A DNA stretch of 63,674 bases, filler included, from Blastocystis sp. subtype 4 (taxonomy: Eukaryota): assembly GCF_000743755.1 (NCBI RefSeq). It is 3 parts of 3 records of this genome, joined end to end, with 100 filler letters (N's around TTAATTAATTAA, not from the genome) between each part and the next. Parts side by side here need not be neighbours in the genome. Positions count along the whole stretch, not along the records: positions 47,313 to 63,674 come from NW_014569306.1; 2 more parts are not named here. The stretch is one strand, 5' to 3'. The notes under the pieces were generated by a model. The model worked only from the letters and a program-made list of their open reading frames with translations. It had not been told where the DNA came from and searched no databases. The translations under genes and the position numbers were made by a program. This document shows, piece by piece, positions 1-63,674 of the stretch (position 1 is its first letter; each line of letters begins with the position of its first letter).

Positions 1-118
1 GTTCTGTGTGGATCTGTTGAAGGTGAGAATATGTAAAATGAATGAGCAATAGAACAATGGAGCTGAGTTTGTGTGTGGCGATGTTGCTTCTGTCCAATCG
101 CTTTTTAATATACAATGA
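1..118 (+). CDS. 3' end of a gene entering from the left, possibly a HAD-like hydrolase (…DLLK|NNGAEFVCGDVASVQSLFNIQ*)
   Basis: 30-nt GT-AG intron at 23-52, TGA at 116-118, TGTTTGTC motif at 127-134. The product guess is weak. Confidence 0.4.
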
Positions 119-142
119 ATGTTCTGTGTTTGTCAAACATGA

Positions 143-1485
143 TTAACCCTGATACTTCCATACTAACACTTGCTTTTCTTCAGTGCCCAAAACTGCGAAA
201 TATCGTCCATCAGGACTTGCACTCATATTCTTAATTGTAGTTCCAGCAATTGGATCAATAGAAGTGATCAACTCTCCTGTCATACAATTAAACATTGTAC
301 AATCCGTACCACTTGTCACCACAGCAATCTAATATTGACTCATCTTTCTACTGATACATCTTCTGTTGGGTGGAGTATAACATGTTTGGGTTCCTTCTTC
401 AATTCTACACGATTCAACAGACGAGGATCTTCTCTCAATTGATATCTTACATCGACGGTCCATATGTAGAAGCATCCATCTTTACTCACTACAGCCACAC
501 GATCATGTTGATCAAAGGACACATCATACACAGCACTACGAGGACCTGATAAGATCATGGCCTTTCCGAACTTCTGATACTCTCGTGATGCATTAGCACG
601 AGAGATAGCATACACCTTGGAATCAGAAGCAAAACTACCAGTAGCGAAGAAATCACGATGATAGTTAAACGCACTTCCATAGTTCTCAAGCTGAGCATTG
701 TCGATTCGAGCCTTCAACGAGCCAGAACTGTCATACAAACGTAGAACAGTATCCTTGTCTCCACATACAACAAGAATACACATACGATCCGTTGTTCCTG
801 AGACAAACAGATGCGTTGGATAATGGTTACGCTCTATTCATGAGAATGAGATTTGAGATCCACCAATTGGGAATTCCCTAAAGAGTGCCCCACCCTCCAT
901 GGAGAGACGATAAATACCAATCTGCTTACTGCTTCTGTAAGCACAGACCAAATAGCGGTTATCTTCAGAGAAATCCATGCATTCAACTTCTTCCAAGTTG
1001 GTACTGACTCGGATACATCTAGAACTTAATCTACATCCTTGAAAGCCACTTTGGATTAGCAGAAGTCAATGTAGAAACAATATATACACGAATCGATCGA
1101 TCTGTACTCGCAGTTGCAATCAATTTACCATCACGACTCCAGCAAAAACATGTTACAGGTTCAAAATGTCCCCTTAATGCGCCAACAAAGAGTTCATGTT
1201 TAGGAGTGAAGGACTAAAGATTATTCGAAATATGAATGGATGGCCTTGGGAGCTTTTGGTTTCAAACTCTTTACCTGTTTCTTAGGAACCTAAGAATGAA
1301 CTCCATTTCATATCTTCACTTTCTTCACTTGTTTCTCTTCTACCTTAGGTTCTTCTTTCCTTTCCTCTACAGGTTGAGGAGAATTCTTCCTATAGAAGAA
1401 AACGATTAACAGGGCAGGAACAACTACATATCAATGACAAATAAATCCATAAACGAATCGAAAATAATAATATAAGGATCGACAT
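143..1485 (-). CDS. TBL2: Transducin beta-like protein 2 (WD40 repeats with hydrophobic N-terminus)
   Basis: Spliced peptide MSILILLFSI…, then LFVGALRGHFEPV…WSRDGKLIATASTDRSIRVY and VSKDGCFYIWTVDVRYQLREDP. Several ~30-nt introns, one GC-AG (1244-1214). TAA at 145-143. Confidence 0.8.
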
Positions 1486-1556
1486 ATCAAGAATGATGGA
1501 GAAAATGAAAGCAAGTCAAAACCTACAAAGAGATCTAATGAAAGAAGATAATTGGA

Positions 1557-1645
1557 CCGAGCTTAGCTCAGTTGGTAGAGCGTTAGACTGTAGTGGCTGC
1601 TCCGCAGCAATCTAAGGGTCGCTGGTTCGATTCCTGCAGCTCGGA
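1557..1645 (+). tRNA. tRNA-Tyr(GTA) with 16-nt intron (1594-1609)
   Basis: Acceptor stem CCGAGCT/AGCTCGG, D arm GCTC/GAGC, anticodon stem TTAGA/TCTAA with GTA at 1590-1592, T loop GGTTCGATT, followed by a T6 Pol III terminator. 73 nt after splicing. Confidence 0.97.
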
Positions 1646-1681
1646 TTTTTTATTCTTTTCTTCACCCATTCTTTCTTTGAA

Positions 1682-3182
1682 ATGAGAGTGAAAACCATTT
1701 CTAGATCGAAAGATGACTACTTGAAACAAAAGGAGGGTGATATTGAAAAGGTCCATCACAACATCGATGAGAAGTACCATCCCTTTCAGCAGCAACGTGA
1801 AGTAGGAATCGTTATATGGCTTATCATCCATTTTAGTATGTGCGTGCATTGAATGCTGTGAAGTTGGAAAGAGTGTTTGCAAAACCCTTCATTGGAGCAC
1901 TTTCTGGTCATGCTGATGGTGTTTGGTGCACTTGTACCAATCCAAAGAGTCTTGTAGTGTTTTTTCGCGGTGTTGAAAGTTAGGTTCAATTTATATCAGG
2001 TGCTTGTGATGGAGAAATCCGTGTATGGGATTTACCAACACAAAAGACAGTGTTTAAGGTTCAAGCTCATCGTCGTTTTGTGAAGGGTCTTGTTTGTGAC
2101 CCTTCAGGCAAAACATTTTACTCTTGTAGTGATGATAAAACCATTAAGAGATATCGATTGGCTATGAGTGTCGATAATGTGAGAATGCGATGCTTCTTTG
2201 ACTGATAGCTTGGAGTGAAAGGAAAAGACTACAACCCCGATCCTCTTAGTGTGTGGTATGGGAAGGAGGGTTTTAACTACATCGATCACAGCTGGACTGA
2301 TGAAACTTTTGTGACGTGCAGTTCAGTTGTGAGTGTCTGGAATCCAGATCGTCAGGAGCCTATTCACAACTTCTCCTACGAAACCGAGTCGTTACTGAAA
2401 GCTCGGTTCAACCCTGCCGAAACTGGACTGTTGGCTGCCACCTCCAATGAGCGAGGTGTTCTTCTCTACGATATCCGCGTCTCATCAATTCTCCGTAAGG
2501 TACAGATGAGCATGGTCTCTAATGATATTGCTTGGAATCCCCGCGAACCTATGAATTTCACTGTGGTATGTTGAGAGAATGGTATTTAATGTAGGCGAAT
2601 GAGGACTATAATCTCTACACATTTGATATGCGAAATCTCAGTGCTCCACTTACAACGCACCATGATCATGTTGGAGCTGTTCTGGGTGTTGCTTACAGTA
2701 GCACAGGAAGAGAGTTTGTATCTGGAAGCTATGATAAAACACTACGAATTTGGAATGTCGGAAGTGCTCGTTCACGCGAAGTGTAGGTCTGAAATAAGTC
2801 TCTCATGACTAGCTATCACACACGACGAATGCAACGAATCTTCTGTGTGAATTTCTCTGCCGATGGGCGTTTCGTTCTTTCAGGAAGTGATGATACAAAT
2901 ATCCGTATTTGGAAGGCAAAGGCTTCTGCTCCATTATGTAAGGATCGAGAAAAGGATTGATTGTAGACAAACCAACTTATCGTGAAGAATCGAAACTAGA
3001 ATATATGGATAGTTTGAAGCGAAAGTATGCTTCGTTCCCTGAGATTAGTCGAATTGCAAGGTAGGGGAGAATTGGAGAATTGAATTATAGACATCGTCAT
3101 TTACCAAAGGTGATTAAGAAGATGAAAGACAAGGAAGAAAACCGGAAGAAGAAGGATGTAAAGGAATTCAATGAAAAGGAGT
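1682..3182 (+). CDS. DCAF13: DDB1/CUL4-associated factor 13 / Sof1 (U3 snoRNP WD40 protein); stop probably completed by polyadenylation
   Basis: MRVKTISRS start, AWNPREPMNF, YHTRRMQRIFCV, SGSDDTNIRIWKA, RHRHLPKVI. In-frame T3182 lies 4 nt before TGTTTGTT (3187-3194). Confidence 0.93.
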
Positions 3183-3206
3183 GTTGTGTTTGTTTGGAAA
3201 CACGAT
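3183..3206. terminator. Bidirectional 3'-end/polyadenylation cassette (TGTTTGTT on +, TGTTTCCA on -)
   Basis: NNNN-TGTTTGTT|TGGAAACA-NNNN between the last codons of two convergent genes. Confidence 0.75.
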
Positions 3207-3982
3207 ACATCTGACGTAATAGTTGTTCAAGATCTAAATCCTCTGTTGATTCTTCAGGAGAACCAACCGTACCCACAGGAACCAAACTCATTCCATCTAG
3301 CCGGACTCCAGCTACCTGCATCAGAATCTTGTTGACTTCCTCATCAGCCTCTTCTTCGACACTGATATCCGTATTTAACGTATCATCCATCATTTGCGTC
3401 ACCATTTCATTCTAGGATTCATACAGATGAACTTTTAACACCTTCGCTTGTTGTCTTTGATACTCAGCTGCCGTCTTCATAACGCCTGAGGAATCCATCT
3501 CCCTATCCGTAATCTCCATTCTAATCTCAAACTTGTTCATTGCACCCATTGTGGCAGATGCACCTGCCATAGCAGTTCCAATAATCTTATTAGCTAGATG
3601 ATACAACGAACATACTTCGTACTTTCTGCTTCACGAATCTTGTCTTCAACAAGATGTAACTTGTTCTACACTAACAGACGCATGTATCGCTTACGATAGC
3701 TGCTTCCATTCGACTTATACTCTTTTGAAACGACATTCGGCGTTGGCAGAGAATGGTGAGTTCCGATTTCCTACAACCCTAACTATGATCATTCCTTTGT
3801 AACATTACCTTGGCTGCTTTTGCTCGAATCTCATTATCAACTCTACTCATTTCTCTGTGTAATTCTAATTATGGCTTTAAATACGCATATCAACTTTTTG
3901 AAGCTGAATCCAATGTACGAATACTACTGCGAATCTTCTGAGTAGGCGTCATCTCTGGTTCAGGTACTTTCTTCTTCCACAT
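3207..3982 (-). CDS. ESCRT-III Snf7-family protein (CHMP2/Vps2-like), paralog A; stop probably completed by polyadenylation
   Basis: MWKKK…TQKIRSSIRTLD, AMAGASATMGAMN, MMDDTL…EEEADEEVNKIL, ending LEQLLRQM + T3207 with TGTTTCCA 4 nt downstream. Confidence 0.75.
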
Positions 3983-4046
3983 GAGTATGAAATTAAATAA
4001 TTGTAATGACAGAGTAAAGATCAGTTTAAGTAATCGAACAAACAGC

Positions 4047-4807
4047 TTACTCAACGGCCAATCCATTTTCCCGTAACCATTTTTCAACATCAATGTCTTC
4101 TTGTTTGACTTTAGGTTGACCTGCGGGGACAAGAGACATGCCATTCAATTGGATGCCTGCAACTTCCATCAATACTTTATTTATTTCGTCGTCTTCTTCT
4201 TCTTCGAGGTTGGGATCCATTCCTGACATAATACTATCCATTTCGTTCTGAATCATTTCACTCTGCGAATTATATAGATTTCTTATGCTCACTCTGTGCA
4301 ATTCTCTCTCCCAATCCGCATTGACACTTCTCAATTCCGCAGGATTCAACATACTACAAATCAATACGTCCAAATACGTATACTCGTTGATCATTTTCAT
4401 TTGCTCAGTAAGTTTCTTCTGCGTTTCCAAAAGCATCTTATTTACTATGAATCGTTATCTTAATTTACTTGTACTTCGAGCGTTCTCAATCATACTGTTC
4501 ATTCCACTACACATCGACTATCCCTCAATCAACAGTCAAATACTTACAGCCTGTTTTTGAATTCGTCCCAACTGTTCTTGTAAACTCTTATATCGCTTTG
4601 CTAGAGCCACCATCCCAGCTCGATCACCCTATAGCTTATTATCAGGATTCAATCCAACAGCTGCAACTTTCTGCTTGATTTGCTCAGATAGGCTATTCAT
4701 TTGTCGCTGCACATCTACATTACTCAACAAACTATGAATTAAATACCAGCTGCTTGATGATCTAGTTGATGTAGAACTGCCCTTGAATCAAACTGCGGCT
4801 GACTCAT
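4047..4807 (-). CDS. ESCRT-III Snf7-family protein, divergent tandem paralog B
   Basis: MIQNEMDSIM…EEEDDEINKVLMEVAGIQLNGMSLVP closely resembles paralog A. Genomic TAA followed by GC-TGTTTGTT. Start approximate. Confidence 0.7.
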
Positions 4808-5099
4808 TGAAAGAAAAATCTGTAAAATTGTTAACTGAGGAATACACTTGATATCAAAACGTATAGTGATTCAGGTCAATTTAGAAGGCCTCTTATTCTT
4901 TATCTCTTCACTTCTCACTATATTGTTATTTCTGCCTCCAACGAAGAATGAGCCATCTTCATTTTGTAGAACACTTTGTTCAAAGACAAATCCTCCATCT
5001 CCAATCCATCTAGAATCATATTTTAACTCTCACTGTTGTATATTCAACTCTTTGTAGGATTCTATCACAAAACGAACCATTCGATTCTTCAGGGAAGGA

Positions 5100-8000
5100 A
5101 TGCAAGTGTTCCGGGAGATTCCATTTTTTGAGTGGAGTGATACTGAATCAATTGTGGATGTTCCCGTACCTTTTTCAGGTGATGAAGTCCTGAACTGCTA
5201 TAGTTTGTAGTTTCTATGAATATTCAATCCATAGATTCCAAAGAAAAGAAGGGTTGTGGAGTTGTGGATATCCCATTCCTTCCTTCTCAGCAATCGCATT
5301 CTAAACTGTTAGTTTTGTTCTTGATCCTAATATTTAGCTTTTTATCATGGCGGTTTCTACAACGGGTACTGATTGTACAAGAACATTGGGAATACGGAAA
5401 TAACTCGAACAAGTATCGTTTTCAGTTTCCTTGTGGGTTGATGAGGTGTTTGGTAAACTTAAGGTTCCATTGTTCAAAGAGTCTACTTTGCCCCCAAAGA
5501 GAACACTGTTACATTAAATGTGATCACAGAAGATGGTATCCTCTTCAACCAATTTCTTATGTAGATTTCCTTTATTCCTGTGAAGGAAGGATTTATCAAG
5601 ATACTCTGACATTTTCAGAGGTTCAGCAAAGAAAATTGGACACAGAAACGAATTATCTTCAACAATCCTCGTTGACAAAGATTCTTTGGAGTCCAACCTC
5701 TATTCTTCGTTTAATGGATCACGATTTTGCTCTTTTAAATTACAAGAACATGGGAACAATGATCCTTCAAAACAATCAATTCAAACTTACACGCGTTCTG
5801 CAGTCCCTGTTACATACTTCTTCAAAGATTCTTGATATTGCTCAGCAAGATGATCGCCTATTTTTCCTCTATGATTCCTTAGAACTCCAAATGTATTCCC
5901 TCTCCTCTCATTCATGGAAGTCTTATCATCGAATTCCTTTGTAATCAATTAGCAGATCTCTAAATCATAGACCTGAATCCTATCGTTATTCTATTCCTGT
6001 TCAATCTGCATTAATCACAACATGTGATTCTTATCTTTGTGTCTCTTTAAATAGTGGATTTGAAGTTAATCAATAGTACAGTCCTTTCTCTCGATCAAAT
6101 CTAGTGTGCTTCTTTATCAACTCTCTTCATCTCTTTCTCTCCTAACTACTGTCCCTCTTCCTCAGTCGCATTCTGTACGTATTCTTACTCTCTCTCATCT
6201 AGACTCTTACACATCCAAATCCCCTCCTTCCTCATACCCAACCCTTGTCTCCCATGGCTTCTATAACTCAACTCCTTCTCCTTCACCCCTCCCTCACAGA
6301 GGTATTGGAGCTCTGGATTGTATGGAAAGTACCTCAAGGAAGATATTCAATCTCTCACTCCCTCATTGATACTCAGAATAACCAATCATGGATTGAACTC
6401 TCAGCTGCGGACGATGCACTCTGTTTACTGAGCAATGTAGATTGGATGGATCATTCTACAGGATCTGAAAAGGATATGAATTTGTACTATTCTTCATTAC
6501 TCCAAAATTCGGTTCTTTTTTCGCATACGGCTCTATTGGATCATATTGTCCCATTCTCAGATCCAATCGATTATATCAATAATCAACCTCTCTCGGTAGT
6601 TTCATCGGATGAAACTCCTCTTCATCAACGCAATGATCTATGGTTGTGTCTTCTTCGTGATCTGTTGTATCGTGATGAAGCCATCTACGAAGTAACTCCC
6701 TGTTCACTTCATATTCACAGGCAATCTGATCAAGTGTCTGTTGCTTCTGCACTCCTCGTGGTCCATTGGTATCGATTGTGTTCTCTCCAGTTTGCAGAGA
6801 GTGCTGAGATTGAGGAATACGAGGATTTGTTGGATGCCCAATCTGCCTCTGTCATTGACACAGCTAATCTGTTAATGAGCCATCTCTCCAATCATCACAG
6901 TTATCCTGACTGGAGTCACTTACTCTCCATTCAATTCCAGGCTGATTCAGAAGTAAGTGAGAGACTCCATCAGCTGACAGAGGATGAGCTGTTGCTCACA
7001 CTTCATACTCTCATTCATTCGCTTTCTCTTCCTGTTATTTCATCCACTCCTACTTCCTCATCCTCCGCTGTGATTGGTATTGCGTCTGCTAACTTCGTTC
7101 TTTCTCAAGTGATCCGAAATGCATACACACTTTATCATCGTTCACTTCCTCTCTTCTGTTTGGTTCTCCTTCTTCAATCCCAATTCCCGCGGTTATCAGA
7201 GAATTTGGATACAATGAAACGGTGTTGTATGGAGGTTCTTCTGGTGATTCTCTTCTTTCTCTCTCATTTCTAGCGCTATTCTGGCCTTCTACAAATATAC
7301 ACCCTATTTCTAACAAATCCAGAATACACAACAAATTCTGGTTTGACAATAAAAGGAGCAATATTTGGTTTCTATGAAAATCTCATTTATCATGAATCGA
7401 ACACCTATGAACAGGCAGATGACCGACAATGGCTTCACTACGTCCTTCAGCGTATTACAAGATTTGAAGAAGGAGTGAGTGAATTAGACAGTTTATGATG
7501 AATTAGAGCTTATGTGACTTTCTTCGCAAGCAAAAGCAATATGAAATATTGCTAGTCTTTATTCGTCCTTCTGCGCAACATGCAACCATATTTTCGGATG
7601 CTAAAATAGTTCTGAAATTGGCATATGAAGCTTCTCTTGCTACTCAGGGTGAGTTGAGTGAAGAAGCAGAATCCTATGCCAAACAATTGATAGAGATTCA
7701 GAAAGATGAAGAGACCATGTTGTCTCTAATTCAAATCACTTATCAATTGGGATATCCAAGTAAGTGGCTTTGATCTCTCTTCACTAGATCTCACACAAAA
7801 GTGGTGTGAACTGTATCTCGATGTAATGCCTCCAGAGAGTCCCTCATATTCTCGAGTTCAAACAATTGTCCAGTTATTTTGGAATTACTCATTTCTAGCT
7901 CTTTAGAGCCTTCCTCTCAAATAAGCAAGTGTTGAAAGCGGCGACTGTTCTTCGCTCAATATCATATTCTGAGGCTTGTAAGCATCTCTCTCTTCTCATT

Positions 8001-9088
8001 GACACTTGTTGTGATTATGATCTTCTCCCCGCGGTTATCCACTTTGAGTTCGAAGTAGGGATGATTCGAATTTGTAATGATAGAGCCTTCAACCTGATTT
8101 CGAGTTGGCTCTCATAGCAGCTTGTCATTCTCATGCTGTTACTTCTCCCATCTTCTTCTCGAGTTATACGTACTTTCGAGAGCAGACCAAAGACCATCTC
8201 ATGCTTCTTCCTCTGTATATTCTCTTTGTGAAGTTACGAGAGGAGTCACCTCCCAATAAGAAGGGTCTCAAAGCCAATCTCCAACAACAGATTCAGATTC
8301 TCTCACTGATTGTAGCCTTATTGCAAGAGTTACCTCCTTCAGAACGATGGATTTGTGAGAATGAAAAGAAAATGATGAATGAGGATGATGCTACTTCATC
8401 ATTACTACTCCTACAAGCTCAATGTGTGTTGATTGAATCTGATTTGGATCTGGAAACGCCAGAAGAGATCATTCAAGCACTGATTGAAGCAAAGTCTTAT
8501 TGGCTGGCACTTCAAGTAGCCAATCAGATCCAATTCCCAAAATCACAAATTGCTTCGATTTTTGTCTCGAAGTTGGATACAGCCGATTCTGATTTGATGA
8601 ATGCATGTAATGAACTCTTACGAGGTGATTCCACTGGAAGTGCTCTTTGTGGTTTTGTCAAAGCTCTTCTTGATAAGGATAGGGAGATTGCTCTTCCGGG
8701 ATGTGTTCATGAGAGTTTCCGAATCCTCCTGGAAGAGAAGAGGAGTGTGACGACACCAGTAGTGACTCTGCTTCTGGAGTATGGACGAGTAGAAGACTGT
8801 AGTCAGTTTGTAGGAATGACTGCGTTGAATGAGAGATAGATGTGTGTGTCGTTGGAGATTGCATTGAAACAGAGTCTGAACCGCGTATTCATTCCCTTAC
8901 AATTTGTGTATCAGTTGCAAGCAATTCTCGAGAGTGTATCAGATTGTGAAGCCATATCAAATGTATGTCAAGAAACGATGCGTTGTAGGACTAAGAGAAT
9001 GGTGTGAGAATAGATTGGAAAAAACGACTTGAACAACTTACGAATGAATATGAGGAAACAACGAAGCATCTAAAACTAGAATTCATTT
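5100..9088 (+). CDS. Large multi-exon protein, probable nucleoporin Nup160/Nup120-like; stop probably completed by polyadenylation
   Basis: Chain of long + ORFs joined by ~30-nt introns. Beta-rich N-terminus then helical solenoid; C-terminal EIIQALIEAKSYWLA…LLLEYGRVEDC resembles Nup160. In-frame T9088 + GTAA + TGTTTGTA. Confidence 0.5.
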
Positions 9089-9112
9089 GTAATGTTTGTA
9101 AATAAACAGATG
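9089..9112. terminator. Bidirectional 3'-end cassette (TGTTTGTA on +, TGTTTATT on -)
   Basis: NNNN-TGTTTGTA|AATAAACA-NNNN, the same 24-nt geometry as 3183-3206. Confidence 0.75.
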
Positions 9113-12000
9113 ACGCATCAATCTGACACGTTCCAAATAGCATGACAAGTTTCTTCATAGTCGACAACTCTCTATAGTAGGCAATATTGCAATCCGGTTG
9201 AAAAGCATGAGTGAAGTAACGATAACAAGCTTTATCCTTTCTCTTTTGACGGCTGGCAGACTGTCGAATCGCATTCAAATACAAATCATTGTGAGAACTC
9301 AACTCCCATGCAACTGCTCGTAGTGATTGGAGAATCACTTCTCCAGCTGTAAAAACTGGACACGTTTTGACCTTAAACCAGCAAGGACCATAATTTGGGT
9401 TCGAATAAATGCATTTCCGAATAATCGAGTGAAAATCACCGCTCATGAGAAGCTGATACACAACCCAAGTATTCACAGAACTAGCCAAAAGAGTGAAACC
9501 TCGCGATGTAAGCATGCTCAATCGTAACGCCTATATCTCATGATAACCATCAATTGATACTTCAATAAAACTGTCACCATACTGAGGTGTGAAGAACACA
9601 GCTAAATTCAAGCACTTTGCTGCATTTTTGAGCGAGAACAAGGATGAACAAGGGTTTAGAAAGATTCTCGCTCCTTCACACCATACTTCACCTGATTTCG
9701 CCACAAACTGCAATGAATATACGAATATACAGAATGCTAGGGATGGGCCACACGATCTAACAATCAGATCTTGGTAGAGAATGTACTGATGAAGCAACTG
9801 AATCATAGATGACCATACCCGACCTGCCCCGCGGTTATTAACAACAAGCTGATAATTAAGATGAACTGCTCCTAACAGATCACCTTCTCGAAGTCTCTGC
9901 TGAATAGACTCCAAACCCAACTTCCATTCTGTGTGAACAGACCGATGTCCGTAATCCAAAATGGATTTGGCCGTGATTGAATCTCCCCAAAATGCATGTA
10001 GACGAGCCATCTCGAAAAAGATGGGGTGAGCATTTCGAGTCATTACGATAGAAGCAACGTGTGCAAATATCTATGATAAGAGATGACGAGAGAACAAACA
10101 TGACGAGCTGTTGCTCGATCTGTTGAAAAGACACTGAGACGAGCTGCTAGAAGCCAGACTTTCCAACGAAGATTCCGTGGACACAATCGCAATGAACACG
10201 CTGTATAGTACTTAGCAATGTGCAGAATCCGTCTGCCACAAGAATGAAAGGGTTTCACTCGATCAATGTTCTTCGTAACCGAAAGGAGGAGTTGTACATA
10301 GGTGTGAAGATACATCTGGGCTGCGATAAAGAAAACCTTCCATCGGAGCTCATGAGAGATCGTTAGAAGTGCCTCTGCATAACTCTTCAGCAATAGCATT
10401 GGACGGATTCGCCCCTCCATATCGTGGTGTTCCCAGAGGACCACAAGAAGGTGTTCTTGTTCCTGAAAGGAAAAGAACCATAAAGGACCATGTTTGGGAT
10501 ACATATGCGAATACATATGTGAAAGAGAAAGAGCCTGCTGATAGTCAATCGACCGATGAACAAACAAGATATGATTCAAAGCAAGATTCCCTTGCTTTCC
10601 CAAATGACTAAAAACTAACTTTTCAAACACGTTATTCACATGAATTGTATCTCCCAATTTCGCAGCAATCAAACAGGCTTCTACAAGCACTTTTAGACAG
10701 TTAAAATCTTCACGTTTCTGCAATTTGAAGAGAATCGCTAACACTCCCTCTAAACAGTTGAAGCGCTCTTCGATAAGAAGTGCTCGACTCACAATTCCAT
10801 AGTCCTCAAAGTGATCTTGAAGAGAGGAATTCAGAAGGATTCGGGCAGATACAAATTCACCACAATTTAAGAGAAAATGAACCTGGTTCAGAATGTCTTT
10901 ACCATCCAAAATGGTTAGTTGCATATCTGATCCTGAATGACTTGAAAGAGGTTGATCATCTGCGTCTCCACATGTACTCTCTGGGAGGTTCATCCTAGAT
11001 TTCATGGTATTATGACGCAAATGTCGAGAGTAACTAGAACATTCATCAATAGATTCCGTAGCAGAAGAACTTTCCAGAGAACCAGAGTACACAGAAGACG
11101 AGCAATGGGAAGGAAGATGTGATGAATCAGATTGATCCAAATCAGAATCTCCTGAAAGAAACTGATCTGAACCATGATGGAATGCTAAAGGATCAAGAGA
11201 TAGGTGCGACAACGGAATTCCATCAGACTCATCCCCATAGGATCCACATCTATTTCTCTCCTCTCTGTATAGAACTGGGTCACTTCGCGTTCCCGAAATG
11301 ATACAATCACTTTCATAAGAACCCACACCTGAATCATCCCGCGGGAAAAAGGAACAACAAGGATTCAAAGAAGTAACCTTGTTGTGGGAAAATTCCCGTC
11401 GCTCCAAATCTACTCGATCTGACTGTACTAAAACGCCTAATCATCAGGACTACGCCATTTCCTCACCATGATCGATTGATGACTGATTCTCTAGAGAAGG
11501 CAATCCAGCACTCTCATCAATAGAATTTGGACTACCAGAAGACACTGAGGAAAAAACAGATCTAGGATTACGAGGAACAACTGGGTCTATCATCTATTCA
11601 AGAGAGAAGCACTACTTGTGGAAGTCGATCTGCGTTCATCAGGAATCATAATGGCAGTAGCCATTGGATCACTCGAATTCAAATCCTGTACCGTTGAAAA
11701 CGAACTGTCTGTCAACTATGAAATCATTTCAACGATCCAACTCGTTACGGAAGAAGGATTACGTTTTCCAGAATCTGTTCCCTTTAAACGTTCACGAACA
11801 AACGACTCATCTCCATGACTCAGTTCTATCGAAGGCCAAGAGCTACATGAAAACAACTTGCAGAATCGATACAGAAAAGTAGTGTCCTGCTCGACAGTTT
11901 GCTCCTCATCGTCAACAGAGTAGAAACAACTCTAGAAGTTAAAACTAAGATATAATTGTCTACATATCTCTGTCTTCGCATTTTCCATGCAGAAATCGTA
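9113..12000 (-). CDS. TPR/HAT-repeat protein with Ser-rich disordered N-terminus; stop probably completed by polyadenylation (start uncertain)
   Basis: HGPLWF, NLRWKVWLLAARL, KSGEVWCEGARI, AVFFTPQYGDSFIE, CIYSNPNYGPCWF. Ends QIDA + T9113 + CATC + TGTTTATT. Confidence 0.7.
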
Positions 12001-12387
12001 AATTGCAGATCACAAGATACGCAAGCGAGCTAAATGATACAACAATGACTAGTAAAAGCAACATGTTCGCGGGAATTCTCTAATGAATTGGTGCATCCAA
12101 TCATCTTTGAGTGGAGGATTTCTCCACTGGGCTTTTTAACCAGTACATACTTTTTTGATGAGTAGTTTAGATCGGAGTGATGTACCTTGTTTGCGAAGAG
12201 TATAATGTAGGAGGTCAACGATCAAGTGGAAGACATAAAGGAGATGCAGAAAAGTGGATATTGGACGTACCCTATCATCATTCTGTAGATTCTGACTTGA
12301 GACCTTCTTTAGAGAGTGCTACTCAAGAAGATTCTTGTTCTGAGTGTTTTGTAGTTGAATCTAGTTGTTTGATAGGGATAGGATAAT

Positions 12388-13229
12388 ATGAATGTAGATC
12401 AGCGGCAAATGGTCTCAGATTCTCTATTACTTGGTTATACTTCGTTTTTGTCATAATATCTAGAACATGAAAGTGCAGAAGCAGCGAATAATGAAACAGA
12501 CTCACCATTGGAACAGAGTGCTTCACCTAGAGTTGCTAAAGTTGATTTATCGAAAAGTGTGCGGTCATCTCTTCTTACTAAGAGTTTGGAGGAGCGTGTT
12601 CCTCTTGAGGACTTGATTCAAAGAGGTTTAGTAAGTAGGAGTTGATGGATGTGATAAACCAAAGAACCTGGAGTCAGTACAATGTTATCTACTCGGTTAC
12701 AGACCCTGGAACGGAAGATCAAGGAAGATTCTGTAAATCATAGTCTTCAGCGACGACCATTGCTTGAGGATCTTGTACAACGAGGTATTCAATGTATTCA
12801 CCACTTCAACATCTCATCTCTAGCCAATCCACAATTAACACCTGCTTTACGATCAAAAGCAGGAGATTTAGAAATGAAAATGAAACGTCATATGATGGAA
12901 AAGTGTATTTACCAGCGTCCAACACCTCGAGAACTTCAGAAGTATCATCCAGGTGTGTACGATAGTCTGAGTGAGGAAGCAAAACAAGCAAATCACCTGA
13001 TTGAAGGAAGCACTATGATGCGAGTTCATATTTCGTTCTTAGGAGCTACTGCAGAACAATTATTGAAGAGTCGAAGAGTATGAATGAGTGAATGAATGAA
13101 ATATAGATTACAGGAGAAGAATATAATGAATTGTTAAAAATTGTGAATAGTCAAACTAGTGAGAAAAAGGAACGTTTAATTCATGCAGTTGCTTCCTTCA
13201 CAGTTACTCGGGATATTGATGCTGTTTGA
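12388..13229 (+). CDS. RPEL-repeat (G-actin-binding) protein
   Basis: LEERVPLEDLIQRG, LQRRPLLEDLVQRGI and IYQRPTPRELQK match the RPEL consensus. Start approximate. Confidence 0.7.
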
Positions 13230-13327
13230 AATATATTTCAAATTTAATTTGTAGTATGAAAAGGAAATACTTAATGTAATGCGCAATTGATTCTCCAATA
13301 GTTTGTAATTGTTTGTAACAAATATAA

Positions 13328-15704
13328 TCATTCTAAATATGTATCAGTACTTACAATCTTCATTTCATCAAACGGACGATATGTATCATTATTCACACGA
13401 GCTCGTTCGATATCCTTCACCACATTTGTTCCTTTCAAGACCTTTCCAAAGATTGTATGTTTGCCATTCAACCATGCAGCAGGAACAGTTGTTATGAAGA
13501 ACTGAGACTTGTTTGTTGCTCTTCCAGCATTAGCCATAGCCAATAAGAACGGTTTATCAAACTCCACCCCAGGAACAATTTCATCCTGGAATGGTTTTCC
13601 CCAAATACTCTCTCCTCCATATCCCGTTCCTGTCGGATCACCTGTTTGAATCATGAAGTTCTTAATCACACGATGGAAGATCACATTGTCATAGAAACCC
13701 TTCTGACACAGACCACTAAAGTTCTCAACCCTATTCTTCATCTCGTTCCTTATGCCTACGCTAATGGAGCAATCTGAGGCCATAGTTCCAATTCAATGTC
13801 ACCCATATTCGTTCTCAAAATCACACGTTTAGCTAAGAACTTAGAAGGCGTCTGTCCTTCTTCCTTCTTCACATCATCTTCTGTCATATCTCGTCCAATA
13901 ATTGCATCACGATCCTTCTTGTTACTCAAATCAGGCTCACGGCGTGTAAACAGATAGAAACGACGTTTCTCAAAGGATGAAGCGAACAATGTTGGATCTG
14001 CTTGATCATCCTTCGACCCATCAAAATGCTTCTTTGCTAAATCTGCCTTATTCTGCTCAGCAGTTCGAATTGTCTTCTGTTCTTCTCGTCTTGCTTTATC
14101 CATCATAATACGCATCTACTCATCACTTTCTCAGTTCAAATTCACTTGAGGAGAGATCTTACTTATTCCCTGAAACAGACTCACATTCAAAAATCGTTCT
14201 GTATTCTCAACTTCTCCCATTGTGAGCAAACACTCGCCTGTCGCAATCTATTTTCAATTCGTTCTCTCACACACATACATTCACAATCTTCAGACCAATC
14301 ATACAAGAGTACATGATGAATCGTTCAGCTTGATCGAACACACAGTTGATAGGAGAATCTAACCCTTCTCCTAATGCTTTCTCTCGTACAGAAGCTTCCA
14401 TTTTCAACTTACGATTGAAGTGGAATGAATCAATTGGCAGTTGCTCTTCTGCAAACTGTTTCTTATACACATCTTCTGATTCATCTAAACACTGAATCAA
14501 CTTTCCTGAAGCTGTATTGAACAAATACATCTAATCTTCATCTCATCATCATTACTTACTTTCCAATCTCCTGCAAATACTCCCATCCATTGGCCAGTAC
14601 GACTTATAGAAAGAGATAATGGCTTGAGTTGATTCTTCTTTAGTACCATCAGATCAGTAACAAATAAATACTTGAACTGGAGATGTTCTTTGGGACTGGA
14701 TCCATCTTGAGGATACCAGTACTGGAACATACCAGAAGAATCAAGAGACACCACATAGTTGTCAGTAGCATGATATACTAATCCAATAATAGGAGACTTG
14801 TGATATGCAAATGTGAATTTGATCTCGGACTCTTCAATATCATAAACATTGATAGCATTTGTCTCCATGTTTACTACTGCTAGAAGTGGTCTATATATGA
14901 TGAATCACATAGATCCACAACGATCGTAAGGGACTGTTATAAACCCAGGCAGAGGGTCCAGGGAGATAGTCAAGTTGAATAATTCGTGTCAAGTCGATAG
15001 CTTCGACATCATACACTTTGATGGTTTTATCTTCTCCAATAGAAGCAACAAATGCACCATCATAAGAACAAGGAAGTGAAACGACACGACCTTTATGTGC
15101 ATAGAAGTGTTTTGCGAACTCAATGGCTGTTGGGAACTTTTTCCACATACGGACACTTCCATCCACACTTGCTGTAAATACGAAATTGGAATTTGGAGTT
15201 ACTGTTGTAGTAACAATATTGCTAGGATGAGTGTATGATTTCTCATACATTGGAGCACATGGAAGATCGGATAAATATACTGCATTGCTATTAGGAACTG
15301 GAAATCACTCCTTGTGTCAATTTGTACCAATCTTTGGTTCTTCTTTTTCCTCTTTCGTTGCCTTCAACATCTTCATAGGTCCAATATCATCATCACTATC
15401 TGAATCCTCCTCTTCCACCTTATCATTTTCCACTTTCGTATTGGATTCCTATAACATTACTCCATTGATATATACAAAATACAGACTGTTGTTGACTCTT
15501 TTCAATTTCAATCGCCACAGTAAGACGTTTTACCTAAATAATTACAAATATGATAACAACAAAAACAATTTCATCTTTTGAACCGCTAGTAGGCAGCTTC
15601 CGTTTCCGACATTCCGAACTTAGTTGTTCCAACTAGATTATTACCTAATTTAATTGCAAAATAGCTACATTCAGTTCCTTCAATTGATCGGAGGAGATTT
15701 CCAT
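13328..15704 (-). CDS. PPWD1: Cyclophilin-WD40 protein (PPWD1/CYP71) with an added N-terminal SAP domain
   Basis: [19 protein letters not shown]40 repeats, [10 protein letters not shown], cyclophilin core [15 protein letters not shown]…[10 protein letters not shown]. Spliced N-terminus [31 protein letters not shown]. Confidence 0.92.
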
Positions 15705-15855
15705 TGATGGGATCACACTTGAAGAAATGTATGGATTCAATATCGACTAAATAAACCAAAATGAGATCAAACAAACATCAACGAAATCATTTAGTACAGA
15801 AAATCGTAATCAGTTGCGATTATCATTAGTTCCATGTTTATTACAGCTACAAGAA

Positions 15856-18800
15856 ATGTCAAGTCTTGTTGAAGTCTTAGAAGCAGTACAAGCGCAATAC
15901 AGAGAGTCTATCATACGACCTATCAATAATAATAGTATAATATAACTGACTATCTGTAAATTGGAAATCAAGATCATTTAGATAGAATACAGAGTATGGT
16001 ACAGAATGACCGTTTGCATCGAGAATCCTATGAAATCAATAATTCAACAATAATTAAACAAAAACGATGAGCACAATTGCATGTTAAATCCCCTTTCAGG
16101 GATAGAAGTACTATGCTAACCATGAACAGGACTAGTTATTCCTACACAACGCGAAAAGGTCGACTTCCATGACGACCGGCGAAGATACGTTATTACAGGA
16201 TCTACAGTCATTAATACGATATAAACCCTTGTACAGCGCAGAGAAGGAGAACGGATTCTTAAAAGAACTTCCATAAACAATGATTTGACTTGATATTCAC
16301 AACCGCGGGGATTCCTTATAAACACTTCGTTCCAGCATAGTTATTCGCAATGGATGGTTTGTTCATTCAATTTCAATTCACGTCTAGAGTCATCAAATAC
16401 ATCAAAGTACCTCTTGATGTCGATGCAGGATCTTTGTTCGGCTCTGAATCAAGATAACCCTGTGGAAATTCAAGCTATCATGGAGGTGATTGTGAAACGA
16501 TTACTTCCTGAAGTGTATTCGTCAGGAGAGAAGAAGAATGTGACTTGGATTTGATATATGTTCATTTCTAGCTAACCTACATCTTTCTACACCAAATGGC
16601 ATTACCGGTGTATTATTTGAATCAGAGTTGGAAACAAACCTTTGGGAAACGAACCAATCGAATCGTACTACGTGCTTTTGTGATATTTACGACTGTAATA
16701 TATGAATTCAAAAATCGAGAGACGAAGAACCGGATTCAAAGTGTAGATGAGTTTATGGAGAATGAGAATCGTGTAATCATGAATAATCTATTTGAGTCAC
16801 TCATTGTGGATGTGTATTCAAAGGAACAAACGGAAGGGAACTTGAGTAAATCAACAGTTATGAACTCTCTCAGTTTCAATCTATCTCCTTATGTCAAGTT
16901 GTTACCAAAATTTGATGCAATTCCTGTGCTTATTTCATGTCTTCGTCAAGATGACATTCGCTTAGTGAAAATGGCAGTAGATACACTGACACTTCTCTGT
17001 CAATGGAATAGCAGCTTCGTAAACACGATTACCAACTACATGTTCTCTTCAACTCTCTATACTCTTCTCAGACGTCTTCAATATAACCTTGTTCATGATA
17101 TTCGGATTCATAACTCTTCTCGAACCGTTCGAAATTCCATTCTGTCTCGTATACGAAGTCCTCGAAAAGAAGAGGATTCCGATGATGATGAACGCAAACG
17201 AAATGCCTTCGTCTTGGATACAACGGATTCATTCTTTAATAGTCTCTGTAGGAGTGAGGATGATTCTGTGACTGCTCTACAAACAATCTTTGCTTGCTCG
17301 GAGGAAGATGGTCAACTTCAAGTGTTACGATCTGTTCTTCTTCTCATTGTGTATATGGAAGGTGGTAAGAAACAAACCAGTTCTCAACTCATTACAGAAC
17401 TTCATGCATCTGATTGTGAATCCATTTTAATGGGTATTTCTGCCATTCCTATTTCATCGTAGATATGTTATTCCGATATATTGGAATGAAAGATGAGAAG
17501 ACAGTTGATCTGATTCTTTCAGTTCTTCTTCTTCTGTTTAAGAGTTATCACAATTATGCATTGTTCACAGATCTGACAGATTCTCAGAAATCTCTCTTAC
17601 TCTCGTGTACGAAGATGAAGCGACGGAGTGTATATGAACAAGCTCTCACTCTGATTCTCATTTCTATTCTTCGTACAGATGATGTTGGATGGTTTGAATT
17701 GGAAGCCTTTACTGATTCCATTCTCATGAATTATAAAACTGTCAGCAGTTCTACACAGATTTTAATCAGTCCTTTCTCATTCTTTTTCTCACTTCTAGAC
17801 CTTGTACTACGCCAGTTCATGCATCTTTCATCTGCTGGATACTCACTAGTCGGATATACCTGTTCTCTGGAAGATGTCAGGAGTATTTTTGAATTGAATC
17901 TCCCATGGGTGAAGCCATATGTAGCATTCATCCTCTTCACACGATTATGCAAAGGATTCAAACCACGGTTATCTTTCTGGTCTACAACAAGTGAAGATAC
18001 AAAGGATCATGGATTATTGCTGTATATGAGAGAATGTCTTCAAGGGACATCTCGTATCAAAGCACGGATTCGACAGATCCTTACACCTTCAGAGAACGGA
18101 TGTGAAGCTGATCGAATTCTGGATGAATTCATGAAGAAGCGAGGCATTTCACTCTCATTCCCATTATCATATTATGAAGTGCTGAATCTGACAGGCACTA
18201 CGTGTATGGTGATGGGTGAAGTGAAACGATCCTTCCTTTGTCGTAATATGACAGGAAACCAATTGACAGAAGAGAATGAGAATAATGTGGTTAAGAATCT
18301 GTCAATGAAGATGGATAAGAATGATCCTCTTCATATTACTGTGAAGATTCATAACAAATCACGTCGAGTATTATGGGAGAAGAATGATATGAAATCCAGG
18401 TATTTCGTACTCAGTGATCGGTATCTCTATGAGTAAGAATAAGGAATAAGAATGATTCAATAGATACTTTAGAAATGATCGGAAACAATCGCAACTTCAT
18501 CGAATCATGGATCTAACCAATATGAATGTGAATCTATATGAGGTTGATGATGTGACGTATCTCTGTATCTCCTATGTAAGTTCATTTTCCTTCTCTTCAT
18601 ATTCAGTTGAACACTCCCATACTGCTGTTCACACCAGAAACAACATTTACGTCAATTGACAGTTATTCTATGGAACATGAACATTATCAGAGTCAAATCT
18701 ACCTCTGGTTCTTTGTACTACGATCTATTACTCGACTCACATTCCTTCCTCCAACAAAAGAAGAAACTTACTATCTCCCAGCACTTCCCAACTCCCTGTG

Positions 18801-19639
18801 GCGTCATGACTATCAGATCAAGAACGGATACTTGACAGAGAAGGTGTTTGCAGTGGATGGTTTCTGGAATCGAGAGGATGGAATCGAAGTGGTTCATGAT
18901 AATATGCTAATATCCACATCTTTACGAGAAATGACAGAATCTCAAGTTAGAATGAATCATTGCTCTCATGAGTAGAATCTGAAGATACTAGTAACACTAT
19001 TGGAAGAGTATGACTGGAGTCTGTTACATTACTCAAAACAATTGTTAGTGATTCTGAACAAGTAGGCATGAAACAGAAGTCTAAATAGCAGTGATAATGA
19101 TGAAAACAGTCGATCTGTACTCGCCTCCAAAGGAGTGACTTATATCACAGAGAATAAGAAGAAGACTGTAGGTGTAATGAAACTTCAAGGATTGATAGAA
19201 TGGTAACAATGGATGAAGAGTATTAGAGAATAGTTATGAAGCACGGGAATTGATGCAAATGTTGGTGGATCATGAAGAAGAGATTCGATTGTTACAGAAG
19301 ACGATTCGAGCTGTTATGGTACGTACCGAAACTAGAGAAGAGGTGAGACGATGTGAGAAAGACAGTGTATGTCAACCAAGCATGGAAGAGATTCTATCGC
19401 CTTTGGAGGAAATGTCAGAAGAGAGATTATTCATTACACAGACAGTTGTAAATCGTTGTTTGGAAGCTGAATTTGGTGTTGAAGCAACGATTCTGCAGTA
19501 TTTCAAACAGAAGGATGAGAAGGAGTATGTGAAGAAATTGCGTAAGAGTAAGCAATGTTCCTTTGAGTCAATGGTCAATCGATCCAGTTTGTATGGATAC
19601 TATCAATCAGATGGAAAAGATGCGTTTGCAGTAGTTTAG
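15856..19639 (+). CDS. Large hypothetical protein with an ARM/HEAT-like helical region and a PH-like domain
   Basis: AIPVLISCLRQDDIRLVKMAVDTLTLLC (ARM-like); KSRYFVLSDRYLYE|YFRND…IYLWFFVLR (PH-like). TAG 19639, then TGTTTGTT at 19650. Confidence 0.6.
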
Positions 19640-19709
19640 TGGTTATGGATGTTTGTTAAGATCAATGGATCCTTATTCTCAAAAGAGCATAATTGAATCC
19701 TTTTTCAAA

Positions 19710-19780
19710 GCAATAGTAGTCAAGTGGTAAGATAGGTCCCTGCCACGGATCAGGCCCGGGTTCGATTCCCGGCTATTGCA
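19710..19780 (+). tRNA. tRNA-Gly(GCC)
   Basis: GCAATAG/CTATTGC acceptor stem, anticodon stem GGTCC/GGATC with GCC at 19742-19744, GGTTCGATTCC T arm; 71 nt. Confidence 0.96.
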
Positions 19781-19814
19781 TTCTTTTCCTTTTCAACAAA
19801 CACACATTAACAGA

Positions 19815-20850
19815 TTACAGAAAATAGTCAGGAACCTTCCGTACCAAATTGAACTTTTCATCACGAGGAGCAGGATCAAATTGAATACTAAACCTCAACC
19901 ATCTNNNNNNNNNNNNNNNNNNNNNNNNNNNNNNNNNNGGAGCAGAAAACACAGTACAAATCCGCTTGTCATGTCCCCATAAATAACCCTATTCATCATC
20001 TTCTCACACAAATTCGTACCTCGATACACATTTGATGAGCTCGAGCAATGAAATCAAGATCATTTGCTCGACAAAACTGGGTCGTAATATCCTTACCAAA
20101 CGTATATCCAGCACCACGTGAAGATACTCCGAATCCACTTCGATCATCAGGATCTGACCACATCATATCACAGAAAGCTCCTTCATGAGGAATCTCACGA
20201 ACACGATCTAGCTTACGGGCCTGATCCAATGTATCCAATGAAGGAGATAAACCACCATGAAGAGCAAAGATCTTTCCTTCGATCAACGCAGTAATTGGCA
20301 TATAGTCAAATAGATCTGTAAATGCCTTCCATACATCTGCATTTCCATACTTTCGTACACACTCATCATAGAACCCATAAACTTGAGTGATCTGACGACT
20401 CTCGTGATTTCCTCGAAGAACAGTAACACGTTCTGGCCATCGTACTTTCAGAGCAATCATAAGAGCAGCTGTTTCAACCGAATAGTAACCTCGATCAACA
20501 TAGTCACCTACAATTCATATCGTAAACAATTCTAATACCCATGAATAAATAGTTTGTATCAGGAAGATCTCCTCCAATCCGAAACAATTCCATGAAGTCA
20601 TAGAATTGACCGTGGATGTCACCACATACTGTTACCGGACATCGTACTGTTTGAATATTACTTTCCTTTCGGAAAATCTCTTTCGCCTTCAAAGTCACCA
20701 ACCCCAACTCAATCTTACTCGTTCACATAATTCCATTAATACATTCGCTGGAAGAAGTTCACGGTTCTTCAGCCGTTCCAATTGCTCGTCCAAATCATCT
20801 GAAACAGGTTGAATCGGTGCAAGTGTATCATCAGCAGGAATTGCATCCAT
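19815..20850 (-). CDS. PPP2C: Serine/threonine protein phosphatase 2A catalytic subunit (contains N-gap 19905-19938)
   Basis: [33 protein letters not shown]-terminal PDYFL*. Confidence 0.93.
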
Positions 20851-21214
20851 TGAATAGTATATCCTTTAATATAAATAGCTTCTACGAGCTGTAAATGATG
20901 AGAAACAAGTAAGTGTCAAAATCGACCCTATTTTGGCTTCTTTGATAGATGTTCAAGAGAATGACTAGAAGGCTTTATTGAGTCTATTCATTCCTTTTGA
21001 AAGGGTGAAGAGTGAAGTCCTAGGATGCATTTCTTTCATCTTTGTAACATCAATCAGAGTGTGTACAATCTTAGATTCTTATTTCAGGGATGGTCAAGAA
21101 GGATTTGTCCTTCAAATCAGTCTTTGCGCCATTGTCGCAAATCCTAATGTCGCAATGCCTATTGTCGTATCTCTTCTGTACCCTTCCTTGAGACCAGAGT
21201 GTTGAGACTTCGGG

Positions 21215-23426
21215 ATGAAGTCATCTTATTATGACATTCTCGACAAATATTATGGAGGATTTTGTGGAGATGGTGATCGAGTGGAAGTGGTTGATGAAAA
21301 TGTTGTGTTATTGTATGTACTGTGATGTGTAGAAACAATGTACGAAGGGTGTAGTTCAGAAATGTAGTATTACCTGTATTTCGTTTCAGACTTCTTCATC
21401 TGAACTCTGGACGGTTCCAAGAACATCAATTGTTTCCATAGAGCATTGCAGTATTGAATGGAAAGAGTAGTGAGTTGTAGTTCAGGAGAAGAACCATATC
21501 CCTGTAGAACCGAATGATTTAATCTCTATGCCACAAGGTGAGGACCGCGTACACTGTTCGATTGAGTTTTACCTGTAGGACATTCGTTGTCTTGGAGTTG
21601 TAACTCGAGTGAATGCTCCTTATGCATCAATTCGAGTACTCACTGGACAGCAAATTGCAGAAGTATTCAATGTGTGGTTGAAGAAGTTGCAGTTTGTGGC
21701 CAAAGGATTTTCTCTAGGTATAAAAATGGTGTTGAAATGATCTGTAGATTTGTATAATGAAATGGAGGAAGAGGAAATGAACATCTCCTATAATTCTCTT
21801 CCTGAGTGTTTGAACTTAGTAGCAGATCAATTTACATCAATTTCAGAGCTTTTTAATCCTCTTATGACACGCGCCAAGTTGCTAACAAATCCTCTATTTC
21901 GAAGTGATGTGATGGCAAACGACAAGCTCAAGAGATGGGGTAAAGGAATGATCCGAAAGACGAAAGCGATGGCTAATCTGTTGTCGACTCCTACAGAAGC
22001 TTCAGAGCGTCCTTCCTCTCCTCTGGATGGACCCATATGTTCTTCACCTTCTCGTTATGTCTCTTCTTCAAGTGATGAGGAATTGATCATTGCTCGACCG
22101 AGTTCCCGTGGGAAATCTACAATGTCATCGGAAGTGAGTTCTTCGATTGGTCGACGACAAAGTGGAGGTCATTCTGAATTAGGATCCAGTCGATCCGATG
22201 ACTCATCACGACGTAATGGAAAGAGCTTCTTCTCTCGAATCTTCAAAGGAAAGAAGAAAGAAGGAAATGATCGACGAAACTCCCTTCGAAGTCGTGGAAG
22301 TGATCGTGATTCTTTGTTAAGTGATGTTGAAAAGAGAGATCCATTTGACAATATTCTTGGAAGTTATGATCCTACTCTGGAGCGATATTCGTATGATACA
22401 GCAATGCTTCAACGACGAGCATCAGATCGTGTAGAATATGAAGAGAATCGTGTTTCTTCACCTGCTCGAGTACATCGCAATCATTATCGATATCGTTCAT
22501 ACAGCGATGACTTGAATAGCAATAGCAGCAAAGGATTGGATCTATTGCCTCTTACTCCCTCATATCTGAATGAAGGAGCCACAGAAGTATGGACTGATGA
22601 GGAGTTCGGAGAACAAGAATCTCGAGTCTGGTTGAATGTGAATGCTTGTGTTGGTAGTCATTCAGTGAGTAATGATGAGATGATTGATACATAGCGTGGT
22701 TCACGAAAGGATGGAATCACTCGTCATGGCATCCAGTCATATCATTCGCCACCTCCAGCACAACCGTCCTCACCTGATGATAGTGTGATCAGTGATCATG
22801 AATTAGATCGTTTGGATGAAGAGAATGGAATGAAGAATGAACCTGTATTGATCAGACCAGAATCTCCTGTTCTGAAGGAGAAAGGAGTTGCTGATCTGTC
22901 TGTAGTCTCAGACTCATCTCATGACTCTGATTCTGATTTGTTGGATATGGCTCGAATCGACACACAACCTGCTTCGCTTCCCACCACACCTATCTTGACT
23001 ACCCATTCCTCTCTCCCTTCAGGGTTCTATGGTAGTCGAGGAACAGTCTCACCAACTGCTGCCTCTCAAGATCTTGTCGATTTGAGTGCTCTCGGGATTC
23101 CCTTCGCTCCATCTGAAAATCTAGGTGTTGTACCTCCTTCTATTGCTCGCATGTCGCCACCAGAGAAGCCTGAATCTCCACGAATCGTGACAGAAAAAGA
23201 GGAGATTGTTCCAGACGGCTTTTTGAATCCAAAAGTGGTACGACGGAGTCGACAGATGCGAATGGAGAAGGGAATTGGATATAGGTCTATTCCGCCCTTC
23301 CGGAGGCGTGTGGTGTTTCTACCTCCATTGCCAATTGCTACTTGTAAGAGTCTTGAGAAACCACAAGAAGGAAAGCAAGTTCGTTTCTTCACGAATGTGA
23401 TTTGTCATGAGTATAGGAGTTATTAG
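21215..23426 (+). CDS. Hypothetical protein: small beta-rich N-terminus plus long Ser/Arg/Pro-rich disordered region
   Basis: Exons linked by ~30-nt introns; ORFs 21750-22694 and 22785-23426. No recognised family. Start approximate. Confidence 0.55.
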
Positions 23427-23471
23427 TTGACTTTGTACATTTACTATTGCGAAACATGTTTGATAAATGAC

Positions 23472-24104
23472 TCAATGACGACCTTTACGATGTTTCTTTC
23501 CCTTCTTGTGTTTCCGTTTCCTCCCTGCTTCTTCACGGATCCGACGCATCTCATTCTCTGTCAATCTATTTCTCACTCCATTCCTCAGCTCTAACGTCAC
23601 ATTCTCCAATATCTTCTCTTCTTCTTCATTCAATTCTTCATCTTCTTCATCCTTCTTATTCTCCACCTCCTGTTCTTCATCTTGAAGGAGTTCTGCGTCA
23701 TTATGATCATTCTCATCCCCTTCATACTCCACTGTTACTGTCACTTCTTCTGTTCCAAACATATTCTTGGAAAACTCATCATCTATATTCTCTTTTGATG
23801 TTACCAAATGGTCCTTATCTTTCTTCCGATCAGACACAGAATCCAACAATCCCAATTCTCTCTCTCGTTTTAGTAGATTTCGTTTCCTCTATTTCATATT
23901 CATTCTCTTATTCTTCTACTGCAAGTTTCTCTAAGACTTTCTCTTGTTTCGCTCTTAATGCTTTCTTTGTCAAATACTCCACCTTCCGTTCTTGTTTTCG
24001 GTTGTGAAAGCCCAGAAGAAACTTCCTACCATTTACACATATCTTCTTTGTTACTTTCTCTCTTCCTCATCATAGACTGCCCTCACAGTTCCCTTAGGAG
24101 CCAT
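23472..24104 (-). CDS. NOL12: Nucleolar protein 12 / Rrp17 (Nop25 family)
   Basis: Spliced N-terminus VYDEEERK|KFLLGFHNRKQERK matches the family motif F/YDEE.R.E/KYLTGFHKRK. Acidic middle, basic tail. Confidence 0.85.
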
Positions 24105-24233
24105 TCGATGAATATCAAAAGAAACCAAAAGGACAGATTCTAGAAAATAGAGGATTCTATTCGAATACCATAATTCGTCACGATTTATTGTATTCGATCA
24201 ACTCTTTTCGTTTCAAAGTTAGATTGATCCGAA

Positions 24234-24694
24234 ATGGCTAAGCATCATCCCGATTTGGTAATGTGCAGAAAATTGCCAGGAACAGGTACGATTGTATTGG
24301 TTTATTCACTTCTAGCTATTGGTCGTCTCTGTGAAAAGTGTAAGTGACTGACAATTTGACAGTAATCCTTTTAGGTGATGGAAAGTGTGTAATCTGCGAT
24401 ACATATGTTCGACCCTATACATTGGTTCATATCTGTGATGAGTGCAATTATGGTTCCTATCAAGGACGTTGCGTAATTTGCGGAGGTCCAGGTGTGAGTG
24501 ATGCATATTATTGCAAGGAGTGTACTGTTATGCAAAAAGATGTAAGTAGTGATGGTATTGTGCTAATATGTAGAGAGATGGTTTGAGTTTAGTACAGTGT
24601 CTAACGTGTAGGTTGTCCAAAGATTGTAAATATAGGAACTGCAAAAACTGATATGTTCTACGAACAAAAGAAGTATGGATTCAAGAAGAGATGA
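24234..24694 (+). CDS. PHF5A: PHD finger-like domain protein 5A (SF3b14b/Rds3)
   Basis: [16 protein letters not shown]…[10 protein letters not shown]…[18 protein letters not shown]…KD|RDG|CPKIVN…[12 protein letters not shown]; four introns. Confidence 0.97.
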
Positions 24695-24822
24695 TTGGAT
24701 TTGTTTGTTATAAACTCTTATTGGTATGCTTTTCATTTGAATACACTTGCTACCTTTTGAGTTGATACAAACTCAGCTAGTATAATACTTGGGATCCCAA
24801 ATCTCCGCTTCTTTCTAAGAGA

Positions 24823-26117
24823 ATGAGTTTCACAAGTACCTTTAATAATTCAGTTATTCTTTTTATTATTCTATTTGTGGGATTTATCTTTCTTTCGCTC
24901 GAAAGCATGGAGATCACACATTTCCTCCCAAAACGCTCGTCTCCTGCATCTTCTTTTTCTTCGACTTCAGCAAACAGTATAAGTGCAGCTGCAATGACAG
25001 GAAAAACAAGCCGAAATGAGCAGTACGATTTCACAGTTGTCTCGCAGTCAAGGTTTGAGTAGAAATCACTTCTCATTTTTAGTTATGAGCGTGTGTATTT
25101 TCTTCCTTTTTGGGTAGAGCGCTGGAATGGGTACATGTTTGGACTTTGTTGTTCACTATAGTCCTATCTCGATGGCTTTTTTTCTCTATGGTGAAGGAGC
25201 TCACATTTATCAGCAGGCTATTCAGCAAATGGATATTCCCAAGCGCATGAACGTCATTGCGTATTTCGGCGACTCTGCAAATCCCTATCCAATTAACATG
25301 CTTCGTAATATCGCTATGGATCACGTCACCACTTCTCATTTTTGGTTAGCAGATATGGATATGTGGCCGGCTTGTGATTATGAACCATTTTTATTACATA
25401 TAGATGATTTATACAATACATTAGTGTCTTTACCTCATTCGTTTTTAAGTCGGGATGATGCTGTTACAATCGTTCCTGCTTTTGAATATAATCTACCTAA
25501 AGGAACAGTTTGTGATTCGTTTACGGGCTGTATCAACAAGTAAGAAATGTAGTATTCATCTCATGTGAAGTATTAAGGAAGACTTACCAAAAGTAAAAGC
25601 AGATCTACAGGGTTGTTTGTCAAGTGGTCATTGTAGCCGTTTCAGAGAAGCATCAAAAACACATGTTTGATTCATCATTTTTCTTCAATTGTAGAGTTAT
25701 CATTTCGATGAATGGTACACGCTTCCTTCAGATACATTTGTAACTCCTCTTCCTTGCTTGTTCAACGACATTCAAGAGCCTTATGTATTTGTGAAGCTAA
25801 CAGAGAGGACACCTCACTTTGATGAGCGTTTTGTGAATTATGGAAAGAATAAGGTCCAATGGATCACACATCTTCGATTGTTGGGATATCAGTTCTATGT
25901 ACTATCACAGAGTTTTGCAATTGATGTCCCGCATCCCAGGTTGCAATAAGGAGGGAGTGTGATGTTTAGATCGCAGATTGCTAAAGACTGGTTTAGTGAG
26001 GGAGAGAAGACGAATTGGAAAACGAAAATGCATGTTCTGGTTGATGCATTTACTCAGGAGATTGTGAGGGAAACTACCAATGTGCCTATTCAGACTCCTT
26101 TGTGCTCAGGTCAGTGA
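24823..26117 (+). CDS. Type II membrane glycosyltransferase, GT49 (LARGE/B4GAT1-like)
   Basis: N-terminal TM segment; YPINMLRNIA, DxD motif (ADMD), EPYVFV…PHFDERFVNYGKNKVQWITHLR…FAIDVPHP. Confidence 0.85.
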
Positions 26118-26189
26118 CTTTTTCCGGTGATTATGTGTGAAAGTAACTTGTTTCGTTAACATCAGAACAAAGTAGTACAGTCATTCTAT

Positions 26190-26279
26190 TCACTTGGTTG
26201 CTGCTTGTTGTTGTTTCAACTGAGCTTTCTTCACTTCAATCATCTACCCTTTATCCTTGGAAGAATTACTCACTTGTTG
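26190..26279 (-). CDS. 3' fragment of a gene truncated by the linker (…MIEVKKAQLKQQQAATK*)
   Basis: GT-AG intron followed by a short coiled-coil exon ending in TGA. Confidence 0.4.
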
Positions 26280-26379
26280 NNNNNNNNNNNNNNNNNNNNN
26301 NNNNNNNNNNNNNNNNNNNNNNNTTAATTAATTAANNNNNNNNNNNNNNNNNNNNNNNNNNNNNNNNNNNNNNNNNNNN
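26280..26379. other. Artificial contig linker N44-TTAATTAATTAA-N44
   Basis: Exactly 100 nt, stop codons in all six frames, identical to 47213-47312. Confidence 0.95.
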
Positions 26380-26503
26380 TGAATTATATGATCAGAATAT
26401 CATGATTCGGAATGAGAAGGATATGCTGATTGTGGAGGGGAATGTAGGTGAAGAGTTTCAGAGAGTTCAGGCATTACTCAGCGAACAGTTTATGAAAGTG
26501 TAA
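26380..26503 (+). CDS. CPSF2: 3' end of probable CPSF100
   Basis: IMIRNEKDMLIVEGNVGEEFQRVQALLSEQFMKV* resembles the CPSF100 C-terminus (…LEG…DFY.IR.LLYEQY..V*). TGTTTGTT follows. Confidence 0.6.
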
Positions 26504-26602
26504 TTTAGAGCGAATGTTTGTTAGAAGAGTATGGTTAACAGATACAGAACAAGCTGACAAGTTATTTATTACGTCAGATAATGAACACTTCATTCTTCAA
26601 TC

Positions 26603-27755
26603 ATGGGAAAAAGTTCCAGTCGTTTTTCATTCATTCTGAAAAACGGTAATAACGAGTTGGATGAAACGATATCGCTATTATTCTCCAACATTGCACAATC
26701 CCAGTATAAGGGTGATTTAGCCAAATTGATTCGCGACAATATTACTTCTCTAGTAATAATTGGTGTTCGCAGCAATTGTATAGTGGGGAAGTGGTTGGTG
26801 TGTTGTTATTGGTAAGTCTCTTGATAAGGCAATTCGGTACATATCCTATATCATTTCTTTATTGCAAGAACACTTAACCCAATCACTATAAGGGCTATTG
26901 TTGTATTGTGTATGACTCTCTAAGAGACGAGGAAATTCTGATTTTCCGACCTTCTTCGATGCCGATTACGGAGAAGATCGGTGATAATGAAGACATCGAT
27001 AAGAAGGATTGGACGTATCAACTGTTCGTTTGTGCTTATGTAGAATGGATATGAAGATTCATTTGAATACGATGGATCCTACCCTATTTGCCTTTGTTAA
27101 GAGAGTAGTACCAATTCTCTTGTGTAACCTAGAGTATTGCTTATGCCTACAGTACCCAAGACACTGTGTCATCATTTGATATCCGTGTTCGTGATTCTTT
27201 GGATTCATAACTATAGAAATATGTAACAATTGGCTGTGGTCCTCTCTTCCATGTTATCGCTTCTCAGAATAGCTTTAAATGGTCACTTGATGATCAGGCT
27301 GATCAAATTGTCTCGCTTACAGTAAATGGAACCAACTACTTGATTTGGCGCATGCTTCTAAAGACTCATGTATTCTCAGAGAAGAAGAATTCTGGAGTTA
27401 TTGACAATAAGTGGGTTCTTATCCTACCAGTTCTTGTGGGTATTGCTCTTATTGTCCTGATTGTGGTCAAGAATAATACCTGCAATGAAATCGATGCAAA
27501 GTATTTGTATTTGGTGAATATGAACTAAGGAATCTCGATAATGGCTTCTTTGATGATGAACTCTTGGAATGTTACCAAGAACGTAGAAATGTAGAAATGG
27601 CGATATGAATTGAATAATAGTTCATTTATGCTGCTGTTGTCGCGTTTGTGATCGCAATCATTCTTGGAAGGACACAGAAGAAGCGAAGAATGGCTAGAAT
27701 AAAGATGGCGAAGACTTACTTCATGGAGTCTCTCTCAAACAAAAAGAACAACTAA
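26603..27755 (+). CDS. Hypothetical membrane protein with C-terminal TM helices and basic tail
   Basis: Multi-exon; WVLILPVLVGIALIVLIVV and FIYAAVVAFVIAIILG followed by KKRR. Confidence 0.55.
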
Positions 27756-27764
27756 TGGGGCACA

Positions 27765-28507
27765 TCAATCTGTTTTCTCATTTATACACAAGAATCGGTT
27801 AATCAGCTTTGAGACCGTCGGATTATAGAAATAGAGACATATTCCAATGAAGACTGCAACGCCCAGAATAACTAATACAACTACATCTCCATAATCAATA
27901 ACACTCCTACTCACTTCTTTGAAAATAGTAGGAGTCACTCCAAAGAGTGTTGGCTCTACAACAATTGTGACAAACCGTTCTTTGGATTCCTCTTGGGACT
28001 TTGCCATCGCCAAGTGTTTGGGAATCACATGAAGAATAGGGCGATAAGTAATCTATGCATCAATATCTCTTCCTGAAACAACGATTGAAGAGACACCCAT
28101 CCTATCACGCTCCACTCGAAAGATATCTCCTCGTCGGTTTGTCTCAAACGTGAAGATCCTGGTGTCTTGGATTCGTCTCTTGTGAACAGAAGACTCAAAC
28201 GCGTCATCGTCCTTTTCCAAGAAAAGATCAAATTGAACTGGAATTACTCCAGGATAAGAAAGTTTGACTGTATACTTCATACCCGCTTCTAAATCTTCCA
28301 GGTAGAGACTAAACATGATTTGTATGATTGACACCCACAGATATTCATCCCCAATAAACACATCTAGTGTCACTGGATTCATTGGCTTGATAAATACTAC
28401 CTCATCATTCTTTGATAAGGCGTACTTCGAGTTGGTACTTCTTCGATTTCCAATTCAGCAACAGCATAACCAACCAACACTAATAGTACAAAGAGTCTCA
28501 CTTTCAT
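27765..28507 (-). CDS. Hypothetical type I membrane protein (signal peptide plus C-terminal TM)
   Basis: MKVRLFVLLVLVGYAVA signal; YTVKLSYPG…RRIQDTRIFTF…IVVEPTLFGV; TM VVVLVILGVAVFIGICLYF. Confidence 0.65.
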
Positions 28508-28574
28508 TCAGGATGTGAAGATAACAAAAAAACCACGGTTCTTTGGATCATTCTCTTATTACATATTATACTTT

Positions 28575-30817
28575 ATGAGACTATTCGGAATTGATATTGG
28601 AGGAAGAAACACTCTAATTGGAGAGTGGACAAAGGATCGCTATCAACTTGCAGCTAACGGAATTTCAACTTGTTTACAGAATGATTCTGGAAAGTCATCA
28701 TTCAGGTAACTTAGTAAACTATTTATTTTCGAATCTAGGACTGTTGTATTGTTTAACAACAAGGAGGTATTCGTAGGTGATCATGTTGGATCCAAGGTTT
28801 TCATGTACTCTTATTGTGATTTCATAGATTGGTTATGCTCCAGATAGCTGTGTAACTGGATGTTACAAATACTTCCAAAAGTTAAATGACGAAGACCTGG
28901 CTATTGAGAATCAATTCTGTCCTTGCGCAGTAGAAACGAATAATAACCTGACTCAGGTCATTCTTGCTGCTGGTGGAGAGCCTAAGAAACCGCTTTCCTT
29001 TTTGGTTCCTGTATCGTTTTTATTTGAATACATCTTTTATCTGAGCATTAAGAACGATAAGGATCTCTACTACAGCCGTTATGAAAAATCTGTTCAATCT
29101 AGGAAAGAAGGTAATATGTACTCGATTATTGTATAAGTTTGATGACATTTTCATTCCAAGGTTCCTGAATCCTTCTCAGAGCACGAACTGTCTCTTCTAA
29201 ATACTCTATTGAAGATTCAGAATGATTCAGACTATTTTTTCATACGCAGCTCATTAGCAGCTGCTCTCGAGTATGGTTACTACAACATAGAACGAGGTGA
29301 ATACGATGATAAGTCATGTCGTGTACTGTTTGTTGACTCTGGTGCCACTCATACGAGCATCTTTGTTGTTTTGTATGAGAATGTTTTCATTCTTGACTCT
29401 TTTCATTCATAGGATTGTATAACTATCGAGTACTCCAAAGATATTAAAGGAGTTGATGGCAGACAATATGATCTTGCTATGTTGAAATGCATTTGTGGTG
29501 AACATGTATCCGAGTTGTCAATTCATACCAAACAGTATATTCGTTGTATGGAAATTATTGAGCGAGCAAAGCGTGATGCAAATATGGAAGGGATTGATGA
29601 GATTTATACCGATTTATCGGATATTTTTGACAGTCCAGATTTTGAAGATGAAGTATGTTGTCAAATTGATTCATTCCATACTGCTAGCGAACAGATTAAC
29701 GAATTGTTTAAGAGTCAGTTTATTGCAATATTGGAAGTGAGAGAGAATCAGGGTTGTGATTCATAGGACTTGAAGAAGAGGAATCTTGTTATTGATCGTG
29801 TGGTGCCAATAGGAGGAAACTCCCGTATTTTGACACTTCGTGAGATCATTCTTGATAGTATGAAGATGGTGTTGGGTCATAAATACACATTCACTCAAAC
29901 TGTGAATGTGGATGAATGTATGGTTCTTGGAGCTACTCTCTTCACACATCTCTTATCAGAGAATCGAATTATTTTTGATGGTCGAGCATCTGAGTATGTG
30001 ACACCATTCGTACAATTAAAAAAGGGTGATACTTGTTCTAATCGTAGACGAACAATACATATAGCTGTTGATGATTTGATCACGATTCCTGATGGTACAC
30101 GTTATGAGTTAACACGAGATGGTTTTGATTAACTCGTTATGATTATTCTTAGATATCAATTCATTGGAAGATACTATCAACAAGATTCATTGTGCTGAAG
30201 AAGAATTACACAATGTTCATAATTTGTGTTTGCAAGCAGAGAAACTGTATCATCATGCTCAGATACTGTCATGTCCTGATTTGTCTTTCTTTGTTTCTAT
30301 TGAATCCTCACAAGAGGAATCTTCATCAAAGAAGCGGCCAAATAAGCAAGTTTCCATTCCTGGAAAGTATCTTCCTCCATGTGAATACCAGCTCATGTGC
30401 ATTCTTCAGAAAGAAGCTAAGGAGAGTGGTCGTTCTTTTGCTTTGCCTACATGGAGTGCATATGAAGAAGAGATTGTGAAAGGAATATTGAATGGGTTTG
30501 AAGAAGGAAAGGAAAGAGAATTTGTTCAGGAGCAAGAAGTGGCTAAACGTATGCATATGTCAAAGAAACTGGCCGATCTGTACCCTCATATCCAGTATTT
30601 GGCTTCTCTGATTCATCGTGTTCAGGTGTTTGAGGAACAGAAGAGTACTTTATTCAATACAATGAATAAGATGATCTATGCAACCGCACGTGTCAAGTTG
30701 AATACGGAAGAGTTGAAGAAGAATATGATCAGTACAAGAGATATGATTATGGTTTTTGAATTAAAGGATGAGATTGAGAAACGATTTGAGTTCCTGAAGA
30801 GATGTGTAACCCACTAA
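28575..30817 (+). CDS. Divergent Hsp70/Hsp110-family protein
   Basis: FGIDIGG, AAALEYG, VLFVDSGATHT, PIGGNSRI, TVNVDECMVLGA follow the Hsp70/110 nucleotide-binding-domain motif order. Confidence 0.8.
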
Positions 30818-31042
30818 GTGGCATATTATGGGATCATTAATGACTCCTTCTTTGTTTGTACACCTATCTCTTTATTCTATTGTTCTATGTATTTCTTTTC
30901 TTTCACAAACGACTAGATCCCAAAAACCGATATGGCAATTTGATTGGGTAAAACTTGACGATGATGTCACTTTCTTCACCTCTTATGTCATATATCCGCA
31001 CACCTTTATCACTCTCATTATCATTTTCTATTGTTCAGATAC

Positions 31043-31431
31043 ATGTCTGGAATTGATCTAAGGGAGAAGCTACTCAATAACGAGTATCGTAAATGAATCA
31101 ACAAATCCAATAACTTGTAGAAATGAAGTATTATCAGTTACAAAAGAATCTTAGAAAGACTATGAGAATACTTCTGGACGATGGACGAGTAGTGGAAGGG
31201 AGATTACAAGTAAGAGTAAAACTCTTCTTTCAAATCTAGTGTTTCGATTCTTCGTTGAATATGATATTCGTAAATGCAGTAGAAGTTCTTTCAGGTGCTA
31301 CTGTGTCTTCTCTCTGACTTTTAGACAGTGAACTAACTCATCCAATTGGAAGACTTATCATTTCAGACTGCACCATCAAGCAATATCAGCCCTGTCCTTG
31401 TGCTTAAAGGAGCTGTGCTTTTGTACCCTAA
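31043..31431 (+). CDS. Sm-like (LSM-domain) protein, possibly NAA38/Mak31
   Basis: Spliced LRKTMRILLDDGRVVEGRLQCFDSSLNMIFVNAVE (Sm1) and IGRLII (Sm2). Not in the ORF track because of short exons. Last intron is probably GC-AG. Confidence 0.75.
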
Positions 31432-31484
31432 GAGTTGTTTAGAGATTAGAAAGTGTTTGTTAATCAAAGATATGCTAATGACAG

Positions 31485-32927
31485 TTACAGATCCTTATAC
31501 TTCATCGTCTCAGTATCAAATCCAGGCATAGGGAAAGTTGTGGCGAACTCAGCAACATCATGAGCAAGAACAGGAATATCAGCATTGGATCCCAAAGCAG
31601 CCACAAAGTCCTTCAACATCTTTCCAGATACCTTCTGAACATCCAGAGCAATCTTCACAGCACGATCCAAGAATCCAGCAACCTTCTCGAAATCAGCTTC
31701 CTTCAGACCACGAGTAGAGCAGGAGTTCCAATACGAACACCACCAGGAGACTGAGCAGAACGATCTCCATGAACAGTATTCTTGTTCAGAGAGATGTTAA
31801 TCAAATCACACACCTTTTCAATCTTAGAACCAGTCAGACCCAAAGGACGCACATCCCACAGAATCAAGTGATTGTCAGTTCCATCAGTACAAATCTTGTA
31901 ACCCTTATCCATCAAAGCCTTTGCCAAAGCCTTTGCATTAGCCTTGATTTGCTTACAATACTCCTTGAACTCAGGAGTAGCTACTTCTCTCAACTGAGTA
32001 GCAATAGCAGCAATCTGATGATCATGAGGACCTCCCTGCAGACCGGGGAACACAGCATCATTGATCTTCTTCTCGAAACCACGCTCATCCTTACGATAGA
32101 AGATCATTCCAGCACGAGGACCACGAAGTGATTTGTGAGTTGTCGTAGTCACAATATCACAATATTCGAAAGGATTTGCAACCTCACCTGTTGCTACCAA
32201 ACCACTAATATGAGCCATATCCATCATCAACAAAGCTCCATTAGCATCAGCAATCTTACGATAACGAGCATAATCCAAATCACGGGGATAAGCAGAGAAA
32301 CCAGCCACAATCAACTCAGGCTTGTAGATATCAGCAAGACGTTCCAACTCATCATAATCAATCAGACCTGTTTTAGGATCCACATGATAAGGAAGAGTCT
32401 CGAAGAAGATGGAAGAACCAGAAAGGGCCTTTCTCTGACCAGTCTTAGGATTGTACGTGTAGTAACCATGAGTCAAATGACCTCCAGAAGGAAGATCCAG
32501 ACCCATAATACGACTTCCAGGATGAAGAAGACCAGTGTAAACAGCAAGGTTAGCAGGAGAACCAGAATAGGGCTGAACATTCACTCCCCATTTCTCAGGA
32601 TCCAAATGATAAGCAGCAAGAGCACGCTTCTGACACAACAATTCAATCTGGTCAATGTATTCATTTCCTCCATAGTAACGATGAGCAGGATATCCCTCTG
32701 AATACTTGTTAGTCAAGCAAGATCCCAAACACTCCATAACAGCACGAGAAGTGAAGTTCTACTGATTACAACACTTTCCAATTTCAACCTCAGAAGCAAT
32801 CATCTCAAGAGATTTCCACTGTCTGTTCTTCTCCTTCTCAATCAAATCGAAGAGCTCAGAATCCACTGTTTCAAGAGGTTCTCTTCCAGGCTACTCATTA
32901 TCTCAAATCCTCTTATCCTACTTGCAT
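31485..32927 (-). CDS. SHMT: Serine hydroxymethyltransferase, with an apparent frameshift near 31715
   Basis: [38 protein letters not shown]. The C-terminus [13 protein letters not shown]…FPMPG continues in another frame. Confidence 0.95.
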
Positions 32928-33126
32928 TTGGTATTAATTACGATGTATTAAAGAAAAGTGTAGAAAACAGTTGATGATCTTAGAGTTGACAATTCTCCAC
33001 TATTCCCGTGATTCTCAATTCCACTTTGCCACCTTTTGACAATCTTGAATATCCTTCACAATCCACTTCTCCACCTTTTCGAACAAACAAAATACCGATT
33101 ATTCACCTTTAACGAAAGGATGAGGT

Positions 33127-33905
33127 TTACATCTCCTTCTCCTCACTCACCTTCTCAACAGGTTGGTTAGGCTTCCAAGCAGGAACAGGATACTCCTTGG
33201 GCTCATGAACAGTGATGATATCAGGAAGATTCTTCTTAGGTCCAAGTCTGCCCTCAGGATCTGAAGGCTTCATGATCTTCACCTTCACTCCCAGCATACC
33301 CTGCTTCACCAGAACATGACGCACAGCCACATCAACGAACTCCTGGCAAGCATAACCAGTCTTGATCATATAACCTTCCTTGAACTTCATCGCATTAGCA
33401 CGCTGCTGACGAAGCTTTCCAGAAACAATAACCTCACAACCCTTAGCACCAGCCTCCAGAGCACTGCGAATCACAGCATAGGCAGCACGACGCACAGGAA
33501 GACCAGCCAGAAGCTTGTACTTCAGAGCCTCAGCCTGCACCTGAGCACACAGACTACGCTCAGCAACACGCTCAGCATACAGAACGACGTTGTTCTCATT
33601 GAAACCAAATCTACCTCTCAGACACACTCTCTATCACTACCTCTTCTGTACAAGAGCAGTCAACTCGTTGATACGACGAGAATTCTCACCAATGACCTCT
33701 TGGGGACGAGGAGCACGGATGATAATCTCAGTCTTCATGGTGGACTTACGGACGCTCACTCCAGCATAGCCAACCTCAGCCAATTGACGGTGAAGGAGCT
33801 AAATTCTCACTCCAACGCTAACTCACTTCCTACCTCATCAAGCTCGGCATAGAACACTCCATCAGCCACACACTGGTGTTTCTTACTAATTCTCTCAGCA
33901 GGCAT
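33127..33905 (-). CDS. RPS3: 40S ribosomal protein S3 (uS3)
   Basis: [35 protein letters not shown]. Confidence 0.97.
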
Positions 33906-34140
33906 CTTCAAAGGCAAATAATCCTAGTTTTGTGACTGCTTCAAGGAATGGTTCATGAAACGCTTCAGTATGGTGTCTCTATCCTTTTCATTGTTATTAC
34001 TGAACATGCATCTTCTTGATCTCTCTCATTTCTGGTTTAATTAAGAAGAATAGAATGGAATGGAGATGAACCAGAGTGATAGAAGGTTCTGGAGTCATTT
34101 ACTGAACAACGCTTGATCAACAAACAAGACAAATTGCTGG

Positions 34141-35939
34141 TTAGAATGGCATAATTGGATATTGACTATTATCAGATGAATCTTCAAGAGGAAGCTCATA
34201 AGGAGGACGAAGTGCTTGTTTCAGTAATCGTTCAGGGATCTTCTCTTTTTCTAATCCTTATCATGAATCCAGGAAATGACTTTTCTCAAGAATGACTGAT
34301 TTCAATGCTGGTGTCTTTGATGATTGTAACGATGCGTACAACAAGGATACTAAGGATTGAATTGCAATATTGGATAATTTGTTGCCTAGAGTTGAAGGAC
34401 TGCTTGGTTTTTACAGCCAATGTAGAGTTCGGCTGCTGGAGCGATTTTCCGATCAGCAATAGTTGCAGCAAGTTGAAGAACACTTCGATCATGGAGTTGG
34501 TTGTTGGAGAGATAAAGTGTCTTCAGATGAGGGAGAAAACCATATTTGATTTCGTAGACAAGTTTAAGAAGTCCTTCATCTTTGATTTGATTGTCTAGCT
34601 TGAATTATCAAAGCTATTTCTACTTCCAAGCGATAGTTCTTCGAGTTGTGGACAATTATTGTTGTGGATCATGGAAGTCAGATACAGCATTCCTTCCAAA
34701 CCAAGACGATTGTTGGTGAGATCAAGAATTCGCAGATTTGGAAAGTAGAAACAGTCGTATCGGAATCCTTCAAACAGATATAGAATTCCTTTGCCTCGAA
34801 TATCGTTATCTAGGAGAAAGCGATTCTTTAGTCTTACTGCCTACAGAAAGGACTCGCAATTCCTTCAGTTGTTTGATTAACAAGCCTAGAGCTCGCATTC
34901 CTCGTGTTTTCAATCGACATGCTATGAATTAGGGAAGACTCAGAATCTGACAGTGAACAATGAGAACATGGAGATGAGGGAGATGATTGCCATGGAGAAT
35001 ACTCTCTGTGAGTAGAGTCATTCCTTTGGCTCCGAAGCTGTTTCCTATCTCATCAATTCTTCATACAACTCACTTGAAATGTCTAAGAGTTCGAGAGAGT
35101 CCAGAATCCCCAATGAGATGGTAAGAGCCAGATGACGAATCCCTCCTGCATTGATACTATTCCAATAGATCCTCAGATAACGTAGATTGATGAGAGGAGA
35201 TCCATTCAATGCATTACAGAAGTATTTGAGACCTGGATTAGCCATGTGGCAACGAGAGAAGTCGATACTCTGGATGTTTCGACAATGGAAGTCCATGAAG
35301 GCTTGAGTGATCTTCCGAATGCCTCCAGCAAAGATGAGATTATCTAGGAGAGAGGAAGCGTGATTCTGATACGTTGTAGATCAATGTGTTGGATTTCTCG
35401 TAAGCATCCAGAAGACAAACAAACAGCCATAGAACCACTTCCACCCACTCCCATTGCATTGTTGCTTAGACGAATTATTCGCAGTTTGGCACAATTGCCT
35501 GATTGCAATGCTTCGAAAAGGAGACTTACATTCCGATCTGTTATTCGACTATCTAAGATTCATTTCTATTCACCATTTTCACATTGAAGATCTAGAGAGA
35601 CTAGTTCACTCAAGTATCCTGCTTCAATCACCAAACCAAGGTCTTGAATACACTTTCGTTTTGTAATTGTTGCCACTATTATTGAGTCATTCGTTCATTT
35701 CCACATTCCAGATGATGAAGAGACCCACAGAAACGAAACAGATGACACAAATCATCAACAGTTTGATACAATGTCATACGTTCGACACTCTACAAGTCAT
35801 TAGAACTATATGAAGATACTTCCAGAACTGCACGATTGATGAGGGAACTACTGGAGCGCAAGAATTGACGACGTCGAGGATCTAGATAGCTCAATACAAT
35901 ACAAATTGTTCTGTATTTAGTTTCGGTACTAATTTCCAT
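34141..35939 (-). CDS. RNI-like leucine-rich repeat protein
   Basis: LRYLRIYWNSINAGGIRHLA and LELLDIS-type repeats over several exons. TAA at 34143-34141, then TGTTTGTT. Confidence 0.75.
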
Positions 35940-36164
35940 TGTATATACGAATTCAACAACACGAAACTAGAAAAGGACGTGTTCATGTTCTATCCCATGG
36001 AAATAGCATGAAGAGTGTTTTCTCCACTCTGAATGTGAATCTCCTTGCTACAAAACGAATTGCTTCGAATTGGACTTATATCCATCCTTGTCGTTGTTTG
36101 TAAGACTTTCATCTCCTGAAATTTGTGTCTAATTGTTTCAATTATTTTGGTACAAGTCTAGTCC

Positions 36165-37981
36165 ATGCAATCCGAATGTACCATTTGATAGGTTTATTGA
36201 ATTATAGATGGGACAAGAAAGGTTAGATCATTCGATTTCTTTCTAGACGGGTATTATCCAGCAGGTCCTGCAGAATATCGTGAAATTGATGGATGTATGT
36301 ACTGTATCCAGGAATATAAGAATAATCATAAACATGAATACACAATCATGCAGATGAAAGATGGACTTCCTGATGGAACGGCTCAATTGTTTACAAATGG
36401 ACTATTAAGACTTCAATGGACAATGAGTAATGGGAAACGAGTTGGAGAAGTGACTGTTTATGAAGATGGAGTTGCTGTAAAGAGAGTGAATTGGCTCTAT
36501 TTCTATAGTCTCGAGGATGAACGAGCGATTGAGAATCAAAGAACAAGAGAAGTGATGATCATCACTTCTTCAGAGTCTGAAATAGTTGTATATCGAGGTG
36601 GATTTGACTCAGAAATGAATCGTGAAGGATTTGGAATCGAATATGATCGTTCTACAGGAGAACCCTTGTATTCTGGTGTTTTCAAAAAGGATACATTGTT
36701 TCAAATCAGTCAGGAATTCGTGAATTCCACCAAAATGATTGAATATCAATTAGAAGAAGAGAGTAATATGAAAGCTCGAGCACGACATCCTCTGTATGTA
36801 GGTGGATTCAAATGGAATTCTGTCACTGGAGTCTATCAGAGACATGGTAAAGGAAGAGAGATTGATCCAATAACAGGATTGGCTATTCGAGAAGATTATT
36901 GGAATGAAGGTGTTCCTTCGCAGAAAGAAGCTGTGATGTTGTTGAATGGTTGGTACAAATATGAAAAGCCTGAAGAGAAACCAAGTGTGGATAAACCATC
37001 GTCACAAGAAGGGGAGAAGAGTCAACTAGTGACAATAAGAAATGAACTTGAATTGAATTCAATGAGTCAAGAAGTGAGAACATTGATCATTGATCAGAAT
37101 GTTGATCTATTGACAGGAAACTCGGTTCTTTCATTCTCGGATCTGCCTTCTCTCATCAGTATTCGTATTCAAGATTCCTGTTTTTTGTCTGTTGCACAAT
37201 TCACTATCACAAATAACAACAAGCTTGAAACAATCTCCATTGGAATGAACTGTTTCACTACAAAACCTCAGGAATGGGGCAAAGTGGATGGGAGAGAGTT
37301 TCATTTAACTCATTGTGTTTCATTAAACCAGCTGAGTATTGGATGTTATTCATTCTCAGACTATACATTCTGTGAATTCAAAGATCTGCCTCAGTTGGAA
37401 TCTCTTACGATTGGTAATTCTTCTTCTTCCTTCTGTTTCGCGAATTCTGATTTCATGTTGGCAGGTAAGTGATTCTCTTCAATTGTTCCATAGATCTACA
37501 GAATCTGGCCACTCTTCAACTAGGAGTAGGTGTGTTCAACAATGCTAAGGTCTGTCAACTCCATAGTAGAAACAAGAAGGAATATTCATTGTAGATCTAT
37601 CCAATCTGAAATCGATTGTATTGGGAAAGAATGCACTTCGAGGAAACATGTTGATTGTTCCTCACATCGTGATTCAACCTCCTTCATTGGTGATTTCTGG
37701 TTCAGAATGTATTGTTCTTGTTCATCGTAGATCTCCCAGATCTACAGAGTCTGGTCATGAAGGGACAGAACTTCCAATACTTTACAAAGATTGTGATTCG
37801 AAGTATGGATTCTTGTTTGTTGTGTTCTGTAGATGTGAAAAAGCTGAAGAAGATTCATGCAAATGGAAGTGGATATTTCAGTAATGTTGTGAATTATGTG
37901 ATTGAAGGTTTGAATGAATGAGTCTATTGAAAGCTAGAAGCACCTGCTTTGGATTCGTTTGTCAAAAAGAGTATTCTTTGA
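36165..37981 (+). CDS. MORN-like repeat plus leucine-rich repeat protein
   Basis: YRGGFDSEMNREGFGIEYD, RHGKGREID (MORN-like); DLPSLISIRI, NKLETISIG, DLPQLESLTIG (LRR). Confidence 0.75.
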
Positions 37982-38125
37982 TGTTCAGTTGTTTGTTGTT
38001 GTTGTTTGAGTCAAAATCACACTTTGCATGTTGAATAGAGTGTTTATGAATTTCATAACAAGAGTTGACAGGAATCTCAGAGAATTGTCTCATTTCTTGT
38101 CAAATCCAATCATCCATAAAAGGGG

Positions 38126-39816
38126 ATGAATTCACTTGTAAAGCAATTAGAAGAGAGAGATAAAGAGGAAAAGGACAAATATTCCCAGTTCTTCGCAGAT
38201 TGTATGAATGAACACAAAACTCAAATTCAGATGGTCAATGTCTCGAAATGATCCAGCAACAGAAGAAACAAATCGATCAGCTTTCAAAGAAACATGAATT
38301 GAACTCAGACAAGTCCCTCCTTGATGTGGAACTCATTAATCGCATTCAAACACTTCAATCTGAATTGCTCATATCCAAACAAAGGGAAGTGGAGTGTCTT
38401 GAGGAAATGAAACAACTGAAGAAGGAACATGATATTGCCATCAAGTCACTTCATACCACTCTCAAAGATATGAAAGAGCAACAATTGGAAATAGAATCAC
38501 TTCGAGAATCAATAGACCGATTTCGAGGGATACTNNNNNNNNNNNNNNNNNNNNNNNNNNNNNNNNNNNNNNNATACTATCCATTAGAATCTTCTGGATG
38601 AACAAGAACGAACAAATCGACTCTTGAAGAAGAGACTTCAACAACGAGAAGATGATCTTCTTCTTCTCAAAGAGACAATGGCTTCCACTATCAACCAATT
38701 GACAGAAGAGTTGAGAGGATCTGGAGAAGAGATTATTCAAGTGATTAGTCAATCTGAACCAGCAAAGAGAATGGATATTGATTATTGTAGTGGTGATTTT
38801 GATACAGAAGACAAAGAGTGTTCATTTCAACCTCATTTCATTGTAATACTCCTTGGTTTGTCTCATCTAGAAAGCATCAGAAACTGCCATCTCAACAGTA
38901 GCTGTTAGTGAATCTCTTCATTCCTTCTTCTCAATTAGTGGAACTGAAGTGAGACAATGGAATCCTCAAACCTGTTCTTCTCAATGTATTCAATCATCTC
39001 TAGATGAAATGGAGTGTTCATGGATACTTCCTTCTCCTGCTCTTCACTCCTCAGTTCATGGTTCATTGATAGGATCTATTCTTGATGATGGAACTCTCTT
39101 TGTTCATCATCTTTCCTCCACTTCATCATCCTTCACCTTGTATCCACAATCAGGAATGAAGCTGGATCTCATAACAATGGGTTCAGAACGATTGGCTATC
39201 ACAACAGGAAAGAAAAGAGTCTCATTAGTTGATTTGGAATCCCAGCATTTCCTTCAATCCTTCTTGTTTGATAGTTCAATCACCACTCTTTCATCAACTC
39301 CTGATTTCTATCTCCTTGTTACTAGTCATCAAGTACTTATTCTCTGTTCCTATCAACTAGGATCGATCAATTCGTTTGTGGGATGCACGAAGTGGTTCCA
39401 TCATCCAACATATCCCAAAGACTCATTCCTCTCCAATTCAGTCTCTGAGTCTTGTCTATCGTTTGTGATTAAATGATTTGTGTTATCATCAGAAGGAAGA
39501 TTTGATAGTCGTATTGTTAGTGTTGATTCAAGCACAATGACTTGTCATGATCTATTCTCAGGAGTTCAATTGATGGAAATCCAAGGACAACACAGATTAT
39601 CCAAGTGTGTTGTAACAGATAATCACTTTGTTTTAACGAATAATCAAGGAGAAGTGAGTTGGTTGAGTCAGATAACAGGTCATTCTATTCATCAGTATCA
39701 ATATCTCAAGTCATTTCCTCCTTCTTGTTTCATTCCTAGTCTTCCTATTCATTCTCTCTCTTCTTTTGAAGATACACTTATCATTGGAGATGCTCATGGT
39801 TTTGTAACTCTTTTTT
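38126..39816 (+). CDS. ATG16-like protein (N-terminal helix, coiled coil, degenerate WD40); stop possibly completed by polyadenylation
   Basis: LVKQLEERDKEEK…FFAD resembles the ATG5-binding helix; long coiled coil; beta-propeller-like C-terminus ending GDAHGFVTLF. N-gap 38535-38573. Confidence 0.5.
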
Positions 39817-39846
39817 CCTCTCTTTCAAACAAACACTCATCACATA

Positions 39847-41712
39847 TCATTCACTAGATGCTAAATACTCATCAGCAAGCTTTTCTACAAGAGGCATATT
39901 TGCATCCATTAGAATCCCAATCACATGAAGTGACATTTGCTTCAGCGATGCATTGAAACTACTGTCACCACATTGTCGTAATGGTTTGTATACCAGAGGA
40001 GCCAAAATACTAAGATTCTGACTATCTTTGACAAAGAGAGAATCAAAAGTAGGACTATTCCATAGATAGAGAGTACGTTCAACCACTTGAGAACAAGAAG
40101 AATCAATACATTTCGCTAAGCGACGACACAATGTCTCACAATACGATCGAACATCAGCAGGTTGTAATCCATCCAACAAATCTTCCAGTTCATTTAGGAA
40201 CATTAGTTCCTTCCCACTGTTACCAGTAGGCCAATACCGTAATAATGCAGTGATGATCTATATCATGAAGAGAAAGATTCAATGAGACAGGTCGACTAAG
40301 AGTCACATCTTTGGAAATATAGAGAGTCATACAATACGATAACTGCATGTTATATTCCTCATATTGACGCATCTTATGAAGAGGAATCAGAGATCGTTCT
40401 AATGACAACTTGTGTTCAGGTCGAAGTGGGACAGTGAATCCATTGATGATGGAAGCAAGAATCTCAAGCAATTCTGAGATTCCACGATGTGATTTGGTTT
40501 CATAAAGGAATTCATAGAAGGTGTGATTGATGGCTTTACGAATTGATGCACGACGATTTGTTAACTTTCCATAGATGCGATGTGTGATCGTCTTCAAATA
40601 CTCTCGTTCACGAGAATCAATTGAATCAAACAGAGATACAAGATGAGTTACGAAGGAGGAAGTGATGAAGTGTTTACGAATTGTAGAATCGATCTGCTGA
40701 GACAACACCTATGTCTTATCCATCCTTTTCCCTTACGATGTGAAGTAAGATCTCATATTCAATAGAGAGATGAGGCCATTCAGGATCAGCATATTGAATC
40801 AGGTCTTCATCCATCGAACTAATAAGTGTAGATTCATCTTCCTTTGGTAATGGACGAAATAGAGCAAGTTCAAGACTCTGTATCATCTCTTGAAACACAT
40901 ATTCATCACTCACCAAATCACTACTAAATCATTCCCAGTCCTCATACTCACGGAAGGGATTCTACTACATCCAATAACTCCATCAGCACAGATTGTTTCA
41001 CATCACGACGCATCGCTTCTGATTCCTTCTTGAAATCAAAATGCAACGCACAGAGTTGTAACTTCTCCCACAATAGAGAACGACGATAAGGAGGAGCCAT
41101 ATCTGAATATCACAATCCATCATTCGATTACCCTTGACTTTGGGAAAGGGAGAAGCAACACGAAGATGCTCTTCACTTCCATTATACTCCGATTCTTCTA
41201 AGTCTTATTTCAAATTCATTCAAATACTTAGAAATGAGAATGGAAAAGTACAACGCATTAGAATACTAATCCAAGTGTTAGCTTCTTCTGTTGAATCCAC
41301 ATAGAAACAATAACGAAGACAGTCTTTGTTGGACTTGATTTCAGCTGGAGTCATTGAAGTAGTATTTGTGACATTTGGCTATTCTAAAACCAACACCTCA
41401 AGGATACAATGATACAAAGTTCAATCCCTGTCTTATCTAACAATTTTAAATCTAATATACGAACAGCACCACCCTACAACTCAAAACAAACCCAATCTCA
41501 AACAAGAATGTTAAAACTCCCTTCAATTGTTCCATCTCTCTGTGAACTCTCATATGTAAATTGGTTCCCTCGGACTGTCTATTCCTCAACTCTCTGACAA
41601 AAACAAATACACAAAAGAATTTCTTCAGGTTCTTCTTCTCTTCTTGATGAAGATACATCATACCACTCTTTTCACAGATTGCAGAAGCTGGCAACTCATA
41701 AGGTTGTGTCAT
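39847..41712 (-). CDS. PPP2R5: PP2A regulatory subunit B' (B56) with N-terminal PH-like domain
   Basis: EKLQLCALHFDF, DPEWPHL, FDSIDSREREYLKTITHRIYGK, ELLEILASIINGF, FLNELEDLL, QVVERTLYLWN. Upstream exons KKFFCVF…YCFYVDSTEEANTWISIL. Confidence 0.9.
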
Positions 41713-41798
41713 CCCTCAATAGTAAAGCTAGCTCTCTGATATCATTATTTCAATCGATAGAACATCCTACTAAATATACAAAATATACAGCTAATGGA

Positions 41799-44605
<2,807 letters not shown>

Positions 44606-44639
44606 NNNNNNNNNNNNNNNNNNNNNNNNNNNNNNNNNN

Positions 44640-47212
44640 TCTTCTTCTTCCATTGAGTTCTCCTTTGTTGTTGCTTCCCATTGTTCTATGTATTGTTTTC
44701 TTCTCATTTCATAGTACTGACATACAATTGCTATCATATGATTCATATCTTGAACCTATACATCAAATCCGTTACTCATTCATACCTCAAATGCCTTTGA
44801 TTCTTCATTCAATAATCGTTTTGTAGGATAATACTCTCCTTCTACTAATTGTAATGTCTGAGGTCGTTGTAATAATTGATCAAAGATTGGTTTCAATTCC
44901 ACACATTCACAGAACAATGAAACTCGGCAGAATATGTATAAACCAAGTCGTGCTCTTGACATCGCTACAATCATTCGACGTACATCTCTCAAATATCCAA
45001 CTGATTGTGTCCGAACGAGAGAAAGGAGAATCATATCATTCTGTTGGCCCTGGTACTTATCCACTGTTGTAACACGATATGGAGGATTCTTCTCACATCG
45101 TTCTCGAAGTAACGTACGAAGAAGTTCTCGTTGACCTCGATAAGGTGTGAGAATTGTGATCAAATCAGCTGGATAACCACACAGACGGAGATACTGATAC
45201 ATTGCAATCACATACTCAGCTTCTCCACGATTCTGGAATGAATGAGGTTGAGACTCCATTTCTCCTTCTCCTTCATATTCATTCACATTTATCACCTGAT
45301 AGTCATAACGAAGACTAGTGTTGGCTTGAATGAATCCAGATTGTGACTCATCACATACATGGGGGAGATTCTTCAATCCAGGATACTTCCAGGAGAAGAG
45401 ACATGCCAACGAAGGACGACACCGACCTTGAGCATCCAGTGTAATATGAGGAACTCCTAAACGAATAAGTCGAGTGAAAAGACTTTGATCAAGATGAGTA
45501 GAATGAGCAAGTGATGGACTCTGAACAATAGGAGGGAGTTGGTTATGATCTCCTAATAGAATCATTCGTTTCATATGACAACTCTCAACAGAGGTACTGT
45601 TCTACTCATCAATCTCTCAATTCATTCATACTTGAAGGAAGAGTGGAATGAATGATTCCAATTCTAATACTTGTCCTGCTTCTTCAATCACAAGAGTATC
45701 AAAATAGAAACCACTTTCAATCAATCGTTGACGAGCAATTGCAGCATGAGTGCATGTCATTGCTACAATTCGTGCTTCACTGGCTAACATGTATTCACAA
45801 CGAGGTCGAGAACTTCGTACTAATTCAAAGGCTCGATATTCTTTTAGTTCTGTGAAGATATCACGAAGACAATGGAAACAATCCTCATAGACCTGATGTT
45901 GATCTGATTCTGATTGAGTAGATGAGAATAGAGGTTGTGAAAGAGGAAGGAAGAAGAGTTTGAATGGGAACAGATTCGCAATCTCTCCTGAATTCAATTC
46001 AAACCAGTGTTTCTCCTCTTCTTTCTGTTTGGGAGTACAACCGATAGGAAGGAGTCGCAACTGATCCAACTCTTCCTTCTTACATCCACCTTGAAGGGCT
46101 CGTAAGAACAATTGCATTCGAGGTATGATCGTTGAGACATAGAATGAATCAGCTGTCTCACATGAATATGCTACATCTTCAGAACAACCCAGACTCACTG
46201 CAAGACGTTTCACCACGGTTAATAACTGATCTCGGCGTTGTAGACAATACTCCACACGACCTAATCGACTATAATCCTTATCACTCTCCAATTCTCTCTC
46301 TCCCATTCCTAATCGTAATACATGACGAGGTTGGATCGCTCTCTCAGCAATCTTACTGAATAGATCATTCAATGCATGATTGCTTCGAGTTATGACAAGA
46401 ATCCGTTGTTCAGGATAACTATGATACAGATTGCTAATGATCTGGACAGCCACATCTGTCTTTCCTGTACCTGGAGGACCCACAATCATTGTCAGACCTG
46501 TGCTCATACCACTTCGAATTGCTTCAACTTGGGCTTCAGTGAATTCTATGGAATTCCCACGGGATTCTGCTTCATCTTGTAACTCATGAGGGAGATAAGG
46601 ATTGGAAGAAGGAGCAGGATAACAAGTACAGATCAATTCGGTGGATTCCTCAGAGAAGGTTATTCGATAAGGAGGATGAGCAGACTCAGGAGTGAGAGAT
46701 TCACCTGATTTGGTTCGGAACACAACAGAATATCGAGGGAAGGCAGCAATCACATGAGCTGCACTAAGGAAGGTATCTGAAAAGTCGAGTGTTTGGGATG
46801 AAGTGAGATTGGAATAGTGAGCAGCACTGGGATCTCCAATTCCAAGGAACACTTGCTGAAGCCAGAAAGGAAGTGATTTCTTCATATCAGTGAGATTCAA
46901 TAGATTTCGTGTTGTTTGAAGTACAGACTTGAAGTTATTGGCAATTGGATCTCGTCGAATCAGTAGATTGAAACTGTCATATGGATCAGGAATGGCTCCA
47001 GTAGCCAATCGCTCCATATCGTTCTGATACTGAATAGGATCCAATCGAACACGTAACAATCGACGCTTTCCTGCTCGTTTCTCTCGTATATCAGGTGAAG
47101 ACCAATCATTCAATACAACTCCATCTTCATCTTCCATTCGAATCACTTCACATCCTCTTACAAACACTACTCCTTCTTGTTCAAGGAATGAAGCATCATT
47201 CTCATATTGACA
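44640..47212 (-). CDS. AQR: Intron-binding spliceosomal helicase Aquarius (5' part lost at linker, 3' end in gap)
   Basis: FTEAQVEAIRSG…VGPPGTGKTDVAVQII, IVAMTCTHAA, EEAGQVLELE, LGDHNQLPP, TTVDKYQGQQND, MSRARLGLY. Confidence 0.95.
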
Positions 47213-47312
47213 NNNNNNNNNNNNNNNNNNNNNNNNNNNNNNNNNNNNNNNNNNNNTTAATTAATTAANNNNNNNNNNNNNNNNNNNNNNNNNNNNNNNN
47301 NNNNNNNNNNNN
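47213..47312. other. Artificial contig linker N44-TTAATTAATTAA-N44
   Basis: Identical to 26280-26379. Confidence 0.95.
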
Positions 47313-47548
47313 ACTATCATCAATTCCACTTCATTCTCATTCTCTTTCACTTCTATCACTTCTTCTCCTCTCTTACATATTCCTCTCATTTCTCCTTTAT
47401 CAACATTCAAAATCAACATACAATTCTTATTACCATTCAATACACTCTCTTTCAAGTACTCTTTCCATTTCATTCTCCAGTCTACTCCATTCATCTTCTC
47501 TGATATTGATTCTTTACTGTCCACTTTCATTCTCTTACTGTCACTCAT
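47313..47548 (-). CDS. 5' fragment of an intronless, purine-rich ORF truncated by the linker
   Basis: MSDSKRMKVDSKES… open to the gap; low-complexity composition. Family not recognised. Confidence 0.45.
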
Positions 47549-47722
47549 TACACCTATTCGAAAAAGAAATACTGTTCTTCCGTTCGAAATTACCTAAAAC
47601 AGATTCACGGAAATCATTATTAATTATACACTTCAATCATTGCTTTGGACAAACTCCTTATTAAACCAATAACAATCTATTGACAGTCTTTGATACGATG
47701 TGAGGATAAGAATGTGTTGTTG

Positions 47723-47880
47723 AAAAGGGTTAGTGAAAGAAATGAAAACAAGAACGGTCATATCTAGTGGAAAGCGCCCTAACCCGTCTGATCTACATTA
47801 CGAGTTGAGTTAGTACCAGTGTGTTTAACCCGCTGAGAAGTCTCAATGCTGTTCTTTTCTCTCTCAAACCCTTCTTATTT
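47723..47880. ncRNA. Candidate structured ncRNA (telomerase-RNA-like)
   Basis: Intergenic; imperfect long-range terminal stem 47725-47752 with 47849-47873; CCCTAACCC at 47777-47785; possible pseudoknot and hairpin. Strand unresolved. Confidence 0.3.
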
Positions 47881-48109
47881 CAAGCATTCCAATATATACT
47901 ACACAACAATCTTTATTATCTAGAACCATCCACGTTGACGGAACTGTCTGCAAAGCCAAATAAATCTCAAATATGTTTCTTTAACAAACAATCAAGACCA
48001 CTTATGGAATCCCAGAAATAATTAGTTGCAATAGTCAGTTACGACATGTATAATGGGGACTGGGCTCGCCGAAACTCCCAGACCGACAAATAATGGGATT
48101 CTCTTCTGA

Positions 48110-49629
48110 ATGAACAAGAAGACTCTCCAGAATTACTATCCAGGTTCCGGTGGAGATAGTTTTCCATCAGAAAAGACAACTGAACTGTCTCAAGATCCTG
48201 TTTAGAGTAATTGTGATGTGATAATATATAGGATGTGGCTCTGAAACAATTATATCGTGAAAATGCAGATCTTCGAGTAAGAAACGAACTCCTGGAACAA
48301 TCTCTTCGAGATGTCAACAGTGGATTGTATTTCTAAGGTGTTATATTGATATAATAGGCTCTCTGAGGAAAAGCTGCTGAAAGATTACCTAGATTTGAAA
48401 GCGAAGGTGGAATCCCAGCAACGACTCATCGATCAGCAAAATGAAATGTTGGATGAGGCTCAAGAATTAATGCAACAATTGAAAGTGGGATGAAAACGTG
48501 GCTTTGTTTTGTAGGAAGAACGGGATATGCTTGAAGAGCAGGTGAATCAGCAGCCATCTATTTATCTATCACAACTCCAAGCTGCAAAAGAACGGGAGAT
48601 AAGCGCTGTAGGAGTATAACACGTGTTCCACTCCTAGAATAAAGTGATTGGAATCCTTCAGCAGCAACTTGAAGAGTCACAGAGTACTTTATTACCTCCA
48701 GTTCCCGAAGTATCAGATGAAGAGGAGAATTACTCAACTATTCATGAAGAAATTGATCTGATAACTCGTTGGCTCGATAAAATTGACGGTTTGCTCTTTG
48801 AGAGTGTATCCAAATCCGAAGAGATTCAGACGTTGGAAAGTCGAATGGATCGATTATTTGAATGGTGTCAGCAACATCAGCGTAAATCTGTAGAGGTTAG
48901 ATCACAACCATCCGTTCTCGACTCTCCCTACTTCACTATTCTTCAACGAGAGATTGCAGAGTTGGAGGAATTAGTTGAGGGAGCAAACAGCAATGGAGCT
49001 CCTGTCAAACAACTTCACTCACTACAGAGTACTGTGCGATCTGTGTTGGAACAGTCTGGAGTCCGAAGTCTGGCTGAACTGAAACAGAGTAAACAAATTA
49101 CAACACTGGAATCTCCCATCAGAGCCTTAGGGAAGGAACTAGGAATCTGTTTCTCTGGAACCTCACCAGAATCGCAACTTGCTCAGTGCTTGGATTCTGT
49201 TCGTGAGGCTATTGCTAGATCCCAACAAAAGGATTCAGCTGAAGAGGAGATTCGAAAATGTAATTAAGGACTCACTTTCTGATCTATAGTAAATAGCATT
49301 ATCCTGGATAAAACAAAAGCACTGGATGTTGTGAATGCACAGAACGACCGTATCATGGAATTAGTGAGGAGTGAGAAGAAGGAGTTCGAAAACCTTCTTC
49401 ATATATATAAGCAGCTGGAAAAGAAGTATGAAGAGGTGAAACAACGATCTTGCCCTTTGTGCTCGGATCTCCAGAAGAAGTACAATATATATTAGCTATT
49501 GATTTCTATAGATATAAAGAACTAAAAGAATGTTATCGAACAAGCCTAGAAGAGATTCGAGCTCGCGACGTTCTTCTTCAGAAGTGTCAGCGTTTGGTAG
49601 CTGGAAAGTCGATGCGTTTTGTTGTATAG
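48110..49629 (+). CDS. Coiled-coil protein, with a possible centrosomin N-terminal (CM1)-like motif
   Basis: Heptad-rich exons; LKQLYRENADLRVRNELLEQSL resembles the CM1 L.KENF.LKL.I.FLEE.L pattern. Confidence 0.55.
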
Positions 49630-49736
49630 TGCATTGACATATATTATCTTTTCTATTTTTCATTGATTTCCTTGTGTTTGTTGGATTCAAGTTTCCCGCC
49701 TTTTGCCGCGGTTTTCGTTTGTCAATAAGCTGTGCA

Positions 49737-52714
49737 ATGGAAATCCAAACTCAGTCTATCCACTCTGAGGGATATTGTGGAATCATCCCTGCAACCGAAT
49801 CATCTTCAGTTTTCACCGTTGGAGGTGATGCACGAGTTCGAGAGGATTTTGAAATTGAATTTGTAGATTGTGGAAAATACTCTAGTAAGTGGAAAGTTTG
49901 AGAGCAAAGGAAGGTCCGATCTGACAAATGTGCCTGTTTCTTGTGTTGCAAGCAAAGCAAAAAAGATGTGTTATGTCGCTTGTGACGACAATGTGATTCG
50001 GTCCTATCACTTAGACTCTTTCGAGTTTGACAATGTCATTTACAAAACTACCCAACCTATCAATTGTTTAGCTATCAACCATGATTCTACATACTTGTAG
50101 GGCTGGATAAGGATTTGGATTGTAGGGCGATTGGAAGCAAGGATTCTGTAATCGAAGTTATTGATATTAGAGAGAGGGAGAATGTATTCTCGTTGGTTGG
50201 ACATCAGGGAGAAGTCACATTTGTATCTTTTGATCCCAAAGGAGAGTATCTAAGTAGTGTTAGCGTTGATGGAACACTCCGAATTTGGAATCTAACAAAG
50301 AAAAGTTGTGAGAGCTCAAAACCTGGACTCAGCAAGGAATTGTGTACCTCGTTGAATTGCAGTTGGTCAGAATCAGGAGATCTTCTTGTCATTCCATATG
50401 GAAACGAGATCCAATTCATTCAAGTCAGTTTTGTTGATCGCAGTAACTCATAGAGAGGAACATGGATATCTCTGATGGATATTCCGACTGAAGAATCAAA
50501 GGATGCTCTCATGGTTGTGGTTTCCCCAAATGGACAGTATGTTGCTTACATCGTTCCACTAGATGGAGTGAACACAGTATGAGTATGAATGGTTTTTAAT
50601 TACAGATTATTGTGGTAGACAAGGGAACTAAAGCTGTTGTTGGTAAGGTCGAATCAGAAGCAACAGGATTCAATACAATGGTCTGGAGAGATGGTTAGTT
50701 TCTTAACATACGGTGATTTGTAGATGGACGGTCTCTTCTGGTCCTTGATCGTGACGTGAAACTAACACAGTATGGCGGTGTAATTCCTGATGCGATGATG
50801 AGTGGAACACAAACTGTTGTTGTTACGCCTCAGGAGACCGAACCGAAGCTCCAGGAAGCAAATGTGGTGATTGAACAAGAGAGTGATGACGAGATGCCTG
50901 TGATCCGAAAGGTACGTAGAGAACGTGTGGAAGACACTGAGGAGAACCAACCAGCACAGAGCGAGGAGGTTGGAATTAGTACAGACGATGCTCTGGTGAA
51001 CTATACAAGCGAGCCTACAATGACTCTGAATGTATGGTTATCATGGAGTGAGTAATACCTAGACATCTCTCCATGATATGTTCATGCCAGCAGCTACTGA
51101 GACGTCTCAAGAGCGTTGTTTTCTGGCTTGGAATGAAGTTGGGTTGATAGTGAAACGATTGGTTGATGATGGAAGTGCTTTGGAAGTTGTGTTTTCAGAT
51201 TCTCATCGCAAGCGACTTCTCTTCAAGGAAGATTCTGATGTGGTTGTAGCCTCATTGTCTTCAAATGGAGGAGTATTTGGAGGAGTTGTAGAAGATGAGA
51301 ATGGAAAGAATTTTGGGTTAACATGAATTCAGATTCTCATTCATAGAACAGTGTTCTATCGAGCATTCAATTCATGGGCAAGTCATGCTTATTGGAGAGC
51401 TGAGCTACCGATTGGAGAGTTACCAGATTTGGTTGCCTGCACAGATAGTATGGTGTTCGTGTATACATCAAAAGGTTATTTGCGTTGTTGGAGTGTAAGT
51501 GGAGTTCAAAATAGTATATTAACTCCATGTGGTCATGTTGTGACGATGGTTGGAAATGACAGAACGTTATGTGTTGTCTATGAAGATTCCTATCCATTAG
51601 CAAGTAAATAATTCTTATTGGTATTTGAACACAGATACACACAATTTAAAAATGATTGTTTACTGTACAGCTCCATTCCGTAGGTTACATCAGGGTCCTC
51701 TTCCTTTATCTCATCATTCAACACTTCAATGGATTGGATTCACGAAGGAAGGGTATGTTGCTTCATATGATAGTCAGTGTGTGATTCGAGTATTCTGTGG
51801 AGTGATTGTTCCTACCGAGGAGGTATTGTATGATGAAATGGAATGGATTGTGCTGATGAATGTGAAGTTCTATCTAAAAGAGAAACAAGAACCTGGAGAT
51901 GCTCTTCCATACTGTTGGTTGGTTGCTCTATCACTTCACACTATCAAATATGTTCTCTTACCATCAGCAGCATCCATTCCTCCAACTCTTCCTCGACCAA
52001 TGTTGTCTGTCCTGGATGTGAAGATTCCACTATGTGTAATTGAAGTGAATGAAACTTCACTTGTAGAGCAAGGACAATGGAATGGTTGAATTCGAGAACA
52101 ATCTACTTCTACGTACTTATGACCTTTCTGCTTCTTCACAATCATCTCTTTGTGTAAGTGATCAACATCGAGAGCATATTGAATTTGATAAGTTTTTGTT
52201 ACGGCAGATCAATGTAGAGATTGGAAACAATCAGTTATTACGAGCGGAATACCTCTGCTCATTGATTCATTCAGTTGCAGCTCTGAAGAAGGCGGCTATT
52301 GTGAGTGAATAAGAATGAGATGAGATATAGCTAGCACAGAAGGCAAATGCAAGTGGATTAGTATCCCAAATTGAAGCGTTGATGGATAAAAAGGATTCTT
52401 TGGCGTATTCAAGAGAAGATAGAGAGGAACCTGTGAAGGGATTCGAAGATCGATTGAATTCTGTTGCTGTGAGTAACCGAAAGTGAGAAATGGGTTAGAG
52501 AATAAAGAATAGACGAGATGGAGATGTTTCAATTGACGTCATATCGAAACGAGTGAGTGTTGATGAAGAGAATGTTCAGAGACCCGTCAATGTGTTCAAG
52601 AAACCTGTTCATGAGAGTCCACAAAAGTCGTTGATTGGTCAGTTACGATCTGTTGTTGTGGGATATTCGACGGGTGGTGAATTATAGAGTCCTGTCAAGA
52701 AAGGTAGAATGTAG
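49737..52714 (+). CDS. WDHD1: Replisome adaptor WDHD1/AND-1/Ctf4
   Basis: N-terminal WD40 (GHQGEV…FDPKGEYLSSVSVDGTLRIWNL); SepB region FMPAAT…FLAWNEVG, FNSWASHAYW, TLQWIGFTKEG, PPTLPRP. Confidence 0.9.
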
Positions 52715-52935
52715 TTTGTATTTTGTTTTGTTTCGTTGGATGAAACTATCTATACTCTCATCAAGCATTCTATTGAGTTATTCGGTATTAGGTAGAAATG
52801 GGGCATTTGTGTCCCAAAGGCGCTTCCCTCTTCTTAATAATCTCTCCAAATCGAAATCATTTTACTCTAGAATAGTTGTATCGAGTCGGAAAGAAGTTTT
52901 ATTTCCAATTCTTCATTGATATAATAGAAACGATA

Positions 52936-55167
<2,232 letters not shown>

Positions 55168-55230
55168 GACTTTTCGCTTTTCTGATTGTTTGATAAGTGT
55201 ACTGAGTTGATAATAAACAAGAAATGATAT

Positions 55231-58200
55231 TCATTCTTCATTAGGATCATAATCCTCATCCATCTCATCCTTCTTAGGATCATAATGAATTCCACGTTCC
55301 TTTAGCATGTTTCGTAACTTTCCACGCATCTCACGAGGTGTATCACGTCTATATACTCATTCGTCTTATCAATATCTACTCCATAGCACATCCAATAGCA
55401 CTATTATGTTGCATCAAAGGAATAATAGCTGAAAGAATACAATTGAACACATTTGGGAACAGATTCTCTTCAGCTGCTAACAAGGTTTTCATTCGATATC
55501 GTTCCTTCGGTCTACATCTCATTCATCTCTCCATTCATCACCCTTCAAAACAAGCAGGACAATTTTCATCAATGATTGGTAGATTCATTGTCTTTGCAAA
55601 CTCTCTGAGTTGTTTCTCTCGAATATACACAAATGGACGAATCACTCGGATATCTTGTTCCTTGTTGATATAACAAGCTTTCATAGTACGCAAGACACCA
55701 TTATGGAACACCGACATTAGGAATGATTCAGCCAAGTCATCCAAATGTTGGGCCAGAACCTATCTCTCAGTTCTTAGTAATAGACTCACAAGCACATTAT
55801 ATCCTTCACGACGCATGGCACTATACAAGATTCCTCGCTTCATTCGAGAACACCAACTACAAATTGAACCGTTCTGAAGCTTCTTCTTAGCCAATGCAAT
55901 TACAGCACGAGACTCATAGAAATATTTCACACCCAGTGTCTTACAGTAATCACGAAGAGGACTATAATCAAGGAATCATTGTACAGGTACGATGGATCGA
56001 ATCCTGTTGTTTGAGGATCTACTGTAACACAAGCCAATTCAAACTTAATTGGAGATCTACGTTGGAGTTGAAGCAAACAATGTAGCATTGTCAACGAGTC
56101 TTTTCCTCCTGAAAGACCTAACATCACCTTATCACCTTCTTTGATCATATCGTAGTGTCCAACGGCCTGACCTAAAATATGATTTAATTAGAGTTAAAAT
56201 ACCCATTAGTTTCATTAGTCGAGTAGGCACTTCAGGGAACAGCTCCTTGTGTTTCTTCATATACTTCACTCGTTCCTTAAATTCCATTCCAGGAACGATT
56301 GCTGTGAACTCCAAAGTACCATCAACGCCTGTATGATATTTAAATTCTACTCCAGGTTCCTGAGCAATACTCACAACAGAGAGAGGAACCACTTCTTTTC
56401 CAGTACTAGAAAGCATACAGCTTTCTCGACGCTGTTTCTTGTCACTGATCTTGACAGTGAAAGCATTGGTTGAAGGAGCTGAAGTATTGGGACCAAGAAC
56501 ATTGGTTGGAGTACCAGTGGAAGCATCGTGATTAGGAGTAGTTGAAACTTCACTCGATGCACGCTTCAAAGATTTCAAATCATGATGAGATTCAGTTGAT
56601 ACAGACTGATCACCTCGCTGTTTCACATGAATGAGAATTGATGGTAAGATTGATTCATTCTTAGAAGGAGTATAATTTGACTTGAAATCCTGATAGGCTT
56701 CAATTCGAGTTACGTACCAACGATACTGTGTGACCAGTACTGACTGTTCATTCTTGACATTGGCTGCTGAATATTCAGAAACCACATACGTAGGAGCTAG
56801 CATCGATTTTTCTGTTATTGCCAATGTAGCTTTGGCTTGCTCATAATAACTCTCAAAGAGAGAAGAGAGATAAGATGAATCAATCCTGAATTCATTCACT
56901 TCATGTGCCTTCACTGGATATGACATATGACCATCAGGGAAACTATTAGTAAATACAGTCCAGTAATCCAACCTCACATCATTCAACCAACGACGGAAGG
57001 GCTTCTTATTCTTCATACTCTTATGACGCCATTCTCCGGTATCTTCAAAGAATACATACTCTGGTAAGAACTTCCAACCATCTTCACTCACAAATACCAA
57101 AGCTCTCTGAATGAACTTCACTTCTTCAGGAGTCATTACATACGATAAACCTATAGAATGGTGAGATATGATTATCATGAATCACTAAACATACTGATGC
57201 GAGTATATCCAGGACGGAAAATCTCATTCTTATCCAACAGAATGGCATCCACATCTTTCACCTTCTTTCCATCAATCCCAAGCAGACTAAGTATCAGATA
57301 TGAAGGGAATCGATACCGCATCGAATATGGGCCAGCACACATACATCCAGAACGCGTCTGAATCCCAAATAGATCACTTAACAACATTGATACAAAATTC
57401 CAGTGCAAATAACGACTATTTATGTCATTCAAGATCTAGTTCATACCCATTGTGTTTGATTAGAATCGAAAAAACAGAAGCTTTTGGGCAATCCGTATCA
57501 TCACCCAAAATCACGATATTAGGATGCTGGCGCAACACCTCCATAGTCTGTTGATAGTACTCCTGTTCACGCTGGCGAATCCAATCCCAACCAAGATGGT
57601 TGTGGAGATGAAGAGTAAGGCCACAGCGAATGGCTCCAATGATATTGGGAGTTCCTCCTTCTTCTCGCTCTGTTAGCACCTGTGTGTAGCGATGGAGACC
57701 CTCACTCACATAGAAAATTGTTCCTCCTCCAGGGATACTGGGAACCTCATTGAGAAGGAGTTTCTTTTTCACAAGAAGTAGGCCTGGGGAACCGACTCCA
57801 CCTACCATCTTGTGTGGTGAAAAGAAGCAAGCATCACAGTAATCGAGAGGATTAACTGTAGTGTTGTTCATGAGGGGTGCTTCATGAGACCCAGCTGTAG
57901 CACAGTCCCAACAAATCAGTGCTCCTTCTTCGTGGACCAAACAATTGATAGGAGACATAGGAGTGATGAGACCAGTCACATTGCTGACTCGGTTAAGAGA
58001 AACAATTCGTAGGGGACTAGATATAAGAGATACCTCACATACGCACCGAGACTTAAATTGTTGAAGACGTGTCCGAAGTTCGTTTTGATCCAAACTACCA
58101 TCCTTTGCTACACCAATTTGAACAAAATCAACATCAGCTTCTCTCCAGGGAAGGAGATTACTGTGATGCTCAAAAGGACCCACAAATACGATAGGACGAT

Positions 58201-58840
58201 TTGAATCGTTCGAGACAGGAGTCACAATACGACCTGTTGATGAACTGATGTCTGTAGACCATGAACTCGCATCTCCATCGGTATGTGTACGTTGGTGAAG
58301 ACGAAGGTCACCAGAGTCATTAAAACTAAGAGGACAGCCAGGGAAGGTACATTGTAACAACTACAATTAAGAGTCAGAAGAATAATCCCACAGGCTTCGA
58401 TAGACCATAGGGCGTTTTCTTACGTTCCAAACCAAGAATACGAACAAATGTATTGATTGCACCAGTACTTCCAGTTCCAGCAAAGAGAATAACATCATTG
58501 TCAGTACAGTGGTACTAGAAATGAGGTCTATTGAGTCCATGAATACAGTATCACGAATGATCCCACGAGCTTCTTCTCTAAAGCAACTAGTCTGAATTCC
58601 AACATACGATGAAGAGGTATGGGTGTTCGAATACACAGGAAGAACTTCTTTCGTGATGTAGTCCTCAATGAACTTCACTGCTTTTCCAGAAGCAGCATAA
58701 TCAGCATACGTCTGTTTGTGAGGTTCGAAAGGACCATCGATCAATGCGTCATTTCCAACAAGATTCTCAGCAATTGACTTGGCAAGAACCTCTTTGGACT
58801 CAATTTGCTTCTCAACGTATTGCTGAGTCGATTCTTCCAT
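55231..58840 (-). CDS. Fusion: PLP-dependent class-V aminotransferase (cysteine-desulfurase-like, with inserted C2H2 finger) + TtcA-family tRNA thiotransferase
   Basis: YADYAASG, YSNTHT, EHHSNLLPW, FSPHK, EEGGTP, TRSGCMCAG; then SGGKDS PP-loop, CSWCSRMKRG, QHLDD, IRPFVY, CPAC. All joins are in frame with GT-AG introns. Confidence 0.9.
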
Positions 58841-59201
58841 CGAACCGAAGTTGTAGTTCAACAAACACGAAAACTTGATAATACGAAAATGCTCGGGGTT
58901 TGACAAAAACCCTTCACTTTGATAGTAAGTCAAGAACAACAAAGAAACAAAGATAGATTGTACATTTCAATAGAAAACTCGTGGACATTCAAGTCCACCC
59001 ATAGTCGTTGAAATGACCAAAACCTTAGTACTTTGCCAATTGTATCTCCATTGACCAAAATCATAGAGATACTTGCGGGTTTTCAGTTGAATGAATCGAA
59101 GCTAGGATTGTGTGTTTGGAGGACCTGCCAAAAGAACAAAAAAACCGCATTCATCGTTATTTTGTCTGGCAAAGAAACACATCAATTCCTATCTATTAAA
59201 G

Positions 59202-60086
59202 ATGCCTAGTATTGCTGAATGGGATTCTATTTACAACAAAACTCTCGAGATGATTAGTGTACGAAATAGACACCTTCTGAGTAATTGGAGTAGAGAGTGA
59301 AGGGAGCACTCGATCCTCATTCTGGAACGAAAGATGTGATAATATCAGATCTAAGTTGATTAATAGTTTGCAAAGGTTCAAACTCAACTCGATGTTGTAG
59401 AGAATAACATTCGGAAGATGCAGGCTGACTTAACAAGTATGTCACAAGATGCTGCAAAGTATAAACTGTATGCTTGTTTGCGAAGACTCATGCTTAGAAC
59501 GGATCGCGAAATAAAGCGCCGTGCGAACATGATTGACGGATTACTTCGAGAAAAGGTTTGATTAGTTGCGATGGTTCATAACTAGAAAGATTGTGATACG
59601 AAATTTGCTTCTTCAGGAGGTAATCTAAAGATGAAGTGACGATTGACAAACAGATATGATTTGTAGGAATCAATTAGTCCATGCAAATGTGGATCCGGAG
59701 AGTCTAACAAAGCAATCGGATGCTGATCTTCATCACATGCAGGAGCAGATCTTTGCTAGTATTATTATGTTTGATCTTTAAGGTATAGATCAGGAGCAAG
59801 CTCTCGTGGACATCAGCGACACATTAGGTCGTCTTCATGAGATTGGATCTGCTATCGGAACTGAAGCGGATCTTCATGTGGTAACCGGTATCAGAGAGAG
59901 TTCAATGAATAGAAACTGCTAGATGAGATGGATAGTAATGTGGATGTTGCTAAGAACCGTTTAATGCAAGAAAGCAAACGAGCAAAGAAAGTTAGCAAAA
60001 GTTCAGGAATGTGTAGATGGTATTGTGTGATTATTCTGCTGCTAATTCTTCTCATATATCAGATCGTATTTTATTTTAAGAACTAA
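59202..60086 (+). CDS. Qc-SNARE syntaxin (Syx6/8-like)
   Basis: QEQALVDISDTLGRLHEIGSAIGTEADLH…LLDEMD SNARE coil and C-terminal TM WYCVIILLLILLIYQIVFYF. Confidence 0.85.
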
Positions 60087-60422
60087 GTTTTTATTTGTTT
60101 CTATATACTTTTATCCATGATTTGTTTGGATAATGATACACTTCTCACATTACCGTTTACTTCTCTTAATTACTTCTTAACCAATATGCAAAATAACTTC
60201 AAATAGAAGAAGGGGCCAATAGGAAGACGAAATGAATATAATACCGTTATCGCGTTTATGTCCAATTGTTAGCGGAAATCATTCACAGGTTTGGGACCCC
60301 TGGACCGAGTTAGCTCTTATCTTATTATCAATAAAGCCCCAAAACAAGTCACTATACTTGCAGTCTTCATAAATATCAAGGACTCTAATAACTGCATAGT
60401 TTGACTCATAATTCCATTAAGA

Positions 60423-61646
60423 ATGAGTGTGGCTCCAACTTCTGGTATACAACACAAAGTCATGTCTGGGAAGAAGAGAATCATGGTATGTGGAGGTGCT
60501 GGATTTATCGGTTGTCATCTCTGCAAACGTTTGTTGGAGATGGTACATTCTTTTCACATATTTTGTGATTTTGTAGGGACATGAAGTCATTTGCGTTGAC
60601 AATCTCCTGACGGGATCCAAGGAGAACATCAAGCATCTTATTGGAAATGTATATGTCGTTGTTTTTGAACTTACAGATAGCCTAATTTCGATTTCGTTCT
60701 TCATGATATCCGTCAGCCGTTGTATGTGGAAGTTGATGAGATTTATAATTTGGCTTGTCCAGCTGCTCCTATTCATTATCAAGTAATTAATGGATGGAGT
60801 ATTGAGAGTAGACATACCCTATTAAGACATTTGAGTGTTCCGTTTTGGGCATTTTGAATCTGCTTCATCTTGCTAGGGATACTGGGTGCAGACTTCTTCA
60901 TGCTAGTACCAGTGAAGTTTATGGAGATCCCTCGGTTCATCCTCAAACAGGTACAGTTCTATTTCGTTTTTGATTTCAGAGGATTATCATGGAAATGTGA
61001 ATCCGATTGGACCTCGTTCTTGCTATGATGAGGGAAAACGTGCAGCTGAGTCAATTATGTTTGACTATTATCGTACATATAACCTTGATATTCGTGTTGT
61101 ACGTATTTTCAATACGTATGGACCTTACATGCATCCCTATGATGGTCGTGTTGTGACCAATTTCATTCGTCAGGCTCTTCGTGGCGAGGATATTACGATC
61201 TATGGAGATGGCAGCCAAACTCGCTCATTCCAATATGTGGATGATCTGATTGAAGTAGAATTCGAAGATAATATGATATGTAGGGAATGATCCGTATGAT
61301 GGAGAAGGATGATGTTACTGGACCTTTTAATTTGGGTAATCCTGTGGAATTCACTGTGAAAGAGCTTGCTGAGAAGGTAGTGAAAATGACAGGAAGCAAG
61401 AGCAAGATTGTGTATTTGGATCTTCCAAAGGATGACCCATGTAAGCGTAAACCTGATATTACTCGTGCTAGTAGAAGTTTGAGATACAAATGATGGATAG
61501 AGGAAGCTCTTGGCTGGGAGCCAAAGATTCAGTTAGATGAGGGTCTTGTAAAGGTGATCGAGTATATGAAGACAATTGATTGGAATAGCGTTCGTATGCC
61601 AAATCTTGTCAACAATATGGATACCATTATGAACCCTAAGGTTTAA
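60423..61646 (+). CDS. UXS1: UDP-glucuronate decarboxylase (UDP-xylose synthase)
   Basis: [54 protein letters not shown]. Confidence 0.95.
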
Positions 61647-61691
61647 GTCAGTCCCGTGATTCTTTGTTTGTTTCCCACCTTTTTTTTCCTC

Positions 61692-62640
61692 ATGAATCTG
61701 GCTTCGCAAGTCACTGTAATGGAGTGCAAATTGCTCTCTGCACAGGCTTTGATCGACGTCTTAAATGCCATGTCTTGTTCTCATCAACAACTCATGATTA
61801 GTTCAAGTGGAGACAAATCAGAACAAATCCGAATTGATATCAGTGATACTGGATTATCGTTTCATGTTACTGACAAGACAAAGACAATTCAACTCTCCAC
61901 TCATTTAGCAACATCTTTATTTGATGAATATCATATTGAAGGGCCTACAGACTCTGTTATGTGTAATTTGGAACCCTTATCGAAATGTGTATCCATTTTT
62001 GGTAACAGCAAACTGATGATGACGACACTTCAGATGATGTATTCTTCAGATGATCGGTGTATCAAACTTGTCCTTGATGAGAATGAGTCAGCATAGGTGC
62101 TTTCACTGAGTTGTAGAATGCACAGTGAATGCCAAATCCGAACTCTTCTTTCTGTAGACGATATTGCTGATTACTCGCCTCTCTTCACAGATGATCTCAC
62201 CGTATGTCTATAGTCCGTATATCACATAGCTCCTAGGCGCTATTATTGATCCTCCTGCGCTTCGGAGTGCTCTTTCCGAAGTGGACAACATGAAGAATGC
62301 ATCTGAAGTAGAGGTTGCTTGTCATCCTGATGGAGGGTTGTGTGTTTCCTGTACAGATGCTCTTGTGTCGTAGGGTTATGCAGGATGATTTCAACTAGAT
62401 ATGATGGATTCTTAGATAATGTTAGCTCGATTTTGGCTGAATTCTATTGTAAGGAAGAGAAGAGTTGGAAGTACAACAGACAGCATCTGCTGAGATGTGG
62501 AAAACCGTTATCTCTTGCTTTGAAGGTTTTTCTTCGTATCAACAATAATGGTATTATATGTATCCAACATTTATTAAACGATGATGCTGAGGTACAGTTA
62601 TTCATTGATTGTTTTCTCCATCCTTTGGAGACTGTATCAT
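61692..62640 (+). CDS. RAD1: Checkpoint clamp (9-1-1) subunit Rad1; stop probably completed by polyadenylation
   Basis: GLSFHV…LFDEY…CVSIFG, SECQIRT, KVFLRINNNGIICIQH…FIDCFLHP. In-frame T62640 + TTCT + TGTTTGTT. Confidence 0.85.
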
Positions 62641-62692
62641 TTCTTGTTTGTTCGGATAGGCTCATTATAAAAGAAATCGCTTCTTGACAGAA

Positions 62693-63468
62693 ATGGATTA
62701 CATAGGACACCGAAAGATCTTTGTTGCTGTCTCTTTCATGATTGCAGTCATTCTTCTTCCTCTAATTTGGTGTTCTTATGGCTCGACTAAACTTGAACCA
62801 GTAGATCCAGCGACATGGACAAAAGATCCCCATTCTTCGATTGTATAATCATCGTTGGTATTTGACTTTGTAGATACACGTTGCAGTGAATATGGATAGT
62901 GTTTGTATAATATATTGTGTTCATCTGTAGTTGGCTCACTTTTCCCAGTCTGATCTCCTAAATGAGGAATATGCTTCTGCTATACTCAGTTGGATAGGTG
63001 AGAAATCAAATTGGAAACGGGTCTTTTCAGGAAACGAAGATGTAATGACTCCCGAATCTTTCCATTCAATTGTTGATAACAAGGGTGCTATTATTCACAT
63101 AGTTGAAGATGATAACAATAACCTTTTCGGAGCATACTCTTCTGTTGGTTTCGATTCTTCCAAAGGGAATGGCATTATGTATGGTGACAATCACCATTTC
63201 CTATTCACTCTAAAGAACCCCTATTCTATTCCTCCTACGTTGTTTAAGAATAGAGAACCCCGTTTTTGTATTTCGTATGTTGATGTATATGGTCCTTCGT
63301 ATGGTTCTCATGGTGATCTTACTTTCCGGGGTCATGATGGTCATTTTTGCGAATCACATAGTATCAACTTTCCATGGTCCTATGAAGATCCCACAGGCAA
63401 AGGAAATCTAATCTTTACTGGAAAGGAAAGGTTTTGTGTAAAGAATATGGAAGTGTTCATTCGTGAGT
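62693..63468 (+). CDS. TLDc-domain protein with N-terminal signal anchor; stop probably completed by polyadenylation (genomic TGA at 63477-63479 otherwise)
   Basis: FHSIVDNKG, FGAYSS, FLFTLKNP, GPSYG, MEVF; N-terminal IFVAVSFMIAVILLPLIW. T63468 + CTTC + TGTTTGAA. Confidence 0.85.
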
Positions 63469-63507
63469 CTTCTGTTTGAAACAATCACTATCTGTCAATT
63501 ACTATCT

Positions 63508-63674
63508 TTATTTGCAACTGTCCCTATTCCAATTTGGAATAATGGAATGAGTAACCTTGTATATCCGAGTATGTCGAGCTCGGGTTATTGATAAAGCAAC
63601 TCGACCAAATCCACTTCCTTCACATACTATCAAGCCATCTGTATCTGCTAACAGATACAAATCAACAAGAGCAT
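63508..63674 (-). CDS. 3' end of a probable fucosyltransferase (GT-B fold, motif III)
   Basis: ALVDLYLLADTDGLIVCEGSGFGRVA matches the D..LL..D…S.F…A motif of alpha-1,2/1,6/O-fucosyltransferases. TAA at 63510-63508. Confidence 0.6.
   Translation of the reverse strand, partial: ALVDLYLLADTDGLIVCEGSGFGRVALSITRARHTRIYKVTHSIIPNWNRDSCK

What the first reader, a model, noticed from the sequence alone, without database searches (positions are those of the whole stretch)
55231..58840. Self-contained sulfur-relay enzyme: cysteine-desulfurase-like domain fused to TtcA
Seen: one spliced frame carries a PLP lysine (SPHK), a candidate persulfide cysteine loop (RSGCMCAG), a long linker, then a TtcA-type PP-loop (SGGKDS) with both CxxC motifs (CSWC, CPAC). 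It lacks the terminal zinc fingers of Ncs6/TtuA. Established: bacterial TtcA makes 2-thiocytidine at tRNA position 32 using an Fe-S cluster and sulfur from IscS, and s2C32 is not an established eukaryotic cytosolic modification. Inference: a one-polypeptide RNA-thiolation system implying an uncharacterised eukaryotic thio-modification. Similar fusions may exist unstudied in other eukaryotes.
Basis: partly seen in the sequence, partly recalled or inferred. Interest (0 to 1): 0.85.

Follow-up and report, generated by a model that had tools for sequence, protein, structure and literature searches.

The report
Fused desulfurase-TtcA tRNA thiolation gene
A spliced gene of a gut protist (likely Blastocystis) joins a predicted sulfur-releasing enzyme to a predicted tRNA-thiolating enzyme in one protein that likely puts sulfur on tRNA cytidine 32; the same fusion is widespread in eukaryotes and was described in a 2026 sea-slug preprint, but its activity is still untested.

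Summary
The minus strand at 58840-55231 is one gene: 13 exons, 1076 aa. Spliced contigs of a second study bridge 11 of 12 introns, and one contig spans both domains. The N-terminal domain is a group II (SufS-like, not IscS-like) desulfurase homologue; its C460 aligns with catalytic C364 of SufS. The C-terminal domain scores as TtcA (200 bits for the closest full homologue; TilS 69, TtuA 46, NcsA 23) and keeps the three cluster cysteines. The fusion is not new: 117 of the 120 best long hits carry both domains, in oomycetes, choanoflagellates, animals, heteroloboseans and a cryptophyte. A September 2026 preprint reports s2C32 in Aplysia tRNA and describes this fusion. The scan found it before on other DNA (8 notes). 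Added here: the likely catalytic cysteine; a short proteobacterial TtcA subtype as nearest free relative, which stands in place of canonical TtcA (0 of 50 genomes hold both); and an uncontrolled model hinting that the domains dock. Best reading: self-fed tRNA s2C32 synthase (0.68). New member of a known, biochemically untested kind.

The parts
55231..58840 (-). Desulfurase-TtcA fusion gene, 13 exons, 1076 aa. Exons 58840-58547, 58514-58392, 58360-58047, 58016-57447, 57415-57317, 57286-57195, 57150-56973, 56942-56203, 56171-55991, 55961-55790, 55759-55542, 55511-55380, 55348-55231
   Evidence: One open frame, 12 GT-AG introns of 29-44 nt; 11 of 12 bridged by spliced contigs, the twelfth shown by contig ends and depth
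56935..58768 (-). Group II (SufS/CsdA-like) PLP cysteine-desulfurase-like domain, about aa 25-560
   Evidence: Pfam Aminotran_5 E 8.5e-26 for exon 4; best NCBIfam model sufS, below cut-off; 30% identity to E. coli SufS, no hit to IscS; model of homologue P0002 matches SufS structures, TM-score about 0.86 by target
58283..58351 (-). C2H2 zinc finger inserted in the desulfurase domain (aa 143-165); possible RNA-binding aid (inferred)
   Evidence: Pfam zf-C2H2 E 9.8e-5; both finger cysteines present in 32 of 112 aligned relatives
57809..57820 (-). SPHK motif, PLP lysine K313
   Evidence: Aligns with E. coli SufS K226; K in 112 of 112 aligned relatives
57331..57354 (-). Cysteine loop RSGCMCAG; C460 is the predicted persulfide cysteine, C458 an extra family-specific cysteine
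   Evidence: C460 aligns with SufS C364 and CsdA C358, C458 with SufS H362; both cysteines in 112 of 112
56943..56972 (-). In-frame 30-nt intron missed by reading the frame alone
   Evidence: Left out in the X6 contig at depth 692; GT-AG ends
56231..56934 (-). Helical extension of the desulfurase domain and a poorly conserved linker, about aa 560-795
   Evidence: Column conservation about 0.1, one short conserved patch 0.37; pLDDT under 50 for residues 723-849 of P0002
55403..56230 (-). TtcA-subfamily PP-loop domain, about aa 795-1030
   Evidence: Three window exon frames each best match NF007972 TtcA, E 1.4e-20, 6e-9, 1.8e-16; 33% identity over 254 columns to E. coli TtcA, E 1e-42, against TilS E 4e-7
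56095..56112 (-). PP-loop SGGKDS (ATP binding)
   Evidence: Sequence; present in 121 of 122 relatives checked
55850..55861 (-). CSWC, C898/C901, predicted [4Fe-4S] ligands
   Evidence: Align with E. coli TtcA C122/C125, shown essential in PMC4081106
55550..55561 (-). CPAC, C988/C991; C991 is the predicted third cluster ligand
   Evidence: Align with E. coli TtcA C210/C213; the second cysteine of this motif is the essential one in PMC4081106 (there numbered 219/222; the match of numbering is my inference)

Best explanation
This is one spliced, expressed gene whose protein likely works as a self-fed tRNA 2-thiocytidine (s2C32) synthase: its SufS-like half would strip sulfur from cysteine and its TtcA half would put it on cytidine 32. 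Shown: the single spliced frame, the two domains and the conserved catalytic residues. Inferred from homologues: PLP on K313 cleaves L-cysteine to alanine and leaves a persulfide on C460; the TtcA half binds a [4Fe-4S] cluster through C898, C901 and C991, leaving one iron free; ATP at the PP-loop activates C32; sulfur released from the persulfide by a reductant passes by way of the free iron to C2 of the base. More speculative: group II desulfurases have a short loop and need a dedicated acceptor, and the tethered TtcA half, docked on the desulfurase half, fills that role; C458 helps release the sulfur; the C2H2 finger helps hold tRNA. The acidic N-terminus shows no obvious mitochondrial presequence (by eye), so the cytosol or nucleus is the likely site.
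For: Single spliced frame. TtcA is the best family by a wide margin: P0002 200 bits against TilS 69, TtuA 46, NcsA 23; four further homologues 187-223 for three more listed with TtcA on top. Cluster cysteines kept in 109-111 of 112 relatives, K313/C458/C460 in 112 of 112. C460 equals SufS C364. The nearest free relatives (245-260 aa, 54-64% identity) are the only TtcA-like gene in 50 of 50 genomes tested, none with canonical TtcA, whereas 92 of 251 sampled genomes of the phylum have canonical TtcA: the subtype behaves as a TtcA replacement. E. coli TtcA needs cysteine, a desulfurase, ATP and DTT in vitro (PMC4081106); two relatives (P0009, P0012) add a thioredoxin-like domain. Aplysia has s2C32 in tRNA-Lys(UUU), and its TtcA-like blast hit is this fusion. 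The single-chain model of P0002 has pTM 0.76, above the 0.58-0.66 I estimate for an unplaced C-terminal domain.
Against: No activity has been measured for any fusion; the Aplysia link is co-occurrence only. Neither half reaches its NCBIfam cut-off (TtcA 200 of 272; sufS 122 of 475), and canonical TtcA sits on a very long branch (5.2 changes per column) from this subfamily. No free-standing member of the short subtype or of the desulfurase-like family was found characterised in the searches run. None of 80 bacterial loci has a desulfurase gene within the fetched flanks, and the close desulfurase-like family was not found with one query in 5 of 5 such genomes (only distant hits in 2), so the pairing has no bacterial precedent here. 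The linker is long and variable (211-507 aa between marker motifs in 95 rows); the preprint suggests it may be cleaved. The pTM argument has no controls, rests on a homologue (61% identical over aligned positions), and both enzyme types are dimers that were modelled as a monomer. The 50 genomes are related and many are incomplete.
Confidence: 0.68

Rival explanations
1. The TtcA half makes s2C32, but the two halves work largely apart: the desulfurase half serves as a general cytosolic sulfur source (cluster assembly or repair, other acceptors) or as a selenocysteine or C-S lyase, and the linker may be cut.
For: Long, variable, low-confidence linker; free-standing members of the same desulfurase family exist in bacteria and eukaryotes, some fused to unrelated domains such as cNMP-binding domains; free short TtcA works in bacteria with no adjacent desulfurase; the preprint raises cleavage.
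Against: Both halves are kept together in 117 of the 120 best long hits, the two domain trees show the same eukaryotic groups, fused N-domains stand apart from 26 of 27 free ones (97*), and pTM 0.76 points to a placed C-terminal domain.
Confidence: 0.16
2. The protein is a self-fed thiolase, but this divergent subfamily acts on another position or RNA (another tRNA pyrimidine, or a non-tRNA substrate), and Aplysia s2C32 has another source.
For: The subfamily is below the TtcA cut-off and only 33% identical to E. coli TtcA; Aplysia s2C32 is on tRNA-Lys(UUU), which is not among the E. coli targets listed in the preprint; an extra C2H2 finger could redirect binding.
Against: Strict mutual exclusion with canonical TtcA in the genomes tested; TtuA, NcsA and TilS models score far lower; the fusion was the TtcA hit reported in the one eukaryote with s2C32.
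Confidence: 0.13
3. Two neighbouring genes, or a decayed gene, misread as one fusion.
For: Genes in this window are tightly packed; one intron is not bridged by a listed contig; the tool warns that a contig across two genes does not by itself show one transcript.
Against: The spliced contig crosses the whole linker in one open frame without a stop; complete transcript-derived ORFs of relatives hold both domains; all catalytic residues are intact.
Confidence: 0.02

Closest known systems
Aplysia californica 'IscS-TtcA' fusion LOC101861551, 1177 aa (bioRxiv 10.64898/2026.09.27.754811)
   Same: Same domain order (CsdA-type desulfurase, long variable linker, TtcA-like domain), PLP lysine, paired loop cysteines two apart, SGGKDS, CSxC and CPAC motifs (section 20).
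   Different: A protist, not an animal; carries a C2H2 finger that named animal relatives lack; s2C not measured here. The preprint did not identify the catalytic cysteine because it compared with IscS; comparison with SufS points to the second loop cysteine. I did not hold the Aplysia sequence, so no direct alignment was made.
E. coli TtcA (tRNA cytosine(32) 2-sulfurtransferase; PMC4081106)
   Same: PP-loop, both CxxC motifs, three cluster cysteines; best HMM family.
   Different: 33% identity, below the family cut-off; free-standing and fed by IscS in trans; has a C-terminal tail that the short subtype lacks.
Short (245-260 aa) proteobacterial TtcA-like subtype (Thermithiobacillus, Acidithiobacillus, Thiothrix, Thiomicrorhabdus and others)
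   Same: 54-64% identity to the fusion's TtcA domain (P0002), same CPAC motif.
   Different: Free-standing, no desulfurase neighbour in 80 loci; annotated by homology only.
Group II cysteine desulfurases SufS/CsdA
   Same: Fold, PLP lysine, EHH histidine, catalytic-cysteine position.
   Different: 30% identity; CxC loop in place of HHC; insertions and a long C-terminal extension; no SufE/SufU partner known; far below cut-offs.
Other desulfurase-acceptor fusions: Pseudorhodoferax CD-rhodanese and plant ABA3 (PMC8931425, passages); archaeal Aminotran_5 plus PAPS_reduct clusters (score under 0.9, a lead only)
   Same: A desulfurase joined to its sulfur user in one chain.
   Different: Different acceptor domains and products. 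That ABA3 carries its own acceptor domain, and that the archaeal pair resembles DndA-DndC, is recalled and comes from no call.

Membership tests
Eukaryotic desulfurase-TtcA fusion (Aplysia type) | One transcript and frame with an N-terminal class V PLP domain and a C-terminal TtcA-like domain | tested here: met
Eukaryotic desulfurase-TtcA fusion (Aplysia type) | PLP lysine, paired loop cysteines, SGGKDS, CSxC and CPAC | tested here: met
   compared with the preprint's text
Eukaryotic desulfurase-TtcA fusion (Aplysia type) | Groups with other eukaryotic fusions, apart from bacterial free forms | tested here: met
   All 41 fusion rows lie on one side of a 98* branch from 42 bacterial rows if the long TilS outgroup is ignored (quick tree); includes mollusc Mercenaria; root unusable
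TtcA (NF007972 equivalog) | Score above the curated cut-off of 272 bits | tested here: not met
   Full-length homologues score 187-223; the window's three exon frames score 74, 36 and 60 separately
TtcA (NF007972 equivalog) | PP-loop and three cluster cysteines at the TtcA positions | tested here: met
TtcA (NF007972 equivalog) | Binds a [4Fe-4S] cluster and forms s2C32 in tRNA | not testable with these tools
   needs biochemistry
Ncs6/CTU1, NcsA, TtuA | Best profile match, and zinc fingers flanking the PP-loop domain | tested here: not met
   TtuA 46 and NcsA 23 bits against TtcA 200; no flanking cysteine clusters in the sequence. No Ncs6 or TtuA row was in the tree; the flanking-finger criterion is recalled
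TilS | TilS_N score above 93.6 bits | tested here: not met
   61-69 bits in four full-length homologues; E 4e-7 to E. coli TilS
Group II cysteine desulfurase (SufS/CsdA) | Fold type, PLP lysine and catalytic cysteine in a short loop at the SufS C364 position | tested here: met
   group definition from PMC8931425
Group II cysteine desulfurase (SufS/CsdA) | Score above the SufS or CsdA cut-offs | tested here: not met
   sufS model 120-134 of 475 bits
Group II cysteine desulfurase (SufS/CsdA) | Cysteine to alanine turnover with a protein persulfide | not testable with these tools
   needs an enzyme assay
Group I desulfurase (IscS/NFS1) | Long flexible loop with the SSGSAC motif | tested here: not met
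   No blastp hit to E. coli IscS at E 1; IscS models 18-28 bits

The most novel reading that the evidence does not exclude
The fusion is an ancient, single-origin eukaryotic enzyme that makes s2C32 in the cytosol with its own sulfur supply, handing sulfur from C460 directly to a docked TtcA domain that stands in for SufE. s2C32 would then be a common tRNA mark across protists and invertebrates, made without mitochondrial NFS1-derived sulfur for the transfer step, and its TtcA half would come from a distinct short TtcA subtype now typical of sulfur-oxidising proteobacteria.
Probability: 0.35. Interest if true: 0.75.

Novelty: new member of a known kind. Interest (0 to 1): 0.4.

Why it matters
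s2C32 was held to be prokaryotic until a 2026 preprint found it in one sea slug and proposed this fusion as the enzyme. A spliced, expressed copy in a culturable gut protist, with intact catalytic residues and relatives in several eukaryotic supergroups, predicts that the mark is widespread and gives a simple system to test it. The cysteine assignment (C460) and the short bacterial subtype give concrete mutants and comparators. The architecture itself is already in print and was seen repeatedly by this scan, which limits surprise.

Tried and rejected
No whole genome is held for the window, so this organism's Ncs6, NFS1, Suf genes and tRNA set could not be examined. The joint fold of the two domains with controls was not available: no verdict on contact. 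Bacterial operon origin: no desulfurase hit within the flanks of 80 loci. Rooting the TtcA tree on TilS failed (long branches attach beside the window's row); the careful tree did not finish and the quick tree is cited. Lateral transfer from choanoflagellate-type copies: the window's row joins the finger-bearing group at 90 (unstarred), but placement with stramenopiles is not rejected (p-AU 0.29), so no claim is made. Runs X14 and X20 laid nothing on 55800-56300; X7 and most X12/X15 pieces were short and low in depth; X12 confirmed intron 1 and X15 intron 3; small-share runs were not used for habitat. Rfam found only two tRNAs in the window, nothing beside the gene. A recalled parallel with cysteine pairs in the ABA3 loop was not confirmed: those terms had 0 hits in the paper read. 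The look-up of earlier findings by sequence gave nothing. ESM Atlas hits were all under 0.9 and add only that eukaryotic clusters with both domains exist. Absence from yeast, mammals or land plants was not tested: only the best 120 of 926 hits were listed.

Full report
Observation. Three-frame translation of the minus strand gave a chain of exons separated by 29-44 nt GT-AG introns. My first model had 11 introns and 1086 aa. Laying four runs on 55000-59000 showed that contigs of run X6 (depth 480-720; study P3, not the study flagged as possible source; RNA status is the tool's guess) skip ten of those introns exactly, plus one I had missed (56943-56972, in frame). The corrected model has 13 exons and 1076 aa with one terminal stop. 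Intron 55962-55990 is not bridged by a listed contig, but the high-depth contigs end at 55961 and start at 55991, and only a contig of depth 19.8 retains it. DNA run X1 keeps the sequence of 55800-56300 unskipped (it may be the source of the window). One spliced contig of 1528 nt covers 55991-57684: cysteine loop, linker and PP-loop exon in one open frame. X12 and X15 (another study) each confirm one intron at low depth. The fusion is therefore real and expressed.

Organism. No genome is held. The window has 39.2% G+C, introns of about 30 nt, and 24 copies of TGTTTGTT against 4.0 expected (0 of 100 shuffles reach it), one per 2,650 bases. PMC5608401 (passages) gives one per 2,751 bases, 39.6% G+C and 33-nt mean introns for Blastocystis ST4. 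The best holders of the DNA are mouse gut metagenomes. Blastocystis, ST4-like, is an inference from these features.

N-terminal half. Exon 4 matches Pfam Aminotran_5. For the closest full-length homologue P0002 (656 identities over 1070 aligned positions) the best solved relatives are SufS proteins, and its AlphaFold model matches SufS structures. The window protein aligns with E. coli SufS (30%, E 4e-24) and CsdA, and gives no hit to IscS. K313 equals SufS K226, H204 equals H123, C460 equals C364, and C458 replaces H362; PDB titles name C364A as a SufS mutant. K313, C458 and C460 are present in 112 of 112 aligned relatives (rows chosen by me for being near full length). NCBIfam scores stay far below the SufS and CsdA cut-offs, so this is a separate, uncharacterised desulfurase-like family, which also has free-standing members in bacteria and eukaryotes. 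A C2H2 finger is inserted at aa 143-165; its cysteines occur in 32 of 112 relatives, including Salpingoeca but not the named oomycetes or animals.

C-terminal half. Each of three exon frames best matches NCBIfam TtcA; four full-length homologues score 187-223 bits (cut-off 272), P0002 giving 200 against TilS 69, TtuA 46 and NcsA 23. C898, C901, C988 and C991 align with E. coli C122, C125, C210 and C213. PMC4081106 (passages) reports three essential cysteines, 122, 125 and the second of the last CxxC (numbered 222 there), a [4Fe-4S] cluster, and a need for cysteine, IscS, ATP and DTT. The nearest free-standing relatives are 245-260 aa proteins at 54-64% identity (best 120 of 5189 listed; some longer hits there are probably truncated fusions). 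A genome scan (16 of 64 parts read; best 80 of 343 relatives kept) placed them in gamma- and betaproteobacteria and Acidithiobacillia; many named ones are sulfur oxidisers (my knowledge of the genera). In 50 of 50 such genomes (the first 50 of 80 loci) this was the only match at E 1e-25 and none passed the canonical cut-off. In 251 genomes sampled from the phylum, 92 had canonical TtcA, 3 had the short type and none had both. These genomes are related and often incomplete, so the nominal probability overstates the case, but the pattern fits a replacement of TtcA rather than a second function. None of the 80 loci had a desulfurase within up to 8 kb (many flanks are shorter).

Spread and history. 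The TtcA-domain search among long proteins gave 926 hits; 117 of the best 120 carry both Pfam domains, with names from oomycetes, Salpingoeca, sponge, corals, echinoderms, amphioxus, a clam, Percolomonas, Acrasis and Guillardia; cluster members add MAST-4 stramenopiles. The profile search over 50% clusters gave 1354 proteins at E 1e-30 (these include single-domain relatives). In quick trees, fused TtcA domains stand apart from 42 bacterial rows (98*), fused desulfurase domains apart from 26 of 27 free ones (97*; the Capitella row falls among fusions), and a joint tree of 37 rows recovers stramenopile (100*), animal-containing (100*), choanoflagellate-type (99*) and heterolobosean-containing (99*) groups. 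This fits one old fusion passed on vertically, but the trees are unrooted in practice and animals and choanoflagellate-type rows do not group, so a single origin is not proven. The window's own place is unresolved.

Do the halves touch? The P0002 model has mean pLDDT 78 and pTM 0.76, with residues 723-849 disordered. A rough calculation gives 0.58-0.66 if the C-terminal domain were unplaced and 0.74-0.80 if placed. This hints at docking but has no controls, assumes error values, and ignores that both enzyme types are dimers. The controlled test was not available.

Literature. Searches (listings and abstract starts only for papers not named here) returned one paper that describes the fusion: bioRxiv 10.64898/2026.09.27.754811 (abstract, passages, sections 20 and 21 read). 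It reports s2C32 in Aplysia tRNA-Lys(UUU) as the first eukaryotic s2C, identifies a 1177-aa CsdA-TtcA fusion, finds it in 28 molluscs and mentions birds and insects, leaves the catalytic cysteine open among three candidates, and performs no enzyme test. Its supplements 6 and 7 (alignment, species list) were not seen and may bear on the cysteine assignment and the range. PMC8931425 (passages) supplies the group I/II distinction and a precedent for a fused acceptor activating a desulfurase. The library lacks most subscription papers. The scan's own notes list 8 earlier findings of this fusion in other genomes with the same reading; I had reached the preprint before opening them.

Verdict. Real, expressed, and most likely a self-fed tRNA s2C32 synthase (0.68). 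It works like TtcA plus SufS, yet is a formal member of neither equivalog; it is a member of the recently described eukaryotic fusion family. New member of a known kind; interest 0.4, because the family's biochemistry is open and this copy makes it testable, while the architecture is already in print.

Noticed in passing
window 1557-1645 (+): tRNA gene with a 16-nt intron. ARAGORN calls the anticodon unclear or Asp with an odd intron; read with an intron after position 37 it is tRNA-Tyr(GUA) and has C at 32.
   Followed up: partly
window 58860-58867 (-): A TGTTTGTT motif lies 20 nt upstream of the start codon on the same strand, yet an X6 contig runs on unbroken to 59000 and beyond; either a long 5' leader or an unrecognised short upstream transcript. 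Rfam finds nothing there.
   Followed up: partly
L002-L081: A short TtcA-like subtype, common in sulfur-oxidising proteobacteria, scores below the TtcA cut-off and excludes canonical TtcA in the genomes tested; its sulfur source and activity look unstudied.
   Followed up: partly
proteins P0009, P0012 (MAST-4 cluster): Three-part fusions: desulfurase, TtcA and a C-terminal thioredoxin-like domain, a possible built-in reductant.
   Followed up: partly
proteins P0401, P0402, P0417, P0431: The same desulfurase-like domain fused behind cyclic-nucleotide-binding domains (P0401 also with GST-C and hemerythrin) and without TtcA.
   Followed up: no
window about 56200-56420 (-): About 70 residues just before the TtcA domain are strongly alike between the window and P0002 but not conserved across the family; a lineage-specific module, low confidence in the model.
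   Followed up: no
window 50085-55167 (+) and 59200-62100 (+): Neighbours are ordinary housekeeping genes: WDHD1/Mcl1-like, PIF1 helicase, an NAD-dependent epimerase and Rad1-like, and a likely SNARE (by eye). No sulfur or tRNA gene cluster.
   Followed up: partly
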